Below, in pieces: positions 1-64,000 of a stretch of 64,000 nucleotides of DNA (its first letter is position 1; each line of letters opens with the position of its first letter). This stretch comes from Caldora sp. (GTDB lineage: Bacteria > Cyanobacteriota > Cyanobacteriia > Cyanobacteriales > Coleofasciculaceae). Location of the stretch: positions 161,053 through 225,052 of the forward strand of contig CBDCVG010000043.1 in NCBI GenBank assembly GCA_965222765.1, in the 5' to 3' direction. The position numbers and the translations under genes are program-made. The notes under the pieces were generated by a model. It did no database searches and was not told the origin of the DNA. It saw nothing but the letters and a program-made list of their open reading frames with translations.

Positions 1-1101
1 AAGAATCGCTGTCTTGAGACTAGCAATTAGACGTTGAATGGTAGATGGGTTGAGTTGCTCTATACTCAAACCTTGGGCTATACGTTTTGCTTCAACGTAG
101 TTTTGACTAATAGCCAACAAGTTTTGCACCAATCGCTGTTTACTAGCAGGCTGTTCACGGAACTGTTTTTGGACACCTTCGTAAACCACTTCCCACAGTC
201 GAGGTACACCTACCATCAAATTGGGTTGGAATTTTTGGAAATCTTTTTTGAAATTCCGCTGGTTGGTATACATTTGGGTGCATCCCTGAGAAAGTAGAAA
301 ATACTCCGCCGCTCGCTCGTAAGAGTGCCAAGTAGGTAGTATAGAAAGGATGCGATCGCCTGGTTGGAACACTAAGACTGCACCAAAGGTGGTAACTTGG
401 TGCATTAGGTTGCCATGGGTCAGCATTACACCTTTAGGTTTGCCAGTCGTACCAGATGTATAGATCAGGGTTGCTAGAGTTTCCCGATTGTAGTTAAAGC
501 TTGTTAGTTGATGGGATGCTCCAGCAAGCATTAGCTGGTTGTAGTTGAGAATTTGCCCAGTTTCCTCTGCTGGAGGCTCTTCTTCTGAGAGGAGAACAAC
601 CCACTCAATCGGCAGTTGATCCAAACGCTCTTGCAGTTTCTTGAGGGTATTAAGGTTTTCCACCAGTAAACCAACGCTGCCACTATCAGCCAAAATATAA
701 AGCAGTTCCTCTTTTTCTGCTTGGGAACTACGCACCACATTCGCTGCTCCTGCGGTCATGGTACCCTGGTCAGCAATCAGCCATCGGGGACTGTTATCGG
801 CAAACAAGGCAATTCTCTTAGGAATACCAGCTTCATCTAATCCTGGTTGGAAGCCAATTGCCTGCAAACCAGCGGCAAATTGCTGAATTTGCTGGTGCAA
901 CTCGGCATAGGTCAAACTTGTAGGCTCAGCACCGTAGGCTCCTACAGCATGGGGATCTTTGAGGACAATAGTGCTGCCAAAGCTTTGAGCAGCTAAGGGC
1001 CAGACATCTGTTAGCAACTCAACTGAAGAATAATCGGCACTGCGTTGGAGATTAGTCAGCTCTTGCTGGGTAAGGCGGTTGGTAGGATGGTTTTTTAACA
1101 T
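1..1101 (-). CDS. AMP-dependent synthetase/ligase (long-chain acyl-CoA/acyl-ACP synthetase-like). The N-terminal ~366 aa are present; the 3' end runs off the window start.
   Basis: Minus-strand translation starts at the ATG at 1101..1099 (MLKNHPTNRLTQQELTNL...). It contains the AMP-binding signature IYTSGTTGKPKGVMLTHGNL. The six-frame track missed it because there is no stop inside the window. Confidence 0.85.
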   Translation of the reverse strand, partial: MLKNHPTNRLTQQELTNLQRSADYSSVELLTDVWPLAAQSFGSTIVLKDPHAVGAYGAEPTSLTYAELHQQIQQFAAGLQAIGFQPGLDEAGIPKRIALFADNSPRWLIADQGTMTAGAANVVRSSQAEKEELLYILADSGSVGLLVENLNTLKKLQERLDQLPIEWVVLLSEEEPPAEETGQILNYNQLMLAGASHQLTSFNYNRETLATLIYTSGTTGKPKGVMLTHGNLMHQVTTFGAVLVFQPGDRILSILPTWHSYERAAEYFLLSQGCTQMYTNQRNFKKDFQKFQPNLMVGVPRLWEVVYEGVQKQFREQPASKQRLVQNLLAISQNYVEAKRIAQGLSIEQLNPSTIQRLIASLKTAIL

Positions 1102-1225
1102 AACTCCCCCATTTGGGTCGGTTTTATGTTTCTACCATATTCCTGTACTGAGGGAGTAGAGAAGCTTCGGTAGACACAATTGTTTCTGTCTGCGATTTGT
1201 TGTTTGTTGTTTCTGGAGTTTTAGC

Positions 1226-1327
1226 GCACCGTAACGGAATTATGTCATCCTGAGCGATAGCGAAGGACCTCCAGACGGCCGGTGATGCTTCACTATCACC
1301 TCAGCATAACAGTTGAGTGCGTAAGTC
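1226..1327. repeat. ~100-bp dispersed element, copy A (gcaccgtaa...gtcatcctgagcg.tagcgaagga...cagttgagtgcgtaagtc)
   Basis: About 90% identical to 38190..38291 in the same orientation. It lies ~120 bp upstream of the start of a minus-strand gene. Confidence 0.7.
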
Positions 1328-1390
1328 CTTTAAATTCCAAAAGCGATCGCATTTTCTAGGTTGAACAATGTAGTAGAGATTAATGTGTTG

Positions 1391-1816
1391 TCAAGCGGCT
1401 TGCTCTTCTTTGACTGTCACAGATAGTTTCAAACCTAGCTCGTTTAACAGTCTTGCAATTACAGGAAGTCTTGGCACTTCTTCCTGAAAAAGCAATTGAT
1501 AGTAATTCTCCAAATCAGAATTAGGTTCGTTTGAAGCTTCAATCAGACTGCTGTGGGCTTCTGCTACATTTTTCAATGCTAGTAGAATATGCTCAAGATC
1601 ACCATCCTCCAAGACAGTATCTAGATAAGCAGCCGCCTCTGCCGGATCTTTTAAAGATTCGATTAGATAGGATTGGTAGCTCTTATGAGTTGGTATTTCG
1701 TCTTTTGTTACGATAGAGCTAATTCCCTTGGCTGTGCCTCCATAAACCCCATATTCTAATCTAGTTTTGAAAATACATAAGTAATAATACTGAATTTTAT
1801 GTCGCCAACACTTCTC
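1391..1816 (-). pseudogene. HigA-like addiction-module antidote (TIGR02684-like) remnant. It has an open frame but no canonical start until a TTG at 1612.
   Basis: The translation ...HKSYQSYLIESLKDPAEAAAYLDTVLEDGDLEHILLALKNVAEA...PRLPVIARLLNELGLKLSV matches the antidote-family pattern (fDpaeYL..peaiaaYLnaaLedGD...vL.aLG.rLsv). The upstream part of the frame is overlapped by the AT-rich T5orf172 insert boundary. Confidence 0.35.
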
Positions 1817-3169
1817 TTATTAGTCGTATTAGCCTTAAGTGGTGTATTGATATACTCAGGTAGTGAATTAATAAAAATACAGCGTAAGAATGACAAACTA
1901 CGAGAAGAATTACTTAGGTATGAAAGTCTTTCTTCTCTGGAAGAAGAAAAAATTAAACTATATTCAAATATTGCCGACCTTGAAAGTAAACGAGAATTCT
2001 TAAACACTCAAATTAGAGAACTTCAACAGAAGTCTGGTGAGCTTGAGGCAAAAGCTTATCTTCAGGCTATAGATTCTTATGAACCAAAATATGATTTTAT
2101 AAATTCTGTAGATTACATCAATCGACTGCAAAACATTAAAAGACAGCAAGAAAGAATGCGAAAAAATGAACAAGCATTTATTTGTAATACTCAATGGAAA
2201 GTGAGAGAAAGTGAGAGAGAAGGAACAAAAATGATAAAAGACCTTCTCAAGCTGGTAGAGTTTTCATTTGAAACTCAATGTAAGTATAACACCAAAGAAG
2301 TTAGATACAATAATGTTGATAGTTTAAAGAAAAAAACAAATACCACTTTTAAAAAAATAAATAATTTTTTAAAAAAGATAGATTGTAGAATTTCAGTTGA
2401 GTACTTAGAACTCAAGTTGATAGAATTAGATCTACATTATGAGTTAGAAGAAAAAATACAACAAGAAAAGGAAAGAGAGAAAGTAATTCGCGATCAAATT
2501 AGACAAGAAGAGAAAGAGCGTCGTCAATTAGAAAAGGCTAGAAGAGAAGCTGAAGAAGCTGAGGAAATAGAAAAGCAATATGAAGAAGACATTGACAAAC
2601 TGCGTCGAGAAATGGAACAAGCAGTAGGTCTACAGCTAGACGACTATAATCGTCAAATTAAACATTTACAGGAGCAACTTGGTAAAGCTCAAATAAATAA
2701 AGAAAAAGCTATTTCAACTTTCACAAGACTTAAGTCCGGCTACATTTATGTAATTTCTAACATTGGATCTCTTGGACGAGATGTATATAGAATATTTATG
2801 ACTAAAAATAGTAATCCAGATGCATATATCAGAACAATGAATCCTATAGTTCCATTCCAATTTGATGTGCAGTTCAAGATTTTTTCAGAAGATGCTTCAG
2901 AGACAGTACAGCATTTACATCAGGAGTTCAATGATAAAAGAGTAAATACAGATAATCAAAGAAGGGAGTTTTTTAAAGTTTCATTTGATGAAATCGATCA
3001 GTTTGTACAAAAAATTTATAGAGAGACTGGAGCTTTAACAATTGAAAAACGTGAAAAAGTACCTCAGGCTCTTGAATATCGTAGAACTAGAGCTGCTGAG
3101 CGGAGAAAGGATAATCACACAAATTTAAATAATGTCTATGCACAAGAAGGTCAAATGGCTCAAGAATAG
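1799..3169 (+). CDS. DUF4041 coiled-coil protein with a C-terminal T5orf172 (GIY-YIG-like) domain, sitting in an AT-rich insert
   Basis: The N-terminus has a TM helix plus long coiled coils (E/K/R/Q-rich). The C-terminus reads GYIYVISNIGSLGRDVYRIFMTKN...VPFQFDVQFKIFSEDASETVQHLHQEFNDKRV...REFFKVSFDEI, the typical T5orf172 arrangement. GC drops sharply from ~1750 to 3200. Confidence 0.6.
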   Translation: MSPTLLLLVVLALSGVLIYSGSELIKIQRKNDKLREELLRYESLSSLEEEKIKLYSNIADLESKREFLNTQIRELQQKSGELEAKAYLQAIDSYEPKYDFINSVDYINRLQNIKRQQERMRKNEQAFICNTQWKVRESEREGTKMIKDLLKLVEFSFETQCKYNTKEVRYNNVDSLKKKTNTTFKKINNFLKKIDCRISVEYLELKLIELDLHYELEEKIQQEKEREKVIRDQIRQEEKERRQLEKARREAEEAEEIEKQYEEDIDKLRREMEQAVGLQLDDYNRQIKHLQEQLGKAQINKEKAISTFTRLKSGYIYVISNIGSLGRDVYRIFMTKNSNPDAYIRTMNPIVPFQFDVQFKIFSEDASETVQHLHQEFNDKRVNTDNQRREFFKVSFDEIDQFVQKIYRETGALTIEKREKVPQALEYRRTRAAERRKDNHTNLNNVYAQEGQMAQE

Positions 3170-3202
3170 GAACGAATTAATAAAATACTGAACTTGAATA
3201 AG

Positions 3203-4588
3203 TTATAAAGAGCGAATGATTCTAAAACCAATATTTTGAGAGTTTTTGTTAGTATTACCGTGCCAACGGTAAGCAGAGCGACATCGTAGGGGTTCGTTAC
3301 GCCATGAGCCACCACGCATGACACGAGTTTGATTTTCACTATTGTCTAGCCATTTATCTCCATTAGTAGGTGCATCATTGTAACTATCATGCCAATGATC
3401 TAAACACCACTCCCAAACATTACCATGCATATCGAACAGTCCAAAAGCATTAGCTATCTGGAAATGTCCCACTAGAGTAGTTTTTTGAAGATAAATTCCT
3501 TTAGGTTCTGAGCGATAGGGATAGCGACCATCATAATTAGCTAAGTTGCTAGTAATAGTTTCCCCAAAGTGAAAAGGGGTTGTAGTCCCAGCACGACAGG
3601 CATATTCCCACTCTGCTTCACTAGGAAGGCGATACTCGTGACCTGTTTTTTGAGATAAGCGATCGCAAAACTCGACCACATCATGCCAAGAAATTTCGGT
3701 AACGGGGTGACTTTTACCTCCAAGACGCGACGGACGAAGTTTGAGCTTCTGACGGACTTCAGTTAAAGAAGCAACTTCTTTCCACTGTGCTTTTGTAATA
3801 GGGTACTTGCTTATTAAAAATGGTTTGATTGCTACTGAGTGTTGAGGTCTTTCATTAGAGTATCGCTTTCCTTCTGTTTCCGGTGAACCCATTAAAAATG
3901 CTCTTCCCGGAATATAAACCATCTCTAAAGTTACCCCATTGCTAAGGTCTTCTGTTAAGTAGTGAGCTTGTCTTTGACGACGGCTAATCTCTTTGCCTTG
4001 GATATCTACCGTCACTGTTGTAAATTCAAAGGCTTGAATACCAGGAAGTGATGGGATAACTAACTTAGCTTCTTCTGACTCCTTCAATTCTTCTGCATTT
4101 TGACTAGAAGTAGAAAGGATAAACTGATTATCTGGCTGCCTAGTGAATTGTGACTGGGTTGGAGATTTTAAATTAGTATTGCTATACGTGCCTGTAAAAT
4201 TTTGCGAAGTGACTTGACCAAAGTCTGAGTTGAAACGTTTCAATGGTTGACTGCTTTTGTACTCGATACATTCGCGATTGAGTTTTTGAGTATCTAAAAC
4301 TGTAATCTCCGCGATGATATTGTTTAGTTTATTCCTGGCTTCAAAACCAACCCACGCACTATTTGCAAACTCATTAAGGAATTTTAATGATTGAACTTGT
4401 CCTTCACAGAAGATGAGTTCAATCAATTCTGAAAAAAAGACTAAATTATTTTTTTCAAAAGAATCTATTTTGGCACTTAGATGCTCAAATCCTGTGATCA
4501 TCAAGAGCGCTCTACGTTCTGGAACAGTTTGAGTCTTCGGCAAATAGGCTAGCAACTCCACTAACTGAGATTTGATACTCATAATCAT
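3203..4588 (-). CDS. Effector protein with an N-terminal adaptor (EAD-like) domain and a C-terminal formylglycine-generating-enzyme (FGE-sulfatase/SUMF1) domain
   Basis: The C-terminus carries RLPSEAEWEYACRAGTTTPF...GNVWEWCLDHW...MRGGSW...RSAYR (the FGE-sulfatase family signature). The N-terminal ~90 aa (LVELLAYLPKTQTVPERRALLMITGFEHLSAKID) are homologous to the N-terminus of the adjacent protease gene. Confidence 0.8.
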   Translation of the reverse strand: MIMSIKSQLVELLAYLPKTQTVPERRALLMITGFEHLSAKIDSFEKNNLVFFSELIELIFCEGQVQSLKFLNEFANSAWVGFEARNKLNNIIAEITVLDTQKLNRECIEYKSSQPLKRFNSDFGQVTSQNFTGTYSNTNLKSPTQSQFTRQPDNQFILSTSSQNAEELKESEEAKLVIPSLPGIQAFEFTTVTVDIQGKEISRRQRQAHYLTEDLSNGVTLEMVYIPGRAFLMGSPETEGKRYSNERPQHSVAIKPFLISKYPITKAQWKEVASLTEVRQKLKLRPSRLGGKSHPVTEISWHDVVEFCDRLSQKTGHEYRLPSEAEWEYACRAGTTTPFHFGETITSNLANYDGRYPYRSEPKGIYLQKTTLVGHFQIANAFGLFDMHGNVWEWCLDHWHDSYNDAPTNGDKWLDNSENQTRVMRGGSWRNEPLRCRSAYRWHGNTNKNSQNIGFRIIRSL

Positions 4589-4630
4589 TGAACTTTAGAT
4601 GCTTGTAGAACCTCTCCAAAACTGGGTAGT

Positions 4631-5686
4631 CTATTGTGCTGCCCTGAGCAGATTTACAAGCTGTGAAGGTAAGTCAGCTAAAATACTCTCTACCAGTATG
4701 CCTTCATTTCTGAAGTAACGCTGCTGAGTTATTGGTTCAGAGATATTAACTCCAGCATGATGCAAAGCAACAACCTCCCACATATCATTAAAGACTGGAG
4801 AGCCAGAAGAGCCTGGTAAGGTAGAGGTTATATACTGCACCACATTACTACCCACGTATTGAACAAAGTTGTTTTGTAGTGAAATTTGCTTAGGTTGTCC
4901 TAATGGGTGCTGAATAATATTAACTCGGTTATCCTTACGAATCACTTTCGGTAAGAGTGGTAAACAGCTCCATTTTTGTCCAGGTTCCCCTTCAAGTTGA
5001 ACTAAAGTATAGTCAAGAGCTTTGTTTGTATGAAAAACTCCATTAAATTTAGCTCGATACTCATCTGTTGGTTGTGCTTCTCCTTGAAAGTTCTCTTCGT
5101 AGTTAAAACGAAAAATTGTATCTGACAGTAAATTTGAATCAGGTAAAACATGATTGTTAGTCATAAACAAATCCTGAGTCACTAGAAATCCTGTACCTGA
5201 CCAACGTTCTTGGCTTGTTCGTACCCCAACATAGGCAACTGACTGCCCTACTTGAATCCCCTTTTGCAAGAATGAGATTGGGCGCAGCGTATTCTCACCA
5301 ATTATGTTCTCTAACACCTCTGTGGGAGTTTCTCTACCTCGCCACTGATCAATAGCAGGTAAAGTAGAGATAGGAGTCATCATCTCATACTTCGTCAGCA
5401 ACCTGTCTAAAAATTCTTGCTGCTGAACTCCTACAAAGCCTTTCAGAGTGTTTAAGAACAACCCTAGTGCCTCATGGTCATAGGTTAAACGCCCGCGATT
5501 AGACAAATAGCTCACGATCTCACTAACTGCCACAAATGAAGCACCAGAAAGATCAATCATTGGAGCTAATTCTTGTAGTCCTGCTAGCTCTAAAATTTGC
5601 TGACGCGATCGCTGTGTAGTTAGCTCTGGTAGCTCTTTTAGGAGAGTTATTAACTGCTTGCGGTCTTCAATTTCTAAATTGACCAT
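4631..5686 (-). CDS. Effector protein with the same N-terminal adaptor (EAD-like) domain and a C-terminal trypsin-like serine protease domain
   Basis: The protease motifs are GTGFLVTQDLFMTNNHV and GSSGSPVF (Ser-His catalytic region). The N-terminus MVNLEIEDRKQLITLLKELPELTTQRSRQQILELAGLQELAPMID aligns with the FGE gene's N-terminus. The first ATG is at 5686; a TTG at 5707 is also possible. Confidence 0.8.
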   Translation of the reverse strand: MVNLEIEDRKQLITLLKELPELTTQRSRQQILELAGLQELAPMIDLSGASFVAVSEIVSYLSNRGRLTYDHEALGLFLNTLKGFVGVQQQEFLDRLLTKYEMMTPISTLPAIDQWRGRETPTEVLENIIGENTLRPISFLQKGIQVGQSVAYVGVRTSQERWSGTGFLVTQDLFMTNNHVLPDSNLLSDTIFRFNYEENFQGEAQPTDEYRAKFNGVFHTNKALDYTLVQLEGEPGQKWSCLPLLPKVIRKDNRVNIIQHPLGQPKQISLQNNFVQYVGSNVVQYITSTLPGSSGSPVFNDMWEVVALHHAGVNISEPITQQRYFRNEGILVESILADLPSQLVNLLRAAQ

Positions 5687-5758
5687 ATAAATAACAAACT
5701 TGTGCAAATAATGCCGAAAAACAAACGTTTGAAACTGAATAACTCGTGATACTCCGAA

Positions 5759-6661
5759 TTAATGTAGCGACTGGAGAGCTTTTACCTGCCCTTCAGATAA
5801 TCCCAATAGTTGAGTAACTTGTTCAATATCCATTCCTGTTGCCAATAAATTTCGGGCAGCTTGCAGTAATTGAGCTTGAGTCTCTTCCTTAGATTTTTCT
5901 GCTTGCTCTGTATCGGTTAACAGCCAGTTACCTGCACTATCGCACCAGCGCAACCAATAACCTGGGATATTTTCAAACACCCCTTCCCAAATTCCCAAGC
6001 CAATTTCTAAATCAGCTAACCAAGCGATCGCATTTTCTGGGTTGAGCGATTGCTCCTGATATTGTCCTCCATCCAGCTTAAAATAGCGCAACTTTTGAGT
6101 GTAGCGGCTATAGACAAGGTAGTGAGGAATCCGCAAATATCGCTCATATACTTCTAGCTTGGCAGGAAGTTTGGTGGCAGTTTGTTCTGAGCCATTCTCC
6201 CTAGGATTAACAGCTGGAGTATCTGATTCTGCATTTACCGTTTCATTGTAGAAGCGTCCCAAATCTTCAACTTCAGTACCTGGAGACAAAAACTCAATCG
6301 CCACATAGGGACTTTTGCCTTCCTGCCAAATGACATAGCTTCGCCGTAGCTCTTTACCATCATACAAACGAGGCACATCAATTGCTAAAAACCAATCAGG
6401 ACGCTTATACCAAAGAGGATGATTGACATCGTAGTAGAGATTGAGGTCAGAGGCAGTAAAATAATTTTCACGAGTGTAACCACTCAACTGCAGGGTGCGA
6501 CTGAGCAATTGTGGTTGAAGGTCATGAAATTCATCAGGCAAACCGGGCTCCTCTGGGTTTTCACTGGGCAGATCATACATCGTGGGCAGTGTTTCACGCG
6601 CTGATCTTGGGGGATCTACCTGTTCGAGTATTGGTTTATGTGTGATGGAAACCATAGCCAA
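5759..6661 (-). CDS. Uma2 family endonuclease (DUF820, PD-(D/E)xK-like) with a C-terminal extension
   Basis: Contains the motif stretch LPDEFHDLQPQLLSRTL...YFTASDLNLYYD...PDWFLA...VIWQEGKSPYVAIEFLSPGT, typical of this abundant cyanobacterial family. Confidence 0.75.
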   Translation of the reverse strand: MAMVSITHKPILEQVDPPRSARETLPTMYDLPSENPEEPGLPDEFHDLQPQLLSRTLQLSGYTRENYFTASDLNLYYDVNHPLWYKRPDWFLAIDVPRLYDGKELRRSYVIWQEGKSPYVAIEFLSPGTEVEDLGRFYNETVNAESDTPAVNPRENGSEQTATKLPAKLEVYERYLRIPHYLVYSRYTQKLRYFKLDGGQYQEQSLNPENAIAWLADLEIGLGIWEGVFENIPGYWLRWCDSAGNWLLTDTEQAEKSKEETQAQLLQAARNLLATGMDIEQVTQLLGLSEGQVKALQSLH

Positions 6662-6713
6662 CCTCTTTTACGATATAGACAATGAGCCTGTGATCTAAAT
6701 CCAGTTTAACTAG

Positions 6714-6830
6714 ACTAGTACCGCTGCGCGGAATTAAGAATTAAGAATTAAGAATTAAGAATGCTTATAGTACGAGCAGAGTAAACTTCCTCAACTAAGT
6801 CTTCTGCCGTGCGTGGATCATCTTGCCAAG
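6714..6830 (+). mobile_element. MITE-like element, copy 1: left TIR ACTAGTACCGCTGCGCGG plus 4x AATTAAG; the right end is degenerate
   Basis: The left ~60 bp are identical to the elements at 20742 and 12941 (reverse complement). The right TIR is only partly recognisable (cttctgccgtgcg). It sits 53 bp upstream of the Uma2 start codon. Confidence 0.6.
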
Positions 6831-7041
6831 CTCCACATGTCTCTAAAAACATTTGCTGCTGTCAAGGATGAGAAATTTGCCAGCATCTCTGTTCGCTCCC
6901 AGTTTTCACTTTTTTTAACCACCAATTCCCAGACGACTGGCTAAACCGGGAGTCCAGGGGATAAGAGTTGCTGCCATCAAAAACAGTGCCAATAAAGCCA
7001 AAATTGCTCTAGTGTCATCCGGTTCTGTAATTTCATTAAGG

Positions 7042-8454
7042 TTAGGGACGCTCCTGGCCTCTTTGCAAGAACAGAATCACGATCGCCCAGTACAAAATGA
7101 GGGGATTTGCCGGATTCAAAAAAGCGACTATTCCTAGGATAATCAGGGTGGCAATGGTAGTGCGTCGAGCTATTTTACGTCCGTAGATTGCCTGAACAAT
7201 TCGCCCTCCATCTAACTGCCCTGCTGGCATTAAGTTCAAGGCTGTGATGAGTAAGCCTAACCAACCCATAATTGTCAGTGGGTGAATGTCAACTAATGTC
7301 CCTTGCAAAGAAGCTCCAAGGAAAACTCTTGCCATCCCTCCCACCAAAATAGAACCTTGGAAAAACTGAGATGGAACCTGCAAAGAACTGCCTTCATGAG
7401 AAAGCAATAATCCGCCAATGAGTAGCAGTAGAGAAACAATACCACCAACTGCTGGTCCGGCTAGAGAGATGTCAAACAAGGCTGTGCGGTTAGCCAACAG
7501 AGATTCAAAGCGGGTAATAGCACCAAAAGAGCCGATTTGCCAACTGGGGATGAAAAAAGGTAGACCGATGCGCACATTGTAGCGCTTCCCTTGCCACCAA
7601 TGGCCGAGTTCGTGAGCGATCAACACTGTCCAAATCCCGACACTAATGGGTAATGCTTCTGGAAATCGCTCCAGATTATTGAAAAAATCAAATTTCAGTA
7701 GCAAGCTAGCTGCTTCCAAAGTAGTGGCAATGGTAACAAGGAACAGGACAGCTGCCAGAATTTTCTGGGATACTGTTGCTGGTTCTGGATCATTGCTACT
7801 AGGTAGAACAATGATTACCGGTTTACCTTCAGGTCCTTCAACTAAAAATAACCGATAGCGATCGCCTAATCGCTCCTCCAAGTTGGTAGATAAGCGGGAA
7901 TACACAGTCTCTGGTTCTTTTCCCCGCAAATTACCTTTAAAAATCACCCCTTCCTGATAGGGAATTGTTTCTGTGCTAAAAAACGTATCAATGCCAAAAA
8001 TTTCTTGGATGTTCTTGAGATCTTCATCGGGAATGGGAGCTATCTCAGGAGCAACATTCTTACCCTGGGAAGGCGGTGGAGAATTTTCAGCAGTTGTGCT
8101 ATTCTCTGCATCTGAGGTTTCGATTGTGCTGCCTTGTTGTTGCTCGTTTAGTAGCTTCTTCGTACGTTCTCGCAATAACTCATCCTGTCCAGCAGCACGC
8201 AAACGCTTACCCAAGTAGATATACAACCCAGCAGAAGCAACTATTAAGAATAATATGCCGACGATATTGACGTAAATGCCAGCAGCAAGCAAGCCAAAAA
8301 ACAGCAGCCAGGGAACTGTTAAAACGACTGATTGCGACCAGGCTAAGATTCCTAGTTTACCGAAAGACTGAGCACGTTTGAAGCCCCAAGCTAACACACC
8401 AAGCGCCAGCAAGATAATCAAAATAGTTGCAGTAGTCTCTGATCCGTTAAACAT
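7042..8454 (-). CDS. Site-2 protease family zinc metallopeptidase (peptidase M50) with an N-terminal multi-TM region
   Basis: Contains the HExxH motif LIAHELGHWWQG, multiple hydrophobic helices, and the C-terminal LDGGRIV motif typical of M50. Confidence 0.8.
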   Translation of the reverse strand: MFNGSETTATILIILLALGVLAWGFKRAQSFGKLGILAWSQSVVLTVPWLLFFGLLAAGIYVNIVGILFLIVASAGLYIYLGKRLRAAGQDELLRERTKKLLNEQQQGSTIETSDAENSTTAENSPPPSQGKNVAPEIAPIPDEDLKNIQEIFGIDTFFSTETIPYQEGVIFKGNLRGKEPETVYSRLSTNLEERLGDRYRLFLVEGPEGKPVIIVLPSSNDPEPATVSQKILAAVLFLVTIATTLEAASLLLKFDFFNNLERFPEALPISVGIWTVLIAHELGHWWQGKRYNVRIGLPFFIPSWQIGSFGAITRFESLLANRTALFDISLAGPAVGGIVSLLLLIGGLLLSHEGSSLQVPSQFFQGSILVGGMARVFLGASLQGTLVDIHPLTIMGWLGLLITALNLMPAGQLDGGRIVQAIYGRKIARRTTIATLIILGIVAFLNPANPLILYWAIVILFLQRGQERP

Positions 8455-8496
8455 TTTGGTTATCCGTTATTGTTTATTAGCCAAATACTTGTGGGC

Positions 8497-9426
8497 TTAA
8501 CTATCTGCACTACCATTTTTCCAACTTTGGACAGCGGCTCTGAGATTACCTTGGTGTTGAGCAAGTAAGCGATCGCTTTGTTTATTATCTAATCTAGTCC
8601 AATGCATTAGCAATGCTAGTTTCACCTTGCGTCCACTACGCTCTAGTAATAAACCAGCCTCTTTCCGGCTCAAACTGGTGAGGTCTTGCAAAATTCGCAG
8701 TGCCCGATCATGCAGTTTTGTGTTAGTAACTGCCACATCTACCATGCGATTACCATAGACTTTGCCTAACTGCACCATAACTCCAGTCGAGAGAATGTTC
8801 AATGCCATTTTAGTCACAGTACCAGCTTTTAGTCGTGTGGAGCCAGTTAGTATTTCAGGTCCCACGAGTAATCGAATATCTAAATCAGCTTCAATGCTTA
8901 CTTGCTCAGTTGGTACACAAGCGAGCAAAATAGTAGTCGCTCCCCGCTGTCGTGCTGCTTGGATTGCTCCATGGACAAAAGGTGTAGTTCCACCAGCACT
9001 AATACCAACAACAACATCTAACTCAGTGATATGACGATGAGCAATTGCTTCTGCTCCATCTTCTTTTCGATCTTCCAAATCTTCTGAGCTGCGCACCAAT
9101 GCTCCTGCTCCTCCAGCAATTATCCCCTGTACCAACTCTGGTGGCGTACAAAAGGTGGGGGGACACTCAGCAGCATCAAGTACTCCTAAGCGTCCACTGG
9201 TTCCGGCTCCGACATAAAAGAGGTGTCCCCCCTTGCCTAGAGCCTTAGCTGTACAATCAATTGCTTGGGCTAGTTGGATGCGAGCAGCAGCGATCGCGCT
9301 GAGAGTTTTGGCATCTTCGCGATTAAACAACTCTACCAGTTCTAGGGAAGTTAACTGGTCAAGGTTCTGGCTATCGGGGTTAATTTGCTCGGTCAAAAGA
9401 TGACCCCGCTCTTGTGAATCAGTCAT
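8497..9426 (-). CDS. murQ: N-acetylmuramic acid 6-phosphate etherase
   Basis: SIS-domain protein with GKGGHLFYVGAGTSGRLGVLDAAECPPTF and a conserved C-terminus. Confidence 0.88.
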   Translation of the reverse strand: MTDSQERGHLLTEQINPDSQNLDQLTSLELVELFNREDAKTLSAIAAARIQLAQAIDCTAKALGKGGHLFYVGAGTSGRLGVLDAAECPPTFCTPPELVQGIIAGGAGALVRSSEDLEDRKEDGAEAIAHRHITELDVVVGISAGGTTPFVHGAIQAARQRGATTILLACVPTEQVSIEADLDIRLLVGPEILTGSTRLKAGTVTKMALNILSTGVMVQLGKVYGNRMVDVAVTNTKLHDRALRILQDLTSLSRKEAGLLLERSGRKVKLALLMHWTRLDNKQSDRLLAQHQGNLRAAVQSWKNGSADS

Positions 9427-9530
9427 TGGTTATTAGTCATTGGTTATTGGTCATTGGTCATTGGTTATTGGTCATTAGTCATTGGTACAAACAACAAATA
9501 ACAAACAACAAATTACAACAATCCTTCCAA
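9417..9530. repeat. STRR-type tandem heptamer array (CATTGGT/TATTGGT, then ACAACAA-like)
   Basis: About 10 tandem 7-nt units are visible directly. Confidence 0.9.
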
Positions 9531-9920
9531 CTGACGCCGAATCTGATCCAAATTAGACATTTCTACTTCTTCGACTTCCTCCACCATTTCCTTGGTGTCT
9601 GCTTGCAAGTCATCTGGTTCAAGATTAGCTTCTGGTGGAGCTAGGAAAAGGCGCTCCAGCGTGTTTTCTGGAACAAATCCTGCGGGGACTAACTGCCAGT
9701 CATAATCGAATTGTTCAGTGTCAATATCTTCCATATCGATTTCCTCAACACTCACCGGTGGAAAATCTTGAGCTTCTAACAGAAGTCCGTAGCGGGTGGC
9801 ATCGTCTTCTGACTCAAACATCAAAACTACGGTGCGATCTTGAATTTGCAGGGAGTGAACTCCTTCGTTTTCTGTGCCGACATTGTATAAGAGGATAAAT
9901 ACTCGCTTAGGTGAAGCCAT
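9513..9920 (-). CDS. Conserved acidic cyanobacterial protein (possibly DUF3110-like); function unknown
   Basis: 135-aa ORF with a coherent N-terminal beta-rich region and an acidic tail. The domain assignment is tentative. Confidence 0.45.
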   Translation of the reverse strand: MASPKRVFILLYNVGTENEGVHSLQIQDRTVVLMFESEDDATRYGLLLEAQDFPPVSVEEIDMEDIDTEQFDYDWQLVPAGFVPENTLERLFLAPPEANLEPDDLQADTKEMVEEVEEVEMSNLDQIRRQLEGLL

Positions 9921-10077
9921 AGGTTATTGCTAATTTTCAAGTTTATGTTTCACACATTACCGTCTTTACCTAGAATAACGTCAGTTAGGGAACAAGCTTT
10001 AAACCCAAACAAAGTTTGCTTTTAACTAAAATGTCGGGCTAAGTCCCACGTTCCAAAGGGTCACCGTAGGTAGTTCA

Positions 10078-10332
10078 CTAACTAAAGTCTTCCTCCATCT
10101 GGGCTATTTCTGCTAGAGATTTCCAACCAGGTTGCCACAAGGCACAATCTTTAAGCTGTTGAGCATTCAACCAAAAACGGACATTCGGGTCACACGAAGC
10201 AACCATTTCCGCAAATACCCACTTCCCCCGATTTTGACGGTTAATCACTTGGAAATGTCGCCAGCCCCAGGTTTGTTGCTGGGATGTCCATTTAGAACCA
10301 ACTAGGTGAGGGAATTTTTGCTTTTTTGACAT
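10078..10332 (-). CDS. Tryptophan-rich small protein (TIGR02450/DUF2389-like)
   Basis: MSKKQKFPHLVGSKWTSQQQTWGWRHFQVINRQNRGKWVFAEMVASCDP...; the ORF stays open upstream to 10485, but the family size fits the ATG at 10332. Confidence 0.45.
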   Translation of the reverse strand: MSKKQKFPHLVGSKWTSQQQTWGWRHFQVINRQNRGKWVFAEMVASCDPNVRFWLNAQQLKDCALWQPGWKSLAEIAQMEEDFS

Positions 10333-10631
10333 TCTTGCTAAATTTATATAGTTGGGATCCTCTTCAATAAGCACTAAGGGCAAAGCGGTGTACCACTTTA
10401 CCTGCACCGAAGACCTAATATATGCTTCGGTTACCACTTGGAAAAAAGTTGCGGTTGTCAGGAATCTAGTACAAGAAGGCTCCAATGCAGAAGACTGTAA
10501 TGTTTATGGTATCTGCTTTTTTGCCTATCGTTAAGAAGCTTGATTATTTCCACCGTACTGCACTAGATAGCCACCTTGTAGCCTTATTGAGCGAGTCATC
10601 TGTTTATACCCTTACAAAACCCTTATTGTTG

Positions 10632-12245
10632 ATGAAATTTTCCTACGAACTTTCAACAGCTTTGCTTGGTGCAGCAGCAATCATACTGGTGCAACCTCAA
10701 ATCACTCTAGCTTTGACAGCTTCGGAGGTTAATGCTATTGCTGAAAAGATTACTGTATTGATTGCGCAAGAGGAACAACAAGTTGCTTCAGGAGTGATTG
10801 TTGGCAAAGAAGGAAATACTTATTTTGTTTTGACTAGTCAACATGTAGTACAAACTGAGGGTCAGTACCAGATTATGACTCCTAGTAATGCTAAACATTC
10901 TGTTAACTACAGCAACATTATCAAATTACCTGGGATTGATTTAGCTATCTTACAATTTATTAGCCCAAACATTTATCAAGTTGCTACCTTTGGTAATTCC
11001 AGCGAAGTAATTGTGGGTTCTCCAGCTTATATTTCTGGGTGGCCAAAACCTGGTTTTGCTCTCCAAGATGAAGCACCAATTCGTCTTTTTCACTCTGGAC
11101 AAATTTCAGCTCGTCAACCTCTCAAAGATGGTTACGAGTTAATCTATACTACCCCTACTCGTCAAGGAATGAGTGGAGGACCGGTGCTCAATGAAAATGG
11201 CCAGCTGATTGGTATTCATGGGCGTACTGATTTACCTACCCTAGAAACAGATCCCAAGCCTTGGGGAGTTAATTTAGGTATTCCCATCAACACGTTCATT
11301 GAATTAGCTCCTAGTCTTTATACTGAACAAGGAGAAATCAAGCTCAAGGCGCAAGCTTACCAGGAAGCCATTGCCTATTTTAACCAGGTACTAAAGTTTA
11401 ATCCCAACTCTGCTGCTGCCTATAATGGGCAAAGTTATGCTCATTTTGCTCAGACAGGGTATGAGGAATCTATTCAGAAGGCAACCCAAGCAATCAAGAA
11501 TAACCCTAAATTAGCTGAAGCTTACCTCATCCGGGGGGCTAGCTATGCTCAGCAAGGAAGTCACCGCCAAGCAATTGAGAATTTTAACGAAGCGATCGCA
11601 ATTAATTCTCGTTTTGCTGATGCCTATGCTTTGCGAGGGGTAAGTAAGGCAAAAATAGGGGATTCTAATGGAGCTTATAAGGATGTTGAACTGTCTCTTA
11701 AACTAGCTCCTAAAAGTTCTATTGCCTACATCTGCCTTAGCCAAATTCACTCCCTTGTTGGCTACAGGATAGGTGCAGGGGAGGCTAGTAGGATTGCAGA
11801 TGAACTCTTAGATACTTCTAGGGAGATAAATCCTTATCAAATGACGCTCAATCAAGTACTGGAAAGCCGTTTACTTCAAGATCTTGTTGTACAGACAACG
11901 CCAACTTCTTCTAACCCTCAGACAGCAGTAAATCCAGGAAATGAGTACTATACCAACACCATTAATCTAGTTGAGGCTTGCAAGTCTTATGATGACTCGC
12001 CTCACCAAAATGAGGCACTGCTGTGGCTACAAGATCAAATCCCTAAGTCTACTCTCAAAACATTTACGATGATGTGGCGACTGCAACTCATCTTTGACAT
12101 GGATAAGGAGCCGATGGAGCTCGTTAACGTTTGTCAGCATTATGAGGGTAAGGAACACCAAGATAAGGCTTTAGAAAGGCTACAGACTCGAATTAACCAG
12201 GTAACAATTATTGAGTTTGCCCAAAGGTGGTTCCAAACTCAGTAA
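10632..12245 (+). CDS. Secreted trypsin-like serine protease with TPR repeats and a C-terminal domain of unknown function
   Basis: Signal-peptide-like start MKFSYELSTALLGAAAIILVQP. The protease motifs are VLTSQHVV and GMSGGPVLNENGQLIGIHG, followed by about four TPR units. An alternative upstream ATG lies at 10485. Confidence 0.75.
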   Translation: MKFSYELSTALLGAAAIILVQPQITLALTASEVNAIAEKITVLIAQEEQQVASGVIVGKEGNTYFVLTSQHVVQTEGQYQIMTPSNAKHSVNYSNIIKLPGIDLAILQFISPNIYQVATFGNSSEVIVGSPAYISGWPKPGFALQDEAPIRLFHSGQISARQPLKDGYELIYTTPTRQGMSGGPVLNENGQLIGIHGRTDLPTLETDPKPWGVNLGIPINTFIELAPSLYTEQGEIKLKAQAYQEAIAYFNQVLKFNPNSAAAYNGQSYAHFAQTGYEESIQKATQAIKNNPKLAEAYLIRGASYAQQGSHRQAIENFNEAIAINSRFADAYALRGVSKAKIGDSNGAYKDVELSLKLAPKSSIAYICLSQIHSLVGYRIGAGEASRIADELLDTSREINPYQMTLNQVLESRLLQDLVVQTTPTSSNPQTAVNPGNEYYTNTINLVEACKSYDDSPHQNEALLWLQDQIPKSTLKTFTMMWRLQLIFDMDKEPMELVNVCQHYEGKEHQDKALERLQTRINQVTIIEFAQRWFQTQ

Positions 12246-12428
12246 TTTAAGGTGTTAGGTGTTAGGTGTTAGGTAATGGAATTGAGAAGTGATTAGAGCC
12301 TTGAAGCTACAAGGAAAGCTATTAAGGAAGAGAGTAAATCTAAAATCTAAAATCTCAATGACGCATTTAAATTGGTTTATCTTAATCTCCGCATCCCTAC
12401 ATTTCTCCGCCTCAGCACAATTTACAAT

Positions 12429-12707
12429 TTAAATGCACAAAAGCTTATAGGCAGTTTCCAGTGCTGATCTGTGTTTAAAGCCTCTAGAGTTATCCGAAAC
12501 TTTATAGCGGAAGGAGTGGGAGGCTCCGGTACGCTCAAAAACCCCTAATCGATGGAGCATAGGAACTAACCGCCTGACGCTATGGGTATTCACTTTTGTT
12601 ACTTGTGCAATTTCCTCCAGATTCAGCCACTGAGAGGATTCCTTAACGCCAGCATAAACTCGAATTAAATGGGGAAGTTGGGGCTGCACTTTGTTGACAT
12701 CTTTCAT
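12429..12707 (-). CDS. Small putative winged-helix/HTH DNA-binding protein
   Basis: 92 aa with the HTH-like segment LNLEEIAQVTKVNTHSVRRLVPMLHRLG. It is on the same strand as, and immediately downstream of, the NB-ARC gene. Confidence 0.4.
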   Translation of the reverse strand: MKDVNKVQPQLPHLIRVYAGVKESSQWLNLEEIAQVTKVNTHSVRRLVPMLHRLGVFERTGASHSFRYKVSDNSRGFKHRSALETAYKLLCI

Positions 12708-12828
12708 TAAACTTCCTTGAAATTTAATAAATTTTAAGGAAGAGTCTAACGAGTAGTTGTGAAAAAAATGTGAAAATCTAAGGACAAAAGATTAAAAAGC
12801 TTACCCTACAAGCATTCTGCCTTCTTAC

Positions 12829-12941
12829 ACTAGTACAGCGCGGCAGAAGTAACTAACCAGTTTGAGATCGATAGAATCCTTACTCTATAAGCATTCTTAA
12901 TTCTTAATTCTTAATTCTTAATTCCGCGCAGCGGTACTAGT
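12829..12941 (-). mobile_element. MITE-like element, copy 2 (113 bp, inverted orientation): TIRs ACTAGTACCGCTGCGCGG / CCGCGCTGYACTAGT flanking 4x AATTAAG
   Basis: The reverse complement is ~92% identical across its full length to 20742..20854. It ends 5 bp after the NB-ARC gene stop codon. Confidence 0.8.
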
Positions 12942-12946
12942 CTCGA

Positions 12947-15076
12947 TTACGAGATCAGAAACAGCACAATTAAGGAGATTGCGATCGCTAACATCAAAGT
13001 ACCTAAAATGATATCTCCTAGGTGATACTCATGGGGAGTTGCTTTCGTAGATTGTACTTTATCTCCCTTATCCTCCCATCTCCCCATCTCCGTGTCAGGT
13101 GCGTCTCGCGTCTCCGCGTCTCCATTAATCTCCCTATCTACTACATTTACTTGCAACTCTGTATGAGGGGTTTCAGAAGTTATATCCTGCATTGACTCTA
13201 GCCATTCTGCTACCCGTTGAGCTTCTGATAACTCCGGTTTCAGTTTAGTGAGGGCTTCTCGCCATAGAGCAACAGCTTTGTGTTTGTTGCCCTGTTGTAC
13301 ATAGAGAATACCCATATTGACTAGAGTTTGACCTTCTTTGTTAATATCTCCTAGTTTTGTGAAGCTGCCTAGGCTCTGTTCGTAACAATCCCTAGCTTTA
13401 AGCCAATCTCCTTGCTGGGAATAGATATTAGCTAGATTGCCCAAACTCATCGCTTCTGCATGAGAGTCTTCCAACTCCCTGAAAATGCTTAGACTCTGCC
13501 CATAGCGCTCGATTGTTTTCCCCCAATCTCCTTGCCTAAAATAGACTTTACCCAGGTTAGTTAAGGTTTGAGCTTCTTCTTGGGTATTGCCTAGCTCGCG
13601 GGTTGCTTCCAAAGCCCACAATTGAGTCCGTTCCCAGTCAGCCAAGTAAGCACGGATATCAAAAAAGTTAACTAAGCTCTTGGCAAAGGGAACTACTATA
13701 TCCCATGCTTGAGCTTGGTAAGCCCATTCTAAAGAAGCTAACAAGTTGCTGCGCTCAGTCTCAAACCAGTTTAAGGCTGCCGCCAGCAAGTGTGGCTCAA
13801 TAGCTTCTATAGATTGGTGGTTCAAGACTTTCGTGAAATTCTCTGAATTCTCAAGATACCAGCGTGCCACCCTCAAACGAGTTGCTTGCCGTTCCTCTAC
13901 TAGCTCCTCTTGAGCCAATTGCCCTCGGGCAAAAGAGCGCACCAAATCGTGGAAACGGTAGCGCTCCCTTCCAACAGGCTCCAACAGTTGCCTCTCAACT
14001 AGATAATGTACAGATTCCTTGGCGACAGCTGGCTCAACATCTAACAAGGAAGCAGCTAAGGGGAGCGTAAAGTTAGGTCCGGTTAACAATCCCAGTAAGC
14101 GAAACAGGCGAGCAGCAGTTGTATCGAGCTCCTGATAGCTGAGAACAAGGCTAGCTCGTACATCCAAATCGCTCAGGTACAGTTGTGCTAGTCGTTGCTG
14201 CTCATCAGCAAGTTGATGTGTGTATTCTGCTAGTTCCCAGTTTGGTTGATTTCGTAGAGTATTACCAGTGATGCGGATAGCTAGGGGTAGCCCATTGCAA
14301 AGATTGATCAAGTTTTTGCTTGCTTCCAGTTCAGCCTGAGAGCGTTCTACTCCTACCAGATCCCGTAGCAGAGCCAAGGCATCTAGTTCCGTCATCACTT
14401 CTAAGTCAACGACAGTAGCTTCCCTTAGATTCTCAAACTGTTTGCGCGTTGTAACTAGGACTCCACAAGTGGGACTATTTGGTAGCAAAGGCCGTATCTG
14501 AACCTCATCCCGAGCATTATCCAGCAGTACCAAAGCTCGTTTATCTGAGAGCAAGGAACGGTAGAGTTCAGTTCTCTCTTTGAGAGTTTCAGGTATCAAA
14601 TCGTCTTCGATACCCAAGACTCGCAAAAAACTAGCTAACACTGCCAATGGCTCCTGGCTCTGGCTCTCACTTCCCCTGAGATTGATGTATAGTTGAGCAT
14701 CTGGAAAATACGACTGTAGTTGATGGGCAATGTGGATAGCAAGAGTTGATTTACCGACTCCTGCTATACCAGTCAATGTACAGAGCTTAACAAGGCTCTC
14801 GCCTTGTAAGGCAGAAGGAAAGAGTCCTTCATCCTTCTTCAAAGTGGGGTCTTTTTCTTTAAGCTTTGGTGTTGCCTGTTGCAAACAAGCTTTCACCTGC
14901 TCTAATTCTGCTTGGCGACCTATAAAGTTGGCAATATCAGAAGGGAGCTGATGTATGGATGTAGGCTGAACTAAGGTACTTTCAAACAGCTGCATGACTT
15001 TTTTATTGTCACCAGCTACCACGCCTTCTACTAAATCGTGAAAAATTAGTTTGTACTTTGGTCTATCTTCAGCCAT
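12947..15076 (-). CDS. NB-ARC (STAND) ATPase with TPR repeats and a C-terminal transmembrane anchor
   Basis: The P-loop is GIAGVGKSTLA and the Walker B-like motif is LVLLDN. There are about five TPR units (...NLGKVYFRQGDWGKTIERYGQSL...). The C-terminus ends ...LGDIILGTLMLAIAISLIVLFLIS (a single TM helix). Confidence 0.8.
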   Translation of the reverse strand: MAEDRPKYKLIFHDLVEGVVAGDNKKVMQLFESTLVQPTSIHQLPSDIANFIGRQAELEQVKACLQQATPKLKEKDPTLKKDEGLFPSALQGESLVKLCTLTGIAGVGKSTLAIHIAHQLQSYFPDAQLYINLRGSESQSQEPLAVLASFLRVLGIEDDLIPETLKERTELYRSLLSDKRALVLLDNARDEVQIRPLLPNSPTCGVLVTTRKQFENLREATVVDLEVMTELDALALLRDLVGVERSQAELEASKNLINLCNGLPLAIRITGNTLRNQPNWELAEYTHQLADEQQRLAQLYLSDLDVRASLVLSYQELDTTAARLFRLLGLLTGPNFTLPLAASLLDVEPAVAKESVHYLVERQLLEPVGRERYRFHDLVRSFARGQLAQEELVEERQATRLRVARWYLENSENFTKVLNHQSIEAIEPHLLAAALNWFETERSNLLASLEWAYQAQAWDIVVPFAKSLVNFFDIRAYLADWERTQLWALEATRELGNTQEEAQTLTNLGKVYFRQGDWGKTIERYGQSLSIFRELEDSHAEAMSLGNLANIYSQQGDWLKARDCYEQSLGSFTKLGDINKEGQTLVNMGILYVQQGNKHKAVALWREALTKLKPELSEAQRVAEWLESMQDITSETPHTELQVNVVDREINGDAETRDAPDTEMGRWEDKGDKVQSTKATPHEYHLGDIILGTLMLAIAISLIVLFLIS

Positions 15077-15159
15077 AGATTGCTCCGTTAGCTTGTTGCT
15101 CCCACATAAAACTAATAGCTATGGAATTTCTCAATAAATTGCAAAAATGCTATATCACT

Positions 15160-15696
15160 TCAGGCATTACCAGGAATCAAAAGCTCCATTGAAGTCATGA
15201 GAGTACTAAGTACAGAGGTTCTAAGATTAGGATTAACTATCACAATGGGAGGGCGATTACTCTCACTTACATAACCTAACTGGAGCGTAATTTCTTCTGA
15301 AGACAAGGCTCCTGAACAATCCATATGGGTTAAACCAATAATCATCGGTATTTCTACTCGCTGTTCCATAAACGAGAGAATTGAGCGAGCATAGGGGAAA
15401 TCATCAGGTCGATGAGCTGCTACCAACAGGATATAAGTCTGAGCATCTTGAATCAAAATATCCCACATGAAATCAAAGCGGGATTGACCTGGAGTACCGT
15501 AGATATGTAAATCAATATCAGGACCAAATGTAACTTTACCAAAGTCGAAAGCAACTGTGGTCTCTTCCTTATCTATGGATATTTCATCAGTAACAGTTCG
15601 TTCTATTTGTACAACTTCAATTTCACTGGCAGTTCGCACAAAGGTAGACTTTCCTGCTCCAACAGTCCCTGTTACTACTAAACGCATATTTTTCAT
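15160..15696 (-). CDS. Roadblock-associated small GTPase (COG2229 / conservon CvnD-like), copy 1
   Basis: The P-loop is GTVGAGKST, the switch II motif is YGTPGQ, and the NKxD equivalent is THMD. It is ~60% identical to the protein at 16313..16948. Confidence 0.75.
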   Translation of the reverse strand: MKNMRLVVTGTVGAGKSTFVRTASEIEVVQIERTVTDEISIDKEETTVAFDFGKVTFGPDIDLHIYGTPGQSRFDFMWDILIQDAQTYILLVAAHRPDDFPYARSILSFMEQRVEIPMIIGLTHMDCSGALSSEEITLQLGYVSESNRPPIVIVNPNLRTSVLSTLMTSMELLIPGNA

Positions 15697-15849
15697 GACA
15701 TTTTGCTCCGAAAAAATATTTGTTATTGGTTGTTTGTCTCAGCGTTAGTGTAGATATTTAAGGTAGATAGTGAAATAAACAAATAACCAACAACAAATCA
15801 CAAATACTTACTGCTACTATGGTTTCGATAGACAAGTAGCAAGGCTTAA

Positions 15850-16221
15850 CTAAGCTAATGCCGGCTTAAGCTCGGTAACAGTGCGTTTAATTTCTAACAT
15901 CAGCACTCCCTGCTTTGCTGCTTTACCAGCTAGTACGAGAAAGACTGCATCTTCACCACAACTAGTCAAAATGCTAAAGCCTTCATTACCCTCAACATAG
16001 ATGCGATCAATTGCACCCCGGACAAGTTCCTTTCCAATACGTTCCCCTAAAGAAAGCATAGCAGCCGACATAGCTGATACCCGTTCGTCATCCATACCAC
16101 CAGGTAAACTGGAGGCTAAGGGCAAACCATCAGGAGTAACCATTGCTGCTCCCTGAACATCACTAGTGCCAGTGACAAAGCTTTGTAATATCTGTCCAAG
16201 TTTTTCAGAATTGATTGCCAT
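15850..16221 (-). CDS. Roadblock/LC7 (MglB-like) domain protein, copy 1
   Basis: 123 aa reading ...GAAMVTPDGLPLASSL...AMSAAMLSLGERIGKEL...FLVLAGK..., a typical Roadblock fold sequence. It differs from 17344..17715 at only 2 of 123 residues. Confidence 0.8.
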   Translation of the reverse strand: MAINSEKLGQILQSFVTGTSDVQGAAMVTPDGLPLASSLPGGMDDERVSAMSAAMLSLGERIGKELVRGAIDRIYVEGNEGFSILTSCGEDAVFLVLAGKAAKQGVLMLEIKRTVTELKPALA

Positions 16222-16312
16222 AATTGTGTTCCTACTTTAATTAAATTGAATATTTATTTTTATCAAAAATTAGATGATTTTTTGACAAAAATCAATTAGA
16301 GATTTAGCTATT

Positions 16313-16948
16313 TTAAAAATCTCGTGACAAAGATCTTGTGGATAATTGATAGGAATGTTTTGTCTGAGACTGAGCTGCTTGACTAACTGCTCGCCTCGTT
16401 ATCAATTGCTCAAAATTACATTGAGAAAGCATCAGAGCCATCGAAGCCATAACAGCTTCAATTACTGAATGTTTATCCCTAGGATTTACTCGCACAAACA
16501 GGGGTTGTTGTAACCTATTGATATAGCCCAGATTTAACATTATTTCTTCTGGAGCCTTTGCTTCTGGATAATCCATATGGGTTATACCAATAACCATTGG
16601 GATTTTGACTCGCTGATTCATAAACGTAATAATCTGACGAGCTTGGCGGAAATCATTGGGGCGGTGGGCTGCTACTAGCACAATATAAGTGTGAGCTTTT
16701 TGGATCAAAAAATCCCACATAAAGCTAAAGCGAGATTGACCGGGAGTGCCATAAATTTGTATATCCATGGCAGAACCAAATGAAATGCGACCATAGTCGA
16801 AGGCAACAGTAGTTTTTCTCTTAAGCTGGGCTGTTTCATCGGTAGCAGTGCGTTCTGTACTGATAGCTTCAATTTGACTAATTGTCTGCACAAAGGTAGA
16901 CTTTCCAGCTCCTGGAGTGCCAGCTACAACTAAACGCATAGTTTTCAT
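16313..16948 (-). CDS. Roadblock-associated small GTPase, copy 2, with a ~30-aa C-terminal extension
   Basis: The motifs are GTPGAGKST, YGTPGQ and THMD. The tail QCNFEQLITRR...SRDF is absent from copy 1. Confidence 0.72.
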   Translation of the reverse strand: MKTMRLVVAGTPGAGKSTFVQTISQIEAISTERTATDETAQLKRKTTVAFDYGRISFGSAMDIQIYGTPGQSRFSFMWDFLIQKAHTYIVLVAAHRPNDFRQARQIITFMNQRVKIPMVIGITHMDYPEAKAPEEIMLNLGYINRLQQPLFVRVNPRDKHSVIEAVMASMALMLSQCNFEQLITRRAVSQAAQSQTKHSYQLSTRSLSRDF

Positions 16949-17343
16949 TTGATTCTGCTCCGAAAGATTATCTAAAATTCATCCAACCAAATTAACTCGG
17001 TAACTAGGGAATTTTACATGGGGGTTTTAAACCTCCATGTAAAACCTAGTATCTATAGAAATGGAGAGCTCTTACTCCTAATGCTAATAACTAAAAAAAT
17101 GTTAACTATCAACCGTTAACTATTCACTGTTGAGACCATGCACCAATACTGAAATCTGGCAGAATCTTTGCCTATACCTAACCTAATTGAACTGATGGTA
17201 GTTACTGCATCAAACTTGAGCAATCAAACCTGTTAAGATGCATGGTAGTTCTACGTCAAGTCCACCTTAAATTCACTCTGATGACCAGATAATTGCTAAT
17301 TAATCGTTCCTCGATTAACCTACAAACAATTGGCTAGATTTAA

Positions 17344-17715
17344 CTAAGCTAAAGCAGGCTTAAGCTCGGTAAGAGTTCGCTTAATTTCTAACATTAGCAC
17401 TCCCTGCTTTGCTGCTTTACCAGCTAGTACTAGAAAAACTGCATCCTCACCACAACTAGTCAAAATGCTAAAGCCTTCATTACCCTCAACATAGATGCGA
17501 TCAATTGCACCCCGAACCAGTTCCTTTCCAATACGCTCTCCTAAAGAAAGCATAGCAGCTGACATAGCTGATACCCGTTCGTCATCCATACCACCAGGCA
17601 AGCTAGAGGCTAGAGGTAAACCATCAGGAGTAACCATTGCTGCTCCCTGAACATCACTAGTGCCAGTGACGAAGTTTTGTAGTATCTGTCCAAGTTTTTC
17701 AGAATTAATTGCCAT
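17344..17715 (-). CDS. Roadblock/LC7 (MglB-like) domain protein, copy 2
   Basis: ~93% nt and 98% aa identical to 15850..16221. Confidence 0.8.
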   Translation of the reverse strand: MAINSEKLGQILQNFVTGTSDVQGAAMVTPDGLPLASSLPGGMDDERVSAMSAAMLSLGERIGKELVRGAIDRIYVEGNEGFSILTSCGEDAVFLVLAGKAAKQGVLMLEIKRTLTELKPALA

Positions 17716-17799
17716 TGTTGTATTCCTGCTTATTCCTACTTGAATTTCAGTTAGTGGGATCTGGTTGAGTTGTATACCTTGAAGCTAGCAAACTGAGAT

Positions 17800-18354
17800 T
17801 TACATAGTATTTGCACCAGTTTTGATCAAACGCCTGAAAAGACCTTCAGTCCAACCAGTTTCTCGGAGAACAGCAGCTGAACTAACTTCTACGTAAGCTT
17901 GCTCAATGAAAGCTAAATCAATCATGCAAATTCTGCTTAAAGCATCAAGCAATTCTATAGGTTTGCCATCTACTTTTAGTTGTTTGCGAGCTTCATTAAT
18001 TACGGTTGCCATTGCTGGCACAACGTGTTGAGGTCCAATGCCAATTTGTACATGTACTAAACCAATGCGCCAACGACGATCAGCATAAGAATCACCCCAT
18101 TCATCCATCCCATTGAACATTTCGGCAAACCATTGAACAAAGGTTTCCCGTAGGCGATGCATACGTCCTTCTTTTTCATTCAAAATAGCGCTCATTTCTG
18201 GATCGCGACCCAAGTAAGCATAAAAATGATCTGCCATTTCTGGAGCAATTTCTTTACCCCAATCGAGATTAGATTTTAGGATTTCTTTGTCTTCTGCGGT
18301 AAAAGCAACACGCTTTTCCATTGTAGTCATAAAATCATGAGGATTTAAGGACAT
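17800..18354 (-). CDS. Single-domain protoglobin / globin-coupled-sensor-type globin (no output domain)
   Basis: Contains HRLRETFVQWF...YADRRWRIGLVHVQIGIGPQHVVPAMATVINEA, the sensor-globin signature. The ATG is at 18354; an upstream TTG is at 18381. Confidence 0.7.
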   Translation of the reverse strand: MSLNPHDFMTTMEKRVAFTAEDKEILKSNLDWGKEIAPEMADHFYAYLGRDPEMSAILNEKEGRMHRLRETFVQWFAEMFNGMDEWGDSYADRRWRIGLVHVQIGIGPQHVVPAMATVINEARKQLKVDGKPIELLDALSRICMIDLAFIEQAYVEVSSAAVLRETGWTEGLFRRLIKTGANTM

Positions 18355-18959
18355 ACATCTCCTTCTTGTATCAAAAAGCAATCAAGTTCATTTCATTTCT
18401 AACAATTTAATATGCTACTGTCTAGTTTTATTTTGACATTTTGTTTAAATTTAAGAAAAATATTTTTTTTGTTTTTAGAGTAATTTAGTTTTTTTTTTAA
18501 AGAGAAATTAAGATTGTCGAATTAATTAAAAATGTATTAATTGTAACAATTTAAATTAATGATTTTTACCCTAAAATCTTTTTCTATCCAAATAAGTGCA
18601 AGGAAAAAGCGTCATGAGACTCAAAAGATGAGCACAAATGATGAAAATCTACCTTGTGAATCATGGATAATCACTCCGGAACTGTTGCCTGTTGCCTGTT
18701 GCCTCTCGTCACAACCCGACTTATTCAGCAAGCCCTACTTAAATTATCGCCAAAATGCTTGACCCCTACTGTCCCCTAAAACTGTTTTATCTTTTCAAGA
18801 ATTATTCAGTTCTATCCGGATGGTTTGTCAATGTATTGTTTTTGTATTTCGAGTGGGAGCAAACCTATATTGAATAAGAGTTTTCACGATTATGACTGCC
18901 CAATCCCTCAAGGAATGGGCTTCCCGCCGCTTTTGGTGAGAATTGGCACAGTAATAGAT

Positions 18960-19205
18960 TTATTTTTTATGCTTTTGTGACTGATGCTCCTCAAACAGAG
19001 GCTTAACTTCCCCAGCAACCTCTTCTAACGCGGAGAGTCGCTGCTCAATTTCTTCCAACCTCTGTTGAGAAGATGACATTCCTAGGTAGCTTCTTAGAGC
19101 CGCAATCACTATATCTGACTTAGACTGCCCGGTTTGTTTCATCCGAGCTGCGATCGCTTCATTCAGCTCAGGAGATATTCTGACACCAAGGAATGGGTTA
19201 GCCAT
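18960..19205 (-). CDS. Ribbon-helix-helix (CopG/Arc-like) protein; possibly an orphan antitoxin
   Basis: Reads MANPFLGVRISPELNEAIAARMKQTGQSKSDIVIAALRSYL, followed by a coiled-coil tail. Confidence 0.5.
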   Translation of the reverse strand: MANPFLGVRISPELNEAIAARMKQTGQSKSDIVIAALRSYLGMSSSQQRLEEIEQRLSALEEVAGEVKPLFEEHQSQKHKK

Positions 19206-19811
19206 AGTATCAGTTCCATAATTGTTCTAGAGATGATAACAGTAGAAGATAACAACTAGATGATAACAGTAGGTAGTCAGGACAAAATCAACTGTGACAA
19301 TTAATTAATTAATGCTAAAGTCACAACTCACTATGTTGTCACAAATGGTTGCTCAATCCTACACATACCAAGTTGTTCGGTATTTAGACGGGATACTTCA
19401 ATTCTCTCAAAGGGAACAGGGGACAAGGAAAAAAATAGGGAATATCCAATTTAAATGCAGATTATTTTACCCCTAACTTGAGGTGGAAACGTCTTAAACT
19501 ATGGTTGTCAGTTCGAGCTAGAGCCTTAAAAAAAGGAAAATAAACGTTATCATAATGATAACAAAGATCAATTAAAAGCAAATATATGGTGTGGCTGTAA
19601 TCAATGAATGACAATGGTTTCCGCTTCTTTACCCTAAAAAATAGTTGCTCACTTACTCTAGTATTCTTCCGCACAAATCAAAATGGGTTTTCTGGGAGCA
19701 AGATGTTATATCTGTATATCTGAATCTGCTGCGATCGTCCACCAGCTCAAGTCAACAAATGCTGATTGACCATTTTATTTACATAAATTCACTAAGGAGT
19801 ATTGATTAAAC

Positions 19812-20549
19812 GTGGAAAACCACACAGAAAAAATCCTGGTGGTAGACGACGAAGCCGCCCTCCGGCGTATTCTGGAAACTCGCCTTTCGATGATTGGTTA
19901 CAATGTAGTCACTGCTGCGGATGGTGAAGAGGCACTTCTACTTTTCTCTGAGGAAGCACCTGATTTGATAGTCTTAGACATAATGATGCCCAAGTATGAT
20001 GGCTATTATGTGTGTAAAGAAATAAGAAAAAAATCTGATGTGCCCATCATTATGCTAACTGCCTTGGGAGATGTCGCTGATCGAATCGCTGGTTTGGAAC
20101 TCGGAGCAGATGATTATCTCGTAAAACCATTTTCACCCAAAGAGTTAGAAGCTAGGATTGCTTCTATTTTGCGTCGGTTTAAATCTACCATCACTTCAGA
20201 TTTCATCAGTTCTGGAGAGATTCAAGTTGGTGCATTGCATATCAATACTAACAAACGACGAGTTGCTCGAGGCAATGAGCAAATTCGGTTAACGGGCATA
20301 GAATTTGATTTGCTGCAACTGTTAGTTAATCACTCAGGTAAACCGGTTTCCCGTGCCGATATTTTGAAAGCAGTTTGGGGGATAACTCCCATCTGTCATA
20401 GTGATTTGCGGATTGTTGACGTTCACATCTCTCGCCTGCGAGCCAAAATTGAACAGAACCCCAAGCAACCAGAATTTATTATTACCGCTCGTGGAACAGG
20501 CTACTTATTTCAGCGCATGGCTGAACTCGTAGAACCAGCAAGAGCTTGA
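19812..20549 (+). CDS. OmpR-family response regulator (RpaB-like)
   Basis: The receiver domain is MENHTEKILVVDDEAALRRILETRLSMIGY...DVPIIMLTALGDVADRIAGLELGADDYLVKPFSPKELEARI and the winged helix is VDVHISRLRAKIE...ITARGTGYLF. GTG start with an AAGGAG 12 nt upstream. The N-terminus closely matches RpaB, but the C-terminal half diverges. Confidence 0.85.
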   Translation: MENHTEKILVVDDEAALRRILETRLSMIGYNVVTAADGEEALLLFSEEAPDLIVLDIMMPKYDGYYVCKEIRKKSDVPIIMLTALGDVADRIAGLELGADDYLVKPFSPKELEARIASILRRFKSTITSDFISSGEIQVGALHINTNKRRVARGNEQIRLTGIEFDLLQLLVNHSGKPVSRADILKAVWGITPICHSDLRIVDVHISRLRAKIEQNPKQPEFIITARGTGYLFQRMAELVEPARA

Positions 20550-20741
20550 AATTTATTTTTGTTTATGGTAGAGCCGCTTTTTGCTAATGGCTAGTAGCTA
20601 GTTATTAGCAGAAAGCGGCTCCTAGTGTAAGAAGGCAGGAGGCAGAAGGCAGAAGACAGAAGGAAAAAAAGAGAGGTATTAAGCTGTTACGCATTTAAAT
20701 GATGAATTAGTACTGACGCCGGAACGCATAAATTAGGACTA

Positions 20742-20854
20742 ACTAGTACCGCTGCGCGGAATTAAGAATTAAGAATTAAGAATTAAGAATGCTTATATAG
20801 TAAGGATTCTATCTATCTAAAGCTGGTTGGTTATTTACGCCGCGCTGCACTAGT
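20742..20854 (+). mobile_element. MITE-like element, copy 3 (113 bp, complete): TIR + 4x AATTAAG + spacer + TIR
   Basis: ACTAGTACCGCTGCGCGG...CCGCGCTGCACTAGT; see copies at 6714 and 12829. Confidence 0.8.
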
Positions 20855-21138
20855 TTAAATGTGTCTTAGTTTACCAATTTCCAATTCGCAATTCCCAATT
20901 CGCAATTTAATAATTCCCAATTTAATAATTCTCAAGTTAGGATATGAGGAGTAGCTAGCAGTAGTGAACATTACTCAGGCCAGACCTGTGTTCTTTAGGA
21001 ACACAGATATTTTTGGTCGCATGCTTACCTTTTGATTACCCCACCAACAATATTCTCAACATTGGCAGGGTAATACTCTTCATATCACTGGGACATCTTC
21101 TCTTTGGAAGCAACTAACCTCAATTGGAGAGATTATTT

Positions 21139-23682
21139 ATGCAAGCAGATGGCTTACCTATTAGTCCACAAGTTATGGACTCCACAGATGCTATCAAGTC
21201 TGCTATTACCAACAACTTTCCCATCGTTGCTCCTGATATACCTCTTATTGATGCTCTGAAACTTATGAGTCAGGAGGGGACAGCTCTTAATAATGGTAGA
21301 GCTCGACCCTTAAAAGTGCCTAGCAATCCCACGATCCCCTCATCTTTAGCAGGATGTAGTTGTGTCTTGGTAGCACAAGATAAACAACTTTTGGGGATAA
21401 TTACTGCAGCAGATGTGGTGCAATTGGTAGCTACAGGAAAGGAGTTAGAGAAATTTGCGATCGCTGAAGTGATGCAGCCATTGGTTATCACTTTGAAGCA
21501 ATCAGATTTACCAGCTCCTAGAGCAATCACGTCTTTATTTTATCAGCACCAAATCTCCCATATACCAGTTTTGAGTGATCACGGAGAAGTGGTAGAGATT
21601 ATTACTCCGGAAAATCTTCTGTACCAAACGGCGGAACACCAGCAAGCGGAAGAAGCTCTCTCAAAAATCAACCAACAGTTAGAAAACAGAGTAGAAGAGC
21701 GAACAGCAGTTCTTTCTTCCACTGTTGAGCAATTCCAACAAGAGATACACCAACGCCAACAGATAGAAAAGGAACTCCGCAAGAGTCAGATACTCTATCA
21801 AGGTATTGTTGAAGATCAAACGGGATTGATCTGCCGTTTTTTACCCAATGGCACGATTACCTTTGTTAATCAAGCCTACTGCGATTATTTCCATAAGCAG
21901 CCAAAGGAAGTGATTGGCTACCAGTCTTTACATCTAATGCCAATAGAAAACTCACCTCTGTTGGCAGATATAATTGCTGCTGTAAGTCCTGAAAACCCAG
22001 TCTTTAGGGCACAATATCAGGTTACTTTACCTACGGGTAAGATGGGTTGGCATCGGTGGACTATTCGTGCCTTCTACAATAGCGAAGTGGAAAGCGCTAA
22101 TGTTCTTGAACCAACTTGCTTGTTTAAATTACAGGCAGTAGGTTGGGATATAACCGAATCAAAGCAAGTCGAGCAGGTACTCCGCGTCAGTGAGGAACGT
22201 TATCGGTTGTTGGCAGAAAACTCCACTGATCTGATTTCTCGTCGTGATTTGACAGGGGTTTATCTCTACGCCTCACCAGCCTGTCGTACTCTACTAGGTT
22301 ATGAACCGGAAGAATTAGTGGGATTATCTAGTAACGACTTGATTCATCCCCAGGATTTGGAACATGCTCAGCAATGCCGAACCAATATTCTTCAAACACA
22401 AGATAATTGTACTAGTTCCTACCGCATCAGGAAAAAAGACGGCAGTTATATCTGGTTTGAAACTACTAGTAAAACAGTAATTGATCGAGATACTGGTGCA
22501 CCCAAAGAATTTGTCTCAGTCTCCCGAGACATCACTGAACGCTACCTCTCACAAGAGCGTATGCGTTTGTTTGAGTCAGCAGTTACCAATGCTAACGACG
22601 TGATTCTGATCACTGACGCAGATACTATTAATGGTTCTGGACCGAGGATTGTGTATGTTAACAAAGCCTTTACTCAGATAACTGGTTACTTAGCAGAAGA
22701 AGTGATTGGGAGGACACCGCGCATCCTCCAAGGTCCCAAAACAGACCGCAGCCAATTAAATAAAATTCGGGCTGCTATCCTTAAGAAGGAACCAGTTCAG
22801 GCAGAGTTAATCAACTACTCTAAAGACGGTTCTGATTACTGGATAGAACTAAATATCGTTCCCATTGCTGATGAGCGGGGGCAGTTTACTCATTTTGTTG
22901 CCATACAACGGGATATTACCAAACGTAAACAAGCCGAAGCGGAAATGCTCAAAGCACTAGCAAAGGAGCGAGAACTAAACGAGCTGAAGTCTCGCTTCAT
23001 TGCTATCACTTCCCATGAATTCCGTACTCCTCTTGCCACTATCCTTTCTTCTGCCGACCTATTAGAGAAATTTCCCTGTACAAAAGCAGAAAAGCAGGGG
23101 CTGTTTAATCAAATTCAAACCTCTGTCAAGCATATGACTCGGCTTCTAGAAGATGTGCTGTTTGTAACCCGTTCGGAAGCAGGAAAACTAGAGTTTAAGC
23201 CTACCCAGCTTGATCTGACGCAATTTTGTAGTGCTCTAGTCAAGGAAGTAGAAATTGGTTTAGGCAAATACCACCGACTATATTTTACGAGTTGTGGTAT
23301 TTGCAGCGGCTTCATGGATGAAAAACTACTCCGTAGCATTCTCACTAATTTGCTTACCAATGCTATTAAGTATTCTCTCCAAGGTAGTAGAGTCAAAGTG
23401 AGGCTCGCTTGTGAGGATGGGAAAGCGATCTTTCAGGTTGAAGATGAGGGCATCGGTATTCCTGTTGCAGATCAACAACATCTATTTGAAAGCTTTCATC
23501 GAGCCAGCAACGTTGGCAGTATTTCGGGCACTGGGCTAGGATTGACCATTGTCAAGAAATGTGTGAAGTCCCACGGGGGAAAAGTTGCTGTGGAAAGTCA
23601 GGTGGACAGGGGCACTACTTTTACTGTCACACTACCAATGAATTATGAACCATCAAAACAAGAAAACTATTCTGGTGATTGA
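21139..23682 (+). CDS. Sensor histidine kinase with an N-terminal CBS pair and multiple PAS domains
   Basis: The H-box is ITSHEFRTPLATI, with a complete HATPase_c region (N, G1, G2 boxes: EDEGIGI, GTGLGLTIVKK). There are three PAS-like segments. GGAG lies 9 nt upstream of the ATG. Confidence 0.85.
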   Translation: MQADGLPISPQVMDSTDAIKSAITNNFPIVAPDIPLIDALKLMSQEGTALNNGRARPLKVPSNPTIPSSLAGCSCVLVAQDKQLLGIITAADVVQLVATGKELEKFAIAEVMQPLVITLKQSDLPAPRAITSLFYQHQISHIPVLSDHGEVVEIITPENLLYQTAEHQQAEEALSKINQQLENRVEERTAVLSSTVEQFQQEIHQRQQIEKELRKSQILYQGIVEDQTGLICRFLPNGTITFVNQAYCDYFHKQPKEVIGYQSLHLMPIENSPLLADIIAAVSPENPVFRAQYQVTLPTGKMGWHRWTIRAFYNSEVESANVLEPTCLFKLQAVGWDITESKQVEQVLRVSEERYRLLAENSTDLISRRDLTGVYLYASPACRTLLGYEPEELVGLSSNDLIHPQDLEHAQQCRTNILQTQDNCTSSYRIRKKDGSYIWFETTSKTVIDRDTGAPKEFVSVSRDITERYLSQERMRLFESAVTNANDVILITDADTINGSGPRIVYVNKAFTQITGYLAEEVIGRTPRILQGPKTDRSQLNKIRAAILKKEPVQAELINYSKDGSDYWIELNIVPIADERGQFTHFVAIQRDITKRKQAEAEMLKALAKERELNELKSRFIAITSHEFRTPLATILSSADLLEKFPCTKAEKQGLFNQIQTSVKHMTRLLEDVLFVTRSEAGKLEFKPTQLDLTQFCSALVKEVEIGLGKYHRLYFTSCGICSGFMDEKLLRSILTNLLTNAIKYSLQGSRVKVRLACEDGKAIFQVEDEGIGIPVADQQHLFESFHRASNVGSISGTGLGLTIVKKCVKSHGGKVAVESQVDRGTTFTVTLPMNYEPSKQENYSGD

Positions 23683-24661
23683 AGACCAGCAAGCAATTCG
23701 AGCTAATCTTCTGAAGATCTTAAAACATGTTGGATTTCAAACAATCGGCGCAGAAAATGGCTTAGAGGGTATGGAATTGGCAAAGAACCATTTACCTGAT
23801 CTCATTATTTGTGACATTATGATGCCAGATATAGATGGTCATGATGTACTCAAAGAGCTGCTTCAAGACCCAGGAACTGCTAGGATACCTTTTATTTTCC
23901 TCACCGCCAAAGCCAATAGGTCAGATATTCGGGAAGGAATGAATCTTGGCGCAGATGACTATCTCACTAAACCATTTACTAGCGACGAATTAATCGATAC
24001 GGTCTTTGCTCGACTAGCAAAACAGGAGGCTATCACTCAACCCTATCTAGAGGATATGAAGCGAGCAACAGATGTTCTGGACGAAGTAGCGGGTAACATC
24101 AAGCAAGCGGTAGATCAGGTGAGTAAGTTATCCTACCGGGACTCACTGACTAATCTTCCCAATAGGAAAGCACTGCTTCATTGGTTACCAGAAACTCTCT
24201 CTGAGGCACAAGAAAAACAGCAGCAGGTTGCAGTTTTGTTTTTAAATTTAGATAATTTTCGCAGTATTAATACCAATTTTGGACAAGGGACGGGAGATTT
24301 ATTACTCAAGGCAGTGGTAGAACGGCTGCAAAATGTAGTCCCGGAAGAAAATGCTATTACCCACATCGGTGGGGATGAATTTTGCCTAATTCAGATGGGG
24401 GTACTTCAGAAACAAAATGCTGCTAAATTAGCTAGAAACCTCCTCAACTCGATCACTCAACCCTACTCTCTCAATGGTAAGCAAGTATCTGTTAAGACTA
24501 GCATCGGTATTGCTCTCTATCCTGATGATGGTCAAAATCCAGATCAGCTGCTAGCAACTGCTGATCAAGCAAGACGCTCGTGTCGGATGCGGGGAGGCGG
24601 CAACTATCAGTTCTACAGCTCAATGGCCGATAGGGTCAATGACCCCTCATTGCTCCGTTGA
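23645..24661 (+). CDS. Response regulator with receiver + GGDEF (diguanylate cyclase) domains
   Basis: The receiver is ILVIEDQQAIRANL...DLIICDIMMPDIDG...LTKPF and the GGDEF motif is ITHIGGDEFCLIQ. It overlaps the kinase gene by 38 nt. Confidence 0.85.
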   Translation: MNHQNKKTILVIEDQQAIRANLLKILKHVGFQTIGAENGLEGMELAKNHLPDLIICDIMMPDIDGHDVLKELLQDPGTARIPFIFLTAKANRSDIREGMNLGADDYLTKPFTSDELIDTVFARLAKQEAITQPYLEDMKRATDVLDEVAGNIKQAVDQVSKLSYRDSLTNLPNRKALLHWLPETLSEAQEKQQQVAVLFLNLDNFRSINTNFGQGTGDLLLKAVVERLQNVVPEENAITHIGGDEFCLIQMGVLQKQNAAKLARNLLNSITQPYSLNGKQVSVKTSIGIALYPDDGQNPDQLLATADQARRSCRMRGGGNYQFYSSMADRVNDPSLLR

Positions 24662-24717
24662 AGGGAAGAAACACTCCAGGGCGAGTGAGGGTGTAGGGTG
24701 TGGGGTGTGGAGTATCG

Positions 24718-24750
24718 ATTGTGGAACTGGCATCTTGCCAGTTCCACAAT
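24718..24750. terminator. Perfect palindrome ATTGTGGAACTGGCA-TCT-TGCCAGTTCCACAAT between convergent genes (likely a bidirectional terminator)
   Basis: A 15-bp stem, located between the GGDEF gene stop (24661) and the ribBA stop (24764). Confidence 0.6.
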
Positions 24751-24763
24751 TGTTTCTTGAAAG

Positions 24764-26437
24764 TCAGATTCTTGCAAAACTATAGATCTTTTGGGTGGTT
24801 AAGTTATCGCAAATAGAGGAAGGTTGCATCTTTAAGGGGAAAGTTTGTCGGTCTAGCTGAACCTGTAAGTTGGCTAGAGGGTCACTGCCAGAAGATACTA
24901 TAAATTCTAGGCATCCTACTTGAGACCATTGACTTAAAGTATCCAGAATTTTAGCAATCGCTTGTACATAGGGATGAGTGTTGGACTTATACCAATCTGG
25001 TGTCGCTAGATCTGCTTGATCAAAGCCCACATGAATAGTTAAAGAAGGTTTGCTAAAAAGTGCGATCGCTAAAGGTCGTGCTTCCTCCTGTAATAATAAG
25101 TTCTGGCTATGAAACAAATGTCTTAGCTTGTCCAAGCGTTGATAACGCTCAGTGATTTCCTCAGGGGCATCTTGCCAATGAATTGCCAAGGTGATCAAAT
25201 AAGTCTGCAACAGCATATGACCTAGTTTTTGAGCCTTGGTTGCTAGATAAGTGGAATTGTAGTCGTTGGCTTCAATCAGCAAAGGAACCCGATCAACCAC
25301 TTCCAAACCGTAACCTTTCAAACCAGCAATTTTACGGGGATTGTTGGTAATCAAACGGATTTTTTTGACCCCTAAGTCATTGAGCATTTGTGCTCCCATA
25401 CCATAATCTCGCAAGTCGGCAGGAAATCCTAGGCGTTCATTAGCTTCTACTGTATCTAGTCCCATATCCTGCAATGAATAAGCTTTCAACTTATTCACCA
25501 GACCAATCCCACGTCCTTCTTGTCGCAAATAAACTACCACTCCCTGACCAGCATTTTCAATCATTTTCAGTGCTGCTTGGAGCTGCATTTGACAGTCGCA
25601 ACGCAGGGAACCCAAGGCATCTCCTGTTAAGCACTCTGAATGCATCCTTACCATTACGGGGTTATCGGAGAACTGTTCTGGATCTCCTTTGATAATTGCA
25701 ACATGTTCTGAGTTATCCAGGGTATTGCGGTAGCCGTAAATCTTAAAAGTCCCAAACTGGCTGGGCAATTTAGCGATGCTTTCTCGGTACACAAAGCGGT
25801 CGTACTGGAGACGATAACTAATTAAATTGGCAATGCTGATTATTTTCAAGTTGTATTCTTCAGCATACTTGATCAATTCTGGCAAACGTGCCATTGAACC
25901 ATCAGGATTTTGGATCTCACAGATAACACCCCCCAGATATAAACCTGCAAGTCGGGCAAGATCAATAGCTGCCTCAGTATGGCCTGCCCGTTTCAAGACC
26001 CCTCCTTCCTTGGCACGAATCGGAAAAATGTGACCAGGACGTCGTAAATCTTCTGGTTGAGTTTCTGGGTTGATGGCAACTTGAATTGTCTTGGCTCTGT
26101 CTTCAGCAGAGATGCCAGTAGTGACTCCCAAATCTGTTGCTGCATCAATACTAATGGTAAAGGCTGTCTGGTTAGTATCAGTATTTTGACTAACCATTAG
26201 AGGCACATCCAAGGCGTCTAAGCGATCGCCTGTTAGAGACAAACAAATAAGACCCCGTGCTTTTACTGCCATAAAATTAACCATGTTGGGGGTAGCAAAT
26301 TGGGCAGCACAGATTAAGTCCCCTTCATTCTCTCGGTTTTCGTCATCAACCACCACTACAGCACGACCAGCCTTGAAATCTGCCAACGCTGCATCAATTG
26401 AGTCAAATTCAAACGAATCAGTTCCAGACAATTTCAC
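24764..26437 (-). CDS. ribBA: Bifunctional 3,4-dihydroxy-2-butanone-4-phosphate synthase / GTP cyclohydrolase II with a ~150-aa C-terminal extension
   Basis: The RibB part is VVVVDDENRENEGDLICAAQ and the RibA part is RMHSECLTGDALGSLRCDCQ...GRGIGL. GTG start. Confidence 0.9.
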   Translation of the reverse strand: MKLSGTDSFEFDSIDAALADFKAGRAVVVVDDENRENEGDLICAAQFATPNMVNFMAVKARGLICLSLTGDRLDALDVPLMVSQNTDTNQTAFTISIDAATDLGVTTGISAEDRAKTIQVAINPETQPEDLRRPGHIFPIRAKEGGVLKRAGHTEAAIDLARLAGLYLGGVICEIQNPDGSMARLPELIKYAEEYNLKIISIANLISYRLQYDRFVYRESIAKLPSQFGTFKIYGYRNTLDNSEHVAIIKGDPEQFSDNPVMVRMHSECLTGDALGSLRCDCQMQLQAALKMIENAGQGVVVYLRQEGRGIGLVNKLKAYSLQDMGLDTVEANERLGFPADLRDYGMGAQMLNDLGVKKIRLITNNPRKIAGLKGYGLEVVDRVPLLIEANDYNSTYLATKAQKLGHMLLQTYLITLAIHWQDAPEEITERYQRLDKLRHLFHSQNLLLQEEARPLAIALFSKPSLTIHVGFDQADLATPDWYKSNTHPYVQAIAKILDTLSQWSQVGCLEFIVSSGSDPLANLQVQLDRQTFPLKMQPSSICDNLTTQKIYSFARI

Positions 26438-26721
26438 TTTAAAAGTGTGAGCTAGATGCCCCTAACGTGTGTTATTACTTGATTGTATCCCGTTTATTAG
26501 AGCACAGGAGTATCAATTCGTTCTTTAATTTACCCATCTGCCTCCTCGTCTTCCTCTCCCAGAAAGCACAAATTTCTTCTGTGAAAAAATCCCTAGGGGA
26601 CGTTTTTAATAAATTTTTAATTAAATTCCCAGATAGCTGTATCACCAAAAAGCAGTTTTGATACTAAAATGCAGCAAATGTTAAACATTTACGGTTTGAG
26701 CTCTCTTAGGAAAGAAATATT

Positions 26722-27780
26722 ATGGGGGATTTAGGACGCCTATCCGTAGGCATTATTGGGGCTTCAGGTTATGGCGGCGTGCAACTTGTACGGCTGTTGA
26801 TGGAGCACCCTGGAGTCGAAGTGGTTTATTTGGGGGGAAATAGCAGTGCTGGTAAAAAGTTTTCCGATCTATATCCTCATTTAGGTAATCTGGTTGATCT
26901 AACAATTGAGCCGATTGATTTAGATGCTATAGCAAGTCGCTGTCAAGCAGTGTTTCTCTCACTGCCCAATGGCTTAGCCCATACAATGGCACCAACACTA
27001 CTATCAAAAGGATGTAAAGTTCTTGATTTATCGGCTGACTATCGGTTTAAAAATTTAGAGACTTACAAAAATTGGTATGGTGGGGAACGACATGACCAGG
27101 AAATGGCAGCAACTGCAGTTTATGGTTTACCGGAACTATATCGCGATCGCATTGCCAAAGCTGAGTTGATAGGTTGTCCTGGTTGCTACGTCACTACCAG
27201 TCTATTAGCTCTTGCACCATTGTTGAAACAAGGCCTTATTGAACCAGACACTGCAATTATTGATGCTAAATCTGGAACCTCTGGTGGTGGACGTGCAGCT
27301 AAAACTAACCTCCTGTTGGCAGAAGCTGACAACTCAGTTGCTCCCTATGGGGTTGCTCGTCACCGACATACTCCAGAAATCGAGCAAATCTGCCATGATC
27401 TAGCAGGACATGAAGTTATGGTACAGTTCACACCGCACCTGATACCAATGGTAAGGGGCCTACTAGCAACTGTTTATGCTACGCTCCGAGATCCAGGACT
27501 GGTACGGGAAGACTTAGTGACAATTTACACTGCCTTTTACCGAGCATCTCCTTTCGTGAAGGTTTTACCTTCTGGTACTTATCCCCAAACTAAATGGCCT
27601 TGTGGTACTAATCTCTGTTATATCGGCGTCGAAGTTGATATTCGTACTAACCGAGTGATTGTGATGTCGGTTACTGACAACTTAATTAAAGGTCAAGCTG
27701 GTCAAGCAATCCAGTGTTTGAATCTGATAATGGGTTGGGAAGAAACTCTGGGTTTGCCTCGGTTGAGTTTTTATCCATAG
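26722..27780 (+). CDS. argC: N-acetyl-gamma-glutamyl-phosphate reductase
   Basis: [17 protein letters not shown]...; the protein is full length (352 aa) and matches ArgC throughout. Confidence 0.92.
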
Positions 27781-27857
27781 CAAGACTTACGAAAGTGGCG
27801 GGAAACTAATTTCTTCCGAAGTTTGGGAGGGATAGTGGTTCGCCACTTTTCATTTAT

Positions 27858-27997
27858 TCCATCTTTTTGAAGCACGGGAGCAAGATGCTCCCACTATTAA
27901 AGATTTTTCTTTCCCTCAATCGACACCACTCGACAAATCGCCGAAACCCTATATTTTTCCTTGAGTGGTGTCGATACCTTACAGGGAGAGAGTTTAT
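27858..27997 (+). repeat. Structured ~145-bp repeat R1 (contains the GGGAGCAAGATGCTCCC hairpin and a long imperfect hairpin TCAATCGACACCACTCGAC...GAGTGGTGTCGATA)
   Basis: ~90% identical to 28780..28927 in the same orientation. Confidence 0.8.
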
Positions 27998-28065
27998 CGA
28001 GATTTTCTCTTCAAGTAAACAATTAAAATAAATACAAGTATTTGCTTTGCCTCACAGCCAAAATC

Positions 28066-28299
28066 ATGCAAGTTATCATTCAACCTCCTTCCCTAATTGA
28101 AACCGGAATTAAAGTAGAAACTATCAACGGTTATCCGCTGTTCAAATTTACGAACTCACTTCAATCACGTTTAGAAACTCTTCTGGAAAAAAATCAAATC
28201 AATGCTTTAACTTCAGAAGAACAAGAGGAACTAAATGCCATTAGCGAACTTGATCGCCTCTTTACTTACTTAAACTCCCTGCTAATTGCTCAAAAATGA
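28066..28299 (+). CDS. Small hypothetical protein translationally coupled to the downstream HNH gene (ATGA overlap)
   Basis: 77 aa from the ATG at 28066 (a TTG at 28042 is also possible). Its stop overlaps the HNH start. Confidence 0.45.
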   Translation: MQVIIQPPSLIETGIKVETINGYPLFKFTNSLQSRLETLLEKNQINALTSEEQEELNAISELDRLFTYLNSLLIAQK

Positions 28300-28700
28300 C
28301 CATTACCGAAGCAACTCGCCAATATGTTAGACAACGTGCTAACTACCTTTGCGAATATTGCCACTCTCCAGAAGAAATCAGCACCTCTCGCTTCACAATC
28401 GACCACATTAAACCCCGTTCTTTAGCAGGTACGGATGATGTCAATAATTTGGCACTTGCTTGTAGCCGCTGCAATCAACGCCGTTACAATTTTACAGCAG
28501 GCAGCGATCTAGAAACTCAAGCAGAAGTTTCTCTATTTAACCCTCGAACTCAACAATGGAAAGAGCATTTTATTTGGACGAGGGATGGTATAAAAATTGT
28601 AGGAATCACCCCAATTGGTCGTGCTACTTGTAATCGCCTGGATGTGAACAACGAACGTTATCAAGGAGAGCGATCGATTCAGGAAGCACGAGCTTTATGA
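28296..28700 (+). CDS. HNH endonuclease (COG1403-type, the abundant cyanobacterial family)
   Basis: CEYCHSPEEISTSRFTIDHIKPRSLAGTDDVNNLALACSRCNQRRYN, then a C-terminal TPIGRATCNRL tail. Confidence 0.8.
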   Translation: MTITEATRQYVRQRANYLCEYCHSPEEISTSRFTIDHIKPRSLAGTDDVNNLALACSRCNQRRYNFTAGSDLETQAEVSLFNPRTQQWKEHFIWTRDGIKIVGITPIGRATCNRLDVNNERYQGERSIQEARAL

Positions 28701-28779
28701 ATGAAAGCAGGTTGTCATCCACACCCAGATGATCCAAAACAAACAGAAAGCCTGTAAGGAACTTCCAAATAAAAAAATA

Positions 28780-28927
28780 TTCCATCTTTCTGAAACAAGG
28801 GAGTAAGATGCTCCCACTACTATTAAAGATTTTTCTTGCCCTCAATCGACACCACTCGACAAATCGCCGAAACCCTTTATTTTTCGTTGATTGGTGTCGA
28901 TTTACCTGGCTTACAGGGAAAGAGTTT
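28780..28927 (+). repeat. Structured ~145-bp repeat R2
   Basis: See R1. The ORF 28808..29002 lies inside it and is judged spurious. Confidence 0.8.
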
Positions 28928-29021
28928 GAGGTGTGTGTTTGGCTTATTTTTTCGGCATGTATGTTAGTATTTTTTTTAGTGGTGCCGATTTATCGTACTT
29001 AAATATTTTTGTAAAAATATC

Positions 29022-39740: not shown

Positions 39741-40359
39741 TTATCAAGCTGCGCCATGCTAGGGATTGCCAGATTTAAGTCCTTATAACGGTAAAATTAT
39801 TGGTGATTCCAACTTAATTATTGAATATTTTCAGAAAACTTTAGGAATTGATCTTGATAAACATTTAAGCAAGGAAGAACAAGCCATTTCTCTTGCTTTT
39901 CGGCGGCTAATAGAAGAAAATCTCTACTGGGTTGCTATTTACTATTCTTATGCAATAGAAGAAAACTGGCAAATCTACAAGACAGTTATGGAAAAACTGT
40001 TCAACCAACTACCAGAATCAACACGCTATGAGCTCTTTGAAGAGTTACGCGACCAAATATTAAAGGAATGTTGGGGTCAAGGTATGAGTCGTCATTCTGA
40101 ACAAGAAATTTTTGAAATTGGCGAGCATGACTTGTCGGCTTTGTCTGATTTTTTAGGAGATAAACCATTTTTCATGGGAACAGAACCAAGCACTCTAGAT
40201 GCAGTTGCTTATGGTTTTTTAGCACGCATCATTGGTGATTCTTTGCAAACACCAGTAAAAATATATGCTCTTAAACTTGGGAATATTAAACCATTTTGTG
40301 AACGAGTGAGGTCAAAATTTTACACAGAAGAAGAAACCAAACTGTGGCAAGAAAAGTAG
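39741..40359 (+). pseudogene. GST-like (GST_N_4/GST_C, metaxin-like) gene with an in-frame TAG and an internal N-terminal deletion
   Basis: The frame reads IIELYQAAPC*GLPDLSPY then NGKIIGDSNLIIEYF.... The family consensus LYQF..GLP..SPF...(~35 aa)...NGKIIaDS is interrupted by a stop at 39769..39771, and the thioredoxin-fold core is missing. Confidence 0.5.
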
Positions 40360-40511
40360 GTTAGCTGAAGTAAAGCGACATCCAAGCCAAAACCCTCTGC
40401 TGTTAGGATCTGCTTTGGCTTTTGTTCGAGAGATTTTGAGCCAAAGTTGTGGAAACGCTTCACCCAATCTACAGTTGGATGGGTTGGGCTAGCTCGTCAC
40501 TCCGTTAGTTT

Positions 40512-41459
40512 ATGACCTTTCCTTACCGCCAGCGCCTCTCCCAAATCATTCCAGTTATCATTGGGTTTGTCCTGTTTGCTTTCTCCCTTTGGACAATTAG
40601 TCAAGAACTTCACCAGTACCCTCCTCGCCAAATTCTCGAACACCTTAAAGCAATTCCTCAGCAATCTCTTTTGATTGCAGTAGGTTTAACTCTGCTAAAT
40701 TACATGACGCTTACCGGTTATGACACCTTGGCAGTAAGCCTAGTGCGTCACTCCCTAACTTACCGTCAAACAGCGCTGGTGGCTGCCATCAGCTATGCCA
40801 TTAGCAACAATTTAGGTTTTACCCTGCTCAGTGGTGGTGCCATTCGCTATCGTTTCTACACCCGATGGGGACTTTCCGTAGTCAAGATTGCTCAAATCAT
40901 TGCCTTTTGCAGCCTCAGCTTTTGGATTGGGATATTTACTGTCGGAGGAGTCCTATTTCTAGTTAATCCCCTCATAGTTCCTGACTTACTCCATTTACCT
41001 TTTGATTCTGTTCATTCCTTGGGAGTTCTTTTCTTAGCCTGTATCTTGGGGTATTTAGGGTGGAGTGCAGTTAATACCAAGAAACGACTGCGAATTGGGA
41101 GTTGGGAGTTGCCTCACATTCCCCTTAGACTGGCATTGGCTCAAATTTTAGTGACTGCGGCTGATTGGACACTGGTAGCTGGGATATTGTACCTCCTTCT
41201 CCCTGCATCAATATCCATATCTTACTCTAGTTTTTTGGGTATTTATCTGCTCGCTAAGCTAACAGTAATTATTAGTAATGTTCCTGGTGGGCTTGGAGTT
41301 TTTGAAACCGTAATTCTGTTGCTATTACCGCCTCCTGTTACCTCTATTGATTTACTTGGTACTCTCTTAGCTTATCGCGGTATCTACTATTTTCTACCCT
41401 TAGCGATCGCACTTTTGCTGCTAAGTTTATATGAATCAAAGCAGCGATTTTGGAAATAA
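40512..41459 (+). CDS. UPF0104 / lysylphosphatidylglycerol-synthase-TM-like (flippase-like) integral membrane protein
   Basis: 315 aa with about eight TM helices, matching this family's pattern. Confidence 0.55.
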   Translation: MTFPYRQRLSQIIPVIIGFVLFAFSLWTISQELHQYPPRQILEHLKAIPQQSLLIAVGLTLLNYMTLTGYDTLAVSLVRHSLTYRQTALVAAISYAISNNLGFTLLSGGAIRYRFYTRWGLSVVKIAQIIAFCSLSFWIGIFTVGGVLFLVNPLIVPDLLHLPFDSVHSLGVLFLACILGYLGWSAVNTKKRLRIGSWELPHIPLRLALAQILVTAADWTLVAGILYLLLPASISISYSSFLGIYLLAKLTVIISNVPGGLGVFETVILLLLPPPVTSIDLLGTLLAYRGIYYFLPLAIALLLLSLYESKQRFWK

Positions 41460-41500
41460 ATAGGGTTTGCTGAATAAGTCGTAACTTTCTGGTTTGAATA

Positions 41501-41578
41501 GGTGTTAGGTAGTAGGTGGTAGGTGGTAGGTAAGGTTTTAGGTTTTAGGTTTTAGGTTTTAGGTTTTAGGTTTTAGGG
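41501..41578. repeat. STRR tandem heptamers (GGTGGTA then AGGTTTT x6)
   Basis: Visible directly. Confidence 0.9.
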
Positions 41579-41696
41579 ATTTTCCACTGGCGGTGCAAGG
41601 TTTTTGCATCGATGGGCTCAAAAAGCTTGCACTTTTTTTGCTCATAAATGCCTGTAAGGCTTGTCTGGCATAGCTTCCACACTTATACAGCAAACC

Positions 41697-41737
41697 CTAA
41701 TTATCAATTATCAATTATCAATTATCAATTATCCATT
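41697..41737. repeat. STRR tandem heptamers (AATTATC x5)
   Basis: Visible directly. Confidence 0.9.
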
Positions 41738-41768
41738 GATAAATGGGATACCTAAGCTGGATTTCAGA

Positions 41769-43407
41769 TTACCAGGTAACTCGTCCATCCAACTTTTCAA
41801 GCAAACTTGGTCCTACCCCCGACACCTGATCAAAATCTTCTAAAGAAGTAAATTGCTTCTGCTGCCGTGCGCTAATAATTCGCTGTGCTAGTTTCGGTCC
41901 AATTCCTGGCAGTGTTTCTAATTCTTCTTGGCTAGCGGTGTTAAGGTTAACCAATTCTCCTATAGCAGAGATATTACTATTATTCGCCTGAGTTATTTGG
42001 GTACATTGTTGCTGCTGTTCGTTAATCTTGTCTAGCACCGCCATCGGTACTCCTTGTACTGCCTTGCTGTAGAGGCGCTCGAATTCCCGCTCAAAATGAG
42101 CTGCAACAGTAGAACTATTAATGACTAATACTGTTTCATCATTCTGATGATTTGCTGCTGCTGACCAATTGTGAGAACCTGTAATCACTGTTTGAGTGTC
42201 TATAATGCCAAATTTGTGATGTAAGACATCTCCTTGGGGTAACTGGGGTACACCAACAGTGGTAATTGCCTCTTGCCAAGGACGGTTATCAGTTTCGTAT
42301 TGACACTTATTACTTAAAGCCACCCCCATCAGATCCAACCCTTCACTGTAGTAGCGGTAAGCAAAGCCAGGATCAATTACAGCTCTTATCTGAATTCCCT
42401 GTTGATGCATAGTACCTAAGACATCTGCTAGCCGCTGCTCTGAGAAAACAAACAATGCTAAGTCTATACTTTGGGTAGCATTACTGAGAGTTTTACTGAT
42501 TAAACCATTACTACTTAAACTCCAAGGTTGTGTTGCTGAAATTGGGGAAAATTGCACACCAACGGTGGTATTTCCCAGTGTAACTTCTTGAACTGGTCGC
42601 AAGGGCTTATTGATGCCAAACCTACTGTCTGGTTTACCACCAGGACCATCTCCCCACATCAAGTTAAATTCCTGGGTGAAGACCCGCAGCAAGTTCGGAA
42701 CTTTCAATTTTCAGCAGATTGTTGGCATTGCCGCGACTGTCAGGAGCTGCGAAATCTCCATGTATACCACTAGTGGTGAAGTTGGCTGAGGTAACAAGTA
42801 AAATGCGTCCATCGACGATGAGAAACTTATGGTGCATTAAACCGCTACCCTTTGAACCATCTGCTGTATCATCAATTACTGGTACTCCAGCATTACGCAG
42901 GATTACCAAGCCATCTCCTTGGTTAATTTCAGTCGGACTGAGTTTGGCATCTTTATTAAGGTCTATGAGCCTCACAGCTTCATCGTAGTGCGCCCGCTCT
43001 CTTTGAGACAATTTTGTTAGTTCTGCTTCTGTAAGGTCACTCCAGGGGCGACTGTAGTTATTTTCTAAGATGACCCTTACCTCAACTCCAGCTTGCCGAC
43101 GCTCTGCTAGAGCCTGAGCAATTTTGGGTAAGCGTAACTCCTGAACTGCTAGATCTACAGTTGATTGAGCTGAGGCGATCGCTTCGACTATCAATTGCTC
43201 TAAATCATCACCTGGTCGCTTCAACTGTCGGTAAGGTTCTTGATAGTTTGTTGAGGGGGAATGGTTAAAGTAAGCCTCGACAAAAGCATCTTGGGGTAGG
43301 GGAGCTAGACGCTGAACCTTAGAACCTAGTCTTTGACAGCCGAAAAAGTTCAGTACTATCAGCAAAGCACCAGAAAAATATAAGGAATAGGGAGACAGTA
43401 AACGCAC
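41769..43407 (-). pseudogene. Secreted two-HKD phospholipase-D-family nuclease with a C-terminal ComEA-like helix-hairpin-helix domain, split by a frameshift near 42680
   Basis: The upstream ORF (43407..42664) has a lipoprotein-like signal and the HKD motif MHHKFLIVDGRILLVTSANFTTSG. The downstream ORF (42707..41769) has LHHKFGIIDTQTVITGSHNWS plus LNTASQEELETLPGIGPKLAQRII. The ORFs overlap by 44 nt, and removing 1 nt at GGGTCTTC joins ...ESSELAAG to FTQEFNLMW. Confidence 0.75.
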
Positions 43408-43596
43408 GCTAGTTTAATCTATAAAAACGAAAAACTATTAAAAAATGTAGCTTTTGGCAATTTAGCATCAACCGCCATTCATCCCGTCTCTATGGAGCTA
43501 TCCATTAGGCAAAAGTCCTCGAAACATTGATAGAGACTACGATGTAGAAACAAGTTGTGAACCTTCAAGCAAGTATCATAATACCTATGATAGGCT

Positions 43597-44804
43597 ATGG
43601 TAAAAAAGAAAGCTAAAAAGCAATCCAAGCGAAAAAAAGCACAAAAAGAGCCAAGCATCAGAACTGATGTTTGGCTGTTAGTGATGACGCAAGAGCAGCG
43701 CCGATTAGCATTTCTTACCGTAGCTGAGTATCGACATTTTCTGAAGGTCAAAAGACCTCGGCAGAGGGTTTTCAGACCAGGTTCGCCATCTCCACTACGA
43801 GCTGGAAGCATCGCTACGACAAACCTCCCAAATTGACCGCGATGTGCAACAGCTACCCAGCACTGTACAAAGGTCAACAAATTAAATATCATTCCAACTT
43901 CAACTGTGTTGAGCTGAAAGTATGGAATGGTACCGACTGGGTTTGGATGCACAATATACCCGTCAAAAAGCATGGTAAAAGTCGGCATACCACAAAGGGA
44001 GCAAAACTCTTATCTCCCTCTTTCATTGCCAACAACAGAAGCGTACATCTTTCGATGCTTGTTGAGATTAATCCTCAGCCGTTACCAGATTCGGATTATG
44101 TTTGTGCAATTGATATTGGCATAAACACCACAGCAACCTGCTCGATAGTTGGCAAGGACGGTACTGTAAAAGCTAGGAAATTCATAAATCCTGCCAGAGA
44201 CATAGACCGTCGTGACCAACGTAAACAGCGCATTGCTGCTAAATCAAAATTAACTCGGAAAATCACCAATCAAGACTTACCCAAGGGTTTCTGTCAAGGC
44301 TTATATCGAAAGTCCAAAAATATCAATAAACACATTGCTCAAACTGTTTCAAGGCAGATTGTTGAGTTTGCCCAAAAACATAATGTCAGTGTGATTGTGT
44401 TTGAAGACTTGTCGAATTGGAAAGCCAAAGGCCCGAAGCATGGGTCTTTACAGAAACAGCGCTTTCATCAATGGTGTAAGGACAAATTGGTTTAGCTGAC
44501 TCTTGAGAAGTTCTCCGAGTTGGGCGGGACACTGAGCAAGATTAATGCCAAGTACACCAGCGCTTATGCCTTTGATGGTAGTGGCTTAATCAAGCGGAGT
44601 AACAAGAAGTATTCCCAAGCCATATTTCAGAGCGGCAAGCGGTACAACGCGGACTTATCCGCTTCTTACAACATTGGCGCACGGTATTGGTACGCTATAT
44701 TAACAAATAGTAAATTTACTAGGGTGTGGGAAGGCAAAATTTCCTCCCACACGCTGCGAACGCCAGTGACGCTTAGTACCTTATGGGGTCTAAGCAAAGC
44801 CTAG
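43597..44804 (+). pseudogene. tnpB: IS200/IS605-family tnpB (OrfB) split into three frames, with a degenerate zinc finger
   Basis: The RuvC-I motif is CAIDIGINTTATCSIV, the RuvC-II region is SVIVFEDLSNWK, and the C-terminal piece is KYTSAYAFDGSG...YNADLSASYNIGARYW (the CxxC cysteines are replaced). Frame breaks lie at ~43836 and ~44500. Confidence 0.75.
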
Positions 44805-44944
44805 CATAAGAATCCCCATCCAGAATTTTTAATTGGGATGGGGTGCGTTCAATTAAGATAAATTGCAGGCGATCAAAATTGATCGTCAAGTTCCGAGAGA
44901 ATTAGTTAGGGGAATTGCTCACAGGGTAGCATTACTGCGCGGTT

Positions 44945-45352
44945 GTGGGCTTGGAACCGTACCGCCGTCCTATGCCCAGAAGAAAAAAGACATTTCCGTG
45001 CGGTCATAAGGGGTATGGTCAAACCTGCCACCGTTGTCAGCAAAAAGACAAAGCACGGGAAGAGAAAAAACAGCAAAAACAGGAGTGGGAGTCCACCTTT
45101 GCGGAAGACCCTATCGATTTAACTTGTCTTCCTATCCATGTGGTAGTCAAAGCTCGTGAAATCATTGCTGGCTTGGAAAGTCAGAAAAACTACAGGGAAT
45201 ATAATGGTAAGCGGTTGCGCCACAACCGTTGGATTGTCAGTATTCCAGTTACCAGGAACTACCGAATGCTCTGCCGAGATCAAGGTAGCCTGTTAATACC
45301 CCAAGCGGTTTTGTCTCACGAGGACTATAACGTAGATAAACCAGGGGGTTAG
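44945..45352 (+). CDS. Hypothetical protein with an N-terminal Cys-rich (zinc-ribbon-like) segment and a C-terminal RelE/ParE-like region
   Basis: The N-terminus is CGHKGYGQTCHRCQ and the C-terminus is NRWIVSIPVTRNYRMLCRDQGSLLIPQAVLSHEDYN, resembling the RelE/ParE consensus (yRiRvgdYRiiY...il.vgHR.dvY). Confidence 0.35.
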   Translation: MGLEPYRRPMPRRKKTFPCGHKGYGQTCHRCQQKDKAREEKKQQKQEWESTFAEDPIDLTCLPIHVVVKAREIIAGLESQKNYREYNGKRLRHNRWIVSIPVTRNYRMLCRDQGSLLIPQAVLSHEDYNVDKPGG

Positions 45353-45489
45353 TTATTGGGAATTAGTTATTGGGAATTGGGAATTGGGAATTGAAAATTG
45401 GTTGTTTTACTTTCCCTGTTCCCCTACTCTCTACTCCTCTGCTCCCTGCTCTCTGTTAGAAAGAAAGATAGATCGTCGCCTGAATAACC

Positions 45490-46664
45490 ATGCAAATTTA
45501 TCTCGACTACAGCGCCACAACCCCACCACGTCCAGAAGTAATTACTGCAATGCAAAAGGTACTAACTCAGCAGTGGGGGAATCCCTCCAGCTTGCACGAG
45601 TGGGGTCAGCAATCAGCAATAGTTGGTAGAAAGGGCGAGAATGCAAGTAGCTGGAGTTGATTAATGCATCAGCTGAGTCAGTTATTTTTACCTCTGGTGG
45701 CACTGAGGCGAATAATCTGGCAATCATGGGTATTGCTCACCGCTACAGATTACCTCAGCATTTAATTATTTCTAGTGTTGAACATTCAGCGATCGCTCAA
45801 CCAGTAGAATTGTTGGAACAGTGGGGTTGGGAAGTGACGCGGTTGCCAGTGGATAGCAAGGGACGAGTTAATCCGACTGATCTAGAGGCAGCACTACAGC
45901 CTAATACGGTCTTAGTTTCCATAATCTATGGTCAAAGTGAAGTTGGTACACTGCAACCAATTGATGCCCTTAGTCAAATTGCTCGCGATCGCAGCATCTT
46001 GTTTCATACTGATGCAGTTCAAGTTGCTGGACGCCTACCAATTGATGTGCAACATCTACCCATAGATTTACTTTCTATCTCCAGCCACAAGATTTATGGT
46101 TCCCAAGGAGCAGGGGCTCTATATATCCGTCCCGGTGTAGAATTAGTACCGCTCCTATCTGGTGGGGGTCAGGAATTGGGACTGCGTTCTGGTACCCAGG
46201 CAGTTCCTGCAATTGTTGGTTTTGGTGTAGCAGCAGAACTAGCCGCAACGGAAATGGTAAAAGAGACACCCCGGTTAATTAAATTGCGCGATCGCTTGTT
46301 TGAGCAGTTAGCTGACACCCCTAACTTAAAAGCTACAGGCTCTCGACTGCACCGCTTGCCTCATCACGTTAGTTTCTGTCTTACTAACATTTCTCCTTAC
46401 TCCAAGAAAGTTACTGGTAAAACCTTAGTGCGCCAGCTAAATCTTGCTGGGATTGGCATTAGTGCGGGATCTGCATGTCACAGTGGTAAACTCAGTCCCA
46501 GTCCTATACTGCGGGCAATGGGCTATAGTGACTCAGCTGCTCTGGGAGGTATTCGCCTAACTTTGGGAAGAGATACCACAGAAGCAGATGTGGACTGGAC
46601 AGCAATAGTTGTCAAGCAAATTCTAGAACGGCTGATGCCAGAACCTGTACTATCTCCAGTTTGA
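45490..46664 (+). pseudogene. Cysteine desulfurase (NifS/IscS family) carrying two +1 frameshifts 30 nt apart (~45624 and ~45656)
   Basis: Frame 1 reads MQIYLDYSATTPPRPEVITAMQKVLTQQWGNPSSLHEWGQQSAIVGRKGENASSWS*. Removing one G in GTTGGTAG and one in GGAGTTG gives ...[39 protein letters not shown]..., which then runs uninterrupted to 46664. Confidence 0.8.
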
Positions 46665-46807
46665 TTTCAGGTCTAGGAAAAATTTGTGTTGATTGGTGTT
46701 TAGGATTAGGAATAGGTAATTTATCAAATGAAGGTAAAATTACTTATTGCTATAGAGTAAAAATATTAAGAATCATATACTACTTCTTCACCAAAAAATT
46801 AAGATTA

Positions 46808-47545
46808 ATGGTTCAACTGCCCAACACTTTAGACGAAGCGATCGCACAAGCGAAACAAGCAACTCAAGCTGCCCTGAATGACGGTTACACTAGGGTGCAG
46901 GTAGAGTTAGTCTTTCCAGAAATAGCCCTCCAAGCTCAGTCGATTGCCCAGCAATTTATACCTATTTTTGAGGAGTATGGCTCAGGGCTCAAAGTCTTCT
47001 TTCCCGATACTGGAGCTGCTGCTCTAGCACGCCATGACTGGGGAGAAGTTCCATGTAAGACTACAGATATAGGAACTAGTCGGTCGCCAGTAAACAACAA
47101 AGTTGAACCAGAGGACAAGGCTTTTTTGATTGTTTCCCCTTCCTCAGTGGAAGTTAGTCAAGTTGAAAAACTTTGCAATCTTGCAGAGGAGCGCCCCTGT
47201 ATTTTGCTCAACCCTCAACTGGAAGATATCAGCATCGTGGGTATTGGCGTAGCGGCTCGCAAATTAAGGGAGCGTTTCCTCAACACTATTGAATCTTGTT
47301 ACTATCTCCGACCCCTAGATGGAGCCGCCATCATGCGAACCTATCCTGGGCTCTGGCAAGTTTGGTTAGAAACTGATGAAGAATATCAATTGATTGCCGA
47401 AGAGCCTCAAAAGCCAGTGGGAGAAGCTCTTGAGCAAATTCTTGCTCGAGCTAGGGGTATTAGTGAGGGTGACGGAGCACCAGCCCCCAAAAAGCCAGGA
47501 CTATTTAACAATCTTCAGCGCTTCTTAAATGCTCTGGGTCGATAA
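46808..47545 (+). CDS. DUF1995-like conserved cyanobacterial/plastid-lineage protein
   Basis: MVQLPNTLDEAIAQAKQATQAALNDGYTRVQVELVFPE... The upstream part of the ORF (from 46661) looks non-coding (low complexity). Confidence 0.5.
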   Translation: MVQLPNTLDEAIAQAKQATQAALNDGYTRVQVELVFPEIALQAQSIAQQFIPIFEEYGSGLKVFFPDTGAAALARHDWGEVPCKTTDIGTSRSPVNNKVEPEDKAFLIVSPSSVEVSQVEKLCNLAEERPCILLNPQLEDISIVGIGVAARKLRERFLNTIESCYYLRPLDGAAIMRTYPGLWQVWLETDEEYQLIAEEPQKPVGEALEQILARARGISEGDGAPAPKKPGLFNNLQRFLNALGR

Positions 47546-47732
47546 GCAATACAATCCAAATATCTTCTGTCTTCTTCCCTTGGAGCCCTCTGCCTCCTGC
47601 CTCCTGCCTCCTCAAAGGTTGGAGTAAAAGCTGATTGGTATCTTTCCAGTAAAGAACCTAGTCAAGTAGAGTAGAATAATTGCCCAGCCATATACTAAAG
47701 GCAAGCATTTGGAGTCAACAAGGGAACTAGAG

Positions 47733-49199
47733 ATGGCATCCATCCGCGAGTTGCATGAACAACTTATTCGCAAAGAACGCTCAGCTGTAGAAATTACCCA
47801 AGCAGCCCTAGATCGTATTCAGGCTCTAGAGCCACAAATACACAGCTTTTTACATGTGACCTCAGAATATGCCTTAGAGCAAGCAGGTCAAGTGGATGCC
47901 AAAATTGCAGCAGGGGAAGAAATTGGTCTGTTGGCAGGGATTCCCATTGGCATCAAAGATAACATGTGTACTCAAGGAATTCCTACTACCTGTGCTTCCC
48001 GTATCTTAGAAAACTTTGTGCCACCTTATGAGTCAACGGTGACCCAAAAGCTCAAAGATGCTGGAGCGGTAATGGTTGGTAAAACCAATATGGACGAGTT
48101 TGCTATGGGTAGTTCCACAGAAAACTCTGCCTATCAAATCACTGGTAACCCTTGGGATTTGTCTCGTGTTCCTGGTGGTTCTTCTGGAGGTTCAGCAGCA
48201 GCGGTAGCAGCTGAAGAATGTGTTGTAGCTCTTGGTTCTGATACTGGCGGCTCCATTCGTCAACCTGCTTCCTTTTGTGGGGTTGTGGGAATGAAACCTA
48301 CCTATGGCTTAGTTTCCCGTTACGGTTTAGTTGCCTATGCTTCTTCTCTAGATCAAATTGGTCCAGTAGCACGAACTGTAGAAGATGCAGCAATTTTACT
48401 CAGTGCCATCGCTGGTCATGATCCCAAGGATTCTACTAGTCTCAAAGTTAACACCCCTGACTACGCCAAACTACTCCAACCTGATTTTAAACCTAGAGGA
48501 CAAATTAAGATTGGCATTATTAAAGAAACCTTTGGCAATGGTTTAGACTCCGTAGTCGAACGAGCAGTAACTACAGCCATAGATCAGCTGCAAAACTTAG
48601 GAGCCGAAATTCAGATAGTTTCTTGTCCTCAATTCCGTTACGGTTTGCCTACTTACTACATCATCGCACCCTCAGAAGCATCAGCCAATCTTGCTCGCTA
48701 TGATGGTGTCAAGTATGGTTTTCGGGAAGCTAACTCTGACAATCTTCTCTCGATGTACACCAAAACTCGTGCTACTGGATTTGGTACAGAAGTCAAACGC
48801 CGGATTATGTTGGGAACCTATGCTTTGTCAGCAGGATACTACGATGCTTATTACCTCAAAGCTCAGAAAGTCCGCACCCTGATTAAACAAGACTTTGAGG
48901 GAGTTTTGGAAAAAGTAGATCTTTTAGTGTGTCCTACTTCTCCAACAACAGCATTTAAAGCAGGGGAAAAGACAGAAGATCCCTTAAGTATGTACCTCTC
49001 TGACTTGATGACCATTCCGGTAAACCTTGCTGGTTTGCCAGGAATCAGTATACCCTGTGGCTTTGATGAGCAGGGACTACCAATTGGGATGCAGTTGATT
49101 GGTAAAGTTTTGCGAGAAGACCAGCTGCTTAAGGTAGCCTATGCCTACGAGCAATCGACTAACTGGCAGATCAAAAAACCTATGCTGAAAACATTTTAG
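47733..49199 (+). CDS. gatA: Glutamyl-tRNA(Gln) amidotransferase subunit A
   Basis: [22 protein letters not shown]...[24 protein letters not shown]...[13 protein letters not shown], the amidase signature. Confidence 0.93.
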
Positions 49200-49210
49200 T
49201 GTTGGGGGTG

Positions 49211-49236
49211 TAGAGACGTTGCATGGAACGTCTGTA
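49211..49236 (+). terminator. Hairpin TAGAGACGTT-GCATGG-AACGTCTGTA 12 nt after the gatA stop
   Basis: A 10-bp stem with one mismatch. It is related in sequence to the palindrome at 60409. Confidence 0.5.
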
Positions 49237-50163
49237 GGAGATCTGATATAACGGGGGTATGTATGCCGGGGGTGAAGAAATATGAAGTGGGATTTCAATT
49301 CTCCGCGTCCCCGTGTCTACAGTGTGTGCTTATTTTTCTCCCATGCCTTTTTTCCCTTACCCGTATGCCGGATTTTGTATGAAAACATCGTTGGAGTGCC
49401 ATGGAAGAGGATTTGCTGCCAACCAATAAACTTCTTGCACTAGCTCACAGGACAATGGTATAAAATTTAACATTGGGTCTGTTGGTAACTAATGGTGAAA
49501 AAAGTATCAAGGATACTACATTTTTTATTAATCAATTATAGGCTCTCACTTAGATAGTCTGTTAAACTTAAGTCAAACTAACAAGTTTTTAGTTATAACC
49601 AAACATCAGAGTGTAGTATTCTGCAATTATAGTTATTAAATTAGAGAATTATTACCCTCAGTAAACTTTGATCTCAATCAATAAGAACTATAGATTTACC
49701 CATAATGTGAATTAGATGCCCAAAACATACAACATTAATTGTTGTAGGGGGCGGGTTTAGGGTCACCGTAGGAAGCATTTGGCGACAATCTTAACACAAA
49801 ACCAGCCCCCTAGAATCGGTACAATTTAATTCACATGAGACGTGATTTAGTAATTTTGATAATATCTCTTCAAAAGTTATTAACTTGTCTCTTTGATTAT
49901 TAAAAATAATAATAATTTCTGTAAAAAACAGAGTATAAATTGCTTTGATTCTCTATTATCGCTTCCGAATCAAGGCAAAATTTAAGGTAGTATCCAGAAA
50001 TTTATATTAGTAAAAATTATCACCATCAATCCTGGAAAGAGCTTCTTTTTAGCACACAATAATATCTGATTGAGGAATAAGGTGTGGGGTGTAGGCAACA
50101 GAGACTTGCAGATGATGTGTAAGTTATTATTTAAGCAATCTTAGCAAGTCAGGTGTCAAAAAA

Positions 50164-50865
50164 ATGACATGTCAAACAGGGCAAGTAAAGTGCAAAAAAC
50201 ATCGCGGGGGCAACAGAATGAAAGAAACCACCCTTAGAGAAAACAAGAGACTACTCCTAATTGATGATGATCCCAACCTCATTTTGCTAGTTAAGGACTA
50301 CTTAGAGTTTCAAGGTTATCAAGTAGTAACTGCTACCAATGGCCTAGAAGCACTTTTAGTGTTAGAGGACAAAACCCCTGACATGATCATTTGTGATATC
50401 ATGATGCCAGAGATGGATGGTTATACTCTAGTTGAGCAAATTAGGCAAGACCCTCGCACTAGTTGGATTCCTGTGCTATTTCTTTCAGCAAAGGGTCAAA
50501 CTCAAGACCGTGTCAAGGGGCTAAATATAGGTGCTGATGTCTACATGGTGAAGCCATTTGAGCCAGAAGAACTAGTAGCACAGGTAGAATCTTCTCTCAA
50601 GCAAGCTAAACGTCTAATTTATCGCTCAGTTATAGGAACAGAAGCAGAATCGGCAAACTCAGTTCCTAGAGATATTGAGTTGACTCGAACAGAGTTGAAA
50701 GTACTCCAATTAGTAGCACAGGGTATGGCTAACAGGGAAATTGCTAAGCATTTAAAAGTCAGCCAGAGGACAATTGAAACCCATGTATCTAATATGTTGA
50801 GTAAAACCCATCTCCATAACCGCACTGAGTTAGCACGTTGGGCGATAGACAACAGAGTGGTATGA
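50164..50865 (+). CDS. NarL/FixJ (LuxR-HTH) family response regulator
   Basis: The receiver is LLLIDDDPNLILLV...DMIICDIMMPEMDG...MVKPF and the LuxR HTH is LTRTELKVLQLVAQGMANREIAKHLKVSQRTIETHVSNMLSK. An alternative start MKETT is at 50218. Confidence 0.85.
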   Translation: MTCQTGQVKCKKHRGGNRMKETTLRENKRLLLIDDDPNLILLVKDYLEFQGYQVVTATNGLEALLVLEDKTPDMIICDIMMPEMDGYTLVEQIRQDPRTSWIPVLFLSAKGQTQDRVKGLNIGADVYMVKPFEPEELVAQVESSLKQAKRLIYRSVIGTEAESANSVPRDIELTRTELKVLQLVAQGMANREIAKHLKVSQRTIETHVSNMLSKTHLHNRTELARWAIDNRVV

Positions 50866-51249
50866 CAACAGTCTATTGCTAGTAAGGTTACTTTGGATTA
50901 TCGGCTAATTAAACTTTGAAGGAGCACTCGTTCCAAACCTCCATAGGTAAGGTATTTTAGCAAGCAGTATTTCTTTGTCACATCACGGCTGCATTTACAT
51001 TTGCTTACCAGTACTATTATACTATCAGCATTATGAGGCATTAGCTCTTCACCTCAGCGAGAGGCATTGACTCATTTTGGTATCAAATCATTTGAACAGC
51101 TTACGGGGAGAGCAAATCGAACTCTATGTGATCCCATAATAAGCTTGTTGGTAATTCAGCTCACCTACGAGCAGAGAAAAGTATCATCTTTTCAAAGGGT
51201 TTTCCATCACTGAGCTTTACCCAAAAAAATACCATACTAAAAACATAAT

Positions 51250-52730
51250 AGTTTTTGGTAGTTTTATGGAATCTCTCAATATTTTGTCTGAAGTCAAAAA
51301 TGAGAAATTTTTAATTCCGAGTTTAGAGCAAGGTCAGCTAATTTCACCCTACAGTTACATCTCAAACAATTGTGTCAATTCAAAGCAATCTTAAACGAGG
51401 ATATTTCTCTTTCACAAGCATCAGAAACTATTTGTAGATTTTTTCCTCAAACAAGTCAATGAATTAACACCGGAAACAGTTTTGTTGAAAGTTCAAAAAA
51501 ATATTCATTGAACTAACTGAAATGGTTGATTCAGAACCTCAACAAGCGATAGTAAAAATTGTCAATTCTGGTTCCGAAGAAACGTTTATTAATACTTTCA
51601 AAAGGTCAATTTATATTCTCTTAAATAATTGGAATTCACTGAAGAAAGATTGAATATGTAGAATCATTAATTCAACTAATTAAAGCTAATTTAAACAATC
51701 AAGAACAATCCTCTAGTCAAGCTTGTAAATCAGCTTGAAAAATTGAAATTGTGGCGCAGTAATTTTGCAACTAGTCAGGATTACCAAGAACTGCTAAAAT
51801 CTCGCATTAAAAACCAATAATCATTCCTTAAACAATTGGAGTCATCGCTACAGTTCTTACTTGTTGGTTTATCAATCGATGGATCACAGAAAATCGGTCA
51901 AGGAAAAAGCAACTGCAAAAACTCGCTCTCTTGTACTTAAGAAACAGTTTAAGTCTGAATTAGCAATGTATACAGCTCGTTCAAGCGCAACTTCTAATGA
52001 ACAAAGCAACTCCGATAACCCGACAATAATCGGCAATAAGGTGTTTTCTCTTATTAAGAAAATATTACAAAAACGTGGTTCTTTTAACTATACCAATTTG
52101 GCTCGAATATTTCTTAATCAAGCTCAGGAAATTTCTTACAAAGATTTTAAGCATAACCTTCTCAACTATTTATTTTATTCCCTAGATGAACAAGATTTAG
52201 ACCAATCAACCAAAAAACAACTAGAGCAACAGATAGAAAAACTCTATGAGGGATATCATGATCAAGATTGGGACAATCAATTACTTCTGAGAACGTGCAA
52301 TCGTTTAATTGAGCATTTTACCACATTGAATCAGGCAAATCCTTCTCAGTTATTTATGTTTTTAATAGCCCAAGATAAGGATTTAATTTTAGCAATTATG
52401 CTCCTTAAGCTTATATTGCTTTGCCCACAAAGCCGCACTCATTTAGAATGCTGTCTTGCCCAATTAATTGAACACTATCAAAGTCAGTCAGCATCAGATT
52501 GTCAGTGGTTAATTAACTTTTTAGAAGTTCTGCAAGTGACTCTAAGTGTCTATGCTGAAGATGTGCAGTACAACTTAGTCAAGATGTCAGAAGCACAGCA
52601 AGAAATTTCGGTCAACCTGGAGAGCAATGCCTATCGCATTTTTTCTCAGATGAAAGGGAAAACAAAGAAGGCAGGAGGCAGGAGGCAGGAGGCAGGAGGC
52701 AAACCCTCCCTATGTTTACTCAAGGGATAA
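51250..52730 (+). pseudogene. Decayed gene of unknown function. The 3' 870 nt (51861..52730) are still an intact ORF; the upstream ~600 nt read as protein-like text across all three frames with many stops.
   Basis: Upstream translations such as ...DYQELLKSRIKNQ*SFLKQLESSLQFLLVGLSIDGSQKIGQGK... and MESLNILSEVKNEKFLIPSLEQGQLISPYSY... look like residual coding sequence. Low GC. Confidence 0.4.
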
Positions 52731-53030
52731 GGTTAATTCTCTAGAGGAAAAAAATTTCATGTATCCCTTTCCCCAACAGAACTTTTTTGGTGAAGAGGAC
52801 TCATTGGCTTATTTCAGTTACTCTAAAAAAGTCGATTTGGCAGCACCTATGCTAGATTTTGCGGAGAGCCACCATTGAGCTCTCTAATACCAATTTCCTT
52901 AAATCCTGCTACACATCGATTCCCCCAACTCCCTTTGGCAAGGGGGAAGCAAGACAAACATCATGTAACAAGCATTGAAGAAATTGGTATAAGTAAACAA
53001 AACTGTTTTAATTGATTAAGGAAAAGTGCC

Positions 53031-53998
53031 GTGGATGCGGGGAATCAACAAAGGATCGTCGGCTACTTCATCGAAGAAGCAAAAGAACACCTCGATACTA
53101 TTGAACAAGGGCTCTTAGAGCTCCCCTCAGTAGTGACAGATCCCGAGAGAGTGAATGAAATGTTTCGTGCTGCTCATTCTGTTAAGGGAGGTGCAGCAAT
53201 GCTTGGCTTTGTCAGTCTTCAAAAGACAGCCCACAAGTTAGAGGATTCTTTTAAAGTCCTCAAAGAGAATGACATCAGCGTTGACGAAAAGCTAGAGACT
53301 TTGTTTTTAAGGGGCTATGATACTCTCAAAGACCTACTTGATAAGCTACAAGGTCCATTCGGTCTTCAGGAAGAGGAAGCAGAGAAAACAGTCCAAGCAG
53401 CAGAACCTTGCTTTGTTGAATTGGAGAGTTACCTCAAACAGCTAATGACTGGCTCCAGCGAATCAGCAACGGCAACAGCGCCGACTCCCTCACCCACCCC
53501 ACAGCAAACTCAAAAACAACTTTCGCCTAATTTTGCGCCTCAGGTAAAAGACTGCCTCAAGCAGATGTTGCAGGTATTTAAACAACAAGAAACATCACAC
53601 ACTCGTCAGAGGCTACAGAAGCACTGCAAGGATTTATTTGTGCTGGATCCAGGAAATAAAACTTGGCAAGAATTAGTTAAAATCTCTAATAAAGCGATCG
53701 CAAATCCTCAGAATTCTTATCAAACCCTAGCACCAGTAGTGATTAAAGAACTCAAGCAAGCTAGCGATCAATTGCAACAAAACCAAGGTTGTGTGCTTAC
53801 TCCCAGTCCAACTTTGCAGCAACTTATCAAAAAACACCGCCTGCTGGGGCGGCAAAAGTTGCTAATAACAAACTTAAGCAAATCACTTTGACGGTAGAAC
53901 CCAAAGCCGCTGCTAAGACGATTGTTCAAACGTTTGATAATAAACAACTCAGACAACTGATTAAGTTCCTTGCCCAAGCAGCTCGTTCCTCCTCTTGA
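53031..53998 (+). CDS. Hpt (histidine phosphotransfer, CheA-P1-like) domain protein with a P/Q/S-rich C-terminal region; a probable frameshift at an A6 run (~53826)
   Basis: The Hpt motif is FRAAHSVKGGAAMLGF. The main ORF ends LIKKHRLLGRQKLLITNLSKSL*, but the overlapping frame reads YQKTPPAGAAKVANNKLKQITLTVEPKAAAKTIVQTFDNKQLRQLIKFLAQAARSSS*, which looks like the genuine tail. Confidence 0.7.
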
Positions 53999-54176
53999 AT
54001 CTTGGTTGGGAATTGGGGGAGCTCGGGGAGAAACGGAGACAAGGGAGAGAAGAGAGAAATTCCCGATTCCCTAGTTTCTCGATAGCTCGCCTCGGAGCGC
54101 TTCGCGCCCCCAATTGAATGGGAGAAACAATATCTCCTTCCTACCTTCTACCTCCTGCCTTCTTTCTCAAGAGCAA

Positions 54177-54740
54177 TTAGCAATTAGTAATTCCCAAATG
54201 ACAAAATTGGAGTTCTCTTACCCTTTGAGATAGCGCCCCTGCTAGCTGCATTGCATCAGACATATCTATATCCCCATCACCATCAGCATCTAAAAAGCTA
54301 CTGAGAACTGAATTAGCACCTTGGGGATTTTGGCGATCAGTACCAGTTTCTAGGAGATTCAGCACTAGGGGAACTAGAGCAGGGAGCATTGATTGAATAG
54401 TTCCAGCAGGGATAGGGGTTCTGCTTTCAATTTCCTTCACAATCTGTTGTATCTGAGGGCTACTGAAGAGCACATTTACTGCTTGATTGTTGGGGCCATT
54501 GCCACTGTATTGATGCACAATGTCCTGTGCCTGCTGCTCCCCTTGTGCATCTCGCTTCTGCTGTAGCGCAGAGCGTACATGCTTGCCAACAATAGCAGTA
54601 GCAGTCTGCACCGCTTCTGGATTGGATTGGTAGGTACTACTCAGCTGCTGCACAGTATTGAAAATACCGGCTAATTGACCGGCACTCGCCATCTGGTTAG
54701 GATTATCGATCGCACCGAGAATTTGATTGAACAAGCTCAT
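54177..54740 (-). CDS. DUF937-like protein
   Basis: MSLFNQILGAIDNPNQ...LDADGDGDIDMSDAMQLAG, a pattern typical of DUF937. Confidence 0.45.
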   Translation of the reverse strand: MSLFNQILGAIDNPNQMASAGQLAGIFNTVQQLSSTYQSNPEAVQTATAIVGKHVRSALQQKRDAQGEQQAQDIVHQYSGNGPNNQAVNVLFSSPQIQQIVKEIESRTPIPAGTIQSMLPALVPLVLNLLETGTDRQNPQGANSVLSSFLDADGDGDIDMSDAMQLAGALSQRVRELQFCHLGITNC

Positions 54741-54860
54741 AGTTTTTAAGTGAGTTTTCCCTTCCTACGGACTTTACCTAGACATTAGGAAGTGTAGGCT
54801 AGTATTTAGGTTACCTGACCAGCCTCAATTAATTTTGTTGACAAATTGTAAGATTTGTCC

Positions 54861-54926
54861 CAATTCCCAATTCTAAATTCTAAATTCTAAATTCCCAATT
54901 CCCAATTCCCAATTCTAAATTCCCCA
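54861..54926. repeat. STRR tandem heptamers (CCCAATT / CTAAATT)
   Basis: Visible directly. Confidence 0.9.
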
Positions 54927-56485
54927 TGCCCCTCCCACGCTTGTTGACGCTGATTATTGGTCTTAGCTTAATTCTGGGGCTAATGCTGTGGTTAATCAAT
55001 TCTCTCTACCGACTGTATATCCAAATTTCCTTTACAACCCCTCTGCTCGCCAATTTACTGCTGTTGTTGCTGATTGCCTTGCTTGGGTTACTAATCTTCG
55101 CCTTCATCTACTATATGGGCTTGTTGGGACCTACTCAGAAGGGACAACCCAGGCGTCTCATGCCACCAAAAGTTCCAGAAGTAAAAACAGAGGCAGCTTC
55201 AGAAACTCTCAAAGCAGTAAGGCAACAGGTAACCCAGATTCAGGATGAAGTAGCACGGCAAGCTTTACTAACGCGATCGCGGGAAATTGAATCTATCTTA
55301 GCTCGCGGGGAACTTTTGGTAGTAGTGTTTGGTACGGGGTCAGCTGGTAAAACTTCCCTCGTCAATGCTTTGTTGGGGCGGATGATTGGTGAAGTGGGGG
55401 CTCCAATGGGGACAACGGAGGTGGGAGAAACTTACAGCTTGAAATTGAAGGGATTAAATCGCCAGATTCTGATTACTGATACACCAGGAATTCTAGAAGC
55501 AGGTGTTGCTGGTACACAACGAGAGCAAATGGCGCGAGAGTTGGCAACGGAAGCAGATTTGCTGTTGTTTGTGGTGGATAATGATCTACGGCAGTCGGAA
55601 TATATTCCACTAGAGCGTTTGGCAGAGATTGGGAAGCGCTCTATCCTGATTCTGAATAAAGTAGACCTCTATTCGGAAGTAGACAAGGAGAAGATTATTG
55701 CTCGGTTGCGGCAGCGAGTGCGCGGATTTATTGCTCCGTCAGATGTCGTAGCGATCGCGGCAAGTCCTGAATCAGTGGAGTTAGATGATGGTGAAATCTT
55801 TCAACCAGAGCCTGATGTCATGCCCTTAATCCGACGTCTTGCTGCTGTTCTACGCTCTGAGGGGGAAGATTTAGTTGCCGATAATATTCTCATGCAATCT
55901 CAGCGCTTAGGAGAAGAAGCCAGAAAAATCATTGACAACCAACGCAGACGGGAAGCGGAGAAGGTGGTGGAACGTTTCCAGTGGATTGGAGCAGGGGTGA
56001 TTTCGGTGACTCCTTTACCGGTGGTGGATTTACTGGCAACCGCAGCAGTCAATGCTCAAATGGTGGTAGAAATTGGCAGAATCTACGGCTGTGAACTGAA
56101 TAGTTCGCGAGGCAAAGAACTTGCTCTTTCTCTGGGAAAAACCTTAGCAAGTTTGGGCATTGTCAAAGGAGCAATTCAACTCCTCTCAACGGCTCTCCAA
56201 CTAAATATCGCTACCTATTTAGTGGGCAAGGCAATTCAAGGTGTCACAGCAGCTTATCTCACCAGAATTGCAGGTAAAAGCTTCATTGAATATTTTCGCC
56301 ATAATCAAGATTGGGGCGATGGTGGTATGACGGAGGTAGTACAGAAGCAATTCCAATTAAACCGCCGGGATGAGTTTATCAAGGCTTTTGTCCAGGATGC
56401 GATCGCACGGGTAGTGAAGCCGCTGACAGATAACTCCCAGACAGAATTGGAGTCACAAGATTCTAGTCACCAACAGGATTGGTGA
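54926..56485 (+). CDS. Membrane-anchored GTPase (HSR1/YcjF-like G domain + DUF697)
   Basis: The N-terminus has two TM helices. The P-loop is GTGSAGKTS, then DTPG and NKVD, followed by a C-terminal DUF697-like segment. Confidence 0.65.
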   Translation: MPLPRLLTLIIGLSLILGLMLWLINSLYRLYIQISFTTPLLANLLLLLLIALLGLLIFAFIYYMGLLGPTQKGQPRRLMPPKVPEVKTEAASETLKAVRQQVTQIQDEVARQALLTRSREIESILARGELLVVVFGTGSAGKTSLVNALLGRMIGEVGAPMGTTEVGETYSLKLKGLNRQILITDTPGILEAGVAGTQREQMARELATEADLLLFVVDNDLRQSEYIPLERLAEIGKRSILILNKVDLYSEVDKEKIIARLRQRVRGFIAPSDVVAIAASPESVELDDGEIFQPEPDVMPLIRRLAAVLRSEGEDLVADNILMQSQRLGEEARKIIDNQRRREAEKVVERFQWIGAGVISVTPLPVVDLLATAAVNAQMVVEIGRIYGCELNSSRGKELALSLGKTLASLGIVKGAIQLLSTALQLNIATYLVGKAIQGVTAAYLTRIAGKSFIEYFRHNQDWGDGGMTEVVQKQFQLNRRDEFIKAFVQDAIARVVKPLTDNSQTELESQDSSHQQDW

Positions 56486-56725
56486 GAAACACCTCAGGAC
56501 TTAGGCAAAACCTCTATTTGTAGGGTGTGAAGCCCTTACTGGGGTTATCTTCTGTATGTTGGTTGCGGATTTAATCCCAGATGCGGAGACAGGCTAGAAG
56601 CCTGTTCCACAGGAGATTTTTCTACAGGAGATGCATCATATGTGGAACTGGCATCTTGCCAGTGTTGACCTTTATTCTTTGTCAAATTCCCTGCTAAAGT
56701 AGCTAAAAAGGAGGTTATTTAAAAA

Positions 56726-56848
56726 ATGAGCGTCAAACTAATTTTAGTGGGATTAACAGTTGCTTTCACTGTATTGTCTCTGTTCTTTGGTACTAAGAAC
56801 GGATTTTATGATTCAGATGATTACCACGGTAATGGTTCTGCCCATTAG
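56726..56848 (+). CDS. Small single-TM protein (40 aa) with a strong Shine-Dalgarno sequence
   Basis: AAGGAGG sits 8 nt upstream of the ATG. The protein is MSVKLILVGLTVAFTVLSLFFGTKNGFYDSDDYHGNGSAH. It is absent from the ORF track (too short). Confidence 0.4.
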   Translation: MSVKLILVGLTVAFTVLSLFFGTKNGFYDSDDYHGNGSAH

Positions 56849-56925
56849 GTTTAACGACAAATGACGAATGATAAATGACGATCCCCAGGTTGCTTTGCTG
56901 AACCTGTGGTCTCACGGAAATTACG

Positions 56926-58662
56926 ATGAGCAATCAACGCTCCCTGGCATCTTCTTCTGAAGATGACAGATTAACTTGCTTCCCTTATGGTGTTGGTCAG
57001 GGCGCAGAGGGGGTTTGTTTGTTGGTGCAGATGGGGCCACACCGCATCCTCCTCGACTGTGGTTTAGCGGATATTACGCCTCTACAAGCCGAAGAGCATC
57101 CACCAGCAGATTTGGTATTGTGTAGCCATGCCCATAACGATCATGCCCAGGGCTTACTGGCTCTGCACCAAGCTTTTCCCCATTTGCCAGTCTACGCTAG
57201 TGAAGAAACGACGACCCTACTGCCACTGAACTGGTTGCCGTTCACCTCAGGGATCATGACCGGTTTACATAGTCAAGGTAGGGAAGTAGGGGAAAGCGAT
57301 AGAGAAGTTAACCAAGCCGATAGTACTCCAGAAGCACCAGTAGTGGAGAGTAGAGGAGCTTCGGATATTCCCCAATTCTGTCAGGCTTTGCCTTGGTACT
57401 CACCTGTAGAATTAAGAGATGGACTAACTGCCCAATTATTTCCTGCAGGTCATTTGCCAGGAGCAGCGGCAGTGTTACTTGCTTACACTGCTCCCCGTAA
57501 AACTTACCGACTACTTTATACCGGGGACTTTTTTCTGTCTAACTCACGGTTGGTAGAGGGATTGTCTATTGAACCTCTTAGGGGTACACAACCAGACGTA
57601 GTGATTGTGGAAGGCAGTTATGGCACTGCTCGACATCCTCATCGAAGGCAACAGGAAAATCAGCTGGTAGAGTTAATTGAGCAAGCAATCACATCTAACA
57701 AGTCCGTTTTGCTACCAGTACCTACCTTGGGTTTAGGTCAAGAAATCCTCATGCTCCTGCGGAGCCATCACCAATTCACTGGTCGTGATTTAGATATTTG
57801 GGTAGATGGTACTGTCGCCGCAGCTTGTGACATCTATTTAGAGCTCCTACCTCACTTACCTACTTCCGTACAAAATTTTGCTCGACATCAACCCCTGTTT
57901 TGGGATGAGCGAGTGCGCCCTCGGGTGCGGCGATTGGATGAACAAAACCGGTGCGTCATCGGTAAACCTCCCTGTATAGTCATTACCGATGAAAGTGCTG
58001 ATTTAAGCAACTATTTTCATCCAGATTGCGGTTCTCAGCTCGTGTTAATACCAGAACAACCAAGATATTCTGTCAGCTTAGAAAACCCCGAGCAACATGC
58101 AATTCAAACCTATTCACTAGCTCAACATAGTGATTATTTAGGAACAACTCAGTTAATTCATAACCTGCGTCCTCAACACGTTATTTTTTTCCACGGTTCT
58201 CCAACCTACCTGGCTGATTTAACAAGCTTAGAAGAGTTGCAAAATCGCTACCATCTACATTCTCCAGCTACAGGCACACTGGTAGAGCTGCCGATTGGTG
58301 AAATATTTGTGCAACCAGCAGCACCACCCCCAACCAATTACGAAGGGGAGCTGACGGAACTAGACACATTTGTCAATATTAATCTCCCAGAAGCAATCAT
58401 CGCTGACCCTCGCTGGCAAGATTTTGCTGATACTGGTTTGGTGGAGGCTCGCTGGCAAGGAAAAGAGCTGGTATTGCGGGGTTTATCACAAAGGGAGTTG
58501 CTTAAGGAAAGTGGTAATACTAGAATACCGATGAACATCGACTGCTGCGGTATCTGTCGCCACCAACGAGGACAACGCTGCTGGAATCCAGCTTCTCCCC
58601 TATATGGCTTTAAGGTGACACCAGAGGGTTACTGTCCAGTCTTTGAACCCACAGCACCTTAG
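56926..58662 (+). CDS. MBL-fold metallo-hydrolase with a Cys-rich C-terminal domain
   Basis: The motif is HAHNDHAQG (the HxHxDH signature). The C-terminus reads CCGICRHQRGQRCW...C. Confidence 0.75.
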   Translation: MSNQRSLASSSEDDRLTCFPYGVGQGAEGVCLLVQMGPHRILLDCGLADITPLQAEEHPPADLVLCSHAHNDHAQGLLALHQAFPHLPVYASEETTTLLPLNWLPFTSGIMTGLHSQGREVGESDREVNQADSTPEAPVVESRGASDIPQFCQALPWYSPVELRDGLTAQLFPAGHLPGAAAVLLAYTAPRKTYRLLYTGDFFLSNSRLVEGLSIEPLRGTQPDVVIVEGSYGTARHPHRRQQENQLVELIEQAITSNKSVLLPVPTLGLGQEILMLLRSHHQFTGRDLDIWVDGTVAAACDIYLELLPHLPTSVQNFARHQPLFWDERVRPRVRRLDEQNRCVIGKPPCIVITDESADLSNYFHPDCGSQLVLIPEQPRYSVSLENPEQHAIQTYSLAQHSDYLGTTQLIHNLRPQHVIFFHGSPTYLADLTSLEELQNRYHLHSPATGTLVELPIGEIFVQPAAPPPTNYEGELTELDTFVNINLPEAIIADPRWQDFADTGLVEARWQGKELVLRGLSQRELLKESGNTRIPMNIDCCGICRHQRGQRCWNPASPLYGFKVTPEGYCPVFEPTAP

Positions 58663-58690
58663 GGGTGTTGGGAGTATGGGGAGACAAGGG

Positions 58691-58785
58691 AGATATTTCC
58701 AATTCCCAATTCCCAATTCCCTTCTTCGTTCAAGTCAATTAACAATTTAACAATTTAACAATTTAACAATTTTCAATTTGACCAA
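58691..58785. repeat. STRR tandem heptamers (CCCAATT x3, then AACAATTT x4)
   Basis: Visible directly. Confidence 0.9.
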
Positions 58786-58847
58786 AAGTAAACATTTGCT
58801 AAAGTAATTCCTTGCTCTGTCTTTCTTACTGATATATTACTGAAACC

Positions 58848-60317
<1,470 letters not shown>

Positions 60318-60408
60318 GTTCGGAGTTAATGTAGGGTGGGTATTGTCAAAAATATCAAACATCTTCGTTCGATATGATTACAAAGCAATGCCCACAGTAT
60401 TATTAGAT

Positions 60409-60438
60409 TGTAGAGACGCGCCATGGCGCGTCTCTACA
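60409..60438 (+). terminator. Perfect 30-nt palindrome TGTAGAGACGCGCCATGGCGCGTCTCTACA downstream of thiC
   Basis: A 14-bp stem, 91 nt after the thiC stop. Confidence 0.55.
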
Positions 60439-60703
60439 GGGTTTCACGATTTGCTCAAAACGGGTGTGGCTAACCCGGATTTGGTAAAACATCTAAATTA
60501 TATGGTTCTGGATTCTACTTCTTTGATCAGCACAGCTTCCCGCTTCAGCAGTTGGGTATTATCTGCGGCACTACTTTGGGGTGGTGCTGCTCAAGCGCAG
60601 ATAGAATTTCGCCTATAGTGATTGAGCTGGAAGCAGAGCGGTGTCAAGCTCAGGGGGTTATCAGTGTCACCAACACCAGTAATGCTTATTCTGGTCTATT
60701 TTC

Positions 60704-62041
60704 TTGCCTTTTGGAGGACATTTGCATACTACCCTATCTATTGTTCTATTAGCACTGGTTACTGGTTGTGCAGCAGATTTGCCCCAAGATACATTTGTCT
60801 CTCCTCAATCTGAAGCCTCTGAACCATTAGTTAATGAGTCAATTGTCACAAAAAAGAACAATTCCTTAGAACTAGTAAAAAATCTCAATAATCCTAACCC
60901 AGCAACTCAAAAGCAAATTGAGCAATACATCAATAAGCTGGCTGCGAAAGGAGCGGCAAAAGCAAATCAAGGGGTATGGATACAAGCTGGTGATACCCTG
61001 TTGGCAAATTACCAGAGTACTGTGCCTCAGCCTGCTGCTTCCATTGCCAAGGTGGCAACTACCCTAGCAGCTTTGAAAACCTTTGGACCAGACCATCAGT
61101 TTGTTACCCTAATTGGAGCAACTGGAGCGATCGCAAATGGAGTATTGCAGGGTGACTTGGTAATTCAAGGAGGAGCAGACCCCTTTTTTGTCTGGGAAGA
61201 GGCAGTTGCGGTGGGAAATCTCCTCAATCAGCTGGGTATTAAGCGGGTAACTGGTAATTTGGTAATCACTGGCAAGTTTTATATGAACTTTCAGTTTGAC
61301 CCGATGGCGTCAGGAAATCTACTCAAGCAAGGATTAAATGCTAAGATTTGGTCTAAGGAAGCAGAAACTCAGTATCTAACTTTACCGACTGGAACTCCTA
61401 GACCTCAGGTGGAAATTGAAGGCTCTGTATTTGTCTCTCCCTCTGCTCCTAGCAATGTGCAACTGCTAGTGCGCCACTATTCTTTCCCCCTGGCTGAACT
61501 ACTCAAAAAAATGAATCTCTATAGTAACAATGTAATGGTAGAGATTTTAGATAATGCTGTCGGTGGTACAGCAGCCGTAGCACAAAAAGCAGCTGAAGCC
61601 GCTGGAGTTCCCCTAACAGAAATTCAACTCAACGGTTCTATTGCCGAAAGAAAGATTTCTCCCCGCGCTGCTTGTGGTATGTTTTTGGCAATTGAGCGCT
61701 ATTTGCAAGCTCACAATCTGACAGTTGCCGATGTGTTTGCCATTATTGGTCAAGATCCAGGAATTTTAGAAAAACACCAACTACCGAGATTATCTGTGAT
61801 TAAATCCGGTAGCTGGAATAATATCGGAGCCTTAGTAGGAAGATTGCCTACTCAAAAACAGGGTACAGTCTGGTTGGCCGTTATGAATCTTGGTGAAGAC
61901 TTTAAGGAATCTCATGCTGAGCAAGAAATTCTCCTCAAGGGTTTGTTGAATCAGTGGGGTACTGTAGAATCTTTGCCAGTCGATTTAAAGCCCAATCCAG
62001 AAAGAAAGAACAAAACTTCTCGTAGTGAAATTGTCAATTGA
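60704..62041 (+). CDS. D-alanyl-D-alanine carboxypeptidase/endopeptidase (PBP4, peptidase S13 family) lipoprotein
   Basis: The SxxK motif is ASIAKV and the lipobox is LVTGC. TTG start. Confidence 0.8.
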   Translation: MPFGGHLHTTLSIVLLALVTGCAADLPQDTFVSPQSEASEPLVNESIVTKKNNSLELVKNLNNPNPATQKQIEQYINKLAAKGAAKANQGVWIQAGDTLLANYQSTVPQPAASIAKVATTLAALKTFGPDHQFVTLIGATGAIANGVLQGDLVIQGGADPFFVWEEAVAVGNLLNQLGIKRVTGNLVITGKFYMNFQFDPMASGNLLKQGLNAKIWSKEAETQYLTLPTGTPRPQVEIEGSVFVSPSAPSNVQLLVRHYSFPLAELLKKMNLYSNNVMVEILDNAVGGTAAVAQKAAEAAGVPLTEIQLNGSIAERKISPRAACGMFLAIERYLQAHNLTVADVFAIIGQDPGILEKHQLPRLSVIKSGSWNNIGALVGRLPTQKQGTVWLAVMNLGEDFKESHAEQEILLKGLLNQWGTVESLPVDLKPNPERKNKTSRSEIVN

Positions 62042-62186
62042 TTTTTTTCTTGTGTAACAGGCATCTTGCCTGTCATCGAACCGAATCGATCCTGCAATCG
62101 CTTAAGATCCCCTATGATTTTTGCTTAGCTTCCAACCATGATTAGTTACATAGTTGATCACATCTTCAATACCAATATCTGACAAG

Positions 62187-62455
62187 TCATCTATTACGAT
62201 CCTCTCGAATCAAAACAGTGCTATCCGGTAATCCAAAACTAATTGGATTAACTCTGGGGCGGTTACGAATTCTTCCTAAAACTGTTGACATCGGTTCCGT
62301 CTGAGGTTCCTGAATAATTTTTCGCTCATTGGGCTGAAATGCTTGCTGCAACAGATGAATTACTGTCTCATTCAGAGTAAGCTGGTTGCCAGCAGCAAGA
62401 CTTTGAATGCGGTTATAAAGTTCATCTGGTAGGTGTCAATCTGGAGGGTAGCCAT
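62187..62455 (-). pseudogene. Ribbon-helix-helix antitoxin remnant with a frameshift after codon ~10
   Basis: MATLQIDTYQ (frame A) continues as LPDELYNRIQSLAAGNQLTLNETVIHLLQQAFQ... in another frame. There is no start codon in the long frame, which is why it is absent from the ORF track. Confidence 0.45.
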
Positions 62456-62637
62456 TGCAGTCTCCGAGGAGCCTAACTATTACAGTGTAAGTGTAGCGTA
62501 ACATTGCTATTGATATTATATTACCCAGTTGCCGTAAATCTTAGTTGCGATCGCTCAGTGTTTGACAGGGATGCTCACACGCTTACAACTTGTTCCAAGG
62601 TAACTTCCGTTGGCTGAAACCACAGTTTTAAAAGTTG

Positions 62638-62904
62638 TTAGGCTACGTTGCTTGAATAGTTATACACAGGAACCTGAACAAAATGGTCAGGTTTTTCTTG
62701 AGCTAAAACTATCTGTTGTAGATGTTCCACAGTTGATGGAGAGAAGAACTGCTCACCTGTTTCTTCATTGACACGGGCAGGCACATTTTCAATGAGGATA
62801 ATCTTGCCGCTGAGTTCTAAAGTATAGGTGACTTGCTTCTCCACTAATGTCTCTTGCCATTCAGTTGTCATCGCTGCTACGCCTCCTTTGCGTAAAATCA
62901 TCAT
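62638..62904 (-). CDS. Putative antitoxin-like partner of the DUF4258 protein
   Basis: Small ORF overlapping the upstream DUF4258 gene by 44 nt. The probable start is MTTEWQ at 62871. Confidence 0.4.
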   Translation of the reverse strand: MMILRKGGVAAMTTEWQETLVEKQVTYTLELSGKIILIENVPARVNEETGEQFFSPSTVEHLQQIVLAQEKPDHFVQVPVYNYSSNVA

Positions 62905-63193
62905 TCCATTGCTGAGGTAATGGTTCGTATACTGTAATAATCTTAATCAGTGGACGAGAAGGATAGCTACATTGAATATGAATTGGGCGTCGTGCTTGTG
63001 TCCAACCACAAATTAAGCAACTTGCTCCGTACTTATCATCTGGATAATCTTCAATGATTTGACCATTCGCAACTGCCTCCCGAATTTCTTGAACCAGAAT
63101 TTGCCGCAGGATAGATTGGTCAACAGCGTGCTTAGAAAACTCAAATTGGTTCTCAGCAAATTTGCGGCGTATTTCAGTAATTATTGTGGTCAC
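62861..63193 (-). CDS. DUF4258-family toxin-like protein
   Basis: FSKHAVDQSILRQI...EIREAVANGQIIEDYPDDKYGASCLICGWTQARRPIHIQCSY...IKIITVYEP matches the DUF4258 pattern. Confidence 0.55.
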   Translation of the reverse strand: MTTIITEIRRKFAENQFEFSKHAVDQSILRQILVQEIREAVANGQIIEDYPDDKYGASCLICGWTQARRPIHIQCSYPSRPLIKIITVYEPLPQQWNDDFTQRRRSSDDN

Positions 63194-63266
63194 CCAACTA
63201 TAAGTAGTTGAACAGAATCAATTATATATTATGAAATCATCAATAACATCAGTATATTTTGAGAAT

Positions 63267-63719
63267 CTATCGAACATTGTCAAGAGTCTGGAAAAGATAA
63301 GTAACAATCGCCAAAACTTGTTGAGCAAAATCGCGATCGCTTTTGATTGTTTCTTGTTGGAGCATGAAAGAATCTCGGAGTGCGATCGCTTGGCTAAGAA
63401 TATCGTGGTTTTCTAGAGAAATTAAATTGTTTTGGCAAAAAAATTGTAAAAGTTCAGTTGGTGTTTTTGTTTCAAAATCAATTTTGTGCTTTTGTGCCAT
63501 TAAAGGCATAATTGCTTCTAAAATAAAGATTGCTGAAGCAATTGCAGTTTCACAAGCACCAAGTTCGATAATTTCCGCAGCTCGTCCTAAATATTCCCGT
63601 ATGTCTTCTTGAGCACGGCGAGGATAATCATATAAAATGATATCTTCAGCTTTATCCTCAGGCTTTACCAAAGTGTTTAGCAAAGATTTTTCCTGAATAT
63701 TTTCTAGATTTGTTGTCAT
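63267..63719 (-). CDS. Hypothetical protein
   Basis: 150-aa ORF immediately downstream of the rusA-like gene. No confident domain. Confidence 0.35.
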   Translation of the reverse strand: MTTNLENIQEKSLLNTLVKPEDKAEDIILYDYPRRAQEDIREYLGRAAEIIELGACETAIASAIFILEAIMPLMAQKHKIDFETKTPTELLQFFCQNNLISLENHDILSQAIALRDSFMLQQETIKSDRDFAQQVLAIVTYLFQTLDNVR

Positions 63720-63722
63720 GAT

Positions 63723-64000
63723 AAAATCTCCATTCAGATAGAAGACATCTCAACTTTCACAGAAATAAAAGGTTGATTTTCAGTTAATGCTAGCGCAATT
63801 GTGGGGGAAAGATTCTCATTGTCTAAACTGGGATAGAGCAATCGCTTTCTAATAATCAGATCTGTGATTTGGCGATCGTCGATATAGACCAACAGATTTA
63901 AGGCATCCAGAATAGGCTTGGCAATGTTATCAATATCGAGAGGTGTACTCTTATAATAATAAACAATTTCAACTATAACGGCCTCACGACTGGGAATGGT
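63723..64000 (-). CDS. rusA: RusA-family Holliday-junction resolvase (partial; the 5' end lies beyond the window end)
   Basis: ...DIDNIAKPILDALNLLVYIDDRQITDLIIRK... matches the RusA D-x-DN-x-K...D-L...DD-QI signature. Confidence 0.55.

Follow-up and report, generated by a model that had tools for sequence, protein, structure and literature searches.

The short repeats described here are found in the window, which is the whole 64,000-nt stretch of DNA that was analysed, and are best explained as copies of a non-autonomous MITE whose parents are insertion sequences (ISs) of the IS630/Tc1-mariner family, from a clade present in cyanobacteria, a reading to which we assign a probability of about 85%. 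A MITE had already been proposed in a sequence-only reading of this DNA, and the proposal is supported by homology of the element's ends to those of IS630-family ISs, by copies in many genomes, by the TA dinucleotides flanking the copies and by presence/absence differences between related strains. Judged on those properties that can be tested by sequence comparison, the element classifies as an IS630/Tc1-mariner-derived MITE. It is small (105-112 nt), non-coding, multi-copy and dispersed, and is ordinary mobile DNA with one mild twist, namely an expandable 7-base tandem repeat. Cyanobacteria are known as MITE-rich, and the general understanding of MITEs is unchanged by this element.

The proposed mechanism is that the two ends of the MITE are diverged copies of IS terminal inverted repeats (IRs), which would be bound by an HTH+DDE_3 transposase acting in trans and supplied by a complete IS located somewhere else in that genome or lineage. 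By analogy with known IS630-family members, this transposase would excise the element by double-strand breaks and insert it at TA, with a strong preference for CTAG and duplication of the TA. Replication slippage would make the AATTAAG array, which lies immediately inside the left end, grow, shrink and change its unit, which would explain both the copy lengths differing by multiples of 7 and the lineage-specific heptamers.

Copies in the window and their boundaries

Repeat stretches were read directly from the sequence at all three places where they had been reported, and the 18-mer ACTAGTACCGCTGCGCGG that marks their left end occurs three times in the window as against none in 100 shuffles. 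The two full copies lie at 20742-20854 on the plus strand (nhmmer E=6e-25) and at 12829-12941 on the minus strand (E=2e-24), and are 91% complementary over 117 nt, in agreement with the roughly 92% end-to-end identity claimed for them. Similarity between copies ends exactly at CTAG boundaries, beyond which the flanks are unrelated. The third copy (6714-6772, plus strand) comprises the left end, the heptamer array and the first bases of the central hairpin. It had been described as keeping its left end and heptamers, which is correct, and as having a decayed right end, which is not: 59 nt (6712-6770) are 100% identical to the full copies, whereas past about 6772 only scattered similarity is kept and the break is abrupt. 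Since an undecayed left part is thus joined to an unrelated right part, this copy is truncated or rearranged and not gradually decayed. A minus-strand open reading frame of 34 codons (6748-6852) runs into this remnant and ends inside it.

Although three copies had been counted, a fourth and divergent family member is present at 10466-10566 on the plus strand (CTAGTACAAGAAGGCTCC...CCACCGTACTGCACTAG), detected at E=0.002 over positions 46-112 of an nhmmer profile of the family. This copy has a typical right end but a left end without the CGCTGCGCGG block, and it overlaps the first 27 codons of a mechanically called trypsin-like peptidase/TPR reading frame. The other three copies sit at gene boundaries as previously noted, with the 12829 copy 5 nt downstream of the stop codon of an NB-ARC/TPR gene, the 6714 copy 53 nt upstream of the start of a Uma2 gene (6661) and the 20742 copy upstream of a PAS/HisKA kinase gene. 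No transposase homologue was found in the 64-kb window.

Terminal inverted repeats of 18 bp had been claimed for the element, but the ends pair perfectly over 7 bases (CTAGTAC/GTACTAG) and imperfectly, with a 3-nt bulge, further in; over their outermost 30 nt they agree at about 20-22 positions. The base preceding CTAG varies (A, G, C or T) in copies that do not carry the exact 18-mer, which places the A of 'ACTAGT' outside the element. ISs and MITEs both lie between CTAG...CTAG, which points to the outer ACTAGT being target plus TA duplication and not inverted repeat. The supposed 18-bp repeat is on this comparison most probably the target C, the TA duplication and 14 nt of IR, and the element proper would be about 105 nt long (GTACC...GYAC). 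With boundaries placed from the IS630-clade ends and the variable base outside CTAG, the 20742 copy would occupy 20746-20850 (GTACC...GCAC, 105 nt) and its flanking TA dinucleotides 20744-20745 and 20851-20852, inside CTAG at 20743-20746 and 20850-20853. The corresponding coordinates of the 12829 copy are 12833-12937 for the element proper and 12938-12939 and 12831-12832 for the flanking TA. The heptamer array of the 20742 copy (20759-20790, plus strand; GAATTAA x4.6, equivalent to AATTAAG) follows directly on the conserved left end, and that of the 12829 copy lies at 12893-12924 on the minus strand (ATTCTTA x4.6 when read on the plus strand).

Just upstream of the 20742 copy, the sequence at 20707-20738 (TTAGTACTGACGCCGGAACGCATAAATTAGG) resembles a solo inverted IS630-type end (TAGTAC...GCCGG...TAAAT); this end-like sequence was not detected by the profile search.

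The family in cyanobacteria and its parent insertion sequences

A scan of species-representative genomes (596 Gb) for the exact left 18-mer returned at least 99 sites in at least 52 assemblies, all of them cyanobacterial among the matches listed, where a random 18-mer would be expected by simple arithmetic about 17 times. The carriers among the matches listed include many genera of Nostocales, Symploca/Moorena/Caldora, Pleurocapsales, Xenococcus, Hydrococcus, Chroococcales and Leptolyngbyaceae. At least 12 exact sites were found in Symploca sp. SIO2C1, the closest relative of the window, and the family as a whole is carried by at least 52 genomes, which answers the earlier suggestion to count copies genome-wide. 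In several genomes near-identical copies occupy unrelated loci (at least seven in one Rivularia chromosome), giving genome-specific subfamilies. No exact match to a 17-mer was found in viral contigs.

The architecture is the same in every listed match, with the 18-mer followed by one to eight heptamers, a short central hairpin and a conserved right end (...GCTTTATTTMCGCCGnnCTGTACTAG). The heptamer unit is lineage-dependent, AAGTCAA being the commonest and AAGTAAA, AATTAAG, AATTAAA, AATTCAA, AATTTAG and AAGTCAG also occurring. When right ends were sought within 400 nt of 103 left ends (the 99 listed loci and those of the window), a recognisable one was found for 66. Copies are most often 112 nt long, and of the 52 short ones 37 have a length in the series 91/98/105/112/119/126, which rises by one heptamer at a time; longer copies contain other small repeats nested inside the heptamer array. 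Almost all near-full copies are intergenic (75 of 77), and their orientation relative to the flanking reading frames is random (14/14/14/10).

In a search anchored on the left end, many copies of the left 18-mer break off at differing internal points (about 59-90 nt) and have no right end, among them retrieved loci L002, L012, L026, L048, L051, L093 and L099 (Symploca SIO2C1) as well as the window copy at 6714.

The likely source of the element was recognised through its right end. A BLAST search of plasmids with a Nostocales copy returned unannotated full copies together with several solo matches to the last 24-39 nt, one of which, on plasmid pBOCT2 of Brasilonema octagenarum, lies directly after an annotated IS630-family transposase gene. 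The right end of the Nostocales consensus matches the terminus of this IS at 24 of 24 nt, and the other end of the IS (1324 bp in length) is an inverted copy of the matching end. The IRs (left GTACAGCACGGCGTAAGTTAACCAGG, right CTTGGTTTATTTACGCCGTGCTGTAC) match at about 27 of 30 positions and are flanked by TA on both sides (AC-TA-[IS]-TA-GT). The IS contains two reading frames, corresponding to HTH_32/HTH_23 and DDE_3 (Pfam, E=3e-31), and a run of C between them resembles a frameshift site. Homologues of the transposase number in the thousands, many of them intact at about 400 aa, and those named come from Nostoc, Halotia, Brasilonema and Woronichinia.

Four more ISs of this clade (55-87% transposase identity, including metagenomic contigs) were read end to end and have matching ends, three of them bounded by CTAG...CTAG and the Nostoc edaphicum copy by GTAG...GTAG. 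The full-length autonomous transposon with matching ends that had been proposed as a check is thus provided by IS630-family ISs (the pBOCT2 element and four others). The right ends of the window copies match the IS IRs at 24-25 of 30 positions and the left ends at 20 of 30. No IS was found with the exact conserved left end of the MITE (GTACCGCTGCGCGG plus heptamers), which agrees with known IS IRs at about 20 of 30 positions. The genomes in which both IS and MITE were seen are those of Nostoc flagelliforme CCNUN1 and Halotia wernerae, neither of them a Symploca. The near-absolute CTAG...CTAG flanks, together with the many intact 400-aa transposases, make this a tractable bacterial system of the Tc1/mariner type.

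Target site, mobility and competing explanations

All 66 complete copies (listed loci and window) carry TA directly outside GTAC...GTAC at both ends, a target-site signature that had been sought and was previously concealed within the claimed terminal repeat. In 62 of the 66 this TA lies within CTAG. The rare variants, namely TTAGTAC on the left side and GTACTAT or GTACTAA on the right, alter only the outermost C or G and keep the TA. Head-to-tail neighbours at retrieved loci L066, L084 and L099 share one ACTAG, as would be expected of a later insertion into the CTAG that an older copy re-creates at its end. IS630-family elements insert at TA and duplicate it, and IS630 favours TA in CTAG (PMC2170065, citing Tenzen & Ohtsubo 1991).

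The closest match to the window is contig JAAHGL010000274.1 of Symploca sp. SIO2C1, at about 95-97% identity; other Symploca assemblies reach about 82-88%. Orthologous loci were compared in SIO2C1, SIO2E6, SIO1C2 and in four more assemblies. SIO2C1, SIO1C2 and a third Symploca genome have no element at the site corresponding to the 12829 copy, and SIO2C1 carries (CTGCCTT)n and other arrays there. The 20742 copy is likewise missing from its counterpart site in SIO2E6 and four further assemblies. Both full copies in the window are presence/absence polymorphisms. No precise empty site was found at the orthologous Symploca loci, the flanks being in hypervariable heptamer arrays or rearranged DNA; the junctions are blurred by the surrounding heptamer arrays, which are entirely different from strain to strain. 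When plasmids were searched with flanking sequence from three Nostoc MITE copies and from the Brasilonema IS, only filled or unrelated sites came back, loci reached through a Nostoc Uma2 neighbour gave rearranged contexts, and no nested insertions were detected by BLAST among all loci retrieved. The TA duplication is accordingly inferred from the behaviour of the IS630 family.

At the spot in SIO2C1 orthologous to the 20742 copy (retrieved locus L101, 8690-8866), there is an insertion with a reading frame (..PWYSDIYSQVLQDVVKRVKVSFD) resembling the N-terminus of IS605-type TnpB/OrfB, and the SIO2C1 contig ends inside this IS605/TnpB-like insertion (orthologue of window ~20700). The heptamer arrays at orthologous intergenic sites are wholly different in unit and length between Symploca strains, while the flanking genes are 82-97% identical. 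Such turnover is seen at window 12780-12828 and 20620-20680 and in the orthologous intergenic regions of L101, L105 and L106, with the units AGAAGGC, GGGGAGGT, GAAGACAAG, CAATTCY and GGGAGTA, so that the spacers change very fast.

These data bear on two other accounts of how the repeat became dispersed. A non-mobile segmental duplication, which the sequence-only reading had itself named as the alternative, or a conserved intergenic motif copied by recombination, might be thought of from the window itself, where there are only three or four copies, one of them partial. However, the copies cease to resemble one another exactly at CTAG, and the element is found at no fewer than 99 unrelated loci in at least 52 genomes and is missing at orthologous sites in sister strains. 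The unrelated flanks and the orthologous absence of both full copies exclude segmental duplication, to which we attach a negligible probability. Somewhat more credible, but still very improbable, is a MITE of another superfamily (IS5/PIF-Harbinger-like, for instance), starting at TACC and duplicating CTAG (4 bp) or CTA/TAG (3 bp). CTAG is palindromic and present at both ends, so sequence alone cannot tell how many bases were duplicated, and the loci examined yielded no empty site. Nevertheless, the sole full-length elements with such ends encode HTH+DDE_3 transposases of the IS630 family, a family which duplicates TA (PMC2170065), and the variants in which the outermost C or G is changed but TA is kept fit a 2-bp duplication in a CTAG that is preferred but not obligatory.

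A further alternative accepts MITE-like spread but treats it only as the vehicle of an exapted or functional hairpin, formed by single-stranded DNA or by a strand-specific RNA and kept by selection, which could act as a regulator, as a processing or stability element or as a protein-binding platform of heptamers. All copies fold into a long imperfect hairpin (z ~ -2.9 for the window copies), and in the central 9-bp hairpin 78.8% of cells pair as against 35-58% when the partners are slid, with modest covariation (13 double-sided changes, a number also attained in 8 of 500 shuffles). Among 49 unique full copies the plus strand folds better as RNA (mean -2.85 kcal/mol; 33 copies versus 16; Wilcoxon p=4e-4), concomitant with 201 G-U pairs on the plus strand versus 118 on the minus strand. 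In addition, expression effects on recF/recO have been reported in a preprint on Nostoc 7120 for heptamer arrays including (TTCAAAA)3, the unit of one MITE variant (bioRxiv 10.1101/2022.06.06.494920). However, a palindromic structure is expected of any MITE made of two inverted IS ends, and the phylogenetic relatedness of the copies means that shuffle statistics overstate the support. The plus-strand bias is not predicted for purely selfish DNA, but the copies are non-independent, and their relatedness together with a purine-rich left and a T-rich right arm could cause the bias, making it only a hint. Orientation relative to neighbouring genes is random (the 14/14/14/10 split given above), no promoter-like or terminator-like site lies inside the element, RNAalifold gave no consensus structure in the 3' 74 nt, and the covariance models of Rfam 15 gave no match at gathering score or at E<=1, so that a curated RNA family was rejected. 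Both selection for such a structure and any of the roles just named are considered quite improbable, and a MITE of the IS630/Tc1-mariner family is preferred.

Heptamer arrays, related elements and other features

By TRF the window holds about 30 arrays with a period of 7, built from many different units, of which three (GAATTAA) lie in MITE copies and about 27 outside. The suggestion that STRR-like arrays in this genome may be MITE cargo is accordingly true of three arrays, which are a small share (3 of about 30). Within the MITE, the array stands where the IS IR reads GTAAGTTAAC, and the right arm of the MITE (TTTATTTAC) is a degenerate inverted copy. The position of the array at this IR segment and the degenerate inverted copy opposite it suggest that the heptamer arose by tandem duplication of the inner IR segment. 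The family offers a specific source for one class of the heptamer arrays located near promoters and start codons, and bears on reports linking arrays to expression.

In Nostoc 7120, (TTCAAAA)3-4 arrays are described upstream of 21 genes including recF, and contiguous heptamer arrays affect the expression of recF and recO, in a preprint that leaves transposons unmentioned (bioRxiv 10.1101/2022.06.06.494920). The unit TTCAAAA is the AATTCAA variant of the MITE heptamer. If these arrays are MITE copies, they should be preceded by CTAGTACCGC...GCGG and followed by ...TTATTTMCGCCGnnCTGTACTAG. More speculatively, and with less expectation of being right than wrong by a wide margin, the MITE may create STRR-like arrays from its own IR segment and spread them beside genes, some 'regulatory' arrays (those of recF and some 20 other Nostoc 7120 genes) being copies of it and strand-biased folding pointing to exaptation as RNA or single-stranded DNA.

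Small elements also appear to target heptamer arrays. Downstream of Uma2 in three lichen-associated Nostoc genomes (L123, L124 and L127), insertions between 25 and about 130 nt long break up AATTACG arrays; these insertions differ in size at one locus in close relatives and represent a further case of this kind. In the window, a dispersed repeat of about 102 nt (1226-1327 and 38190-38291; 84% identical) contains the hairpin TCATCCTGAGCGnTAGCGAAGGA, and its copy at 38190-38291 abuts a heptamer array at 38293-38336. The hairpin resembles units of 22-23 nt (ACCCTGAGCGCAGTCGAAGGGT) that are nested in MITE heptamer arrays elsewhere (L017, L064, L069 and L086).

Among known systems, MITEs of the Stowaway type, or Tc1/mariner-derived MITEs, are short, palindromic, non-coding, TA-flanked and presumed to be mobilised in trans. 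The element resembles them as a short palindromic, non-coding, TA-flanked derivative for which mobilisation in trans is presumed. However, Stowaway-type MITEs belong to plants and animals, whereas this element is bacterial, has an internal microsatellite-like array and shows the very strong CTAG preference noted above (62/66). With ISs of the IS630 family (IS630 of Shigella and ISY100 of Synechocystis PCC 6803; Tc1/mariner superfamily) it shares homologous ends, TA flanks and the CTAG context, but the MITE is 105 nt long without an open reading frame, has a left end diverged from that of the ISs, and contains a tandem heptamer array where the ISs examined have none.

The classical STRR units are CCCCAGT, TTGGTCA and CAACAGT. 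STRR heptamer arrays and small dispersed repeats are reported from heterocystous cyanobacteria, and the arrays described here are likewise tandem heptamers in intergenic DNA; as for small dispersed repeats, very small hairpin units are nested in MITE heptamer arrays in other genomes. Identity with classical STRR arrays was rejected, as the units are AATTAAG here and AAGTCAA, AAGTAAA, AATTCAA or AATTTAG elsewhere, with only the period of 7 in common. Unlike STRR arrays, those of the MITE are bracketed by transposon ends.

Nezha, a MITE of Anabaena variabilis and Nostoc (Zhou, Tran & Xu 2008), is described as about 130-170 bp long with ISNpu3-type ends, the reference copy having a 10-bp direct repeat (CATTATCTAC). 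It is likewise a cyanobacterial MITE with terminal inverted repeats that lies between genes, is predicted to fold into a stable hairpin and is present in some relatives but not in others. Its length and direct repeat set it apart from the present element, which is 105-112 nt long and has no direct repeat beyond CTAG. A MITE containing a minisatellite has been reported from Porphyromonas gingivalis (PMC4596501) and is similar in having an internal tandem-repeat array but differs in phylum and repeat unit and in its unrelated parent IS, whereas here the 7-mer abuts the terminal repeat. REP/REPIN sequences, characterised as palindromes of 20-40 bp tagged GTAG or CGTC and associated with a RAYT gene (PMC3733652), were rejected since the termini here (CTAGTAC/GTACTAG) are without a GTAG/CGTC tag and the partner found is a DDE transposase.

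Among the papers searched, none was found with the end sequence of the element in this context, and an earlier description under another name is possible. The family can be masked or labelled in the annotation of cyanobacterial genomes, where it explains some contig breaks and part of the variable intergenic DNA.

Several other features of the window were recorded. Direct repeats of about 120 nt (27855-27975 and 28778-28901; 89-95% identical) bracket a two-ORF cassette encoding 85 aa and 134 aa, the latter with CxxC...HNH-like motifs (28296-28700), and the whole (27855-28901) may be a small mobile or duplicated cassette. A gene pair encoding a Roadblock/LC7 protein and a small Ras/Arf-like GTPase is tandemly duplicated (15271-16131 versus 16523-17625), with segments 92% and 74% identical, and the duplication is kept in all Symploca relatives retrieved. 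Finally, a TPP riboswitch (RF00059) is predicted at 58844-58939 on the plus strand, with 66.4 bits, above the gathering score.
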